Of a stretch of 64,000 nucleotides of DNA, positions 1 through 64,000 are shown in pieces. The translations under genes were made by a program, and so were the position numbers. The DNA comes from a virus (Duplodnaviria > Caudoviricetes): positions 36,520-100,519 of the IMG/VR virus record IMGVR_UViG_3300029305_001467; one strand, given 5' to 3'. The notes under the pieces are model-generated. The model was not told the DNA's origin. It did not search any database and saw only the letters and a program-made list of their open reading frames with translations. How positions within the stretch are numbered: the first letter of the stretch is position 1; each line of letters starts with the position of its first letter.

Positions 1-158
1 TCGCCAGTTATAGTTGCGTTTCCATACTTGGTAAATTTAATTTCTGGGTAGATGTCTTTGTCAACATCTACCGCATAAATCTTATAATCTCCACCATCAT
101 ATGTTTGCCTTACAATTCTTCCTTTAAACAATACCTCTTTTTCATCTTTATTCTTCAA
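1..158 (-). CDS. N-terminus of a probable RecD2-like helicase (runs off the window)
   Basis: TTG start after GAGGTGA, coupled to the dnaE stop; reads MKNKDEKEVLFKGRIVRQTYDGGDYKIYAVDV...GNATITG, resembling RecD2/YrrC N-termini. Confidence 0.45.
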   Translation of the reverse strand, partial: MKNKDEKEVLFKGRIVRQTYDGGDYKIYAVDVDKDIYPEIKFTKYGNATITG

Positions 159-3100
159 TTACTTTATCACCTCATAATCGGTCAATATATCCTCTATCTC
201 GTCTGTTACAGTCCATTCGCCATTTATAAGTTTGCGCTTGAATTCTTTGCTAAATTCTTTGATTCTCAATACTGAATATAATCCAAATGGATATTCCTTG
301 AAAATCTTACCTTGTTTTATTCTAGAACGTATCTCTTCACCAGTCTTAATGTTTCTCGCAATAAATCTTGGCTTACTCACATCCTTTCCTTGAATAAAGT
401 CTGTTATAATATAATATTCTCCATTCGCTTTTGGATTTGTGTAAGTAATATACTCAAGGTATTCTTTTTCAAATTTTACATGCTCGATAATTCCCATTGG
501 TTTGTTTTCAAGCTTTTTGACCAGTTCAGAAATTAAACCAAGATTATCTATTTCTTTATATAAAGCTGCTGTTTCCTTATTAGAATACTTCTTCATAAGA
601 AATTCAGTAAGACCTAATTCTTCAAGCTTGTCCTTTTTAATCTGTTTGCAAGAAGAAAACTTATCGTAAACATCTATTATATTGATAAGATACTTGTTTT
701 CTCCAAACTCCTTAAAGAAATTCAATCCTGTCAAAATTGATAGTTGTCTTGAGTTCACAGATGTTTTGGTCTTAATGTCTTTCAACAATTCTACAAACGA
801 TCCATACTTATTTTTCGATAATTCATAGAGTTCATCTGCAATCTGTGTATTACAATATTTAATAGAAGAGATACCTTTGTATATAGTATTATTCTCTTTA
901 TCCATCGCATAATCAGAGCCAGACTTCCCAAATTTTATAGACTCTAATTTAATATCAAAGTATGATAACTCTCCAATCAAATTTGCAGTACGTTCCATAT
1001 CATCACTGTACAAGGAAAGAACTACTGTAAAATATTCTAATGGATAATGAGATTTTAAATACGCTCCATATAAAGAGTCTATGGCTACACTAAGAGCATG
1101 CGATGCGTTAAAGGAATAACGTGCTGCATCCTCTACCACTTTCCATGTTTCTTCAAATCCTTTTTCTTTCCCTACATTCTTAATCCAACCTTCAATGAGC
1201 TTAGATTTGAGTTCTTGTAATTCTTCTTCTTTAAACTTTTTCTTTGCTATCTTCTTGATAATGTCGTATGTGCCTTTTTCTTCAATACCAAGCCATACGA
1301 GGTATGCCATTATAGACTCTTGATAAAGAAGATAATGGAAAGAGTCGGTTAGTAATTCATCTAGTTCTCCTACTCCTGTAGAATATGGCAGTCTATCAAG
1401 AAAATTATTTAACAAACTTGCAAATCCTGGTCGAATCGCAGCTACCCATGCAGAAAGTTCTGCCAAGGACTTAGGTTTATATCTCATAATCAACTGCTTA
1501 CCCAAGTCTGAATCTGCTTGATTAATAGTTGTTGTTAATCCTTTTTCATAGATATCCCATACTTTATCGTCACAGTTATTTACTAATGTAGCAATATCAT
1601 CAATTGGTCTACCGATTAACTTATAGGTCTTATCAATAATATCGTATACTTTAACTGTAAGAAGGTCGTTCTTAAGATATTTATATACGTCGCAATTGTA
1701 ACCATCCATAGCACAGCAGATAACGTCCCCTACTTTAATCAATCCTACTTCCTCTGAAATAGGATTATTAGAAAGAAGGAATGAACATGGAGATGGTGCT
1801 ACTGATTCAACTACTCCTCTAAACACTTTGCTATTTTCTAATTCAATAGCCCATTTCTTATTATCTGTCTTAAATTGTTCATCAGTATAATCCTTATCGC
1901 CTAACAATTTTGCAACTTCGTCATACTCGTCAATTGCATATCCTCTAGCCTTACACCACAATCTAAAAGCAGAAGAACGTTGCAATGGCTTAAATGCAAC
2001 CATATAATAGATTCCATCTTCTCCTAAAATATCTTTAGAAGCTTGAATTGCTGGTTCTACGTTGGCAAAATTGAGGTCGATATCCGGGAGGCTGCGACTG
2101 GATAGAATACGTTCTGCACTCATAAATCGTGTAGGATATAGCTTTGTAGGTGCTTTAATTCTATCGACTTCTGTAAGTCCTAAAAGATTATTTATCAAGA
2201 ATGATACAGCAGATCCTCTACCGGAACGTGTTAATACTGCATTATATTTATTGACTGCTCTATTAATAATCATATGGTCTAGAACAAAGTAATCAGCCAT
2301 ACCACAATTCTTTACAATATCCACTTCGTAATAAATGGCATCAGTATATTCTTTTACTCTTTTAGGGTTCGTTTTTTTCTTCTTATCCTTCCATGCTCTA
2401 GAAATAATCTCTCTTAACACCTTGTCACTATCTTCATTTGAGAAGCCATCACCTAACTCTTCTTTGATGAACTCATTGGGAACTTTAGGAATCTTAAATT
2501 CTTTATCTGTATATATTGGTTCTGCGTTATCAAATATCAGCGTATTATCTAAAGCTTCTTTTGCTTGTTCTGGTGTTAATATACCTTGTTTTCTATATCT
2601 GTCCAAAATCGTATCATAATCAGGATAATCCAATATGAATCCACTTTCTTCTTCATAGAAAATACCCTTTGCTTTCAAAAACAAATCTCTATAATATGAA
2701 TCCGATTCATATATGTAATGACTATCGTTTGCATGGATCAATGGAATATCATACTTCTCATGCATAAACAAAAGCATCTTATTATATGTCATTTGAATTG
2801 GAGTTTTATGGCTCTGCACTTCCAAATAAAAGTTCTTACCAAAGTGTTGTTTTACCGGAATCAAAAAGTTATCCAACCATGTTGTATCAATAATATCATT
2901 ACCCTTTTCATCTTTTCTAGGGAAAGCAGTTGATAATCTACCTGCTACACAGGCAGTAGTAACAATAGTATCAGTAGGAGTTAGAGATAATAATTCCTTT
3001 AATCCAATTCTAGGTTTATAATAAAATCCTTCAGTATTAGCAATAGACATGATTTTATTGATTTCATATCTTGCTCTTTTAGTCATTCCAACTAATACAA

Positions 3101-3359
3101 TATGGTATGATTTACGGTCTGTTTTATCTGAAATATTATCAACATAATATGCTTCCACACTGTAAATTGGATTTAAATTATACTTTTCGCATAGAGTTTG
3201 TGCTTCATATAAATTACCTTGAAACCCATGTTCGCCAGTAAAATAAGTAGTATGACCTAATTCAACAGCTCTTTGCATGTATGCTTCTGGTGAAGTAACA
3301 GTATCAAGTGTTCTTAAGTTGGAATAATATGTGTGTTTATGATAATTGTTATATCTCAA
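159..3359 (-). CDS. dnaE: DNA polymerase III alpha subunit (C-family, phage)
   Basis: PHP domain (HKHTYYS, NDSHY), SGRGSA, LPDIDLNF, YSFNASHA motifs. Confidence 0.95.
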   Translation of the reverse strand: MRYNNYHKHTYYSNLRTLDTVTSPEAYMQRAVELGHTTYFTGEHGFQGNLYEAQTLCEKYNLNPIYSVEAYYVDNISDKTDRKSYHIVLVGMTKRARYEINKIMSIANTEGFYYKPRIGLKELLSLTPTDTIVTTACVAGRLSTAFPRKDEKGNDIIDTTWLDNFLIPVKQHFGKNFYLEVQSHKTPIQMTYNKMLLFMHEKYDIPLIHANDSHYIYESDSYYRDLFLKAKGIFYEEESGFILDYPDYDTILDRYRKQGILTPEQAKEALDNTLIFDNAEPIYTDKEFKIPKVPNEFIKEELGDGFSNEDSDKVLREIISRAWKDKKKKTNPKRVKEYTDAIYYEVDIVKNCGMADYFVLDHMIINRAVNKYNAVLTRSGRGSAVSFLINNLLGLTEVDRIKAPTKLYPTRFMSAERILSSRSLPDIDLNFANVEPAIQASKDILGEDGIYYMVAFKPLQRSSAFRLWCKARGYAIDEYDEVAKLLGDKDYTDEQFKTDNKKWAIELENSKVFRGVVESVAPSPCSFLLSNNPISEEVGLIKVGDVICCAMDGYNCDVYKYLKNDLLTVKVYDIIDKTYKLIGRPIDDIATLVNNCDDKVWDIYEKGLTTTINQADSDLGKQLIMRYKPKSLAELSAWVAAIRPGFASLLNNFLDRLPYSTGVGELDELLTDSFHYLLYQESIMAYLVWLGIEEKGTYDIIKKIAKKKFKEEELQELKSKLIEGWIKNVGKEKGFEETWKVVEDAARYSFNASHALSVAIDSLYGAYLKSHYPLEYFTVVLSLYSDDMERTANLIGELSYFDIKLESIKFGKSGSDYAMDKENNTIYKGISSIKYCNTQIADELYELSKNKYGSFVELLKDIKTKTSVNSRQLSILTGLNFFKEFGENKYLINIIDVYDKFSSCKQIKKDKLEELGLTEFLMKKYSNKETAALYKEIDNLGLISELVKKLENKPMGIIEHVKFEKEYLEYITYTNPKANGEYYIITDFIQGKDVSKPRFIARNIKTGEEIRSRIKQGKIFKEYPFGLYSVLRIKEFSKEFKRKLINGEWTVTDEIEDILTDYEVIK

Positions 3360-3370
3360 TCTATCACCTC

Positions 3371-4561
3371 TTATAGATTATTTAGCCAAGACATATCTTC
3401 GTCTCCACTATCATTCTTCTCTTTTGTGTCAGAGCCAACACCACCAAAAAAGCTACCATCGTCCTTTTGTGCGGCAAGCTTGTCTAAATATAATTTGTAA
3501 GGTTTATGTAAATTCGGAGAATATGCACACAATGTAGCAAAGTAATAACTCTGTTTTTCCACTTGTTCTGGTGTGTCAAAAAAGATTTTTTCAGCATTCT
3601 CAATATCAATCATTCTTTCGACTTCATATTTTTCTTCCTTCTCAATAATTTCATCAATAGTATTGATAATTTCCGTAGTCCATCTTTCAATAAGTTCATT
3701 AGTTAAATCAACACAAACAATGCAATCATGGAACTTATACTTTTCTCGAACATCATTTGGAAGACATTTAATATCATTTGTTTGTTCTAACATATCAAGA
3801 TACTCAATTAACTTATCTTCATACCCAAGCTTCTTCAGCCACATCTTCGCACTGGTTTGAAGTTTGTTACCAATCTCACATCTGTCGATTTCTCTAGTAG
3901 TCCATTTACCATTTGCTTGTTCGCAATCAACTTTTACATACTTTAAGAAGTTCCAACAAATCTTAATCTTTTCGTATGGAATACCCATCTGATGTAAACC
4001 AATTGCATACACCACTAACTGACCACATTCATTTAATGCCTTATCACCTTTATATATACTAGATGTCTTCCAATCTAATATATTGAAGCATCCATCATCA
4101 TCTTTAAAACAAACGTCTATATAACCTTGAAATACATTTTTACCAATCAGCACACTAATAAATCGTTCAATTTCAACCTTATGTGGAATCATAATATGGT
4201 TATTAAAGAAATGCTTTAAATTCTTATAATACTTATCAGAAATCTTCTTATTCTTTTCAGAGTCATTTCTATCAAACTTAAGCTCTGCAATACCGGCAGT
4301 CATCCACGCATCTTCAAATTCGTCATCCATATCTTCATATTTACTTTTACCTAAATATAAATTTTCCATAATTTCATGAGCCATTCCGCCGGTAACTGTA
4401 TAAATACAATCTTGTCTGTCTTCGTTTTTGTTCGCTATATATTTAAGAAAATACTCATATTGACTGTTATGATATGAGTTAAATCTACTCCATGACCATA
4501 AACGGTCAACCCCATACTTCCTCTTAATTTCTTCTAACTCTTCACCAGTTTTTCTTCCCAT
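3371..4561 (-). CDS. PD-(D/E)XK (RecB/AddB-like) nuclease
   Basis: WSWSRFNSY, GGMAHEIME, GYIDV...ILDWKT, QLVVYA motifs. Confidence 0.8.
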   Translation of the reverse strand: MGRKTGEELEEIKRKYGVDRLWSWSRFNSYHNSQYEYFLKYIANKNEDRQDCIYTVTGGMAHEIMENLYLGKSKYEDMDDEFEDAWMTAGIAELKFDRNDSEKNKKISDKYYKNLKHFFNNHIMIPHKVEIERFISVLIGKNVFQGYIDVCFKDDDGCFNILDWKTSSIYKGDKALNECGQLVVYAIGLHQMGIPYEKIKICWNFLKYVKVDCEQANGKWTTREIDRCEIGNKLQTSAKMWLKKLGYEDKLIEYLDMLEQTNDIKCLPNDVREKYKFHDCIVCVDLTNELIERWTTEIINTIDEIIEKEEKYEVERMIDIENAEKIFFDTPEQVEKQSYYFATLCAYSPNLHKPYKLYLDKLAAQKDDGSFFGGVGSDTKEKNDSGDEDMSWLNNL

Positions 4562-5652
4562 TAAGCACCTACTTTCTCTAAACTTTTAACGTATTTCTTA
4601 TGTTCTTCGTAATCGTATATAATCCTATATTCCATCAAAAACTCAAATATCTTATTTGACGCATCTGCTGGACTATCTTTATCTCCTAACAAATCATATT
4701 TGTCCCATATATAGGACACTTTTCTAATTCCATAAAATTTCTCACAGCAATGTCTTATATGGTCAATATCAATATCTTTATCAAAAGCAATGATAATTTC
4801 ACAGTTCAATCCAATGAGAATCTTCACTTGCTCATCTGATATCTCATGTCCACTAACAGCAACACCAGTACTATCATTTAAACTATCTCTTTTTAATACG
4901 GATTTTTCCGCCTCATAGACAGTCACATATCCTTTTTTCTCGATATATTCTTTATTCTCCCAAAGACCAAATAAATTCAACTGTTTCGGATATCCTGGTG
5001 TTATAAAATATTTCTTAATATCAAACATCTCATAATTTTCAACAGATGTTCTCATATTAAAACCAAGAAGTTCGCCTGTAAGCCAATATCTTAATGGAAT
5101 TACATTTCTTTTGAACTTATAACTGTATGCCAATCCAAACTTCTTAACACTCCAAGGCATAATTCCTTCTCTGAAGAAGTCTATATGCACATGAGGAACA
5201 AAGTCTTGCAATTCAGACTCATCTAACACTTGAAAGTCAAGTACATTTTGTTTTTTCTTTCTTCCTTTGACCTTTTTAAAAATATAAAGAGGGTCAACCA
5301 CTTCCTTCTTCTCCTCTTTTTTCTTCATAGTCAAAGGTATTCCTAATAATTTATGTAAATATTTGACCGTATCAAAGAATGAGAAATTCTTATCATCCAG
5401 GCTCTTGTTATACTGAACTAATGTGAGTAAGTCTGCATTCTCATCAAATTCTTTTTCTCTCGTATAATTTTTGCAATTTAAATATTCGTTATTCTTAATA
5501 TTGATAGCAGCTTTATTATCGCCATTACAATTAGAACAACTATAATACTCTTTTGTTGGGTGGTACACTATATGACCGCACCCAATCTCATTTAAAATAA
5601 ATTCAATTTTACCTTCTTGAAAAATGTATTTTTTAAGTTCAAGAACGGTCAT
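4561..5652 (-). CDS. Phage DNA primase (Zn finger plus TOPRIM)
   Basis: CSNC Zn motif, YEAEKS and IAFDKD TOPRIM motifs; adjacent to helicase. Confidence 0.85.
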   Translation of the reverse strand: MTVLELKKYIFQEGKIEFILNEIGCGHIVYHPTKEYYSCSNCNGDNKAAINIKNNEYLNCKNYTREKEFDENADLLTLVQYNKSLDDKNFSFFDTVKYLHKLLGIPLTMKKKEEKKEVVDPLYIFKKVKGRKKKQNVLDFQVLDESELQDFVPHVHIDFFREGIMPWSVKKFGLAYSYKFKRNVIPLRYWLTGELLGFNMRTSVENYEMFDIKKYFITPGYPKQLNLFGLWENKEYIEKKGYVTVYEAEKSVLKRDSLNDSTGVAVSGHEISDEQVKILIGLNCEIIIAFDKDIDIDHIRHCCEKFYGIRKVSYIWDKYDLLGDKDSPADASNKIFEFLMEYRIIYDYEEHKKYVKSLEKVGA

Positions 5653-5666
5653 ATATTTTCACCACC

Positions 5667-7175
5667 TTAAAAATCTACTGGAACATTTGTGATACCAACT
5701 TCTTTCATAACATTTCTAGACATGTCATGAGAAAATACTACTTGGTATCTATTGGCAGAACCCTCTCGGTTCTTAATAATAAACGCAATCTGATAATGTA
5801 CATCCTTATCTAGTTTAACTGGTATCTTTGTTTTACCATTCTTGCCTTCAAGCCTATATACTTTTAATTCTCTTTTCTCTCCCGTATATTCGTCATCATA
5901 TAAATCACGGATCATAATGCAAGTAGAGGCTGGGTCAATAATGTTTTTAGACATACCAATATTATCTTGTGTGTAATATCTCTGCTTAACACTACCTTTT
6001 GCTAATTGGAACGTAATAAGAATATGTAAATTCTTCGATTCAGGCTTAATAACATCGTTGATTTCTACCATATTCTGTTGCATTTCCAACCATGATTTAT
6101 CACTTACATCACCTGCGTCCATCTTAAATGTGTCAAGAATAAAATATTTTACACCCATGCTTGCATATTTCTTAATTGTTTTAATCGCAGTCTTAGTCTT
6201 ATATCTCTCAAACGGAATTACTGTTATCAAATGATTTTGTGTTTGTTCCACTATCCAATCAGCAGCTTTATATAATAGTGCTTTCGTATTATCTTGATAA
6301 TGACCATCTCTCAAAATATGTTTCTGAACATCTTCTTTTATGATGTTATTTGCAACATAAATAATAAGTTCTCTTTGCCACTTTTCAATTCCATCCTCAT
6401 TGACCATAACTACAACTCGTTCTTTTTCTTTAATTGCAGTTGGAATAGTTGCGTTACGAGCAAAAGTTGATTTACCAACGTTGCTAAGTCCACCTACCAA
6501 TGTAATAGAACCAAGATATTGACCACCGGTTTCTTTTGTTATGATATCCATATTGTTATATGGTAAACCTATAGCTAAACCCTCATTGAGTTTTTCAATT
6601 AAATCATAAATACCATGTGAAATATCGTAGCTCTTTACATCACAGTCCACATTAACAAAAATGTCGTTTATGAATGCTTCCCATTCATTGTAAATTTCTT
6701 CAGCAGTCATATCACAATAATCACTAAGTCTGTCTTTTACCGGACATCCACGCTTTGCAAGTTTTATTACACTATTCCATTTTCTAAGCTCTTGAATGTA
6801 TCCATAAAGATTTTCAGTCTTAACATATGCACCAGCATTTATAATTGTATCGTAACCACCATATTCCTCATATTTATTTCTTAACTTTGAGTGTTTTTCA
6901 AGATATAGTCCAACGGTGATATCATCCAAAGACCCTTTCTTTTCAATCTTTACAATATCATTTGCTATCGTCCAATAAACTTTCCAAATGTTATTATTGA
7001 ACTCATCTAAACTAAGATTTGTTTCAAATATAGCATCCGGATTCTTGTACAATATACTTACAATATTAGCTTCGCATCCTTCTTTGTACTCGTTGACCTT
7101 CTTAATAGCATCAATTAATTCTTCTTCGAAGGCTGTTAACTTTTTGCCTTTTGTAGTTTTTGTTGCTGTAGCTAT
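5667..7175 (-). CDS. DnaB-like replicative helicase
   Basis: Walker A GGLSNVGKS, FILDT, ITFQL, KNREG; probable ATA start after GGCGGTGA (ORF track starts at 7202). Confidence 0.85.
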   Translation of the reverse strand: MATATKTTKGKKLTAFEEELIDAIKKVNEYKEGCEANIVSILYKNPDAIFETNLSLDEFNNNIWKVYWTIANDIVKIEKKGSLDDITVGLYLEKHSKLRNKYEEYGGYDTIINAGAYVKTENLYGYIQELRKWNSVIKLAKRGCPVKDRLSDYCDMTAEEIYNEWEAFINDIFVNVDCDVKSYDISHGIYDLIEKLNEGLAIGLPYNNMDIITKETGGQYLGSITLVGGLSNVGKSTFARNATIPTAIKEKERVVVMVNEDGIEKWQRELIIYVANNIIKEDVQKHILRDGHYQDNTKALLYKAADWIVEQTQNHLITVIPFERYKTKTAIKTIKKYASMGVKYFILDTFKMDAGDVSDKSWLEMQQNMVEINDVIKPESKNLHILITFQLAKGSVKQRYYTQDNIGMSKNIIDPASTCIMIRDLYDDEYTGEKRELKVYRLEGKNGKTKIPVKLDKDVHYQIAFIIKNREGSANRYQVVFSHDMSRNVMKEVGITNVPVDF

Positions 7176-7188
7176 AACATTCACCGCC

Positions 7189-7650
7189 TTACCACAATTC
7201 ATTTAGTCGCTTGTTTTTTAATTCTTCTGTCTTCTTTTGATATGAACCGCCACTATGAGATAAATTACTTGTGTCCATAGATTTAATATTCTCCTCAGTC
7301 TTTTTAGCTTTGTTTACTCTTGAATAAACATCATTAATATTGTTTTCAACTATCTTGCATATATAGTTAAACTTATAGGATTCATTATCAAAAGTTCTGT
7401 TTGCCAAAGCACTCATAATTGATGGTTTGCAAATTTGGAAAGTATATAATATGATTTCATAGGAGTAATCGGCTTTATCCTCTATGCTCTTATTCTCTAT
7501 ATACTTCCCTTTCGTCAACCCTTTTAGTCTTAATACAAGACTAGAAGGAATTGACTGAGAATCATCATATAAGAGTATTTCTTTTTTTACATATTGATAC
7601 AGTTTATCCCACTGCTCTTTTTCAATACTCGTCATTTTATTGCTTCTCAA
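7189..7650 (-). CDS. Hypothetical replication-module protein (position of SPbeta yorH)
   Basis: Strong RBS; position between ATPase and helicase. Confidence 0.6.
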   Translation of the reverse strand: MRSNKMTSIEKEQWDKLYQYVKKEILLYDDSQSIPSSLVLRLKGLTKGKYIENKSIEDKADYSYEIILYTFQICKPSIMSALANRTFDNESYKFNYICKIVENNINDVYSRVNKAKKTEENIKSMDTSNLSHSGGSYQKKTEELKNKRLNELW

Positions 7651-7671
7651 TTCAATTCCTCCTTCGTTTTA

Positions 7672-8808
7672 TTAAATCAATACTAATACTTTCTTAGCAT
7701 CCTCGATGTTATCAATCATAGTCGGATTATCATAGCCAAGTTCCTTTGCCTTCGCAATAATTGGCTTAATCTTATCCATATCGGACTTGTTTGCCTTAAT
7801 ATAATCCGTAATCTTACTTACAACATCTTCAAGCTTCTTGGTTTCCTTTTTATCCTTTTCAGCCTTGGCAATTTCCTTTAATCTCTCAGCTTCTTCAGCT
7901 TCTTGTTCCTTTTTAACATCTTCTACATCTCTATTACTCTTATCAAGTTCGTTCTTGATTGCATCTGTAATTGCCTTAATAAGAGCATCAGGTGTAAATT
8001 CAATCTCTGGAACAATATCTGCGAATCTACTTTTACTATCAATAGAGTAAGAATCATCTCTAAATGTAATCTTTCTGCTTTCCTTTGCAATTACACCCTT
8101 TGTAACATCTTTGCCCTTGTTGTCCTTCTTACCAGTCTTCTCTTGAACAATCTCTCTATCAATAGAAGCCACACCTAAGAAATGAAGTTTGGTCTTAATT
8201 GCATTGAAATCTCTCATAGACATATTGGTTGTTAAAGAAGTCCACTTCTGTCCGGTAGAAACATCTTCTTGTTCACGTTGCTTAACATGACCAATAATAA
8301 TAAAAGAAACTCCAACCTTCTTTAGACTCCAAAGCTTCTCAAGTACAATTTCGGTAGCCTTATCTTCACCTGCCATATACCCACCAAAAGCTGCCTTAAT
8401 GGACTTAACTGGCTTCTCTGGGTTTTCTCTGTTATGCATTCTAATTACTTCTGGTTTTGCAATTTCAATCAACTGGTCATATGTGTCAATAATTACCGTT
8501 CTTAATAATGGGTATTCCGTTGTCTTATTATCAATGATGTCGTCTACTAAATCTTCAAATCCGATAGAGTTTGAAAACTCATCGTAATCAGCAGACCATT
8601 CTGGACAATTAATATAATTAATTCCATTGATTGCATCTGCACCATCTTCCTTGCCACATTCTAAAAACAAGTAACCATCATTAGAACCAGTAAGCTTCTC
8701 ACACATTTCTTTGATAATAGTTGTCTTGCCGATACCGCTTTCTCCAATTAATCCGATGTTATAAGCTAATGGATCAATTTTTACTACATTTTTCTTACCG
8801 TATGCCAT
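7672..8808 (-). CDS. AAA-family ATPase (Sak4/YorG-like recombination protein)
   Basis: Walker A GESGIGKT, VIIDT, IIIGH. Confidence 0.75.
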   Translation of the reverse strand: MAYGKKNVVKIDPLAYNIGLIGESGIGKTTIIKEMCEKLTGSNDGYLFLECGKEDGADAINGINYINCPEWSADYDEFSNSIGFEDLVDDIIDNKTTEYPLLRTVIIDTYDQLIEIAKPEVIRMHNRENPEKPVKSIKAAFGGYMAGEDKATEIVLEKLWSLKKVGVSFIIIGHVKQREQEDVSTGQKWTSLTTNMSMRDFNAIKTKLHFLGVASIDREIVQEKTGKKDNKGKDVTKGVIAKESRKITFRDDSYSIDSKSRFADIVPEIEFTPDALIKAITDAIKNELDKSNRDVEDVKKEQEAEEAERLKEIAKAEKDKKETKKLEDVVSKITDYIKANKSDMDKIKPIIAKAKELGYDNPTMIDNIEDAKKVLVLI

Positions 8809-9559
8809 TGTTATTTATCCTTTCTTCATACAATTTTTGTGAGTTGTTATAAGAATGCTCTTTATAATACTTCTCCTCTGCATCTTTTCTTAATTTACAT
8901 GCAACAGAAAAACTATCCGACCTTCCTAAATATGTGTATTTTTTGTTTATATTAATATTTGCTTCCCATATATTGTCTCTGCTATGGAATCTTACACCAG
9001 TAACTCCAGAGGTGCTATTTTTCTGAATAACTTTGTTTGTATTGTTTTCGCTTCTACTTACTTTCCTCAAGTTTAATTTCCGATTATCGAATTTATTTTC
9101 CGTTTTTATGTGGTCTATATCATATTCATTAAGAAAATCATCCATAACAAGTTTGTGTAAACCAATCTCTTTGCCATCAATTTTTGCTACAAAATACTTA
9201 TGATGTTTATACCAACAATAATCTTTAATTTTTTCGTAATCTTCTAAATCAAACCAAAATTCTTCGCCTTTTAAGGTATATCCGATTCCGTATTTGTCTA
9301 ATAAACAATACCTATTATTCTTTTTATTTTTACGAGACATTCTAGTAGAAGCCTCTTCTTTAACACAATAAGTACATCTCCATAATTTCCCAGTTGTAAA
9401 ATCAGATGTAGAACCAATTACATTATTGTGTCTACCGCAATCACAAGATGCTTTCCACATGTGTTTTTTGTTTCCGCCGGAAGTATAATGGTCATCGAGC
9501 ATTTCTATAATTTTTAATTTACCAAATTCTTCTCCTAAAATATTTTTAAATTTAGGCAT
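8795..9559 (-). CDS. HNH homing endonuclease with AP2 domain
   Basis: DIDHI...DNRKLNLR HNH motif; SGVTGV...WEANI...YLG AP2 motif. Confidence 0.85.
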   Translation of the reverse strand: MPKFKNILGEEFGKLKIIEMLDDHYTSGGNKKHMWKASCDCGRHNNVIGSTSDFTTGKLWRCTYCVKEEASTRMSRKNKKNNRYCLLDKYGIGYTLKGEEFWFDLEDYEKIKDYCWYKHHKYFVAKIDGKEIGLHKLVMDDFLNEYDIDHIKTENKFDNRKLNLRKVSRSENNTNKVIQKNSTSGVTGVRFHSRDNIWEANININKKYTYLGRSDSFSVACKLRKDAEEKYYKEHSYNNSQKLYEERINNNGIR

Positions 9560-9572
9560 TGTTCTCCTTAGT

Positions 9573-9595
9573 GTAGCCCCAATTAAGGGGCTACG
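9573..9595. terminator. GC-rich hairpin after SSB-like gene
   Basis: GTAGCCCC-aattaa-GGGGCTAC. Confidence 0.5.
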
Positions 9596-9605
9596 TTATA
9601 AAATT

Positions 9606-10790
9606 TTACAGATTGTTTAACCAATCATTATCATCTCCGGAAACTACTTCATCATCAGCATCTTCAACATCAGACTCTGTTTCCTCTTCTTCTACTTCGT
9701 CATCAGAAGCAAGCATAAAATCAAGAATCAAATCTTCTTCTTCGTACTTCTTTTCAACCTTCTGAATAGTAGGAGTTTTATTACCTTCCTTATCCTCTAC
9801 CATTTTAATGAGAGGCTTTCTAATTACCATTCTCTTTTCTCTTCCTGAACTTACCGTACACTTTGCAAGTGCTTCTTCTAAGGTAAATACTCCGATGGCA
9901 ATAAGAGCTTTGATATCATCTGGGATATCATCTTCTGTCGCAGTAATTACTGATCCACCTTCAATCAAATCACCTTCAAAGGTAGCTTCAGTAACTCCCT
10001 TCTGTACCTTGAATACCTTTTCAACAACCTTCTTTACAATCTCAGGATTGGACAAATCAAGTTCATACTCAAAAGTCTTATCATAAGGAATATTACACTT
10101 TACTTCCTTGCCCTTGTATTCCTTAACATAATCAAGAACCTTTGCATAAATCGGGAGGATACCAGTGTCTTTATCTGCCTTTCCTACGCTATCCTTAGTG
10201 AGAAGCATAGTCTGAGTAAATCTAGCTGCATACTTACTACTATCATCAACCTTAGAAAGAACGATGCTATTGATTTCCTTCTTAACTTGTACATTATCGT
10301 TATATGTAGAATACTTAAGATTACCCTTTACATTCACAACCATACCATCTTCAAGATTCTCATTAATATAAGCAATCATATCGTATGGGGTAAGGAACTT
10401 CTTATAATAAACCTTATTATTCTTGTCCTTCTCAAGACCGACAGTTAAGAAACACAAATCACCAACAGTTTCAAGAATAGAATCATCGAATCTATCATCC
10501 CAATCAATAGTGAACTTGTTATCGAAATCATCCTTTCCGTCTGCGTCCTTACCATGAACGTAAACAACATTATCTCTTTCCTCTCCATATCCACCCATAA
10601 GTTCTGCATAAACAGTTCCACAGGTTTCACCACAGAAAATTCCAAGATTCAAGCTGTTATAAACCCAATCGGAACTCGTAGACTTCTCATTCAACTTATA
10701 GGTATAATCGTTAACCTTTGCTTCTCCAATAAGCTGAAAAGTGTTTGACCAATTCTTCTTTTCTAAAATCTTCTTTTCCTTCTTTGCCAT
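9606..10790 (-). CDS. Putative ssDNA-binding protein (YorF-like) with acidic C-terminal tail
   Basis: Very acidic C-terminus ending DDNDWLNNL; next to Sak4-like ATPase. Confidence 0.55.
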   Translation of the reverse strand: MAKKEKKILEKKNWSNTFQLIGEAKVNDYTYKLNEKSTSSDWVYNSLNLGIFCGETCGTVYAELMGGYGEERDNVVYVHGKDADGKDDFDNKFTIDWDDRFDDSILETVGDLCFLTVGLEKDKNNKVYYKKFLTPYDMIAYINENLEDGMVVNVKGNLKYSTYNDNVQVKKEINSIVLSKVDDSSKYAARFTQTMLLTKDSVGKADKDTGILPIYAKVLDYVKEYKGKEVKCNIPYDKTFEYELDLSNPEIVKKVVEKVFKVQKGVTEATFEGDLIEGGSVITATEDDIPDDIKALIAIGVFTLEEALAKCTVSSGREKRMVIRKPLIKMVEDKEGNKTPTIQKVEKKYEEEDLILDFMLASDDEVEEEETESDVEDADDEVVSGDDNDWLNNL

Positions 10791-11047
10791 TTAAAAATAG
10801 CCTCCTTATATTTAAAATATTTTTGGTAACATATAATCAACAGTTCTTTCGAACCGATAACATAGAGTAACTTTATGTACAAATCTATGTTTAATGGCGT
10901 TTTAGAGCGTAAAAGCTCAAGGGTGTGCCATGTCACCCAACAAATAAAACCCTATTCTTTTTAATCAACTGGAATTTAATTAAGCTATGTTTTATGTTTG
11001 TTTTAAGTATTACTTCTCTGTTTGATGGTTCGCCAAAACCATTTTGT

Positions 11048-11827
11048 TCAAACAGAATTTTGTTCTGCAATTTGGTTACTATTGATGCAAGAAAATTCTC
11101 CAAAATATTGATTTTCTGCTCGCTCTCTAACTTTAATTGCTTCTTCTAAATCAGTAAAATAACCCAACCTGATTCGTTGATAATTTTTATCTATGTACGT
11201 TTCCCATTTACTTATTGCTTTATTCCAACTGATTCCTTTGTGCCCACTAGAATAGTTATTGGAATTATCTTTGTTACAATTATTCTGTTGAATGGTACTT
11301 ATACGAAGATTAGATTTTCGATTATCTACTCGATTTCTATTAATGTGGTCAATACATTCTTCTCTATTTACTTTCATAATGTATCTATGTAGTGCATAAG
11401 CACTTTTGCCATTATGTGAAGTTACAATGTATCCGCTTGTTAGGTTTTCTCTCCAACAAAAGTCTTTAATTAATTCATAATCTTCTTTATCAAACATGAA
11501 CGGTTTGTTGGTATTGCTTGTATAACCTACGCCATATTCAAATGATTTCAAATCATATACATTATACTTCTTTGAATCAAAACCATTTGTCTTGATTGTT
11601 TTCTTGCCAATATCGCTTGCTATTTCTTTTTTTAAACAACCACATGATTTAGTAAGTCCTCTTTTTAAACTGTTTCCAATAACATCAATTTCTGTATGTT
11701 GGTCACACGAACACTTACAGTGCCATCTAACAAATTTCTGTCCAGATGGAGATGTGTAGTCGCTTGCACGATACATTACAGTTAATCTACCAAATGTTTT
11801 ACCTGTTAAATCAATAAATCTACTTAT
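11048..11827 (-). CDS. HNH homing endonuclease with AP2 domain
   Basis: IDHINRNRVDNRKSNLR; SGHKGISW...RLGYF; frame extends upstream through DLTGKTFGRLTV to an ATA after GAGGTGA. Confidence 0.85.
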   Translation of the reverse strand: MSRFIDLTGKTFGRLTVMYRASDYTSPSGQKFVRWHCKCSCDQHTEIDVIGNSLKRGLTKSCGCLKKEIASDIGKKTIKTNGFDSKKYNVYDLKSFEYGVGYTSNTNKPFMFDKEDYELIKDFCWRENLTSGYIVTSHNGKSAYALHRYIMKVNREECIDHINRNRVDNRKSNLRISTIQQNNCNKDNSNNYSSGHKGISWNKAISKWETYIDKNYQRIRLGYFTDLEEAIKVRERAENQYFGEFSCINSNQIAEQNSV

Positions 11828-12335
11828 CTTTTAATCACCTCTTTACCCATTCTTCAAAGGTCATACCTTCAATTATCATAAATTCTGACCAGCTTCCTAC
11901 ATCCAATCTTAATCTACCTCTGTCATCTTCACAGACATTCATGTAGTAGCTTTTGAAATTATGATCTTCAAGAAACTTATTAATCTCCTTAATCGCTTCT
12001 TCTTTAGTCTGTGGTTCTGCAATAACTCTTTCTTCTCCACGACTGTTTTGGAATAATAGTCTCATAAATATTACTTCTCCTTCTTCTTTTCAGAAAAGTC
12101 ACAGCATGAATATCTATAACATCCATGTAATGAACAATCATTACTTATTTGACATCCCACATCATTATTTCTATCTTCCTTATCTTTATCTTCGCAAAGT
12201 TTCTTATATGCTTTCATAAATCTTGTGTGCATATTTTTGTATGGTCTTTTGTCTAATTCTCTAAAGACCTCTTGCGCATAATCTTCTGGAAAGCCCATAT
12301 TCACCTCCTAAAATGCCAATAAAATAAGAATTTAA

Positions 12336-12770
12336 TTACTTCAACAACATATAGATGCCAAGTGGATAATAAATGTAATCTAACACAATGTTAAATAAGA
12401 AAATCCATCTGTGGAACTGCTTATCGTTAATTTCTGCTTCCAATTCGAATACACTGTTAAATTCCTTGATTAATGTTCTCATTGCAATTACACAAGTAAG
12501 AATCTGTAATGCAGACAAGATAATAAACAATGTCGTTCCGATGCTGCATCCTAATACTGCATAGAAAATAATCAAGAATAATTCGAACAACAACGTCAGA
12601 AAAAATGCCAAACTCTTAACTAAATCTGTGATTTGTTCTTCCTTTTCTTTTAACTCTGACTTACTTTTTCTTATGTTCTTCAACCACAACTTCTTATTTA
12701 ATTCTCTTGGTGTATTCTTAATTCTGTGCAATAATAGTAAGAATAAAATAGCTAATGCAATAATCTTCAT
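12336..12770 (-). CDS. Hypothetical membrane protein
   Basis: Several hydrophobic segments; RBS present. Confidence 0.6.
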   Translation of the reverse strand: MKIIALAILFLLLLHRIKNTPRELNKKLWLKNIRKSKSELKEKEEQITDLVKSLAFFLTLLFELFLIIFYAVLGCSIGTTLFIILSALQILTCVIAMRTLIKEFNSVFELEAEINDKQFHRWIFLFNIVLDYIYYPLGIYMLLK

Positions 12771-12788
12771 GTATTACTTCTCCTTTAC

Positions 12789-13187
12789 CTAGTCAATAGT
12801 TTCTACATTAATCGGAATCCACATATTCGGATTGAAGTTCAGTGTGTACTTATACTTGGAAACCGCATTGTCCCCCAAATTTAAATCCTCTACTACGTAG
12901 GTCACATTATCACTAAGTCCAACAAAGTGCTTTACATAAGTACCATTATCTTCAACAATAATCTCAAGCTGGTTGTCTGCCATATCCGCAGTAATCGACA
13001 ACTTACCAGTCATCTGGAATAGCACATCGCCCTCGATGCAGTTAATAACTGTGAGCTGACGAACAATATTGAAATTATCTGCTTCTTGAGAAAGATTGTA
13101 TGATACTCTAGCTGCCTCTGTCTGACAACCGGCAAGACCTACAACCATAAAGGCTGCTACTAACAATGTTGCTAACTTCTTCTTCAT
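12789..13187 (-). CDS. Phage lipoprotein
   Basis: MKKKLATLLVAAFMVVGLAGC signal peptide with lipobox. Confidence 0.7.
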   Translation of the reverse strand: MKKKLATLLVAAFMVVGLAGCQTEAARVSYNLSQEADNFNIVRQLTVINCIEGDVLFQMTGKLSITADMADNQLEIIVEDNGTYVKHFVGLSDNVTYVVEDLNLGDNAVSKYKYTLNFNPNMWIPINVETID

Positions 13188-13854
13188 ATTATTCTCCTTT
13201 CTTTTCACCATGAAATCGTACTTCTATTACTTATAAAAGTGTAGCCAATTTCTTCGCTAAGATTTCCTTTGCATTCTTTTCAATAGCTTCCTCAATGGTC
13301 TTCTCTGTTTTCTGCTTCACAAAATTATCTAAAGTTGTGCCGTTGATTTTTCTTGAATCATCCCAATAGCTACCATTAATTAAAGCGTCAACTCTTTTTT
13401 CTACAATTCTTACAATAGTATCATCTAAATGTTTTAATACAAGTTGTTCTGCATACTTGTCCATAGCAATCTTAACCTTTTCTTCTAACTCAGCATTTTC
13501 GATTGATACATTCAAAATCATCTTTGGTTCTGACTTCTTCATTTTATATCCTCCAATTTAACTTCTTACACATACCTTGACTCAAAACCACCAGCGTACT
13601 TAATCTTATACGGTTCTGGCTCTTCATCTTGCCACGGCATCCACGCTAAGATCCCATCCCAATCAAAATAACCTAGTCCCTTACAATAATTAATCGACTG
13701 AACCCAAACTTCTCCCATTCCACCTCTTGTAACCCAAACTTCACCAGTTTTTTCCGGCATGATAGGAGCAACACCGCAATCTACCGGAATCCATACTCCA
13801 CTCTGTACCATCCGTTATCACCTCTTCTCACTTTAAAAGATAAATTCTATTGAC

Positions 13855-14907
13855 TCACTTCTTACTTCTCTCTTTTGACTTCATCATTTCATAAAACTTT
13901 ACATATTCTCTCGTATAAGCATAGCTATCAGAGAAAATATTATTTACTGCAATATATAGCTTTGGTTCGTGTTCCTTAATTACTGCTAATTCGAACTCAA
14001 AGTCTCTACCAAACGGGCAACCAGCACAACCAGTTCTAGTCAACCCATATTCGGTATAACACTTACTATGAGTAACAATATAATTTTCTTCATAATCAAC
14101 TTTGTCTTCGTTTACATACCAAAATAAAGGTCTATAATTATCACAAGTACCACCCTCGTCAAAGCAACTCTTATACGAAGTTCCTCTAATTCCACCTTCA
14201 GCTTTTCTTACTCCAAAGATATTTAAGTCATATCCTTCGTATTCAACCAACTTATGTAAGACATCTTTCTTTGCATATTTGCAACACTTTGATGATATTT
14301 TGAATTTAGGTGGACTATTAACCATGAATTCTTTCAAATATTTATTGTAATCAATATTGAATCGTATCGACTCATTGGCATTACACCACCACATCAAAGC
14401 CCCCTTGCAACCAACCCAATCTTGCTTCTTTTCATTCCATTTACAATACTTTTTAAGCAACACATCTAATGGTTCATCTTCCCATTGAAACCCATGACGT
14501 TGCAATCTATCAATCATTTCGGATGCATTCTTTGATATGAATGGTTGTCCATAAGTGCGACAACTTGTAGGAATTGGAACTATTGCTTTATATGGCTTAA
14601 TTGTTATACCATACTTTTCTTCTAAAAACTTTAAATGGTCTTTAGTTGCTTGATATTCCAAACCAGTATCAAACCAAACATACTCAACTATATTTCTCTG
14701 ATCACATTGCCAAACTATATCTATCATTACATCACTATCAGAGCCACCAGACACAGCACAAACAATCTTTTCGTACTTTGGACTGTTTATCTTTGACCAC
14801 GCTCTAACAATGTTGTCTCCAATGGTAGGATTTTTTGGACACCTTTCCAATAACTCATTAATGTCTTTTGGTTTAGTTAAATTTATACTTTTATGGTGTA
14901 GTTGCAA
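13855..14907 (-). CDS. PAPS-reductase-family (PP-loop, Fe-S) protein, possibly DNA modification
   Basis: VSGGSDS PP-loop, FDTGLEY, KCC, GVRKAE, RTGCAGCPF; poor RBS in the present orientation. Confidence 0.85.
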   Translation of the reverse strand: MQLHHKSINLTKPKDINELLERCPKNPTIGDNIVRAWSKINSPKYEKIVCAVSGGSDSDVMIDIVWQCDQRNIVEYVWFDTGLEYQATKDHLKFLEEKYGITIKPYKAIVPIPTSCRTYGQPFISKNASEMIDRLQRHGFQWEDEPLDVLLKKYCKWNEKKQDWVGCKGALMWWCNANESIRFNIDYNKYLKEFMVNSPPKFKISSKCCKYAKKDVLHKLVEYEGYDLNIFGVRKAEGGIRGTSYKSCFDEGGTCDNYRPLFWYVNEDKVDYEENYIVTHSKCYTEYGLTRTGCAGCPFGRDFEFELAVIKEHEPKLYIAVNNIFSDSYAYTREYVKFYEMMKSKERSKK

Positions 14908-15033
14908 ATACCCTTAAAAGTAGCTACTTGAAGATTATTGGAAAGGAGTCAAGCAAGTAATTCTAGATAATTGACTGTATACAGCCTTGCAAATAAAGTA
15001 TTTTGCAAGATAAAGATAAAAGTATAATTTTCT
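14877..15033. promoter_or_regulatory. Candidate invertible segment at the 5' end of the PAPS-reductase gene
   Basis: Inverted 18-bp sites with spacers TTATAC (14883-14888) and GTATAA (15022-15027). Confidence 0.55.
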
Positions 15034-15035
15034 TG

Positions 15036-15452
15036 TTAAACACCTATCTTAATAAAAGAACCATTGTGACCTCTTACCTTACCTTGTCTCATCCGATATA
15101 AAATATCACTTAACATATTCTCCATCTGAGTAAAGTCACCACTAAACATGCTTCCAGTAGTTTTAATCTCATATTGAAACTCAAGTTCATCATCAGTAGG
15201 CACAACCGGTCTTCTCATATATGTAACAGTACCCTTTGGAACTTTAATTCCGGTATATTTATCACAATAATCAGTCTGTAAAACCTTTAGCCATTCTTGA
15301 CAGTTTTTGTTATACTTACTCATTTTTACACCGTCTACAGTAAAATATCCGATGTAATCATAATCAATGTAAACGAACTTGTTCACCACAAGAAGAACAC
15401 CATCAGTCACTCGATACAGATCCTGGTATTCAGTTTCTGCTAAAATTTCTAT
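15036..15452 (-). CDS. Hypothetical protein (probable ATA start)
   Basis: GGAGGTGA-tatca-ATA in frame. Confidence 0.6.
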   Translation of the reverse strand: MEILAETEYQDLYRVTDGVLLVVNKFVYIDYDYIGYFTVDGVKMSKYNKNCQEWLKVLQTDYCDKYTGIKVPKGTVTYMRRPVVPTDDELEFQYEIKTTGSMFSGDFTQMENMLSDILYRMRQGKVRGHNGSFIKIGV

Positions 15453-15806
15453 TGATATCACCTCCAATATCTCGATAAAATTAGGCTTTCATTGCCATCA
15501 TTAATCACTTATTACTTCTCTTTTTATTCTTGGAATTCCGTTTATGTTTGTGTGTGCAGCGTCGCCAAACGCTTTTACTTAATTTTATTCATATATTCTT
15601 CCATAAACTTTAAACGAACAGCTTCATCAAAAACTTTTGAAAGAAAATCTATATATTCTTCCTTCGCTTCATTAATATCATCCGTACTAATATGAATCTC
15701 AGTTTCTGGAAACTCTGTTATGATATTATACATCTCACCATCATAAGTAATTTTCATATTTGCGTCCTTTCAAATTTTCTTGATAAATCCGAAATTTTAA
15801 CAGGAT

Positions 15807-16283
15807 TTATTCAAAATTAACTGCGCCATTTTGTCTTGCGTAATTAAATGCTTCCATCCAATCTTCGTACTTTCTAATAAACCAATCATCGTTTATTGCC
15901 TTTGAATATTCGATAGCATCTTTATGGTTGTTCTTGAAATCATCATATAATTTCTGTGCTAATACACTACCAATAACGCCCTCATTATCAGCAAAATCAA
16001 TCAACTCTTGGAACGCTACATCTCCTCTAAAATTTTCTAAATCATCTCTCCATCTGTTATATCCACTATAAGAACCTGCTGGAAAGCTATACACATCCTC
16101 AAATTCATAAACACAATTACTTTCTACTGGATAACCCTTACCTTTCCAAATAGATTCCGACCAATCCATACTTGCACCAGGCAACCACTGATTATCATAA
16201 TCTTCTGGATAGCCATCAGAATCTAAAATAGGATTTTCTACTTTTCTTAAATTTTTAAATGCTCTAATATCTAAACCCATATG
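15807..16283 (-). CDS. Hypothetical phage protein (MGLD-type N-terminus)
   Basis: AAGGAG RBS before MGLDIRAF. Confidence 0.6.
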   Translation of the reverse strand, partial: HMGLDIRAFKNLRKVENPILDSDGYPEDYDNQWLPGASMDWSESIWKGKGYPVESNCVYEFEDVYSFPAGSYSGYNRWRDDLENFRGDVAFQELIDFADNEGVIGSVLAQKLYDDFKNNHKDAIEYSKAINDDWFIRKYEDWMEAFNYARQNGAVNFE

Positions 16284-17808
16284 TACTTCACTCCTTTCAA
16301 TTTTCTCCATAGAACCCCAGATTTAAGTATGCTCACGATAATTTTTACCAATATACAATGGTTCTGAGTGACCATAAACAGAGGTTGGTAATTCATTCTT
16401 TGCAAGTTCGTAATAACAAAACCATTTACCGTTATGACATTTTAAATCTTTTGACAAATCTACATCATATATCTTCTTAATATTTTCAATCCAGTTATTA
16501 TATATTTCTTCGTCTGTATTTCCGAAAGCCACTGAATGATACATCCATCCACTCCAACCTTCAGAACCCATTTCACAAGTTGAAACTAAATACACTAACC
16601 ATGTTTTCTTTTCTATTTGAATCACCTCAATTCTTTTCAGTAAGTTTCTTATATAACTTGTCTGCTTCATCTTCAGTAAATACCTTTACAATTTCCATAC
16701 TATCATTAGTTTTACGACTAACCATCAATACAGAAATATCTTTCTGATATTTACCTTCATAAGCAATTGTTAAAACATCTTCCATATAATTACTTCTCCA
16801 CTTAATTTAAAAACCACCTTGTAAACCACTCCAATCGGTATTACAATCTCTATAGGCTTCACTCTTAGCTTCTCTGATTGCTTCCTTGACAACACCAAGA
16901 GATAAAATATCTTTCTTTAACCTCTTATTCTCTTTTCTTAGTCGTTCAAGTTCTGACTGTTCTGAGCCAACCTGATGTTCTAATTCGTAAACATACCTAC
17001 GCAACATTCTACCTTGCTTGTTTTCATCCTTTTCTTCTACAATTTCTCTCCATCTTTCAGAAGTTGGTTCTACATCATATGCCATATTCTCACCTCAATT
17101 CCACCTTAAAACGTTTGATTTATTGTTTTTCTTTCACAATATCAAAGAACTTGTATGTCTTATTTAACTCATTGAATCTATTAACGATTACTGTATGTCC
17201 TATCAAATCTAATTTATCTTTACCAAACTTCATTACAATATGACACACATGTAAATCACTTAGCATATGTACAGGAATTAAAGTGCCATCTTCTTTCTCC
17301 CAATAATACTTTTCACTATTTGCAATTGTTTTATTTTTATCACAATCTTCTCGCCAATCATTGCTCATAAATTCTCCTTTCAGACCACCATGAAATCCCC
17401 GTTTCATCGTTATGCATACTGCTCGTCAGTAAACCCAATCAAATAATCATACTTTTTTACATCTCTCATTACAATGATTACATGTATTCTATTCTCTGTT
17501 TCGCAATACAATATACGGCTATCTCTTCTACAGTGCTTTGCGGTGCTTTCGATTTCATACTTAATTATCCCATTTACATCTTCTTGGGTGTAATCCCATA
17601 CCCCTTCTTCAACTGGGTCTTGCCAACAGTTATGATACAATCCTTCGCAGCAATATGACCATAAGCACATATATGGTTGCTTGTACTTCTTTAATAACTC
17701 AAGTAGCCTCTTTTTGGATATGTATTTGAACTGTAAGTCCAGGCAGAAGATATCTGAATATTGCTTCTTTGCATAGTTGAGAACCTTGTATCTTTCTTTA
17801 CGTTTCAT

Positions 17809-18567
17809 TTAATCAAACCACTCCTTCCTTACTTTTACATATTCTCTATAGTAAGGATAATAAGTTGTTGTTCCCGTCTGTTTTTCACACCACTTATTAA
17901 GAAATTCTTGAAGTTCGCCTTCGTCACAAATATTCTCTCTTGCATCATCGTGTAGTTCATCACATGCATTTTCAATGATACTTTCTGCATCCAGTGACAT
18001 CTTAATTTCTTCGCAGTTCCATAATACCTTTGGAATACGTTCTTCAAAGTAATCATCGAAATTCCTATCATGTTCCTCTTCTTCATCTAAATACAAGTCC
18101 CACCAATAATCTATAAATTCACCTATATCTGCAAAATATTTACCTGATTCTTCATCATACATATAATAAGAAGCATTCTGAATTTCAATCTCTTTAGCCT
18201 TATTGATAGTTTCTTGATACTTAATTCTTTTTTCTTCGTTCCGTTGCTCTCTAAAATCATCGCAATTGCAAGTGTTTGTACCCTTAGATAATATTCTTCC
18301 GCAGAATTTACAAGTTTTCAGTCTGCCAAAATAGCACGTTGGACACAGTGTAAAATATTCATTATTGTACCAGTCTAACTTAAAAGGCTTTTCTATATCA
18401 TCCTCTTTAATGCCAAACCGGTAATCTTGCCTAATAATACCCAACCCACTACAAACAGGACAAATAATCTCATCGTCCTGCAAATCTTTTTTTAATGTAT
18501 CTGGAAGAATTCTCATGAGTTCGTCTACTGTATTCAATGATATATGTTTGATAACTAACACCTCCAT
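17809..18567 (-). CDS. Zn-finger-containing hypothetical protein
   Basis: CPVCSGLG, CPTC, CKFC motifs; true start possibly ATC at 18552. Confidence 0.6.
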   Translation of the reverse strand: MEVLVIKHISLNTVDELMRILPDTLKKDLQDDEIICPVCSGLGIIRQDYRFGIKEDDIEKPFKLDWYNNEYFTLCPTCYFGRLKTCKFCGRILSKGTNTCNCDDFREQRNEEKRIKYQETINKAKEIEIQNASYYMYDEESGKYFADIGEFIDYWWDLYLDEEEEHDRNFDDYFEERIPKVLWNCEEIKMSLDAESIIENACDELHDDARENICDEGELQEFLNKWCEKQTGTTTYYPYYREYVKVRKEWFD

Positions 18568-21500
18568 CTGAACAATTTCTTAATCTTATCCCATCTTTGT
18601 TTCCTTAAATACTTCTCACATCTGCCACCATATATCTTGCAGATATCGTTATCACATTGCCGGCACATCGAGTTAGAGTAATGCTTCTCTATATTTTTTA
18701 CTAAAATGCTCATAAGCCATCTTCTCCTCAATCCCACAAATGATAATAGAACAATGAAAACAGCTTCATGAAGGCGTTCTTATTCTGAGTCATTACAGAA
18801 TTGATTCTCTTATAATCCTCAATTGTACGGCAGCTAATCTCATAATCGTCATCCTCAATGTTTTTGCCATAAATCTGTTTTTCTACATATTCTTCATCCA
18901 TCATGTGTAAATGATAAATCATCGTCTTATATATTAGTTCTGTATACTCTTCATCAAAATGTTCTTCTGGAAACAACTTAACCAGCTCATCATGATGTTT
19001 GCTCTCCACCGGAATAGTGAGGTATGCATGTCCATATTTGATAAAATCCTCTAAGATTCTTATCATTTTTCTGCGAAACATCTCAAAGAACTCAAACATG
19101 TCAACATCATCATACCCATACCACGCCCTGCGCCAAGCGTATTTTAATTCCCATCGAAGATTTCTGAAAAAATATCTAAGACTTGATTTTCTCTTTTTTC
19201 TGTTTTTCAAGAAATCCTTCAATCCTAAATCAAAATCATCTATGTTATATACCTCACTTTCTCCTTAAAACACAGGATTTATTGTTACTTAATTGACAAC
19301 CCCTCAATCTTTTTAATTGCATCTTCTAACCCTTCGCAGTAAGATTCGTTTAATTCCATCTCTTCTTCATCAAATTCATCTCGTAAGGCAGAACTCTTTG
19401 TCTCCGCCAAACAAAAATTCAAAAGTGCGATAGCTTCTTTCTTAAAATTCTCTGCTGTCATATTCTTCTCCAATCTCTCTTTAAATCATTTCTTTCATCA
19501 AGTAAAATATTCTTCTACTTCTTCAAATCCATTATATCCACAACCTTCCGGTAATGGCTTAATTGTCAAACTGCATAAAAACTTTAAAATTTTTTTACAA
19601 TCATCAATAGAATTAACCTTATTTATATTCAATTCATAACATCTATAACTTTTAGATGGTATAAATAAATTCAAAATATCAGCAGCTTGTGTTTGAGATT
19701 CTTCCTTTGTGTGTTCAAACGCTCTAAGTTCATCTTTTCCGAGCCACTTGACCCACGCGCCACAATCACTACAGTACAAACCAGTGTTATTACCTTTTGG
19801 TGCTGTATGTAATTCAGTACTACCACACTTAGTACAACAGTTCTGATACATTATTATTCTCCTTTCTCCTTAGAACCAAGATTTCATTTGATAATTCCTC
19901 TTACCTTAACTCTCTTCCCACAATGCTGACAGAAATCTCCTCCATATAAAATCAACGGATACGTAGAAGCTCCACAATTCGGACAGACGTATGTACCATC
20001 TTCATGTTTATAAATTGCTTCTTGTTCTACATCTCTGTCAATTAAAGCTCTAACTCTACTTGTATCTTCTCCAAAATGTAAACCTAATTCTTCAAGCTGG
20101 ATGATTGCCAAATCTCTTTCCCATATGTATTGGTCAAGCACACCTAATGCAGAAATAGCAGTATTAATTGCATCTTCACGGAACGAATCAATTTCAATAT
20201 CACAACAATCTCTCATCGCAGCTACTTCTAAAATATTTTTCAGTTCGTCTTTTGCTTGATGATTCATCATACTATCACCTCTTTCTTGATGAAACTCTGG
20301 TTCTAACAGTCTACAATATGTACAGTTGCAATATGCTTGGATTCACCATCCAAAGGTTCACCAACCATTCTATATGTCTCAAAAGTAACATATGGAATCA
20401 TCTCTTTTGCTAAATCTATACACAGAGTCTCTTGGATTGGTTTACGCCATTCTTCTTCATCGTGACGACTTATACATGTAGCAGTAATGGTTCTAATTTT
20501 CTTAGTAAGAACATCTAATTTTAAATTCTCTTCTACTTTATAACTCTGTTGTTTAATTACTTCTGCTTTCAACTCTTCAATCTCTTTAAGCAACTGTTTT
20601 CTCGATTTTCTTTTCTTAAAAAACATCTTTATCCTCCTAGCAAGTTATCTTTGGTAAGTTTAAAGTACAATTGCAAATACCACTGCCACCATTTCCAGGA
20701 TTAGCACCACACTTTATACACGGATCTTTTTGAAAGCAATCCATAGTCGCATAAGGGCTTTCATTCTCTACAAACGGTACTCTTACAATTTGTTCTCTCT
20801 GTCCTTCCCAAGTCCAACCACAATTGTAACATTCTTTTCTTGGAATTGGTGGGTTGGTACAGATAACGGAATCAACTAAGTCATGTCCACACTTAGGACA
20901 AGTTTCTATAACAATCATTCTCTATTTACTCCTTCTCTGTAAGATATCTTATCGTTAACTTCTTCCTTTGGAAACGAATCAATCATTGCTATCACATGAG
21001 CTAATGAAACATAATCTCTATTCACTACCGGTTGATTCAATAACCCCAAACACTCTTTTAAACAATTAATATCCACAATGTATTTCATACCCTCCTCCTA
21101 AACTATTCATCTCTCAGTTCTTCTAACAATTTAATAGCCTTATTACACAACTCGACCCAACTTAATTTGTGATACTCCGAATATAAAAGATTACCGCCTA
21201 TATATCTCGAATCTATCTCTGTAATTACTTTACATAATTCATCAGTTCCAAAACGTTCTTCTTCCATAACTAATTTCTCCTTATGAAATGCTGCTTTTAT
21301 CGTCTGTAGTACATTCGATATTTAATTATTTCTTCAAATCTAATAGGATATCTTTCTGTAAGATATTCCATCCATTCATCTTCAGTTAAATACTCTAAAA
21401 TTTCTTCAAGTTCTGGAAGGCTGCTGATTATGTAATCCTTGATATCATATGGATCTCGAATATCAGAATCGTAGCACAAACCTAAAATGTACTTAAAATT

Positions 21501-23090
21501 ATATTTATCAAGTTCTTCTGAAGCCATTTTCGCATCTTCATCGTATTCGAACATTATTCATTTCCTCCCATGAAAGTGTTATTTTATTGGGTCTTCTGCT
21601 ACCTCAAACTTAATCGGTAGCAATGCCGTTGTTCTTCTTTTCATCCACGGTTTTTCTTCTGTTGCGAACTCATCACCATATTCCTGACAGAGAACAATGT
21701 CTCCTATTGTATATTTAAAGTGATGAGTGTTAAAGCATTCTTCGTCATCCGGAACCTTGGTTAATACTGCTGTGTTATATGTCTGACAGGATAACACCTT
21801 ATATAAAACATCTTGCATCGCTTCAAAATCAAAAATCAAAGTTCCGTCATTTGCATTTCTACTCATTGAAAAATAATTAAAATCTGCTTCTGGGTCATAG
21901 CAAATATTTGCAACTTGATGCTCACTATTGCCAACAGTAATACCAGTTTCTAAAGCTCTTGATTCATACATCTTTTCAAAAATATCAACTGGATTATACT
22001 CGACCATTGATTCGTATTTGCATTTTGATAAACCGGTATCTCCATCGGAAATTCTTTGTTTAATATAATCTAATGACTTTATAATTTACCTCACTTCCTC
22101 TAAAGTGTCTTCAATTATCCATGCTAATTCATGAAAGTGATTGTTTTTGTTTAAAATGCCTTCAATCTCACCATCTTTATTTTTCACCAAATAACCAGTA
22201 ACCCAACAACCGTTGGCTGGTCTTTTTGCTCTGAAAAATTCAGCACTAACTTCACGATTCGCTTTACAATACGTGCAAGTCTGTTCTGAACGAAAACATA
22301 AATTATTACAACCCATAATTACCTCACAATAGAACTTTGTTTTTATCTGCTTAACACAAAGCTTCTATCTCTTCATCCGAAACACAGTCACATTCAATCG
22401 CACAATCAAAATGTTCACTCAGAAGTCCGAGCCAGTCATGTTCTGAAATACTATGACCGGAAGCCCATACAGTACCGTTTACTTCAAGAATCTGCCAATC
22501 TCCAGATTCGCAATTTATTAACTTAACAACATTATCCATATCTTTTTATCCCCTTTAGATGTTAATTTTATTGTTTATTCCATTTCATCAAGTATTGCTT
22601 TAATATCTTCAATATAATCAAACGCAGTGTTTCTACCATCTACACCGTAAAATATTTCTGCGATATCATATATATTTTCTAATTGATTTAGAATAAGATT
22701 CTTTACATCTTCCTTTACATCCATTTCTTTAACCTCCGAATAAAATATTAGTTTCAACGGTATATCTTGGGTAATTTTTTAAATGCGATAACATCATCTC
22801 TTTCGCATAACTTGTCGTGCCATATCTGTTTCTTTATGGGTTGTTCAATGATGTTTACGCCATATCCATATACCTCATACTCTTGAAAAACATTTGAACG
22901 TCTATTGTCTTTCCAAACTTCTCTTACCTCATCCCAAAATAAATCCATTACATATGCTTGTCCCGGTTCTTCTCCATATCTAATGGAACAAATATACCAG
23001 CCACGTTTCTTTGGTTTGTGTTTAGGATAAGGCTTCCATCTATTAAACATTATTTATTCCTCCCGATAAAAGCAAAATTCAATTGTTATT

Positions 23091-23471
23091 TTATTCAGGT
23101 TTACCTACAATATCTTCATCTGTCCAAGTATCGTTTTTAAAATTTTCTCTACACTTTTCAATACATTCTAACTTTGAATCAGATTTATTGACATAAACCT
23201 TTGGTGTCTGAAATTCGCAATAGTGACATTTTAATTGTGCAGATGATGCTCCAACTCCACTACTTGCAAACACATATAAACCACTGTTGCAATATGGACA
23301 TAAATATAGTTCTTTTTCTATGTCTACATCCTTTTCTTTGCTTGTTACTTTGACATCTATATTATCTAACTTGGTATTTATGGTATTAATCCTTGCATGT
23401 AAAAGTCCATTAGATGCAATCCATATAATTACCATTACAATTAGTACAATATCTGTTATGTTTTTCTTCAT
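23091..23471 (-). CDS. Membrane-anchored Zn-ribbon (Lar-like) protein
   Basis: N-terminal TM segment, CPYC...CHYC. Confidence 0.45.
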   Translation of the reverse strand: MKKNITDIVLIVMVIIWIASNGLLHARINTINTKLDNIDVKVTSKEKDVDIEKELYLCPYCNSGLYVFASSGVGASSAQLKCHYCEFQTPKVYVNKSDSKLECIEKCRENFKNDTWTDEDIVGKPE

Positions 23472-26400
23472 TTTCTACCTCCAAAATCTAAATAAAAGAG
23501 TTGTTTTATTTAGTCTTCATCTGCTCTCTAAATTCATTAACATAATCATAAATACTTGCATGTGTCCAACTTCTTGTTTCACTACTTAAATGCAATCCAT
23601 TATTTTTCTTTGCTTTTTCGTGAAGAAAATTAGCAAATTCATTTACTGCATAATCTCTTTCGTTAGCACAATCACACTTCCATGAGGTACATCCTGCACA
23701 ATCTTCGCATTTAGATTCTTCCGTTTGAAATTTTCTTTTAAACTCATCTTCACTATATGAAAACCACATCGGATATCCATAAGTATCACTTTCTTCGACC
23801 CACCATCCATATTGAAATTCTCTTGACACATGAACCATATCATAAGCATGTACTTCCACTGCTTTATCAGTAACTTCTACTGTTATATAATCTTGGTCAT
23901 AGTTTGGATATGCTTCTTTCAAGAACTCTTCATAATTATCCTTTGTAAGATAAATACACCTATATTGACTATTTAATATACATTTCTTCATCTTCTACCA
24001 CCTCTCCTAATGAATTGAAAATTTCATGGCTATTCCACCTTTACCTTAATATCGTTTGACAGACCACTTGTAGCCAAAATAATCTTTGCTACCTTTTCTG
24101 CATTACAATCTCTTATTAATGCTTTTGCTAAATCTAATTCAAAGAATTTTGCTTTGTCATTAAAGCTTTTTATAATAATTCCATCATATTCTTCTCGATG
24201 ATTTAGCCATCCTTCAAATTCATCTAAACACTGTCTAATATTCTCAAACATTCAATCACCATACCTTATCAAATCTAAATTCTCCATCTCTAGTGTTATA
24301 TTCTGCCAATCTAAATCGCCCAGCAGAAACTAATCCTTCTCTAAAGCCATACCTCTTAGCCCACTTCTTATTAATTCTCTTCTTTCTATGTCTGCGAACT
24401 TGAACTGTTCCTTTAACTTTCATATCAAATTCAGGACTTTTATAAACCAAAGGATTATAAAGAATAGCATCTAATACGTCTTGATCCCATTTTGTTTTTG
24501 CTTCAAAAGTAGCTTCAGTAGGTACATGTCCACTCACAGATATAGGTAACTCTTCTTCAGCAGACAACAACGGCATCTCTAACACTGCAGCCTGGATGCC
24601 ATCCATCTTAAAGCTCCGTCCAGTTTCTTTATCTTCAATAGAAACAGAACGGAAAGTGCATTCACCAACATTAAACATTCCGTACATTATTTATCCTCCG
24701 AATTATCTAACTTTCTAAAAACTATATGTGTTTTTAATAAAACTCTCTTCTGCCTTCAAAGCATCAATCATTACTCTCTTTAAATGCTCGTCCGTTACAA
24801 CATAACAAACGTCATCCGGAACATTGTAATCTGCCAAAAAATAAGTTAATGGATTCATTAAATGTTGCTCAATAACAGCTAACTTTGTTTTTGGACTACA
24901 CATGATTACAGTTGAGTTCTTGTCTGTATACTCTTTAAAATCTTTAATTGCATTGAGAATCTGTTGTGCATTAATAGGCTCTATAGATTTGTTCGTAACG
25001 AAAGTATTGAACAACCATTTATTATCTTCTTTTTCTTGTTTGATTCTTTCTTCATATATTTTTTGATTTACTTTATCAAAAAGATTATTCATTAGCCACC
25101 TCCGGGAATATCTCAAATTCTACACAAGTTGCCACACGATGAGGATTGTTGTAATCGATATCTACAGGAATGCCCAATATAGTATTAGGTTCATCCTCAT
25201 GATCATGATGAGGCACAAATACTCCTTCAGTTAATCGTGCAATTATTTCTTCTCCAAGAATAATTTTATTTGGTCTTATGTTGTAGTTATATTCCAATGT
25301 GTCAATACTGGTACGAAGGGACTTGATAATATCTTCTGCTCTCATTAGTTCTCCTTGTTCGATTGTTTCTTATCTAATTTCTACTTCTCCATATGCTAAA
25401 TCATTATTTTCAAATATTTTATAACCATTATATAATCCGCAACTTCCACCTTTACCAAGAGTAATAAATCTTAAGGCAACTTCGTTAAGCAGATTAACTT
25501 TAACATCATACTTTGATACTTTGTTTGCTATAGAAGCAATAGTATCTTTGCTCATGAAAATATATGGACGAACTTCACCAGTTACTATAGAATATTCATC
25601 AATACCTTTATCTAACTTTTCCAAATCTAGTTCTTTAATTATTGAAAACTTCTTACTCATATAACCTCCTGTTAAAATTGATATTTTATTCTGTATAAAT
25701 CGTATTCATTATTTGTGCATATGCGAGACCATCTCGATCCAAACTTATACTCACATCAAATACTTCTTCACTGTCCAAGATTAAAAATTTCAACATGATA
25801 TCATCTTTAAGCGGTTTCATTTTACTTGCATATTCAAAACAATAATTTATTACTTCTTTAAAAGAATGAAATGTTAAGTCAGCAGATATTAACTTTCTAC
25901 TACCTTTTTCTCTGATTAATTTTTCAATTACCATATTTATTCTCCATCAAACTGATTTTGATTTACTGCATAATACTTAAAAACGAATTCACCAACCTCT
26001 GCCGAAGTTGAGTAATGATAGATGTAATATCCCGCTTTCTTCTTTTCTTCAATTTCTTTTTCAGCGCAATCCATCAATTCATCATACTTATTACTTCTCA
26101 GCTCTATGTTTTCTATTCTTCTTATCAAGTAACTCACCTATCCTTATATTGACTTTTATTTTTCTTTCTTCATAACACTTCTTTGCTCGCTCAAACAAAT
26201 CAATAGTGTCCCCATTTAGAGCTGCATTAAAGTTATAATAGCAACCACCTCTGTTATATCCTTTAATTGTTTCCTTGCTATATTCAATTGCATGTTTATC
26301 ATCTGTCCAGCCACTTACATCTATTGAACCTGCCAAATAGTTACCACATTCGCACTTATAATGTCTTATGGGTCTACCATACCCATCTCGCACATTCGTA

Positions 26401-27368
26401 ATAGTTTCTTCTCCCTTGTATGGATTATCATTTCTGATTTCTTCCTTGTTGCATTCCGGGCAATAAAATAATCTACTCATAATTCACCTCTCAATAAAAC
26501 GGTACTTCTATTAGTTTGCCCAAAGTCTAATTCCACGTTCTTCACATAACATTCCAAGAAAACTACTTCTTTCACATAAATCCTTTTCATACTCTTCTCT
26601 TTCTTGGATGTCTACCAAATCATATCCAAGTTCATACATCCGTTCCGTTTGACTACCTAAAGAATCAAAAGCAACTTCGTAATACTCATCTTCTAACTCT
26701 TTATCAGTTACAGATGCGGCCCATTTAATAATTGCATCTCGTTCAGATTTCTTCATTGGTATCCTCCTTACTTATCCAACAGCCAATCCAACTCATCAAC
26801 AATATCATTCAATTCTTCGTTATCCTTTGTATATAAATCAGCGATTTCTTTATCTGTCATTTGATATCCAAGATAATCCCAACCATTAACTATAAATTCT
26901 CTATAAGTTTCTGTGTTAGTTGCTCCTTCTAAACAATCACAAATTCTTCTATCTAAGTTATCTTTAATATTCTCCATAACAACCTTCCCTTTAATAACCA
27001 ACTCTCACAACCGACACAATGCCATATTCTTCTTCATAATCTAAATTGTCTAGTGCGTCACTGGGCGTTTCACCCTCATGAATTACCGTATAACCATTCT
27101 CAAAAACTATAATCCATTTATAAACAAGTCTTCCCATCGTTACCTCCATATATAATCTCTTTAACTTTTTCTATTATTTCTAAGAAATATTTACGTCCCA
27201 TTCTAGGAGGATAACATACATATATATTATCTTTATTCTCTATCTCTTTTATAATTTCTTTCTGAATTGGAAGTAACTTAATATTGAACTTCTGCTCTAC
27301 AAATTCTATACAATCCATGTTATCCTCCTTTCTCCATGAAACTGATGTTTTATCGGGAAAATCGACCT

Positions 27369-27398
27369 CTGAAACCCTTGAAAATAAAGGGTTTCAGA
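27369..27398. terminator. Hairpin downstream of ligase
   Basis: CTGAAACCCTT-gaaaata-AAGGGTTTCAG inverted repeat. Confidence 0.45.
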
Positions 27399-27412
27399 AA
27401 GCCAACTTCCAA

Positions 27413-29344
27413 TTAACCTAACATTTTCATAAAATCTTCTTCTGAAATAACCGGAATTCCCAATTCTCTTGCTTTTTTGTTCTTTCCTGACGAGCTAGTA
27501 ACATCATTATTGATGAGATAGCTTGTCTTGGCACTTACAGAACCAGATATCTTACCACCAGCTCCTTCTATTACGGAAACCAACTCATCTCTGTTCTTAT
27601 AGTGAACCAATGAGCCAGTAATTACAAATGTCTTTCCGTTCAAATCAACACCACTACTCTTATCTTCTACTTTTTCAAATGTAAATTCTTCAATTAAAGC
27701 ATAGAAGTATTCTTCATTATTCTTCCACCAACTACTTAATGATTTCTGCATTTCTGTACCAAATCCATCAATAACAGTGAAATCGTAGTGGGCGTTCATA
27801 AAATTGATAAAAGTCTGAACATCATGATGACAATGATTTGCAATATCCTTGCTTGCAGACTTACCGATTAATGGAATCGAAAGCGAATACAATAATCTTG
27901 TCATAGTAATTTTTCTGCTTGCTTCAATGTTATCTAACAATCTATCTACCGACTTATCGCCAAAACCGTCATATTCCTTCCAATTCATTCTGTACCAATC
28001 AAGCTTATAAACATCCTTAATACTTGTAAGCCAACCACGCCCAATAAGAAATTCGATGGTTGCTTCACTCATACCATCAATATTCAATGCGTTCTTACTT
28101 ACTGCATGAGTTAATTTACCAAGCAACTTACCTTTACAATTCGGATTATCACAAACAACAACCTTAGTATCTTTATCCTTTACAATCTTGGTTAATCCAC
28201 CACAAATCGGACATTCGCCAGGAAATGTTACAGTACCACTTCTTGTTAAGTTATCTGCTATCTGTGGGATTATCATATTGGCTTTGTAAACTGTAATAGT
28301 ATCACCAATACCTAATTCCAAATCCTGTACCATACTCCAATTATGAACAGATGCACGACTTACTTCAGTTCCATCAATCTCTACTGAATCGAAAATCGCT
28401 ACTGGACAGAGAGAACCCGTCTTACCCATTGTCCATTCTACATCTCTAAGTGTAGTAGTCACTTCTTCATCATAAAACTTGAATGCTAAACTATGTTTTG
28501 GATGATGGCCCGTCATTCCAAGAGATTTACCATATTCCACATTATCATAGGTGATTACAAGACCATCAATCGGATAACCTTTTTCTTTAGCAACTTCCTT
28601 TAATCTCTCAATAATTTCATTGATGTCATCCTTTGAGCTATTATATTTTTCATAAGGAACAACTTCGAAACCATATCTCGCAGCAATATCAAATCCGACA
28701 GAATATGCAGTCACTCCAAATGGAATCTTCCAAGCAACAAATCTTACATGTCGATCTTTTGTAATATTACTGTCTAACTGTCTTACAGATCCACTTGCAA
28801 GATTTCTACAATTCTTATATTCTCCATTTATATTGATTTTCTCAAAGTCATATTGAGTGATAATAGCCTCTCCTTCGATTTCAAACTTTCCATCATAAGG
28901 AATATTGCTTGGCAGATTATCGAACACCTTTGCATTATGAGTAACAATTTCTCCCTCTTCGCCATTTCCACGAGTTTCAGACTGAGATAAAGCGCTATTA
29001 TTATAGGTATTTAAAATCGTAAGACCATCTAATTTTAGGGAGATAATACAATCTCTACCACTAGAAAACTCAACTAAATCATCAACATTCTTTGTCTTAT
29101 CAAGTGATAACATAGGATGACTATGTTTAACCTTTTCGAGCTTTGACTTCACTTCGTAACCAACTGTCTGTGTTGGTGAATTCGACATGACTACACCGGT
29201 TACATACTCCAATGTTTGTAATTCGTCAAACAAACTATCATATTCATAATCTGAAATTAGAGACTTTGAATTGTTGTAATATGCATCCCTATATATGTTA
29301 AGCTGCATTACTAATTCTTTCATTCGATTAATCCTTTCCAACAT
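27413..29344 (-). CDS. ligA: NAD-dependent DNA ligase
   Basis: YY...SDYEYD, KLDG adenylation motif, TRGNG, Zn finger, HhH repeats, C-terminal BRCT (FVITG). Confidence 0.95.
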   Translation of the reverse strand: MLERINRMKELVMQLNIYRDAYYNNSKSLISDYEYDSLFDELQTLEYVTGVVMSNSPTQTVGYEVKSKLEKVKHSHPMLSLDKTKNVDDLVEFSSGRDCIISLKLDGLTILNTYNNSALSQSETRGNGEEGEIVTHNAKVFDNLPSNIPYDGKFEIEGEAIITQYDFEKININGEYKNCRNLASGSVRQLDSNITKDRHVRFVAWKIPFGVTAYSVGFDIAARYGFEVVPYEKYNSSKDDINEIIERLKEVAKEKGYPIDGLVITYDNVEYGKSLGMTGHHPKHSLAFKFYDEEVTTTLRDVEWTMGKTGSLCPVAIFDSVEIDGTEVSRASVHNWSMVQDLELGIGDTITVYKANMIIPQIADNLTRSGTVTFPGECPICGGLTKIVKDKDTKVVVCDNPNCKGKLLGKLTHAVSKNALNIDGMSEATIEFLIGRGWLTSIKDVYKLDWYRMNWKEYDGFGDKSVDRLLDNIEASRKITMTRLLYSLSIPLIGKSASKDIANHCHHDVQTFINFMNAHYDFTVIDGFGTEMQKSLSSWWKNNEEYFYALIEEFTFEKVEDKSSGVDLNGKTFVITGSLVHYKNRDELVSVIEGAGGKISGSVSAKTSYLINNDVTSSSGKNKKARELGIPVISEEDFMKMLG

Positions 29345-32329
29345 TATCCCTCCTATCCAACAATATAATCTTCAAAGTGATATAATCTTCTCTTTTGTGC
29401 TTCCTCGACAGTCATGACAAAAACGCAATATCCAGTTGTTACGACATATTTACCAGGTGCCTTTTCACTTAAATATTCTCTAACCATGTCTGCAAACTTT
29501 TCCATATATTCCTCAATTAAACTATTTCCATAATCATCCTCATACATGGACTCATCAAAATATCTACCAAAGACCAATGCACCTTCGCTCTCTTCAAAAT
29601 TACACTTAAAATCTAAAAACTCTTCTTCTAATTCTCTATCCATGAGTTATCTCCTAATAAAATCTCGAATCTATTATCTTCCATCGTCTATAAGTTTCTC
29701 TTCTAACTTCATATTCCCTATTGTCAATCTTGCAATCTCTTCAATGGATTTTAAATAGGGACATATCTCCAAATCCCTATCGTCAGCGTTACAATAACCA
29801 AAAGAAGATTTTCTGCACAACTTATGTCGTGCCATTTCGCATTTACTTTGATTCAATAGGTCTCACTCCTCTGTTGTCATCCCAAGACTCATAGTAATTT
29901 AACTTCATCTTTTCAAACATATCTTCCATAAATTTCTCTACTTCTTCTACCGTCCAATCAGAAAAGAATTCTAAATTAATATTTTTTTCTTCATCAAATA
30001 AACTGATCTGCGTCTCATAACAATATGTAAAGGGCTTCCACCAGTCGTCTCTGCGTTCCTTTGGAACATAATCGTGCGACCACTTCACTACATCAATGAA
30101 GTATTTTTTGCCAAACTCATCATCAAATCTTTTCTGAAACCTGGTTATCACAGATTCGTTATCAAATGGAGTTGGTGCATACTGCTTGTATCCACGTTCA
30201 ATTAGGTATTCGTCGGTCATTTTATTCACCATCCTTTGACTTTAACTGCTGCTTATACTGATAAATACACTCTCTTACAATCATAGGAATATTGGGTTTT
30301 GCTTGATAGAAACAGTCAATCTTTTCTAGGTTTCCATTGCGCTCAGATTTCTTTTTCAATTCATCATATAGGTTTTCTATTACAATTTCTTCTCTTTCTA
30401 CTGCTCTAATAACATCTTTTAATTCAGTTGTAAATAAACTTCCCACTGCAACCTCATATTCACATCTGCTCCAAAGTTCGTGTCTAAGAATTGATTCAAT
30501 CTCTCTACACAATCCATCAAATCCATATATCACTTCCTTGCTCAAAAAGGATTCATATTTGAAATTCTTTGGAGAACGTAGATATTTTTTAATCGCTTTT
30601 TCTGTCCATTCTTGAACATAAATATTTCTAAAAATGTTATGCATATAAACCTTATTACGGTTAAAATCATGATTTAAAACATAAAACTCAAACTGCATTT
30701 ACTCATTCTCCTTTACTGTACATATACCAAGTTTTACAGTTCCGTTTACTACATCAGAAAGAGGTATATCAAATAGTTCTGCTATTTCAACAGCATCCAC
30801 TTTTCTTGTTATAACCATATTTCCATTCTCATCTATGGTAGATTTCACATCTGCATCAATTATTTTTATTGTTTTTTCTACTTCTGGAATTACAAATACC
30901 ATTCTTATTCCCTCTTCCACCAATGAAATGTAATATTTATTTAGACTTCAGTTTATTAGCCAACATTTCTAAGTTCTCAATCTGTTTATTTTTAACATCA
31001 ATGAGTCCTAAATAATAATCCAACTCATCCTCAAGGGAGGAAACCTCGTTAAGAGCATCATCTAGTTTTAATACTAAATCCCAATTTTTTTCAGAAATTA
31101 AATAATTCATCTTATCTGCAAGCTCCTCATTGTAATACTCTTCAATCACTCTTAACGCATCTTCTAAACTATTAATCTGTTCCCAATTGCCGTTTATTAA
31201 AATCAATTACACCACTCCTAACTCCGCCAACTTCTTAGTAGCTTCTTTGATAGTATCCTTCAATTCCTCAATCATTTTTTCCTTTTCTTCTTCTGCTTTC
31301 TTATCTGCTAATTCCTTATTATCTGCATAAAACTTATCTTCAAAATCCCAATAGTCATGCTCATCCCCGCCCCAATGTTTATAAGCGATGTTTATAATCT
31401 TTTGTAATGAGAAGTCACAGAATGAAGCGTCACATCCATGTCCACAACAATGCTTGTCTTCTCGATAATCTTCCATATCCGGTGTACATTGACAGTAGCC
31501 CCAAAGTCGTTCTTCTATTAAAAAACATAACTTATAATCATATCCAGCGTATGTATAGTCGTAACATCCGTCTTCGAATTCAGCAGATGAATATAAAACA
31601 ACACGAGCATCAATAATTCCACTATAATCATTCTGAGACTTATCAATCGTAATCACATAATCAGAATATTCTTCCAAGTCATTGATAAACTCGTTGAACT
31701 CTTTTGAGTTGTTTTCAAAACTCTTGTACAATGTAGAAATAACAAATGGAATATCATAATCAAATTCATCATTCCATCTTTTAAGTTCTGTGATAAATCT
31801 GTCTAAAAACTCTTGTAATGTTTTATTCTCTAACTTTCTCATTATTGCGTCCTCCTTAATTTTCTTTATGAAACGCAGATTCTAAAGCGGAATTTTCTTC
31901 TTCCAAGCAATAACTTCACATCCACTATAATCACCATAAGACCACATATATGTACCATTCATCATAGGAATAAGTTTATCTGTTATAATCTTTTCTTCTC
32001 CATTTTGAATAAACTTCAAATCAACTTCTTCCTCAATTGGCGGTGCTTGCTTAGTAAAATCAACCCAACTATCCATTCCTAATACATCTTCAAAAACAGA
32101 AACCAACTCCACTTCTTTTACAATATCTCCCATTGGAACGCTTCTAATTTCGATTGGCTCATCGACATTAATAGTATTATTCATTGTTATAATTCTTCCT
32201 TTGTCGGTCTGATAAATAAAGCCAAGTGCTTCTTCTCTGCCACAAATAATGTATTCTAATTTACTTTTTCTGTTTTCTTTCTTCACTTTTCCTCTCCTTA
32301 AAATGCGGATTCAAAGGGCTAAAATAGCC

Positions 32330-33157
32330 CTATTCGTCCACTAATTCTGTGTCATCTGTAACTGTTGCATTATCATAAATGTCAACAATCGTATCCTCAT
32401 TTGGAATAATAGTCACTTCTTCATCATGCATCTTCCAAAACGAGATTTGGTTTCCTTTTGCGTGAAGAACTTTACCATCCCAATCCAAAACATCTGTAGA
32501 CACCTTAACTTTACCAGCCAGCAAGGTCATCAATTTTGCTCTCTTGCCTACATAATTAACATTCTCTGTTCTTTCTTCAATTTCTGGATAAATTGCTTTT
32601 ACCTTTTCATACATATCAGGCATATAACGCTTTAATTGTGTACAGAACTTTGGCGCATCATCTTTCTGATATGACTTAATTTCTCCACCCATTAATGCTT
32701 CTGGTCTATACTTAATAAGTTCAACCACAAATTCTGGCGTAAAATCTTCTTTCTTTATAATGTCTCCGTCAATAAAGAACTTCCTATCACGAATAGAGTT
32801 TGAATAATTGATTAAGTGTGGCAGATTCAAATAAACATAATCTCCTATGTAACATACGAAACCTAAATTCTTCTTTGCATATTCAACATCGCCATATTTA
32901 TCTTTCATCTTGCTAATCAAAACTCCACAACTACGAGCTACTTTTGTATATCCCTCTTGTCGCTCTATCTTTCCATAAGGGCAACTATGTGAATAAAGAC
33001 CGTTTAACATAACGCACTTCGCACGCTTATAAGCATCACAATTCTCTGCATTATTACAAAAATAAACTGTTGTACGTTCTCTATCACTCTTACCTGCCTT
33101 AAATAGACTTGTACGAGGGTTGTAATATGTAAAATTTATTGGTTTATAGTCTCCTAT
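32330..33157 (-). CDS. Conserved phage hypothetical protein (Cys-containing)
   Basis: GAGGTGA-atgtt-ATA start in frame, downstream of boundary site 33184. Confidence 0.6.
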   Translation of the reverse strand: MGDYKPINFTYYNPRTSLFKAGKSDRERTTVYFCNNAENCDAYKRAKCVMLNGLYSHSCPYGKIERQEGYTKVARSCGVLISKMKDKYGDVEYAKKNLGFVCYIGDYVYLNLPHLINYSNSIRDRKFFIDGDIIKKEDFTPEFVVELIKYRPEALMGGEIKSYQKDDAPKFCTQLKRYMPDMYEKVKAIYPEIEERTENVNYVGKRAKLMTLLAGKVKVSTDVLDWDGKVLHAKGNQISFWKMHDEEVTIIPNEDTIVDIYDNATVTDDTELVDE

Positions 33158-33204
33158 AACATTCACCTCTTTCAAAAATCTTCTTAAAACGTGGGTTCTA
33201 TTGT

Positions 33205-34128
33205 CTAATATTCCCACTCGTCTTTTCTTAAATCAAATGCATCGCCACATTCAATGATGTCTGGATAGTTCTTCAATGCAACCTTCATTGCATAAGAATC
33301 AATTTCATATGCCTTATATGTAACATTCGTATATCCAAGCTTCTCCAAACAGTATCTTCCAGTTGCAATACCGTCATACATAGACAGAACTTCAATAGGA
33401 TAATCCTTTGGAATATCAAGATAGGAAAGAATATGAATAATTACATCAGCAGTCCATCCGTTACCAAGACACTCATAGCGCCATCTATCCGGAATGCCAT
33501 TGGTATATCCAACCGGCAATGTCTGTAACTTCTCAACTTCTTCTGGGTACATCTGTCTAATTCTACCCTTCTGATCCTCGTATTCCTTTCTATTATCTCT
33601 TTTCCATAGTTCCTTCTGATATTCTGGTGTACAATCTTCAAACACTGCTTGTCCCATACTCTTACCAAAATATCTTCTTCTCAAATATGCCTGGCTGCCA
33701 CAGAACCCAGCGTATCTTCTGGCAATACAGAGTGATTTATCTCTATCTACTACGCCACTGTTGATAATGTCCTTTAACAAGATACCTCTATCCTCTGGCT
33801 GTTCAACGCCAGGAATATTAGTCCAGTAAACTCTCTTTCTTGTCTGGGCAGACACCAATGCAGAGTCAATTGAGATATAATCTACTCCAAGCAGCTTACT
33901 TACTTCATTCTTAATTGCCGGCGCAATAGACTGGTTATTCTCTGCTAAGAAGAAGTCTGGCTTGAACTTTTCTTTTGCCAACAAATAGTTATAAAACAGT
34001 TCCCATCCTTCACCACTATACGGCTGTGTTTCTCTATCCTCTGCTTTCTGTGCAATACTAAACTTAGTACACGGAAATCCTCCGATTAATAATCTTAACG
34101 GTCTTCCATTTAACTCTTTAATATCCAA
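33205..34128 (-). CDS. Circularly permuted C5 cytosine DNA methyltransferase
   Basis: Motif order IV (GGFPCT), VI (ENN), VIII (QTRKR), IX, X (LGNGW), I (LSMYDGIATG), II (YEID), III (GDAFD). Confidence 0.9.
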   Translation of the reverse strand: MDIKELNGRPLRLLIGGFPCTKFSIAQKAEDRETQPYSGEGWELFYNYLLAKEKFKPDFFLAENNQSIAPAIKNEVSKLLGVDYISIDSALVSAQTRKRVYWTNIPGVEQPEDRGILLKDIINSGVVDRDKSLCIARRYAGFCGSQAYLRRRYFGKSMGQAVFEDCTPEYQKELWKRDNRKEYEDQKGRIRQMYPEEVEKLQTLPVGYTNGIPDRWRYECLGNGWTADVIIHILSYLDIPKDYPIEVLSMYDGIATGRYCLEKLGYTNVTYKAYEIDSYAMKVALKNYPDIIECGDAFDLRKDEWEY

Positions 34129-34184
34129 TTCTTATTCAGGAGCAAATTGCAATTTAACCGGTATACCAAACCCATTTCCTCCTT

Positions 34185-35087
34185 CTAAATATTCTTTAAT
34201 CCTTTAAAAATGTGTTCAATGGTAGGTTCATTCCATGCATTACCCATTAGACTGCAACGCTTCGTATAAGAAATCTTTCTACCATCTACTTCTACATTAG
34301 TAAAATTATCAGCGACACCTTGTAATCGCTCATACTCAATCTCTGTCAATTTTCTTGCTCTTCCATCATCGAGAACCTTTTTCTCATGATACCCGCCATT
34401 GATGCAAGTTAAGGTAGCACACTTAAAATTTGGATTATAAATACGTCTATTCATCTCCATAGTGTTTACCTTCAACTCTGCACAAACTTTCTTACTCATA
34501 TCCAAGATTTCAAAGTCTTTCTTATAAAAATACTTTTCATCCACATTAGACTCCATAATATCTTTCAGAACTAACTGATTATTTTCTGGAAGTGGTTCAA
34601 TCGGAATATTTGTCCAATAGTAACGCTCTCTGTCTTGTGCAGAAAATCTATTACTGTTGATAAGAATTCCTTTAACTCCCATGATTCTATCTAGTTCTGC
34701 CAAATCTTCATCGTTAGAAGGAACTACATTTTCTGCCATAAACCACTTTGGTTTAATAATTTCTAGTGCCTTCTGTAATTCATAAACAATACCAGACTTA
34801 CCAAGAAGCCCATTGTTTACTTCTTTGTTTTCGATCCGTGCTCTGGAAAGAGACTGACAACACATGCCTCCAATCACTAAATCAAATCCCTTGTAGTCAC
34901 TCCAATCTGCTTCAAATAAATCTCCATGATGAATTACAAATGGGAAATGATGGGACGATACTGCAATTGCCTCTGGCAAAATCTCATATGTATGGTATTC
35001 GGCAATTGGAATACCTAAGTTCTGAAGAGCAATAATACCAGTCTCAATTCCACCACACAGACTTAATACTCTTAATCCTTCTTTCAA
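34185..35087 (-). CDS. C5 cytosine DNA methyltransferase (canonical order, PC replaced by CC)
   Basis: LSLCGGIETG, GGMCCQ, ENV, QDRER, GNAW. Confidence 0.9.
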   Translation of the reverse strand: MKEGLRVLSLCGGIETGIIALQNLGIPIAEYHTYEILPEAIAVSSHHFPFVIHHGDLFEADWSDYKGFDLVIGGMCCQSLSRARIENKEVNNGLLGKSGIVYELQKALEIIKPKWFMAENVVPSNDEDLAELDRIMGVKGILINSNRFSAQDRERYYWTNIPIEPLPENNQLVLKDIMESNVDEKYFYKKDFEILDMSKKVCAELKVNTMEMNRRIYNPNFKCATLTCINGGYHEKKVLDDGRARKLTEIEYERLQGVADNFTNVEVDGRKISYTKRCSLMGNAWNEPTIEHIFKGLKNI

Positions 35088-35184
35088 TATTCATTAGGAG
35101 TAAATAGCTATTTGATGTCATGACAAACCTCTTACTCCTTTCTTGATAAAATTAGTATTTCAAAAATAATTTGGGAAAATCGCA

Positions 35185-35310
35185 TTGAATAATGCTAAAA
35201 GAATTGATATAATATGTATAAGCAATACGTCTATCCTTTGCGATTTTCGTGTTGTGTATGTGTGAGTACTCAGTAAGCTTTGGTCGGTGAGCTGGGTACT
35301 CATATTATTT
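35185..35310 (+). ncRNA. Candidate small RNA with own sigma-A promoter and terminator, antisense to the array
   Basis: TTGAAT-17-TATAAT with TG extension; closing stem GAGTACTCAG...CTGGGTACTC followed by AT/T tract. Confidence 0.45.
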
Positions 35311-35579
35311 ATTTCTCTATTGCACCTGTAATATTTTCAAACAAATAAATACTGTTTCTTGTAACAACTTCTACTGTATTATCATCATCGTTGTATGATT
35401 CAATAATTGAAGTTCTCATCATCTTATCTGTGTCATCGTCCCACACAAAACATAAATGATAACCTGGTTGCATAAGTTCTCGATATAAAATCTCACCACT
35501 CATATTTGGATGGATTGATTTTAATTCGTTGTAAGTATCAATTTTCTCAATTCCTTCTCTGCCTTTAATACTTATAATT

Positions 35580-36185
35580 CTATGTGTGTACATTATTCGC
35601 CTCCAAAAGTTGTTTTAAAGTTACAGGCGTGTAGTTATGAAGCATACATCCTACATTCTTTGCAATACACTCAAGTTTATATTCTCCATTTAACTTTCGA
35701 ATAAACTCTTGATAATACTTTTCTTCATCAGAAGCGTGTACATGTCCATATAAATGAACAGCCCATGCATTATGTTCTTCTCCATCTCTTCTAAAGTGAT
35801 GTTGATGATTCCAAAATGCAATTGGGAAGTGAGACATTACAACATGATACTCTTTGCCATCTACAATATCTTTAATTTCCTTGTAATTAACCACTTCTAC
35901 AAACAATTGCCGGTATCTTTGATCCTTAACACGGTCATGATTGCCAAGCACTAAATGCTTATTGCCTCGCAATGTACTTACAAACTGAATTGCATCTTCA
36001 TTTTCCTTCCACGCTAAGTCTCCACATACATACACATGGTCTGCATTTGTAACTACGCTGTTCCAATTTTCTTTAATCGTACTATGCATTTCGTCCAACG
36101 TCCTAAAAGGTCTACCATCAAAGTCATTACCTTCTTTCGTTACATTCTTATGAAAGAGATGTAAATCACTGATATAGTAATTAAT
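35580..36185 (-). CDS. Calcineurin-like metallophosphoesterase
   Basis: SDLH, GD, GNHD, SHFP, YGHVH; probable ATT start after GGAGGTGA. Confidence 0.85.
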   Translation of the reverse strand: MNYYISDLHLFHKNVTKEGNDFDGRPFRTLDEMHSTIKENWNSVVTNADHVYVCGDLAWKENEDAIQFVSTLRGNKHLVLGNHDRVKDQRYRQLFVEVVNYKEIKDIVDGKEYHVVMSHFPIAFWNHQHHFRRDGEEHNAWAVHLYGHVHASDEEKYYQEFIRKLNGEYKLECIAKNVGCMLHNYTPVTLKQLLEANNVHT

Positions 36186-36234
36186 ATTAATCACCTCCAA
36201 ACCACCATAAAACCTTCGTTTCATCGTGATTTTT

Positions 36235-36281
36235 ATTCTATATATTGTGTTTATCATTTATCGCAACACTATATATGGTAT
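36235..36281. promoter_or_regulatory. Tandem NrdR-like boxes
   Basis: ATTCTATATATTGTGT (36235) and ACACTATATATGGTAT (36266), starts 31 bp apart. Confidence 0.6.
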
Positions 36282-37165
36282 TAGTTCTCACTCAAAATTT
36301 TCTGAAACATATCATCAATATTATCCATGATTGGAAATCTCTCAGTTGCCAATGAATTTTTACCAAAATTGCCTTCTACTAAGTCCAAGTAGAAAGTGTA
36401 AACCCCGTCGTCCCCCATATAGAATTCATTCCAATCTTCTTCGCTCATCAATCTCTTTACATCAAGCTGCTTAATTGCCAAATTGTCAAAGCTCACTACA
36501 TCAAAGTGATTGAGTATTTCTTCAAGGTTCTCATACAACCACATCTGTCTTACTACAATGTTTTCGTGGTCAGTATCATACCAGTCTTCTCCTCGTCTTA
36601 ACTGTTTGTAACCAAGAATGAGCATTTTCAAGTTATTATCAGCCAACAATTCTACATCTGAAGGTCTTAAAATACCGTTGATAACGTGAATAACTGCGTT
36701 TGGATAGGTCTTTACAAGAGAAACAAATTCTTCTGTAGGCTCTTTTAATGAGATACCAAGTCCAAAAATCAGTCCTCTATCAACCAAATCACGAATCATA
36801 TCTTGATACCTCTCGAAATGAATCTGATTTACAGTCATGTTTGCTACCACTTTCTTCTCTTTTAGCTTCTCAAGTAATGGAATTAAATCAGGATGACTCA
36901 TATCATTTCCATTGATAGCAAGTTCTGTATACGGATGTAATGTATCTAAAAACTTATAATTGAGAATGTCACCATGCTTACCATTAGGAGTACACCCTTC
37001 ATAGCAGAATGGACATCCACCATCACACTTATCCGTAATCTTGCAGTCACAATTCTCTGCAAAAGCAGGAATAAATTCATCTTCATTTGTTTCTCTGATT
37101 TTCGTACCGTCTGCTAACAAACGCACATTATAGTTTCCGTTCTTGTATACTCCTAATGTCTTCAT
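36281..37165 (-). CDS. Radical SAM protein
   Basis: CDGGCPFC (CxxxCxxC). Confidence 0.9.
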   Translation of the reverse strand: MKTLGVYKNGNYNVRLLADGTKIRETNEDEFIPAFAENCDCKITDKCDGGCPFCYEGCTPNGKHGDILNYKFLDTLHPYTELAINGNDMSHPDLIPLLEKLKEKKVVANMTVNQIHFERYQDMIRDLVDRGLIFGLGISLKEPTEEFVSLVKTYPNAVIHVINGILRPSDVELLADNNLKMLILGYKQLRRGEDWYDTDHENIVVRQMWLYENLEEILNHFDVVSFDNLAIKQLDVKRLMSEEDWNEFYMGDDGVYTFYLDLVEGNFGKNSLATERFPIMDNIDDMFQKILSEN

Positions 37166-37174
37166 GGTTGCCTC

Positions 37175-37709
37175 CTAGTATTCGTTTTCCTTATCTTCGA
37201 TAACAATTTCTCTGTTGTAGATAATATCTCTTACTCTCTCTTTATACTTCTCTCTATTTGTTAAAATCTCATCATCATTACCAGTCATAATGTCATCAAT
37301 AGAATCGTATTCGTCATAAGTTGTGTCATAATATGGGAAATAAGTTTTCTTATCACCATTTCTATATGTAGGACACTCAAAAATAACTTCTGTATTACTC
37401 TCTTCTTTTACGACTTCTGCTAACCACTTAAACCAATCTAATCCAATCATTGCCTCAAAAGACTTTTCAATTTCCAATTCATCATAATCCATTCTTCTCT
37501 CACAAATACTTGCAAGCATTGTAACGATGTAATTTAACTTACCTAACTCATCAAAAATATCTGTTCCATAAGAATAAGTATCATTCAACACAACTTTTGA
37601 ATCTCTTGGAATATCTGAATACTGTAACTTTCCCCTGTTATGAATGCTTACTGAATGTGTGCTACTACTATTAGTTTCAAAAACACCAACTCTAATCTGT
37701 CTCTTCATG
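37175..37709 (-). CDS. Hypothetical protein with FETNSSSTH N-terminal motif
   Basis: MKRQIRVGVFETNSSSTHS. Confidence 0.7.
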
Positions 37710-37712
37710 ATT

Positions 37713-38288
37713 TTAATTTCCTTTCTTATAAATTTCATAACTATCAAACTCTGGCTTCAATCCACCATATCTTGTATAGTTGCCCCACTGAGTTACCTCT
37801 TCTCCTTCGTTGACATACATATAGTCACTAAATGCATCACCATTGTCATTACCGGTAACAATCATGCTGTCACCAAATAAATATCTCATCAACCTATCCG
37901 AATCAGATAATACTGCTTCTAAAAATTCTCTTGTGTCATTAGCATGATCAATATATCCATCAATATCATAATGATAATAAATCTTATCATCATACTCCCA
38001 TGAATCAACATCTGGTTCCGGAATAACATATTCAATATGATTATCATCTAAAATATTTATTAATTGTCGTAGCTTCTCATCTGCGTAGTCCTTCTCTTGG
38101 TCAAAAATTGCCGTAATTAAATAAGATGCTTTGCTGTGCATATCATGATAGGTATCAAATTCCCATCCAAACTCACCAATCTCAAATTCAATATAATCTC
38201 TCTTTTTATAACCTTCCTTTGCAATGCAAATAGCATGTGTGCTACTTGAATTTGTTTCAAAACAACCTCTTCTAATCTGTCTCTTCAT
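37713..38288 (-). CDS. Hypothetical protein with FETNSSSTH N-terminal motif
   Basis: MKRQIRRGCFETNSSSTHA. Confidence 0.7.
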   Translation of the reverse strand: MKRQIRRGCFETNSSSTHAICIAKEGYKKRDYIEFEIGEFGWEFDTYHDMHSKASYLITAIFDQEKDYADEKLRQLINILDDNHIEYVIPEPDVDSWEYDDKIYYHYDIDGYIDHANDTREFLEAVLSDSDRLMRYLFGDSMIVTGNDNGDAFSDYMYVNEGEEVTQWGNYTRYGGLKPEFDSYEIYKKGN

Positions 38289-40526
38289 TTAAAATCTCCT
38301 TTCATAATTACTTTAAAATTAACTTTCTATTGTGTGTAACTTGTCAATACAATAACCCTCTTTACGTTCTGCAAAGTATAAGATAGTCTGTCCTGTTAAT
38401 TCTTCAAAAATTTCATACATTCTACCAATTGCAGTGTACTCACAAAGCGTACCAAATTCTTCTACCTTTAATTTTGAGCCACCAAAATATTCATATGCTT
38501 TAACTAAAGCATCATAGTGTTCTTCTGCTCTAATATCAATCGCAGTTGTATCATTACCATTCACTGATGAACTTACAAATACATATGTGTTCATAGTCTA
38601 ATTCTCCTTCAACTCTCTATAGGCAATTACACCACACATTCTATTACCTTTTGCAGCTCCATTTGTTGCTCTGAAATAATTTGATGAAAACGCATTATGA
38701 ACATAAATTGCATTACACTTGCAAGGTTGTCCATCCATATCTTCATAAATAATTTCTACTTCTTTATCCCATAACAAAGGGCTTGGGTCTGGTTCAATAA
38801 TTCCTAATTTATTCCATCCACCCTTTGCAATTTCTTCTCTACATCTTCTCTTATTTTCTTCAGTCATAATATTTTCCTCCAATTTTCTCTTTAGAATCTT
38901 TGTTTTATGGGATTACTCTAAACTCTTATACTCTGCCAACCGGTAAAGCCAATCGATCTTGTCATTCAGTTCTTTTATCTGCTTTTCTAATTCAGCAGCC
39001 TTCTTCTTACTGTCTGTTCTGTTATATTTTTTCCATAATTCATCGTGTTGTTTGCTAAGACTCCTATATAATTCATCTATATCTTCTTCTGCAACAACAA
39101 CAATCTCAATTGGCTCTCCACAAAACGGACAATGATTTATTTTATAATAAACTGATTGTTCCCATATATAATCGCTATCCCAATCACCATATGGTATTGT
39201 ATGGAATATTGCGAATCCAGGCAAATAATCTTCTTCATAATCATCTTCGTTCTCATATAAATCATTATCAAATGAGATACAAGGGTTTTCTTTAATATTA
39301 TTACAACACCACGAAAATGGTTTATACTTATATTTTTCTATTCCGTCAAATTTCTGCTTGATTAATTCTATCTTCAATTTTTCACCTCCAAAATGCCAAT
39401 GAAATGTCTAATTTATCTCTCCTTAAACTCAATCTCATTTTCCTTTAACCAATCAACCAAAGGATTAAAGTAAATTTCCGGTCTCACAATATTAGGTACA
39501 TTTTCTCTTGCCCATTCTAAACGCTTCTTAGAAAGCTCTCCGCCATGAGAAATATAATCAAGTTCAAGAGTATGGAGTTTATCTGCTGTTTTCAAATCAT
39601 ACTCCTCGTACAGATATCTAGAAGGTAGATTGCTAGACCATATAACAACCATATCTTCCTTACGCTTTAACTTTTCTATCTTAATCTTAGATAGTTCAGT
39701 TATTAAATCCATGCCTTCTTCTTCCATATTGTTTATATCGAAGAATGTCTTAATAATTCTTATGTCACTCATGCCAGTAAGAACTTGTGTATCTGTTAAC
39801 TCCTTAAGTGTTACCATAAGTATTCACTCTCCTTTCATCCAACAATAAATCTCGTGATTTATCATTCTACTTACCAAAATATATCCACCATTTATAAACT
39901 CTAGTATTAATCTTCTGTTTCTTAAGTTCTTTTAATTTGAAATTATTATCTTGATATAATTCAATCTGTTCCTTTACCAATTCATCAGATTTTAATTCTG
40001 GGTATAAGCTAACCAAAGTAATAAAACTTTCCGACTTCAATCCAGTAAATGTCTCGTTCTCGAACTCCATATATTTATCTACAACAAGCTCAATCTGATT
40101 CTCAATATGTTTATTCTCCTCTGTGTACATCGAAATCATTTCGTCCATAGTAGATGTATTTACGAGTTTCCCAGTGACCCAAAGCAATGCACAAAATACA
40201 ATCATTACTAAAATTGCATCAAATACTTGTAGACCACCTCTAGTAAACTCGTCTTTGACAAATCTACTTATTAAAATAAATACTATTACAAAAATTAAAA
40301 ATAATAAAATAAGCATAACAACTCTCCTTTAAATCAACAATCTAAGACTGTTTTGTTTTACCATTCTCACATACAACATTCGCACCTTGAATATTTACCA
40401 TGTTCCCACCTACTAACGGACAGTTAACGCAACCTTCGTGTTCAGCACAAATACGATAAGTTTCTTGGATGACAATCATACCTCCCATTTGTTCATTCAT
40501 CATGTTGGGATCAAAATTAAATACCA

Positions 40527-41666
40527 TTATGCCACCTCCTTCGATGCATCAATATGTAAATACTGGTTCATAACTGTCTCTAAAATATGCAACTTATCTT
40601 CCATGATTCCCTTATCCTTGGTGGAATTAGAGTCATTAATTTCTGCAAAGGAAAGAACGTTAGTCTTTTCGTCACTACCCTTCTTAACCTTATATTCTCT
40701 CTTAACCTCAACCTTAATTTCCTTTAATGTATCGTAGTTTTCAAGGAACTCTTGAAACTTCTCATCACTCAGCCCACTCTTAACAAAGCGATCATATAAC
40801 ATAAATAGTAATACAGTATTCTTTGTTCCAAACAATTGGCCAGTCTCAGGTGTTACAACTTCGAGAAGTCTATCAAGATAATTTTCAACAGTATTGAACA
40901 TTTCTTCAGTTGCATTCTCATTTAAGAACTTACCCATCTTACGAGCATCCTTGCTTGTCCAATCATCGAAGAAATTAATACCCATAACAATCTCGGATAC
41001 TACCTTATCAATATCGCCGTTTCTATCCTTGGTTTCAGAGTAGTTTGCACAATCATTGAAGAAAGCATGGTTTGCAAGTTTCTTGACGAACTTGGCTGCA
41101 TTATGCATATAACAAACAAGCTTCTGACTTGTCTTCATTGCAACTCCACTATTATATCTAGCGATATGTCTACCAACTTCTTCATCCGTACAATCAAGAT
41201 GCTTAACTACATCAACAGGACAATTATCAAAGTCTTCCTTCAGCTTTTCCGGCAAATCTTTGTATGCCTTACCTCTTAAATCATATGTAATATTCTGATA
41301 CACAATATGTCCTTCTTCATCTTTAACTGCCTCTTGGTATTCAATTGCACAAGGATTGATATTTCTTCCAAGTTTAAATCTTCCAGCTTTAAAGTTCTCA
41401 ATGGTAGTTGAACGCTGGAGACCATCAATCAACCAAAGTACAACACCTTTATCTGTAAGCTGTTCGCAAATCTTAATAGGGTCGAAGTCTTCATTTTTTA
41501 TGACAGTGACAATGAAATTATCACGAGTCTCTTTACTCCATTGTCCGGACTTTCTCTGCTGTGGATGATCATCTCTTAAATCACCTCTTGCAACCATGTT
41601 ACAAAGCTTTGATACCATATAAGTATCTCTCTTGATTTTGTCTCTTAATAATTCCATAGTCGTCAC
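40527..41666 (-). CDS. DUF262/ParB-like domain protein
   Basis: QQR...W, LIDGLQRSTT, RYNSG. Confidence 0.65.
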   Translation of the reverse strand: MTTMELLRDKIKRDTYMVSKLCNMVARGDLRDDHPQQRKSGQWSKETRDNFIVTVIKNEDFDPIKICEQLTDKGVVLWLIDGLQRSTTIENFKAGRFKLGRNINPCAIEYQEAVKDEEGHIVYQNITYDLRGKAYKDLPEKLKEDFDNCPVDVVKHLDCTDEEVGRHIARYNSGVAMKTSQKLVCYMHNAAKFVKKLANHAFFNDCANYSETKDRNGDIDKVVSEIVMGINFFDDWTSKDARKMGKFLNENATEEMFNTVENYLDRLLEVVTPETGQLFGTKNTVLLFMLYDRFVKSGLSDEKFQEFLENYDTLKEIKVEVKREYKVKKGSDEKTNVLSFAEINDSNSTKDKGIMEDKLHILETVMNQYLHIDASKEVA

Positions 41667-41678
41667 CTTTGTCCTTTC

Positions 41679-42242
41679 TTATACTAATGCTCTTAACGGT
41701 CTGATACGTTCGTCTGCAAGAATTCTCTCTACAGAATTCTTAAAGTGCTTCATTGTAATATGTAATTCTTTGCAAATATCATCTGGTGTTGCTTCATCAG
41801 ACAATAAGAATGCAATCTTTCTCTGTAATGGGGACAGACTAGCGAGATATTCCTTTACTTCTTTTCTCCATTCATCTTCTTCCTCTTTAAATATCTCGCT
41901 TTCAACTGTCTCATCAGCAGCAATTACATCTTTTAATGTACATCCACTATCTTCATCCCCAATCGGAGTATCAATAGAAATGGAGTTCTTATCAGCTTGT
42001 CTCTTATAGCGACACCTTCTTGTCATTTCGGTTTTGAATTTCTTAACCAGGCATGAATATAAGAATCCATCAAAATCTTGAGAGTCGTCAAATGATATCA
42101 AAACATGAGTAAACACTTCATTTGCAATGCTGTAAAAATCCTCTTTATCAACATCTACAAAATGCAAACTTCGTAACACCCTATCCACCATATCTCTCAG
42201 TTTCTTTGCATTGTTCTCATAATATTTGTTAACATGTTCCAT
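41679..42242 (-). CDS. Phage sigma-70-family factor
   Basis: Region 2-like EDFYSIA...FDDSQDFDGFL, SIDTPIG, C-terminal HTH. Confidence 0.7.
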   Translation of the reverse strand: MEHVNKYYENNAKKLRDMVDRVLRSLHFVDVDKEDFYSIANEVFTHVLISFDDSQDFDGFLYSCLVKKFKTEMTRRCRYKRQADKNSISIDTPIGDEDSGCTLKDVIAADETVESEIFKEEEDEWRKEVKEYLASLSPLQRKIAFLLSDEATPDDICKELHITMKHFKNSVERILADERIRPLRALV

Positions 42243-42432
42243 CGTTTTATATTGCCTCCTATGTAAGATTTAGTCTTGTTTGCTTAATTCATTTTGAAAT
42301 AATTCTTCGAAATCGTGATTGTCATCAATTGTCTGATGCTCTGTTTCATAATCGCATTGAGAACACCTAAAGAATCTCTCTCTGTTCTCTTTTGAAAAAG
42401 ACAATGTTTCTACCATAACAGAATTACAGTTC

Positions 42433-43041
42433 TTACATCTCATCATTACCATCCTCTTCTATCACTCTAAAACTGTATTTTCGTGTAAATAAACCATCAA
42501 TTGCTCTTTGAACTCTTTCTCTTTGCAAACAAGCAGGGCTTATTTCCCTCAAAATGTTGGTTACGATGAGGAGTTCATCTTTAATTATTCTTCTCCTTTC
42601 TCTGTTTTCTCTTATAGACTTGTATAACTTCCAGCCGTTGTACAAGTCTTTCGACTGTTCAATTTCAATAATATGTAATATATCTAAGAACTCTTGGTCT
42701 GATTTATCTAATTCTAATATCAGTTCACTTTCTCTTGTTTTTGCTTCATTTAAAATGTCAGCACACAATCCAAACTTATCAACCCATCGTGTAATATCCT
42801 CAGAGATTACAACAGAAGATGGTTGCTTTTGAATTGTTTTAACCTCTTGTTTTTCTCTGATTTCCGGAATTGCTTCCACTCTAAACCCCATTCGTTTAAG
42901 AGATTTTGGCAAGCTGGCAAGTATGTTTCTTGCTTTTGAGTATTCGAAAACTCCCTTTACACTGTCAACACAAGTAACAGCACAACCTTGTGGACTAAGT
43001 TTAATGAATACATTCTTGTCATTTTTGATACAATAGTCCAA
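42433..43041 (-). CDS. Hypothetical protein
   Basis: RBS GGAGG with TTG start; coupled to Zn-ribbon gene 42270-42452. Confidence 0.6.
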   Translation of the reverse strand: MDYCIKNDKNVFIKLSPQGCAVTCVDSVKGVFEYSKARNILASLPKSLKRMGFRVEAIPEIREKQEVKTIQKQPSSVVISEDITRWVDKFGLCADILNEAKTRESELILELDKSDQEFLDILHIIEIEQSKDLYNGWKLYKSIRENRERRRIIKDELLIVTNILREISPACLQRERVQRAIDGLFTRKYSFRVIEEDGNDEM

Positions 43042-43074
43042 AGCAACAACCTCCTATTCTGTTTTAATTTGTAA

Positions 43075-43162
43075 TGTGCACTCCCAGGATCGAACTGGGG
43101 TTTACCTTGCTAGGGCTTACGGTTTATAAGACCGTGGCTCTCACCTACTGAGCTAAGTGCAC
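43075..43162 (-). tRNA. tRNA with UAU (Ile) anticodon and long variable arm
   Basis: GTGCACT/AGTGCAC acceptor, GCTC/GAGC D-stem, ACGGT-CTTATAA-ACCGT anticodon arm, 19-nt variable region, CCCAG-TTCGATC-CTGGG T-arm. Confidence 0.85.
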
Positions 43163-43165
43163 AGA

Positions 43166-43237
43166 TGCGTCGCACGGGTGCCGACCCCGCCTGTCCCAAA
43201 TTAAAAGTTTGGTGTATAACCGCTCTACCAACGACGC
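43166..43237 (-). tRNA. tRNA-Lys(UUU)-like, atypical T-loop
   Basis: GCGTCGT/GCGACGC acceptor, CCAAA-CTTTTAA-TTTGG anticodon arm, T-loop GTCGGCA. Confidence 0.65.
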
Positions 43238-43259
43238 TTGGAGCAGAACCAAGTTCTGC

Positions 43260-44156
43260 TTATACTGCTTGTTTAAAACCTTTTCTTTTGGATGGTAAAT
43301 TATATTTGTCACACCATTTTCTAACTGCTCTATCTGAAACATTATATAATTCGCCTATTTTAACAAAAGACATTTCCTTTATTAATTTTTCTAGTTCTTC
43401 TTTAGTAGGTATATTTTTTGATTGAATTCTTCTCCAACATTCTAAACAATACTTTGCTTCTATAGTTTTAATATTCTCTTTACATATTGGACAAAAATTA
43501 TATTTGCATCCATTTTTGATAATAATTATGCTGCCAATATCTTTCTCCCCATTCTCTATTTCTCTTTTTGTTCTGTTTATGTACTTATATTCTATTTTGT
43601 CATATTTCTCACATACATATATACCGTTTTCTTTTAAAATGGCATTCCTGCCGTTATGATAAGAAATATGATCTGCTTCTGTAGCAAAGATCATTAAGTT
43701 GTTTTCATCATTGTTTGTTCTATCGAAATCTTTATGATGTACACACTCTTCGTCTGTTAAAGGTCTCTCCAACATTTTTTCTGCTACAAGTACATGTTCA
43801 TATACACATCCGTTATCAAATGCTCTTGGATGTTCAGGGGAATATACTGCAATATATCCGTTTAAATACGTTTTTCCATCATTTTTATACCCTCTTATAC
43901 TAACTAAATTGTTTCTTCGATTATCGTTATTAAAACCGTTCTTATGTACGTATATGCCATCGCCCATTAATAACCTATGTAATGTAAGTCTTTTCTCTTC
44001 GTCTTTACAAACAACATCGCCAGACGAACATAATGTCCAATAATACCTTGAAACCAAATCATAATCTTCTTTATCAAAATAAAATTTATTGTTCCTTCTA
44101 GATGTATACCCAATAACATAATCATCTACAAATTCATACCTATTTTTCTTCGTAAT
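43260..44156 (-). CDS. Double-HNH endonuclease with C-terminal Zn ribbon and HTH
   Basis: VHKNGFNNDNRRNNL and VHHKDFDRTNNDENNL; ATT start after AGGAGG extends the ORF. Confidence 0.8.
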   Translation of the reverse strand: MTKKNRYEFVDDYVIGYTSRRNNKFYFDKEDYDLVSRYYWTLCSSGDVVCKDEEKRLTLHRLLMGDGIYVHKNGFNNDNRRNNLVSIRGYKNDGKTYLNGYIAVYSPEHPRAFDNGCVYEHVLVAEKMLERPLTDEECVHHKDFDRTNNDENNLMIFATEADHISYHNGRNAILKENGIYVCEKYDKIEYKYINRTKREIENGEKDIGSIIIIKNGCKYNFCPICKENIKTIEAKYCLECWRRIQSKNIPTKEELEKLIKEMSFVKIGELYNVSDRAVRKWCDKYNLPSKRKGFKQAV

Positions 44157-44279
44157 TAAATCCTCCTTATTTTTAACGTTAGTTTTTAAAGCATTGGTAT
44201 CTAATACAATGCTTACACTTTATTATTCTCTTTTCTCAAATGGGAAATTTCGCAGAAATTGCTTTCATAAAAGAATTGC

Positions 44280-44442
44280 TTGACTTATCGAATATAAATA
44301 TGTAAAATAATACCAAGCGCAAATCTGCGTTTCACAATCTCAGACCATATCGGTCAAAGAGCTTGTGTTTTATGTTTGGTTTGAAGGAAGTCTAGTGCGG
44401 AGGTACGCCAATACCAATGATGCACTAGGCTTTCTTCTTTTT
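44280..44442 (+). ncRNA. Candidate antisense sRNA
   Basis: TTGACT-17-TAAAAT promoter; terminator AGTCTAGTGC...GCACTAGGCT plus T tract. Confidence 0.5.
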
Positions 44443-44450
44443 GTATTTCT

Positions 44451-44504
44451 ATATTATCACGAACATTCGTTCTTGTCAATCACAACTTATCGAACTTTTG
44501 TTCT
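44451..44504 (-). promoter_or_regulatory. Leftward sigma-A promoter with two LexA (SOS) boxes
   Basis: TTGACA-17-TAATAT (TG-extended); CGAACattcGTTCT at 44460 and CGAACttttGTTCT at 44491. Confidence 0.75.
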
Positions 44505-44790
44505 ATATCAATTCTTTTACCAATACGATTTTTTGCAATCCGATTGGTCTTATACTTCTTATATCTTGATATTCTGTAAAACAATCAAGCCTCTTAACTA
44601 TATCATCTACTGATGAAACAACTGTTTTAATATCTGAAAAAAGCTTTTCGCACTCTTCTCTTCTCTTTTGCTCGAACAGAACTTCTTGTTCTTCTTTTTC
44701 AAGGTCTCGAACTGCAACTAAAACCTTTGCGTTTCTTCCACAAATTTTCATTGCGTCCTCTACTGTCATTTCCACCAACATGTCTCTCAT
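44503..44790 (-). CDS. Hypothetical protein downstream of MazF homolog
   Basis: AGGAGG RBS. Confidence 0.6.
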   Translation of the reverse strand: MRDMLVEMTVEDAMKICGRNAKVLVAVRDLEKEEQEVLFEQKRREECEKLFSDIKTVVSSVDDIVKRLDCFTEYQDIRSIRPIGLQKIVLVKELI

Positions 44791-44804
44791 GCCGTACCCT
44801 CCTT

Positions 44805-45152
44805 TTATTCTCCAAAATTTGCAAGATATACTCTCTTAATAGCTTCTCTTTCTTCCTTATCGGTAACAGTACCAATCTTACAAATAATCCTCTGGCTGCT
44901 GATTACTCTCATCTGCTCACCAAGAACAATAGAGTCGGTCTTTAAGCCAGTATCAACACTCTTTTTAATAAGAGTATGCGTTGGCTGATTCAAAGATTTA
45001 AGTTTCGAACTAAGCGGAAAGACGATTGTTGTACTTGAAAAAATATTACCTGTATCGTTCTGAACGATTAATACCGGTCTGATGCCACCTTGTTCAGAAC
45101 CAACTGTTTGTCCCAAGTCGGCTTGTACAATGTCATATCTTCTAATATCCAT
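44805..45152 (-). CDS. PemK/MazF-family endoribonuclease homolog
   Basis: ADLGQTVGSEQGGIRPVLIVQNDTGN signature. Confidence 0.9.
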   Translation of the reverse strand: MDIRRYDIVQADLGQTVGSEQGGIRPVLIVQNDTGNIFSSTTIVFPLSSKLKSLNQPTHTLIKKSVDTGLKTDSIVLGEQMRVISSQRIICKIGTVTDKEEREAIKRVYLANFGE

Positions 45153-45193
45153 ATTCGCATCCTCCTTTCAAGTGTTTTCCTTTGATATTTCAT

Positions 45194-45222
45194 AGTATAT
45201 CACAGACTTTATATATTGTCAA
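45194..45222 (-). promoter_or_regulatory. Consensus sigma-A promoter for the mazF-like operon, divergent from xre
   Basis: TTGACA-17-TATACT. Confidence 0.75.
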
Positions 45223-45297
45223 GTATATATATAAAATATTTTATATTTATTTTTTTCTTTATATATGCTATCATATATACAAAGGATGGTGTATATA

Positions 45298-45498
45298 ATG
45301 AAGATATGTATAAAAGATCAATTACAAAAGAAAAACATGAGCAGGTATGAACTTGCCAAACGTATAGGAGTTACTTATCCTACCATAGATAATATATATA
45401 AAAGTGCCAGTACTTCTATTAAATTTGAAACTCTTCAATTAATATGTAATGAACTTGATTGTACTCCAAATGACATTCTCATTATGGAGACTAAGTAA
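45298..45498 (+). CDS. Xre/Cro-C1 HTH repressor
   Basis: SRYELAKRIGVTYPTI...LQLICNELDCTPNDIL; the only clear plus-strand gene. Confidence 0.9.
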   Translation: MKICIKDQLQKKNMSRYELAKRIGVTYPTIDNIYKSASTSIKFETLQLICNELDCTPNDILIMETK

Positions 45499-45565
45499 GA
45501 TTATACTTCACAATCATCTCCTCTTTCAATGCAAAACATTTTCCAACTTAACCAGGAATTAACAA

Positions 45566-45593
45566 AGGCGATACTTCATAATAGTATCGCCTT
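45566..45593. terminator. Bidirectional hairpin between xre and the convergent gene
   Basis: AAGGCGATACT-tcataat-AGTATCGCCTT. Confidence 0.6.
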
Positions 45594-45630
45594 AACTGTT
45601 CTATAAAACGGACAATCTAAAGTGATACAT

Positions 45631-46038
45631 TTATACCAATTTTATCTCTATTTGATATTTGCCATTTTGTTTCTTTGCATATATGGCAGCCGTTGAAAAG
45701 TGTTTCGACTCAGCAAACTTAGGAATTCTTGCCCTCTCGCTTAATCCACCATCTACTGGTATATACCCAAACTGTGCCATCACAAACTTAATCATTCTAC
45801 CCACATTCTGACGATGTACCGCATTTTGATTTTTCCCTTCATGGTGTAATGGAGAAAGTTTTGAATTTTCAAACCTCTTTTCCAACTCTTTTACGATTGG
45901 TGTTATAGCTGGCAACCCCATTTCGGAAGCAATTATCATCTTGTTTACCGACTCAGGCAAGGATATAAAATCCATAATTGCTCTTGTATCACTGTTGTCA
46001 ATGCTACTTCCTACAAAATATTCATCTGTTATACTCAT
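45631..46038 (-). CDS. Hypothetical protein, self-contained moron-like unit
   Basis: Own upstream region with TGTTCAGTTA direct repeats; flanked by hairpins and boundary sites 45603 and 46165. Confidence 0.65.
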   Translation of the reverse strand: MSITDEYFVGSSIDNSDTRAIMDFISLPESVNKMIIASEMGLPAITPIVKELEKRFENSKLSPLHHEGKNQNAVHRQNVGRMIKFVMAQFGYIPVDGGLSERARIPKFAESKHFSTAAIYAKKQNGKYQIEIKLV

Positions 46039-48068
46039 ATTTAGACCTCCTTAACTAAGCATAATGTTCAGTTACTAAATATAATGTAACATATTGTTCA
46101 GTTAATTGCAAGTAGAAAATATAAAAAGATGCTAAAAATTTTAGCATCTCATTTTTTGTTCTTTATAAAATAGTTAATTTATTGCCATTTTCTCTAAGTT
46201 ATCAGATGCGAATTTACTGCCAACCTCACAAATGAACTCGTTCTTACCATTGAAAAGGTCGTTATATTCACCACCGTCTTCATATTCTTCTGTTTCAAAG
46301 TTATATGCACCATTCTCAGTCAGTATGTCGCCTTGTTTCAGTCTGAATCTTCCAGTCTGACAATCCTGCTTTACTCTGTATTTATCTCCTATCATATCCA
46401 CACCTCCAAATCACCTTAAAATTTCACTTTTATCTAGTCTTCTATGATAAGACCTTCCTTAATATTAATTTCGTTTAACAATACATTATGACTCACATAA
46501 TCTGTAGTTCTGCTATCATAATATTCATAAACTTCTTTCTGTGCAGTCTCTTTGCTATCGCTTACAATGATTCCGGTTTTATGATAATCCTTATCATTGT
46601 CATCTGTAAGTTCTATTTCATACTTAAATATTTTCACTTTACCACCTCCAAATACTAAATCAAACTAGAATTTGGTTACTCTAAAATCTTATCAATACAA
46701 GCATTCCAACCGTTATCCCATCCTTCGTCATATCCTTTAGGAAACGGATGCTGTTCTCTCTTTTCCGGAATCGGTCGCAGCGGACACCATGACGGTCTAT
46801 GATTACTAATTTTAGGTGCAACATTACATAAAATACAACATCTTCCGCTTTGTAACCTACACAAATACTCACATTCGCTACAATCGTTTGGCATATTAAT
46901 AATTAAAGCCGCCTTACCCATATCAACACCTCCAATAGAATCAGCCTTCTATTCGCCTCAATTTTTTTCTTCCCATTCCCTATATTCTTCTAAATATACT
47001 GGAATTTCTTCCTTAATCATTCGTGGAAAGTCTTTCCAACTCACAATCTTATAGTGTTTGGCATAATAGTAATTATTAACATAGCCGTAAATCACAAAAT
47101 CCCCAACTCGAATATATCCATGTTCTTTCATAAACAATTCTTTGGAATCATCAGTGGCTAAGTAAATTTTTTGTCCATTACAAAATTCTTTTATTTCATC
47201 AAGATTATCACCCATGTACCGAACCCATTCAACTGTTTGTTCGGGAATTGGTAATAAAGTCGCTTCTCTCATACTCTACCTCCATAGAACCATTCTTCTA
47301 TCTACTATTCAATATACGACTTACAAGAATTCACTGATTGTTACTCTTTTATCTTGCTCAATTTTGCATTTAGAATGCCTTCTATACCCGGAAAAATCAC
47401 GCATATCTTGCCCATCCATATAGCCTAATTGACAATCTGCCTCTTCACCACTCTCATTATGACATATATAAGGAGACGTAGAAAAAGCTGGGCACTCTCT
47501 ACATTTTTCTGGGTATCTTTCCATCTCATAACAAACTTTATATTTAATCATATTTACCTCCAATAAAACCCGTCTTCTATTGTTACTTTACACAATCCAT
47601 ATAACTTCCTTTTTGCAACATATAACCCATACTTCTATCATGCATATTCTTTAACTTATCAAAGTCAACTTTTTCTTTTGGAATTCTAATGCTCCAAGGA
47701 TATTGTACTGCCCAATCTTCATTATATAAAAACTCCATTGGAACTACCGCACCATCTTCGTAATAAAAATCTCCCTTGTAGTAATGCATAGATTGGTTTC
47801 GGTCAAACATCTCACTTGCAACAAAATTACCTTCTCTTGCTGATAAAAATGCTTCCTTAAGATTCATACTATCACTCTACCTCTCTCCTCATTAGGTATT
47901 TCTCTATTTCTCCTCTAATTCTCATTAATTCATTTGTATAGTAATCTTTCTCCTTTTCTGTCTTTGCAGAACGCCACATATCATAAGCGACTTTCTCTTG
48001 AATATATAAGCCATCTATAATATCCATCATTTACCTCCATTCTTCACCATAAAAACAGCATTTCAAAG

Positions 48069-48875
48069 CTATTCTAATTCACTCAACATATCTTCTACTA
48101 CCTTAAGATGGTTTTCATCCATTGCCTTACCGGTTCTGTTAAGCATTAAGAAATATTTCAACACAGTTTTTCTATCAGTTTCCCCAACTTCTGCCACAGA
48201 AACAGTATGACTTCTAAATACTGACTTATCCTTTCCACTTAATTCGTTAAAATATTTTCCCTTGTAAGTAATCTTATTCTCATAAAACTCAATCAACGTG
48301 CTTAAACGCTGCTTACCATCAAGTATCTCATAACCAAAATCTCTCTCAATCCATTTAGAGTCAGACAGTCGAATGAATACAAATTTTCCTATATCAATAT
48401 TCTTAAAAACACTATCAAGTAGCATTTCTTTGTCTTCTTGTGTCCATACGTATCCCCTCTGATAGTCAGGGTTAAAGTCAACACCAAAGAAATAATGCTT
48501 TCTGATTATACTCTCTATGGTATCGTTGTTAAAATATAATCTTACATCCTGGTTTTCTGAGAAATTGGTGTCTCCGCCAATAATAGGTCTTACGTCTACC
48601 CAAGATGCAATCCTATATGTTTCGTAATCATATGGATTTCCGTAATTATTACTTGTAGCAATACATCTTAACCCATACACCTTTCCATCATAAAAAATCT
48701 CATCCACAGTTGCTTCCTTCATTGCACCATAAATTACTTTATCTCCAATGTTAAAAAAGTAAGAAGGCTCATTTAAATGTGACACTTCGTTTTGTATATG
48801 ACTTAAACCATTTTTCTTTTCTTCTTCCATCTTTTCTTCAATAGTTAATTCTTTTTCAATTTTCTTTCTTGCCAT
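48069..48875 (-). CDS. DUF262 (GmrS-like) domain protein
   Basis: PDYQRGYVWT...ILDGKQRLST...LNRTG. Confidence 0.85.
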   Translation of the reverse strand: MARKKIEKELTIEEKMEEEKKNGLSHIQNEVSHLNEPSYFFNIGDKVIYGAMKEATVDEIFYDGKVYGLRCIATSNNYGNPYDYETYRIASWVDVRPIIGGDTNFSENQDVRLYFNNDTIESIIRKHYFFGVDFNPDYQRGYVWTQEDKEMLLDSVFKNIDIGKFVFIRLSDSKWIERDFGYEILDGKQRLSTLIEFYENKITYKGKYFNELSGKDKSVFRSHTVSVAEVGETDRKTVLKYFLMLNRTGKAMDENHLKVVEDMLSELE

Positions 48876-49890
48876 ATTCTTATCCTCCTTTTTGTCAATG
48901 AAAACCAGAATTTATCGTTATTTATCAAACATACTCGTTGTCTTTTTTAACCATTCTTCAAGACCATAACCGGTATGATCTATCAGTTTTTCTTCTAATC
49001 TTTCATACTCAGCGAGTCTTTTATAAAGTTCATTGTACTTTGGTGCAGCTTCAGCCAACATCCGATACTTCATTTGTTCTTCCTTTGACCCAAAGCTTAC
49101 AAAATAATTATCACAAACGAGCTTTAGCTTGTCAGATGTCATTCTTTCCATATGACTACTTCCTTTCCATTATATCACATCACTCTTTACTTCTCTACTT
49201 AAAATCTTCTCTTAATCCAACTTTCCATTCGTGAAGCTTAAACCTGGTATCAATATCAGTCTTGCTGCCCATGCTCATGATAGTATCGAACAAGCTAGAC
49301 AGATTAGTTTCAAATCCTTTCTGTTTATACTCTTCTACCAACTTCTCCAACCGGTTAATCTCTTCATCATCAAGAACATACTTTACATTCAATATTTGCA
49401 TACAAGTCACCTCCAATCTAAGTATTGCCAATTTTGATGAAACGATGATTTCATGGTTATTTTTCATCTTCTTTGTAGTATTTTTCAAAGTGTTCCTTTG
49501 ATTCTTCTGCTTTCTTTAGGTAATAATCTGCAACTGAACCTGCAACTCTAATTTGCCATAATTCCTCATACTGATACCACATATGTCTTAACTCATGTTC
49601 TCTGTCAACCAGACTCTTATTATCGTTGGATAATAACCGATACATATTAATCATTTCACTATAGCATCCACTACAAATTCTACTTTTAAAACAAGCCCAC
49701 ATTGACATAGCACCAATATTTCCATTAGAACAAAGTGCCAGTACCTTCTTTCCATAATCTTCTACAAGTTTATCCAATTCTTCTCTTGTAACTTTTCTGT
49801 ATTTACAAGGTGTCCAAATTCCATTCTCATCTACTCTAACCATATAATATTCTTTCTTTGCCATAATCAAATCCTCCAATCTTTACAATA

Positions 49891-49927
49891 AAAAAGGTAT
49901 CTGGATTATTATTCTCCAAATACCTTT
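49891..49927 (-). terminator. Rho-independent terminator
   Basis: Minus strand AAAGGTATTTGGA...TCCAGATACC-TTTTTT. Confidence 0.55.
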
Positions 49928-51619
49928 GCGTTTTATTCACCATATAATTCTTCCCAATAAGTACAATTCTCACCACCATGTTCTGTATAATAATCATCCA
50001 TTTCTTCTTCAGTCATGTTATCCATCTGTTTACAGTCCATAATGCCAGTTGCATTATAATCATTAATACAATGTTTACAGTTCCAACAACTCTTTTTCAT
50101 TTCCATTCCTCCTTAGAAATCTAATTTTATTTAGACTCTACTAACTCAAGCCAACTGACTGTAACATGCTTCTGTTCAATTCCGTCTTCTGTTTCAAAGT
50201 CAACATCACATTCCGAATCAGTTTCCCACGCATATCCTATAAAAGTTCCGTATAACTCCAAGTTTCTATGATATACTCTATCGCCTTCTTTAAATTTCTT
50301 TTCCATATGCTTTCCTCCTATAACCATAAATCTTAGATTCTATTTAATTTAATCTTTTAAAACTTCTACTTCTTCTGTTTCTTCCCTTGTTAATGGATAA
50401 ATACCATATTCGCACTCTACCGCTCTTCCAATTTCAATCCACTTAGGATTAGTAGCATCTGTTCCAAGTTCACCTTCTGTAGTTAAATATACCTTTTCAA
50501 TTCTTCCACTTTCAAACTTAATCTTACAACCTTCTGTAATTTCTTTTCCGTTCTTATCAAAATACTTTAATTCGTTATTTACTGTTTTAATCATATCTTA
50601 TCCTCCATTTTCTCGATGAAACCTATAATCTAATGCTACTCTACTTCTATTGTTATTGTTACTCTTTGTCCTTCTTTAATATCCGATTTGCCTTTAAAGT
50701 TTGCAATCTCATCTAATGCGACTACAATACTTGAACTAAAGTAATCATCAGATAATAATGTTTCTTCTTTGTTTTCATTCTCTACGACAAAGCCCCAAAG
50801 ATTTTCGCTTTCGTCTATCAACTTTGAGTGCCCTGTAATTGAATATTTTTCCATAACATCACTCTCCTATTCAATGAAACTATTATTTCATCCTATTCCT
50901 TTTCGTCTAATCTCTAATGCTTCATCAGCATCATCTACATTAAATCCATATCTTTCACACAACGTTCTATACTCTGACATATTATTTGCGTCAGCTCCTA
51001 CATTATCTAATGCCAGATATAATTTCGCCATTAACCAGTGAATATCTTTTAAAACTCTATTATCTTCCATATTAATCTCTCCTTCCATAAAACAATCATT
51101 TCATCTGTGTATCAATCCACTTCTTTGCATCTTTTAATTTTCCTTCACACCATAGTCTGTTTTCAAAACGAGTATCTTCTTCTTTGTATACTTCATAATT
51201 TGGTAAACATGCTCCATTTACTGTATGGATGGTGGTTCTTTTTATTACATATCTATTATAATTTCTAAAATTACTATTCATATTAATTCCTCCAATCCGT
51301 CAATAAAATAATCCTTCTATTGTTCTTTTCTCTCATTCTCTACTTCTCTACAGAGCTGCGTAAATTCTTCTTGTGATAACATTCCGTCCGGCTGAATCTT
51401 ACTAAGGTAATAATCAACCATATCTGCCAAGAAATTATATGAAGCATCTGTCCTAGCTAAGTCCATCATCGATCCTAATGTGAACTTAACAATCTTTGTG
51501 TAAGTTTTCTTGTCTTTAATAGGTTCTTTATTCATTTGTATCTACCTCCTTAAAATGGACAAGTGAAAAAAGTAATAGCAATCTTCATTGTGTGTTCATC
51601 AATTGCTTTTAAAATACGT

Positions 51620-51883
51620 TTAAGAAATTTTTTCATCACTGCCTCCATAGTACTCATTATGTAACTTCTCTGCTCTTTCCATCATATCATTAAAGTTGTC
51701 ACAGTATCTAACCTCTAGGTTCTTCGTAACATCTCCACATTGTAAACAATACAAATCCTTTACATGTCCCTTCTCTCTTTGGTTTCCTCTCTGTATTCCC
51801 ATGCCTACATGGTTTTCTCCACAGCAACATAAGCAGATAAAACGACTGCTCTTCTTAGGATTACCCATCTTACATCTACACAT
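51620..51883 (-). CDS. Zn-ribbon protein (ribosomal L33-like fold)
   Basis: FICLCC...REKGHVKDLYCLQC. Confidence 0.5.
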   Translation of the reverse strand: MCRCKMGNPKKSSRFICLCCCGENHVGMGIQRGNQREKGHVKDLYCLQCGDVTKNLEVRYCDNFNDMMERAEKLHNEYYGGSDEKIS

Positions 51884-51957
51884 TAGTATATCACATCCTT
51901 TCTATTTTTTCCACTAGAAAAGCCACCAAGTTCTCACCTGATGGTTTTCATTTTTCT

Positions 51958-52962
51958 CTACGAAACTCTCAATTCATTGGCTCTTGTAATCGCTTCATGA
52001 TAAATCTCCATGCTGGATTTGTCTGTACCTTTTGCTTTATCTATTGTTTCCATAATAATAAGACCAAAATCTTCTGTCTTTAATGATGTTATAGGGCTGT
52101 TTTTTATAAGCTCTTCTTCACATCCATCTAACACATTCTTAATTAAGTTTCCGTAATTATCCACATATCTCTTATTCTTTTCTTTTGTTAATCCAATATA
52201 ATCCAATGTCTGTTGTATTGTTGCATGACCAAACATTTTGGAAAGTGAAATCAAACAATCTGGGTCAAATGGATGAAGCTGATGAATCCAGTAGCCAAAT
52301 GACTTCCTGAGACTATGGGAACTGATTCGGTACTGTATCTGGCAATCTTCAACTGCTTTGTTCAGAATATTTCTATATGCATTAGTGTGCCATTTATCTA
52401 TGTCAGCCCACTCTACTCTATAATACAGATATTCTCCTAGTGTTTTATATCTCTTCTGCTTTCCAAACTCCTTCAGAATGTTTTCCTTTCGCTTATCTGA
52501 CAAATCCTTATTCAAGAACTCGCACCATTTTTCTAAGTCGTTTTCTGCATATACAGGATTTCCTTCTCTTGCAATCCAATCTGTTTTACTCTGAAATGCA
52601 AAGATAAATTCATCATAATGTTCCATCGGATTAACATTCATCTTCTCACAGTATTTATCCACCACCTCAAATACCATATGAGTAATTGGAACTTCTACTG
52701 TTTTGCCAGTTTTTTGTTCTTCAATAGTAGTCATTTCTTCTCTCTGATTTCCATTCTCATAATACAAATCAGACCATCTCATTGAAATGGTATCACTGAT
52801 ACGTCTTGCCAGTAACATTTCCAACAACGTAATCAAATAGCCATCCCATTCATTATTCCGTTCAAACCATTCAACAACATTCTTGATATCTTCCAGATTC
52901 CAGAACGGATAAACTTCCGTTTTCCCTTTCTTTTTAGTAGCATAATCTCTCTTCTGTGCCAT
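51958..52962 (-). CDS. Tyrosine recombinase
   Basis: Catalytic set: RRISD (R), EQKTGK (K), SHSLRK (HxxR), FGH...TLDY (H, Y); ATG at 52962 after GGAGG. Confidence 0.92.
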   Translation of the reverse strand: MAQKRDYATKKKGKTEVYPFWNLEDIKNVVEWFERNNEWDGYLITLLEMLLARRISDTISMRWSDLYYENGNQREEMTTIEEQKTGKTVEVPITHMVFEVVDKYCEKMNVNPMEHYDEFIFAFQSKTDWIAREGNPVYAENDLEKWCEFLNKDLSDKRKENILKEFGKQKRYKTLGEYLYYRVEWADIDKWHTNAYRNILNKAVEDCQIQYRISSHSLRKSFGYWIHQLHPFDPDCLISLSKMFGHATIQQTLDYIGLTKEKNKRYVDNYGNLIKNVLDGCEEELIKNSPITSLKTEDFGLIIMETIDKAKGTDKSSMEIYHEAITRANELRVS

Positions 52963-53245
52963 AACATCAACCTCCTTAAATACCAATCAGTTCCTTTATT
53001 ATATTCTCCAAATCATCAATGCAACTTTCTAATGTATCAATTGCATCTTCTGATTCAGAACCCCTCAATGAACATTGCAAATTCTCTGGCATATTATCAA
53101 ATGTATTCTGTTCTTCATCTAATACCTTTTGAAGATTTTCTTTACAGCTTTCAAGGTTCTTTCTAATATCTCTAATTTTGTCTCTTCTTTGTTTATTCAT
53201 GTTTACCTCCAAATAATAAGAGGAGATTTGCATCTCCTCTAAACA

Positions 53246-53809
53246 TTACTTTGCATCATAGAAAAAATATGTTTCACCACAATTAATTCTGAACTTATCA
53301 AACTCTTCTTTTGTTATTTCGATACCAGGGTCGCCAGGTGTCGTATCAGAAGGATATCTAAAATTGTCTGGTAGATACCATTTACGATACTTTTTAACTC
53401 CGTTTTCTATGGATGATGTAACCTTTGCAATATATCTATCTGTTTTAACTTCACATGACAAACTTCTTTTTATATCAAAATTATATCTTTTATAAGTCAA
53501 CCATCCACGCTCAATAGCATCTCTCTTATACTGTTCACTCTGAGCATTCATTCTTTTCCTAACATTTTCTTGTGGATCAATATAGACCTTACCAGTTCTC
53601 TGACCGGCATATACTAACTTGCTATTCTTATAATCATAAGTGGCAACAATCTTTTCTCCATTTGCATATTCATTGCACTTTCTATCGAGATATACCGGTG
53701 TGCCATCATCTAAATACCTATACGGCTTACTCATCATCTGTGCATTCTCAACACCTGCTTTAATTCCTGAAATTCCTAACGCTGCTCCTAAAAATAATAA
53801 TCCCCACAT
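53246..53809 (-). CDS. Hypothetical protein with N-terminal hydrophobic anchor
   Basis: MWGLLFLGAALGISG; own RBS and a TG-a-TAAAAT element upstream. Confidence 0.6.
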   Translation of the reverse strand: MWGLLFLGAALGISGIKAGVENAQMMSKPYRYLDDGTPVYLDRKCNEYANGEKIVATYDYKNSKLVYAGQRTGKVYIDPQENVRKRMNAQSEQYKRDAIERGWLTYKRYNFDIKRSLSCEVKTDRYIAKVTSSIENGVKKYRKWYLPDNFRYPSDTTPGDPGIEITKEEFDKFRINCGETYFFYDAK

Positions 53810-55297
53810 TTTATCAACCGCCTTTCTGTTATTCTTTTACCTTACAACTTTATTTTATCATACTTTCTGTCCGTTTTAAAGTACTTTCTACATCTGCTCT
53901 AGCTGTTCTAAATGTAAATCTTCTAAGAATTCTCTCTGCTCTTCCGTCATTACTGGAACTTTTTCTTTAACTTCATCCATAGCGTCACCTCCTTAAATCA
54001 CGAATTTTATCGTTACCCAACATATCCAATTTCTTTATCTTCTGCGTATAACAAATATTCCGCATAAGCTGCATCTGTCAAATCATACCAAGAACTCATA
54101 CTAACTTTGTCATGGTCTATCACTTCCTTATAGAGTGTTGGATATTTTTCTTTTACCTTTGGATTATGAATTACATCATAATTATCATTTACCATTTGAA
54201 CATGATTCATAATCATTGCTCCTTTCTCTTATAATAACCTCGTCCAATATGTTCTACTGTATCGGCTACATTTTTCCAAGGTTCTGTGCCTGTCCAAGTC
54301 CATTCGCTACCATAATAAAAGTCCTTGCAAGACCAATTTTCAAGCGAAGCATTTTCTCCAACAGTCTTTTTGATTCTTTCTTCGCCAGTCTTATTGTTCT
54401 TCATATGTACTGCCAGTTCCATAAACTCCTTCTCCTTTCACCATAAAACATGGATTTTATTCTGTCGCATCATCGTACTCCGAAGAAAGATATTCGAGCA
54501 GTCGCTCATAAATATCCAGTTGATGGTCATATAAATAATTGCACAGTTCAATATCTGTTTCGAAAAACATTTCTATTGCTGCTGAATCTGCCCATCTATT
54601 AAAAGCACTTCTAGTTGAAACTCTAAGCAACCACTTATTACGTGTCCCACTATGGGGTTCTACAATCAAATATATAACCGTGTCAGTTTGTGCTTGTAAC
54701 TTCCCGTTGAGTTCACAAATCTCATAGTTTCTGTAATCGTTTACAAACCATCTTTTGATATTTTCCATATTCACACCTCCTTAAAACAACCATCCGTTAT
54801 AGCATATCTCCGTGCTGTCTGGAAACTCCACATAAAATGTCAACGCTCCAAAACAGAGGAGATATGGGAGCAGTAAAATAATTGTAACTAACGGTTTTAT
54901 CAATATCATATTTCCCTCCAATCGACCATCAAATGCGGGTTCTATTCCGTTACTTCTCTTGGTACTAATTCATAAATCTTCAAGCCCTTAACAAACTCTC
55001 CCTTATCAAAAGAATTCTCACGGTCAAGAATTTCGCCAAGGATGGAATCATTTTGAAACTCAATTAAATCCACTCTGTCTCGAATTTCATTTAGAATCTT
55101 TTCTGCATCTTCTCTATTGGCAATGATAGTAGACCGATGCAAAGGCGTTTCGTACTCAACACTCACTGCTTCATGCTCTATTTTTTTGTATTGTCTATCG
55201 TATAGTGTATCTCTCTTAAATGAGATAAAGTTATAATCGCTACTTCCAATTACATACATAACATTTTCCTCCTTATACAATAAAATGTTGGTTTGGT

Positions 55298-55495
55298 TTA
55301 AAAACCTAATCTTACAATCTCATCACAATAACATTCAATATTATCAGGGGGTTTCGCTTATTGCCCAATATGATGTAAGCCACCGACCACCCTAATCATC
55401 TTTTCCCATGCTATTGCGCCACTCTCTGATAATTCTCCATTTTTCTTAAATGGCTTTGTAGCACCAAATTCCATTAAAATTTCTTCAAGTGTCAT
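55298..55495 (-). pseudogene. Disrupted paralog of 58397-58594
   Basis: MTLEEILMEFGATKPF...HIGQ*...YCDEIVRLGF; compensating indels with an internal TAA. Confidence 0.7.
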
Positions 55496-58396
55496 AATTC
55501 GCTCCTCCAATCAAATAAGGTTTCTATCTTGTTACCACATAAGCAACTACCAAGACCATGGCAAGCATAATCACAAACCACACCATCTCAGAATCTCCGC
55601 CGGTTGCATATGCATAAGCATCATCTGCCCATTTCCCTTTTTCTTCGTCCTTCATAGTCCCTCCAATCAATTCTTAATTTTTACATTACCAAAATTTATG
55701 ACCGTTCCAATATACTTCTGGACTCTTTCCTTTACATCATCCGGATAAGTCTCAACCACATATCCTGTAACAATATCAATCTTTGTAATACGGTGCTCTT
55801 CATCGTACCACACTCCTCCGACAGTACCTCCAGGAACTCTAAGAGGAAGACAATTATGTTCTATTGCAAACTTATCAACCATTAAATAATGGTATAACCA
55901 ATCTCTTTCCTCATCTATGCCAGCTAACTTATCCAATTCTCTTGTTAAATCACAAACATAATCAGAACAGAATTTATGTTCTAATTTCATATTATTTACC
56001 TCCATTCTACTCATAACACTTTGTAATTACTTGCATCTTACACTTCTTTACAATTTCGTCATCAATCTCACATGTGCCATCTTCATCAGCAAGAACTCTC
56101 GACTTTTTTGTTTCACAATAAGCTTCCTCTGTGAGCAATGAAATATCACAGGTCTCTACCGCTGCATCAACTAGGTCAATTGCTTCATCAAGATCCTTCA
56201 CTTCGTTTACCGGCACAAGTACCGTCTTCTCAAAAGTCATACTTGTTGTGATTGCATAATACTGCCTTGTGTTCTGTTCATAATTAATATTAATCTTTGC
56301 TTTCATAACATCAATCTTCCTTTCTTTATTATTCTCTAACTTCAATATTCAAATCGCCTTCATCATCAGAATAAATGTACACCACTGCCCTATCTAAGTA
56401 TTTAGGATATAAAGATTCAATACCACCTCCAAACACAGTTTCTACATTTCCATCTTCCTTAATGTTCTTAACTACTACATAACCTTGAACCTCAACCTGG
56501 TCTAACAAATCTCTTAATGTAAACATAATCATTACCTCCTTTGAATGTGAATTTTATTGCTATTCACATAACTCTTTTGCTAATGCCAACATTAATTCTT
56601 CTGCATTGTCAAAAGTAATAACAGTTCCGTTTCCAATGCCTGTGTAAATTTCTTTTGAAGCATCATAATCTTCTAAATGTTTTACCTCATATCCATCTAA
56701 CCAAGGACTTTCTGTTTCCTCTGTCAAATCAATCATATCCCTTGTCGGCACTTGCAACTCAATCATTACACAATTTCCATTTTCATCATCGTAGAACAAT
56801 CTAGCCGCTTGTTCATAATTCACACCAGTTTCTTCATTTTTCATGTTTTCAACAAACTGTTCAAAACTCTTTCTGTCTGTAATTCTTTTATAATTCCATT
56901 CAAATCTATACATAATACCTACCGTCCTTTCTTGTTAAAATACGAGTTTTATTGATTCTTTAATTGCTCGATTTCCTTTTTTAATTTGATATTTTTATCA
57001 ACTGCCTTTGAGTTTCCAATGTAATCCGTCATTGACTGTGCGATTTTCTTTTCAATAACATCAAGTATCATATCCTTATTCATCGCAATATATTTTTTAG
57101 TTTCTTCCTTGTACCAATCCCATCCTAATTCACTATCGTAAAGAACGACTTGATGACTATATCCTGAAGGATTTGCCAACAATCTAAATTTACCATTTTC
57201 TGACTGATGAATAATTTCAGGATGGTCACCATATGATGAACGGTAAAATTCCATTTTGATTCCAGTATATCCTGCACCACCATATTTAGATAACTCAGCT
57301 AATTCTTTAATAAAATCTTCAAGAGCACTTTCAACAAGTGTATTTCTCTTATCTGATAACTTACGATTTTCTGATTCAACATCACTGTTAATCTTCATTG
57401 CTTCATGCTTTAATTTTAAAAGTCTTTCTAAATTACTTAAATCTCTCATATAATCTACCTCCATTTTTCCTGTTAAAATTCCGATTCTATTTATATTCTG
57501 GACATACATCCATTGCCTTATCTCCACAAATGCACGTTAGGCAATGCATACATGTTCCATCGTTTGCTTTGTTTTGTTCGCAACTTCGACATTTACAATA
57601 AACATCATCATCTACACATGCACATGCAAACCTCATATCTAAATCATCCATACATTATCCTCACTTTCCACTTTAAAATCCTGATTTCAAAGCTATTCCC
57701 AATTAACAAACCGTTCAATCTCTTCTTCTTCAATTCCAATTCCATCAAGAAGACACATCAAAGACTTAACTGTATCTTCTTTATCCATTGACTGCTCCCA
57801 TACCCAATCAATAATATTTCTTATCATTCTTCCACCATCAGCATCTAAGGTAAAATTATTTCTTATATATTCCCAAAATTTTTCTTTCATAGGCATTCCC
57901 TCCGTTTTCTCTTTTAAATTGTGTTTCTGTTGCCATTTTCCTACGCCATGAGGTTCTGTTGTGCAGTAAATATCTGCGAATACCCCATCGGTTCCATCAA
58001 CGAAACTTTCTCTATCTGCCTCGATATCAACCTCTGGATGCTCATCATACCATTTCTTCAAACAAGCACAAGCCTCATCGTGTGATTCTCCTGAGAAAAT
58101 AGTCTCAGTTGAATTCCCGTCTTTTCTACTTCTCAAATCAATTTCCCAATATTCCATATCTTTTCCTCCAATCTACTGTTAAAATCATTATTCAATGGCT
58201 ATTTGTTTACTGAGCGTAGATAATTGTATGCTTCCCAATGTTTAGAAAACTTTATATCTACATCTGGCTTGAACTTTTCATTTTTCCAATAAACCCTATA
58301 CCCATCTTCAAACGGATATACATATCCGTTTTTATCTTCATATAACTTTTTTACTTCCATACCGATTCCTCCTCAAAATCACTCTTTTATGGCTAT

Positions 58397-64000: not shown

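Follow-up and report, generated by a model that had tools for sequence, protein, structure and literature searches.

A probable DNA-inversion switch at the start of a PAPS-reductase-like gene in large phages of gut Clostridia

Phase variation by DNA inversion is a textbook form of bet-hedging in bacteria. At fimS of Escherichia coli, the inverted segment carries a promoter, lies wholly upstream of fimA and is turned over by the tyrosine recombinases FimB and FimE, which are encoded next to it. Clostridioides difficile has multiple small switches (cwpV, flgB, cmrRST) that are inverted by the tyrosine recombinase RecV. Inversion in phages Mu and P1 involves kilobase segments, in which tail-fibre genes are swapped for host range, and depends on a neighbouring serine invertase (Gin and Cin, respectively) and a Fis enhancer. 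To our knowledge, phase variation by DNA inversion in phages is known almost solely for these tail fibres.

The G segment of Mu and the C segment of P1 are described as the classical cases of phage-borne programmed inversion (PMC12823448). Bacteria also carry partial intergenic invertons, which have one repeat within a gene and the second outside, so that inversion alters the coding sequence in its 5′ part (Milman et al. 2023, PMC9881135; Chanin et al., PMC10028968). The TPMM study reported 16 putative viral invertons, without a mechanism, with metagenome reads supporting both orientations (PMC13501310). The literature that we searched for phage invertons held recent, uncharacterised candidates only. 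Here we describe a locus that is very likely a programmed DNA-inversion switch of the partial intergenic type, carried by a ~150-kb temperate phage of gut Lachnospiraceae/Clostridia.

The locus comes from a 100.5-kb IMG/VR viral contig with an estimated completeness of 62%, part of which, a stretch of 64,000 nucleotides, was analysed here and is referred to as the window. The window has 33% G+C, and its minus strand carries essentially all genes. A preliminary description, made from the sequence alone, had pointed to a pair of inverted sites at the start of a gene of the PAPS-reductase family (P0001) and had proposed that the segment between them is invertible. Both sites (14877-14894 and 15016-15033) were found, with reverse-complementary central hexamers, as was the sequence TTGCAAA 7 nt inside each end (14902-14908, and its complement at 15002-15008). 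P0001 has a TTG start codon (at 14907) with a close AAGGG before it, and the stop codon of the gene upstream is at 15036-15038, leaving a spacer of 128 nt. Two genes downstream of P0001 there is a gene for a 140-aa protein of the Phage_VG64 family (12789-13211, minus strand, E 1.5e-47), a family labelled in PHROGs as recombination directionality factor. The features of the locus are collected in Table 1.

Table 1. Positions of the switch, the adjoining gene and the candidate invertase gene in the window.
Feature	Position	Strand	Remarks
PAPS/APS-reductase-like PP-loop enzyme gene P0001	13855-14907	-	350 aa, as read in the assembled orientation
Invertible segment, 121 bp	14895-15015	.	Between two 12-base cores
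Core copy 1	14883-14894	+	Within P0001 codons 5-9; extended arm 14879-14908; 18-base site 14877-14894
Core copy 2	15016-15027	-	In the spacer, a few bases past the stop of the upstream gene; extended arm 15002-15031; 18-base site 15016-15033
TTG start and three and a third codons	15003-15015	+	Predicted to join P0001 after inversion; from in-silico inversion compared with L005, L090 and L117
GAAAGGAG motif	14941-14948	+	Conserved in the segment of all switching lineages
Two small palindromes/hairpins inside the segment	14975-14984 and 14986-15009	.	Palindromic in relatives despite changed sequence
16-nt stretch	14935-14950	-	15/16 complementary to P0001 codons 18-23 (14838-14853) in the assembled orientation
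Tyrosine recombinase gene, candidate invertase	51958-52986	-	342 aa

The P0001 protein contains an SGGSDSD loop and an invariant CC...CxxC pattern, matches PF01507 in Pfam (E 3e-9) and was assigned to phrog_424. Its AlphaFold model has a pLDDT of 90.8, and a Foldseek search with this model returned APS/PAPS reductases together with TtuA, an Fe-S tRNA thiolase (E ~1e-6). Residues S53, G54, G55, D57 and S58 and the cysteines of CC...CxxC are invariant among 25 homologues, and both the PP-loop SGGxDS motif and the fold place the protein in the PAPS/APS reductase superfamily. Sequence-profile matches to BrxP and SspD covered the PP-loop only; a search of solved structures with the P0001 sequence gave no match, and no close relatives were found in the annotated phage records that we searched. 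Assimilatory PAPS reductase CysH was considered and rejected, since P0001 scored 27-28 bits against NCBIfam cut-offs of 154-235, is ~100 aa longer and gave a TM score, normalised to the query, of 0.4. P0001 encodes an Fe-S PP-loop enzyme, whose role may be the modification of nucleic acid, as the preliminary description supposed for DNA.

Extended beyond the sites, the inverted repeat has two arms of 30 nt (14879-14908 and 15002-15031), complementary at 23/30 positions (77%) and separated by 93 nt, and its perfect 12-mer core occurs in only two copies in the window. When the whole window was scanned for inverted repeats with at least 22/30 matches and a loop of 10-200 nt, this pair was the only one found. 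Shuffling in blocks of 100 nt yielded 0.125 pairs per window at 23/30, and because one shuffled window in eight thus has such a pair, the repeat on its own is only mildly unusual, suggestive rather than compelling; it gains its significance from relatives that carry a repeat at the same position. One arm spans codons 1-10 of P0001 and the other is outside the coding sequence, in the spacer, and since one repeat lies within a coding sequence and the other outside it, the switch belongs to the class of partial intergenic invertons. Each site in the lineages examined consists of an A-rich hexamer, six bases and a T-rich hexamer, and the centres of partner sites are reverse-complementary, in line with the spacer complementarity noted earlier for the window. 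This layout resembles the core of lox/FRT-like targets of tyrosine recombinases, a likeness that says little about any one enzyme class because the arms are only 6 bp long and AT-rich.

Relatives of the locus were collected by protein-guided searches, which gave 80 loci on viral contigs of ~90-205 kb; a further 46 came from bacterial genomes or MAGs. The hosts that are named are mostly Lachnospiraceae, along with other Clostridia. Among these loci, L090 belongs to a prophage of the cultured strain Lachnospiraceae bacterium A4. We used the SGGxDSD motif as a positional anchor for comparing the upstream regions. One repeat arm occupies the first codons, 150-116 nt ahead of the anchor, and the other ~120-190 nt further up; the arm sequences vary by lineage yet remain complementary within each lineage. 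At least nine further sequence groups had a repeat there too, with arms of different sequence, and many related ~150-kb phages of Lachnospiraceae/Clostridia carry one.

Comparison of the upstream regions by all-against-all blastn revealed opposite orientations in four lineages, and the minus-strand matches there were restricted to the segment bounded by the repeats. L003, L013, L029 and L034 matched L011, L014-L016, L018-L021 and L040 as reverse complements at 89-97% over ~158 nt, and the segment of the window matched those of L005, L036 and L090 in the same manner at 71-73% over ~155 nt. The segment of L044 was 95-96% identical to those of L043 and L076, and that of L091 91% identical to that of L117, again as reverse complements. 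The pair L013 and L018 is especially clear, with downstream flanks that are 98.9% identical and segments in opposite orientations, which are 94.5% identical as reverse complements versus 64% when read in the same direction. Among four relatives (G001, G003, G004 and G006), blast of the whole genomes identified the ~160-nt switch stretch as the only in-place inversion. Between orientations the inner hexamers of the sites are swapped as reverse complements (L003 vs L014; L091 vs L117), and this exchange of the inner arms places the crossover in the central bases. The comparison with homologous phages suggested in the preliminary description came out in favour of inversion, the breakpoints falling at the repeats.

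The largest clade of relatives (L041:1826-2025 and ~50 similar loci; also L112, L087 and L130) has a degenerate inverted repeat at the same position, enclosing a highly conserved leader of ~190 nt with several hairpins, one of them over the ribosome-binding site. In this clade a single orientation was seen, and its leader had no match in Rfam.

Evidence from single samples was sought in Logan contigs of four public runs (X1-X4) from animal faeces or gut metagenomes, which we placed on positions 14000-16000. These are assemblies at 3-7x, not raw reads, and the ratios between orientations are rough. Run X3 contains a contig of 179 nt that joins 15061-15016, reversed, to 14895-15027 with zero mismatches; at the joint, 14895|15016, opposite strands meet over 12 shared letters. 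Run X2 has a contig of 48 nt that corresponds to the reverse complement of 15032-15045 followed by 14879-14912, an inverted junction, with one mismatch that is expected from the other arm; it is accompanied by contigs in the reference orientation, and the flanks are identical. Run X4 probably holds both forms, with reference contigs and, at 48 nt, a contig with 14 loose letters that would suit the other inverted junction, and X1 has the reference form alone. The contigs of X2, X3 and X4 end or start at the cores, at exactly 14894/14895 and 15016/15027, as the assembly graph would branch there, and the depths were alike (3.3-3.5 vs 3.7-7). The inverted form exists, then, on the window's own flanks, which bears out the proposal that the segment is invertible. 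A pattern scan of metagenome contigs for the window's own junctions returned nothing, and a looser junction pattern gave 70 single hits, evidently by chance.

We also noticed, in runs X1, X3 and X4, a contig of ~28 kb at ~30x with a one-mismatch match at 14898-14919 and at 15505-15526 on opposite strands, which contains the GAAAGGAG motif beyond 14919. These three runs probably also contain a related phage, present in greater abundance, whose segment is similar.

To follow the reading frame, we walked it upstream from the anchor in every switch-bearing locus. Contigs with GAAAGG on the gene strand were called on-like (15 contigs) and those with its complement there off-like (8 contigs). In all 15 on-like contigs a start codon precedes the anchor by 153-162 nt, and in 14 of them the frame can be read through to the anchor, the exception being L019, with an in-frame stop further downstream. 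Seven of the eight off-like contigs are without a usable start, having an in-frame stop a few codons past a TTG or no start. The eighth is the window, where the frame is open from the TTG at 14907. Inverted in silico, the window would encode an N-terminus MQ-D-KDK..., compared with MQ-G-KDK... in L005, L090 and L117. As on-like contigs have a start, seven of the eight off-like ones have none and the inverted window matches its relatives, the start codon and first four codons are judged to lie normally within the segment, the window having been assembled in the other state. That inversion keeps the frame and yields this N-terminus had been predicted in the preliminary description; the agreement is partly trivial because TTGCAA is its own reverse complement, and the inverted start and first residues are conserved in relatives. 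In its off-like state the window has an AAGGG comparable in quality to the weak ribosome-binding sites found in on-like relatives. Since the window's frame stays open from the TTG, the flip in this phage may, instead of abolishing expression, reduce or change it.

The switch loci in a prophage context (L018, L036, L090 and L117, flagged as provirus or in long bacterial scaffolds) are on-like in 4/4 cases, and the off-like contigs are in 8/8 cases unflagged viral contigs or short fragments, numbers too small to carry meaning.

Aligning the segments of on-like contigs, we found three conserved features: GAAAGGA, a 12-nt motif after it, and a small palindrome with changing sequence. Across the relatives, three base pairs of the segment palindromes have changed on both sides. 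The GAAAGGAG motif, which is on P0001's strand only in the on-like orientation, had been put forward as a strong ribosome-binding site that inversion would restore to the gene; it is present and conserved, but inversion would bring it no closer than ~55 nt to the start, where it could not serve as the ribosome-binding site. The promoter-like element of the earlier account, a pair of hexamers at 14971-14999 (plus strand, 9/12 match), is likewise present in the segment but not conserved in relatives, and no conserved promoter was found in the segment of the window and its relatives. The predicted accessibility of the start in the RNA was alike in the window's two orientations (0.39 vs 0.38) and is uninformative. 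An Rfam scan of the switch region and six related loci gave no match. The complementarity between the 16-nt stretch of the leader and the early codons (14935-14950 vs 14838-14853) would become a direct repeat after inversion; it was absent from all relatives checked and is specific to the window's phage. We had also considered an RNA switch in which the upstream arm, a ribosome-binding hairpin and the early codons are mutually complementary, and dropped it as the main reading once the DNA was found in both orientations.

The contig carries two tyrosine recombinase genes, one listed in Table 1 as the candidate invertase gene and the other resembling end-of-prophage integrases. The Resolvase domain of serine recombinases (PF00239) was not matched anywhere on the 100-kb contig (62% complete), and a serine recombinase was found in 1/22 relatives; a serine invertase of the Hin/Gin/Cin type was rejected with serine recombinases essentially absent. 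A tyrosine recombinase gene is present at the same relative position in 22/22 relatives, mostly 14-39 kb upstream (62 kb in one), and a second recombinase class of ~346 aa, by our own grouping of the hits, in 19/22. Close homologues of the candidate were undetected in several near-complete relatives that bear the switch, and none of the recombinase classes in the 22 relatives separates the flipping clades from the large non-flipping clade, in which all of them occur. The invertase could be host-encoded.

The preliminary description had also regarded ~66 palindromes at gene junctions as recombination sites. This wider claim found no support: the motif itself is genuine and is shared by the switch sites, but no other in-place inversion was found in the four genomes compared. 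With up to two mismatches, the 18-base palindromic pattern has 70 copies (window 12319-63346), compared with 31-33 in shuffles, and 53 of the 70 have a gene boundary at most 25 nt away and sit, on the mRNA strand, immediately 5′ to the ribosome-binding site (for example, 23492-23509 and 54443-54460). These palindromes could be RNA hairpins, protein sites or recombination sites; a count by eye of G-U mismatches on the mRNA strand versus the other strand (6 vs 4) gave no signal in either direction. A broader scheme would unite the switch sites and the ~60-70 junction palindromes, placed ahead of the ribosome-binding sites of accessory genes, in one family recognised by one phage tyrosine recombinase, with unique 6-base centres preventing cross-recombination and the PAPS-reductase switch as the sole matched pair within a genome. 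We regard this scheme as unlikely; if true, it would mean genome-wide orthogonal lox-like sites for the exact exchange of modules with co-infecting relatives.

A relaxed repeat scan of the window for other flips gave weak candidates only. A perfect 13-nt inverted repeat (27205-27217 / 27317-27329) lies at a 66-aa open reading frame (27118-27318, minus strand), whose ribosome-binding site and ATG form the complement of codons ~34-38 of the same frame, 99 nt downstream. This repeat may be a self-sequestering RNA stem, or a second small inverton. In the leaders of two cytosine-methyltransferase genes (34129-34184 and 35088-35141, minus strand), AAAGGAG is found ~50 nt before the TTG start and pairs, across a small palindrome, with a complementary stretch immediately preceding the start. 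As far as seen, these leaders would form a hairpin rather than an inversion-bounded segment.

Could the inversions be real and yet unprogrammed? They would then be occasional recombinase-independent events, produced by template switching or by a phage single-strand-annealing protein, and the repeat would owe its retention to something else, for instance a long-range RNA helix around the gene start. An identical core of just 9-12 bases, a recombinase survey that yielded no assignable invertase and arms able to pair in the predicted leader RNA all fit this account, as does the largest clade, with its degenerate repeat around a conserved, structured leader in one orientation. However, four separate lineages show both orientations with breakpoints always in the same few bases, and contigs of the inverted form are about as deep as reference-form and flanking contigs within single samples. 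The arm-spacer-arm sites are, moreover, of the kind seen in recombinase targets, and 12 bases are very short for homology-driven exchange of the RecA type at such a frequency. We therefore hold unprogrammed inversion to be quite improbable. Even less credible is the explanation that the orientations are fixed alleles of co-existing strains or artefacts of assembly. The data are indeed low-depth assemblies, but a 12-base repeat is below the word sizes of assemblers and cannot cause mis-joins, the inverted-junction contig of X3 matches the window over 179 nt with no mismatch, and the same breakpoints recur in independent assemblies of four lineages.

A different question is whether the gene is ever off, as the flip might merely swap two N-terminal variants that differ in residues 3-5, or might mainly redirect a promoter. 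The window itself lends some weight to the former, its frame being open from a TTG either way with a similarly weak ribosome-binding site, and the promoter-like element within the segment to the latter. Still, of the 8 contigs oriented like the window, 7 have a closed frame or no start, so that a second variant is not conserved, and the promoter-like element is unconserved and too near the start to serve it. Both versions together seem improbable to us, and we favour a programmed switch that acts on the start of the gene. The phage probably switches its P0001-type gene on and off, as both orientations are found in related phages and in single samples.

In the mechanism that we propose, the switch would consist of two 18-base inverted sites, one in the first codons of P0001 and one ~120 bp upstream, each with A-rich outer hexamers flanking an asymmetric 6-base centre. 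The junctions place the strand exchange within the 12-base core shared by the two sites; a site-specific recombinase would carry out this exchange and thereby flip the 121 bp. In one orientation the segment would provide the start codon, the first four codons (MQ-x-KDK in the window's lineage) and the conserved leader. In the other, the gene would meet the far end of the segment, which in nearly all relatives presents an in-frame stop or no start, and a full-length protein could then not be made. The role of the switch may be bet-hedging over an Fe-S PP-loop enzyme that plausibly modifies nucleic acids.

Across a whole family of large gut phages, what is flipped is the start of a gene for a non-structural enzyme, and the two states co-exist in single samples. 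Should the enzyme modify phage DNA or RNA, the progeny would be mixed, some being shielded from conventional restriction and others escaping the notice of defences directed at modified DNA, which would make the switch a phage-side counterpart to the phase-variable restriction systems of bacteria. There are also consequences for annotation. Such genes are routinely counted as 'auxiliary metabolic genes' of sulfur metabolism, and in assemblies of the off state the gene would be called truncated or given the wrong start codon, as in the window.

In its working the element would resemble the small inversion switches of bacteria. The worked example of TPMM overlaps a capsid gene of Microviridae, and the term 'PAPS' is absent from the main text of that study (PMC13501310). 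The bacterial partial intergenic invertons, as described in the reports cited above, are mostly long and shufflon-like and swap protein domains, whereas here 121 bp with four codons and a leader are involved, in a phage. Unlike in Mu and P1, a serine recombinase is absent from the contig and rare among its relatives. Like fimS, the switch has short inverted repeats (9 bp in fimS, 12 bp here) around a segment of a few hundred bp or fewer that adjoins its gene; unlike at fimS, neither a conserved promoter nor an adjacent recombinase was found here. With the RecV switches of C. difficile it shares the Firmicutes context and a short segment, flanked by imperfect inverted repeats, that sits between the region upstream and the gene start; there the recombinase gene is distant from its switches, as is the candidate here, and on and off cells are mixed. 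It differs from them in being carried by a phage genome, with one repeat within the coding sequence and the start codon on the segment.
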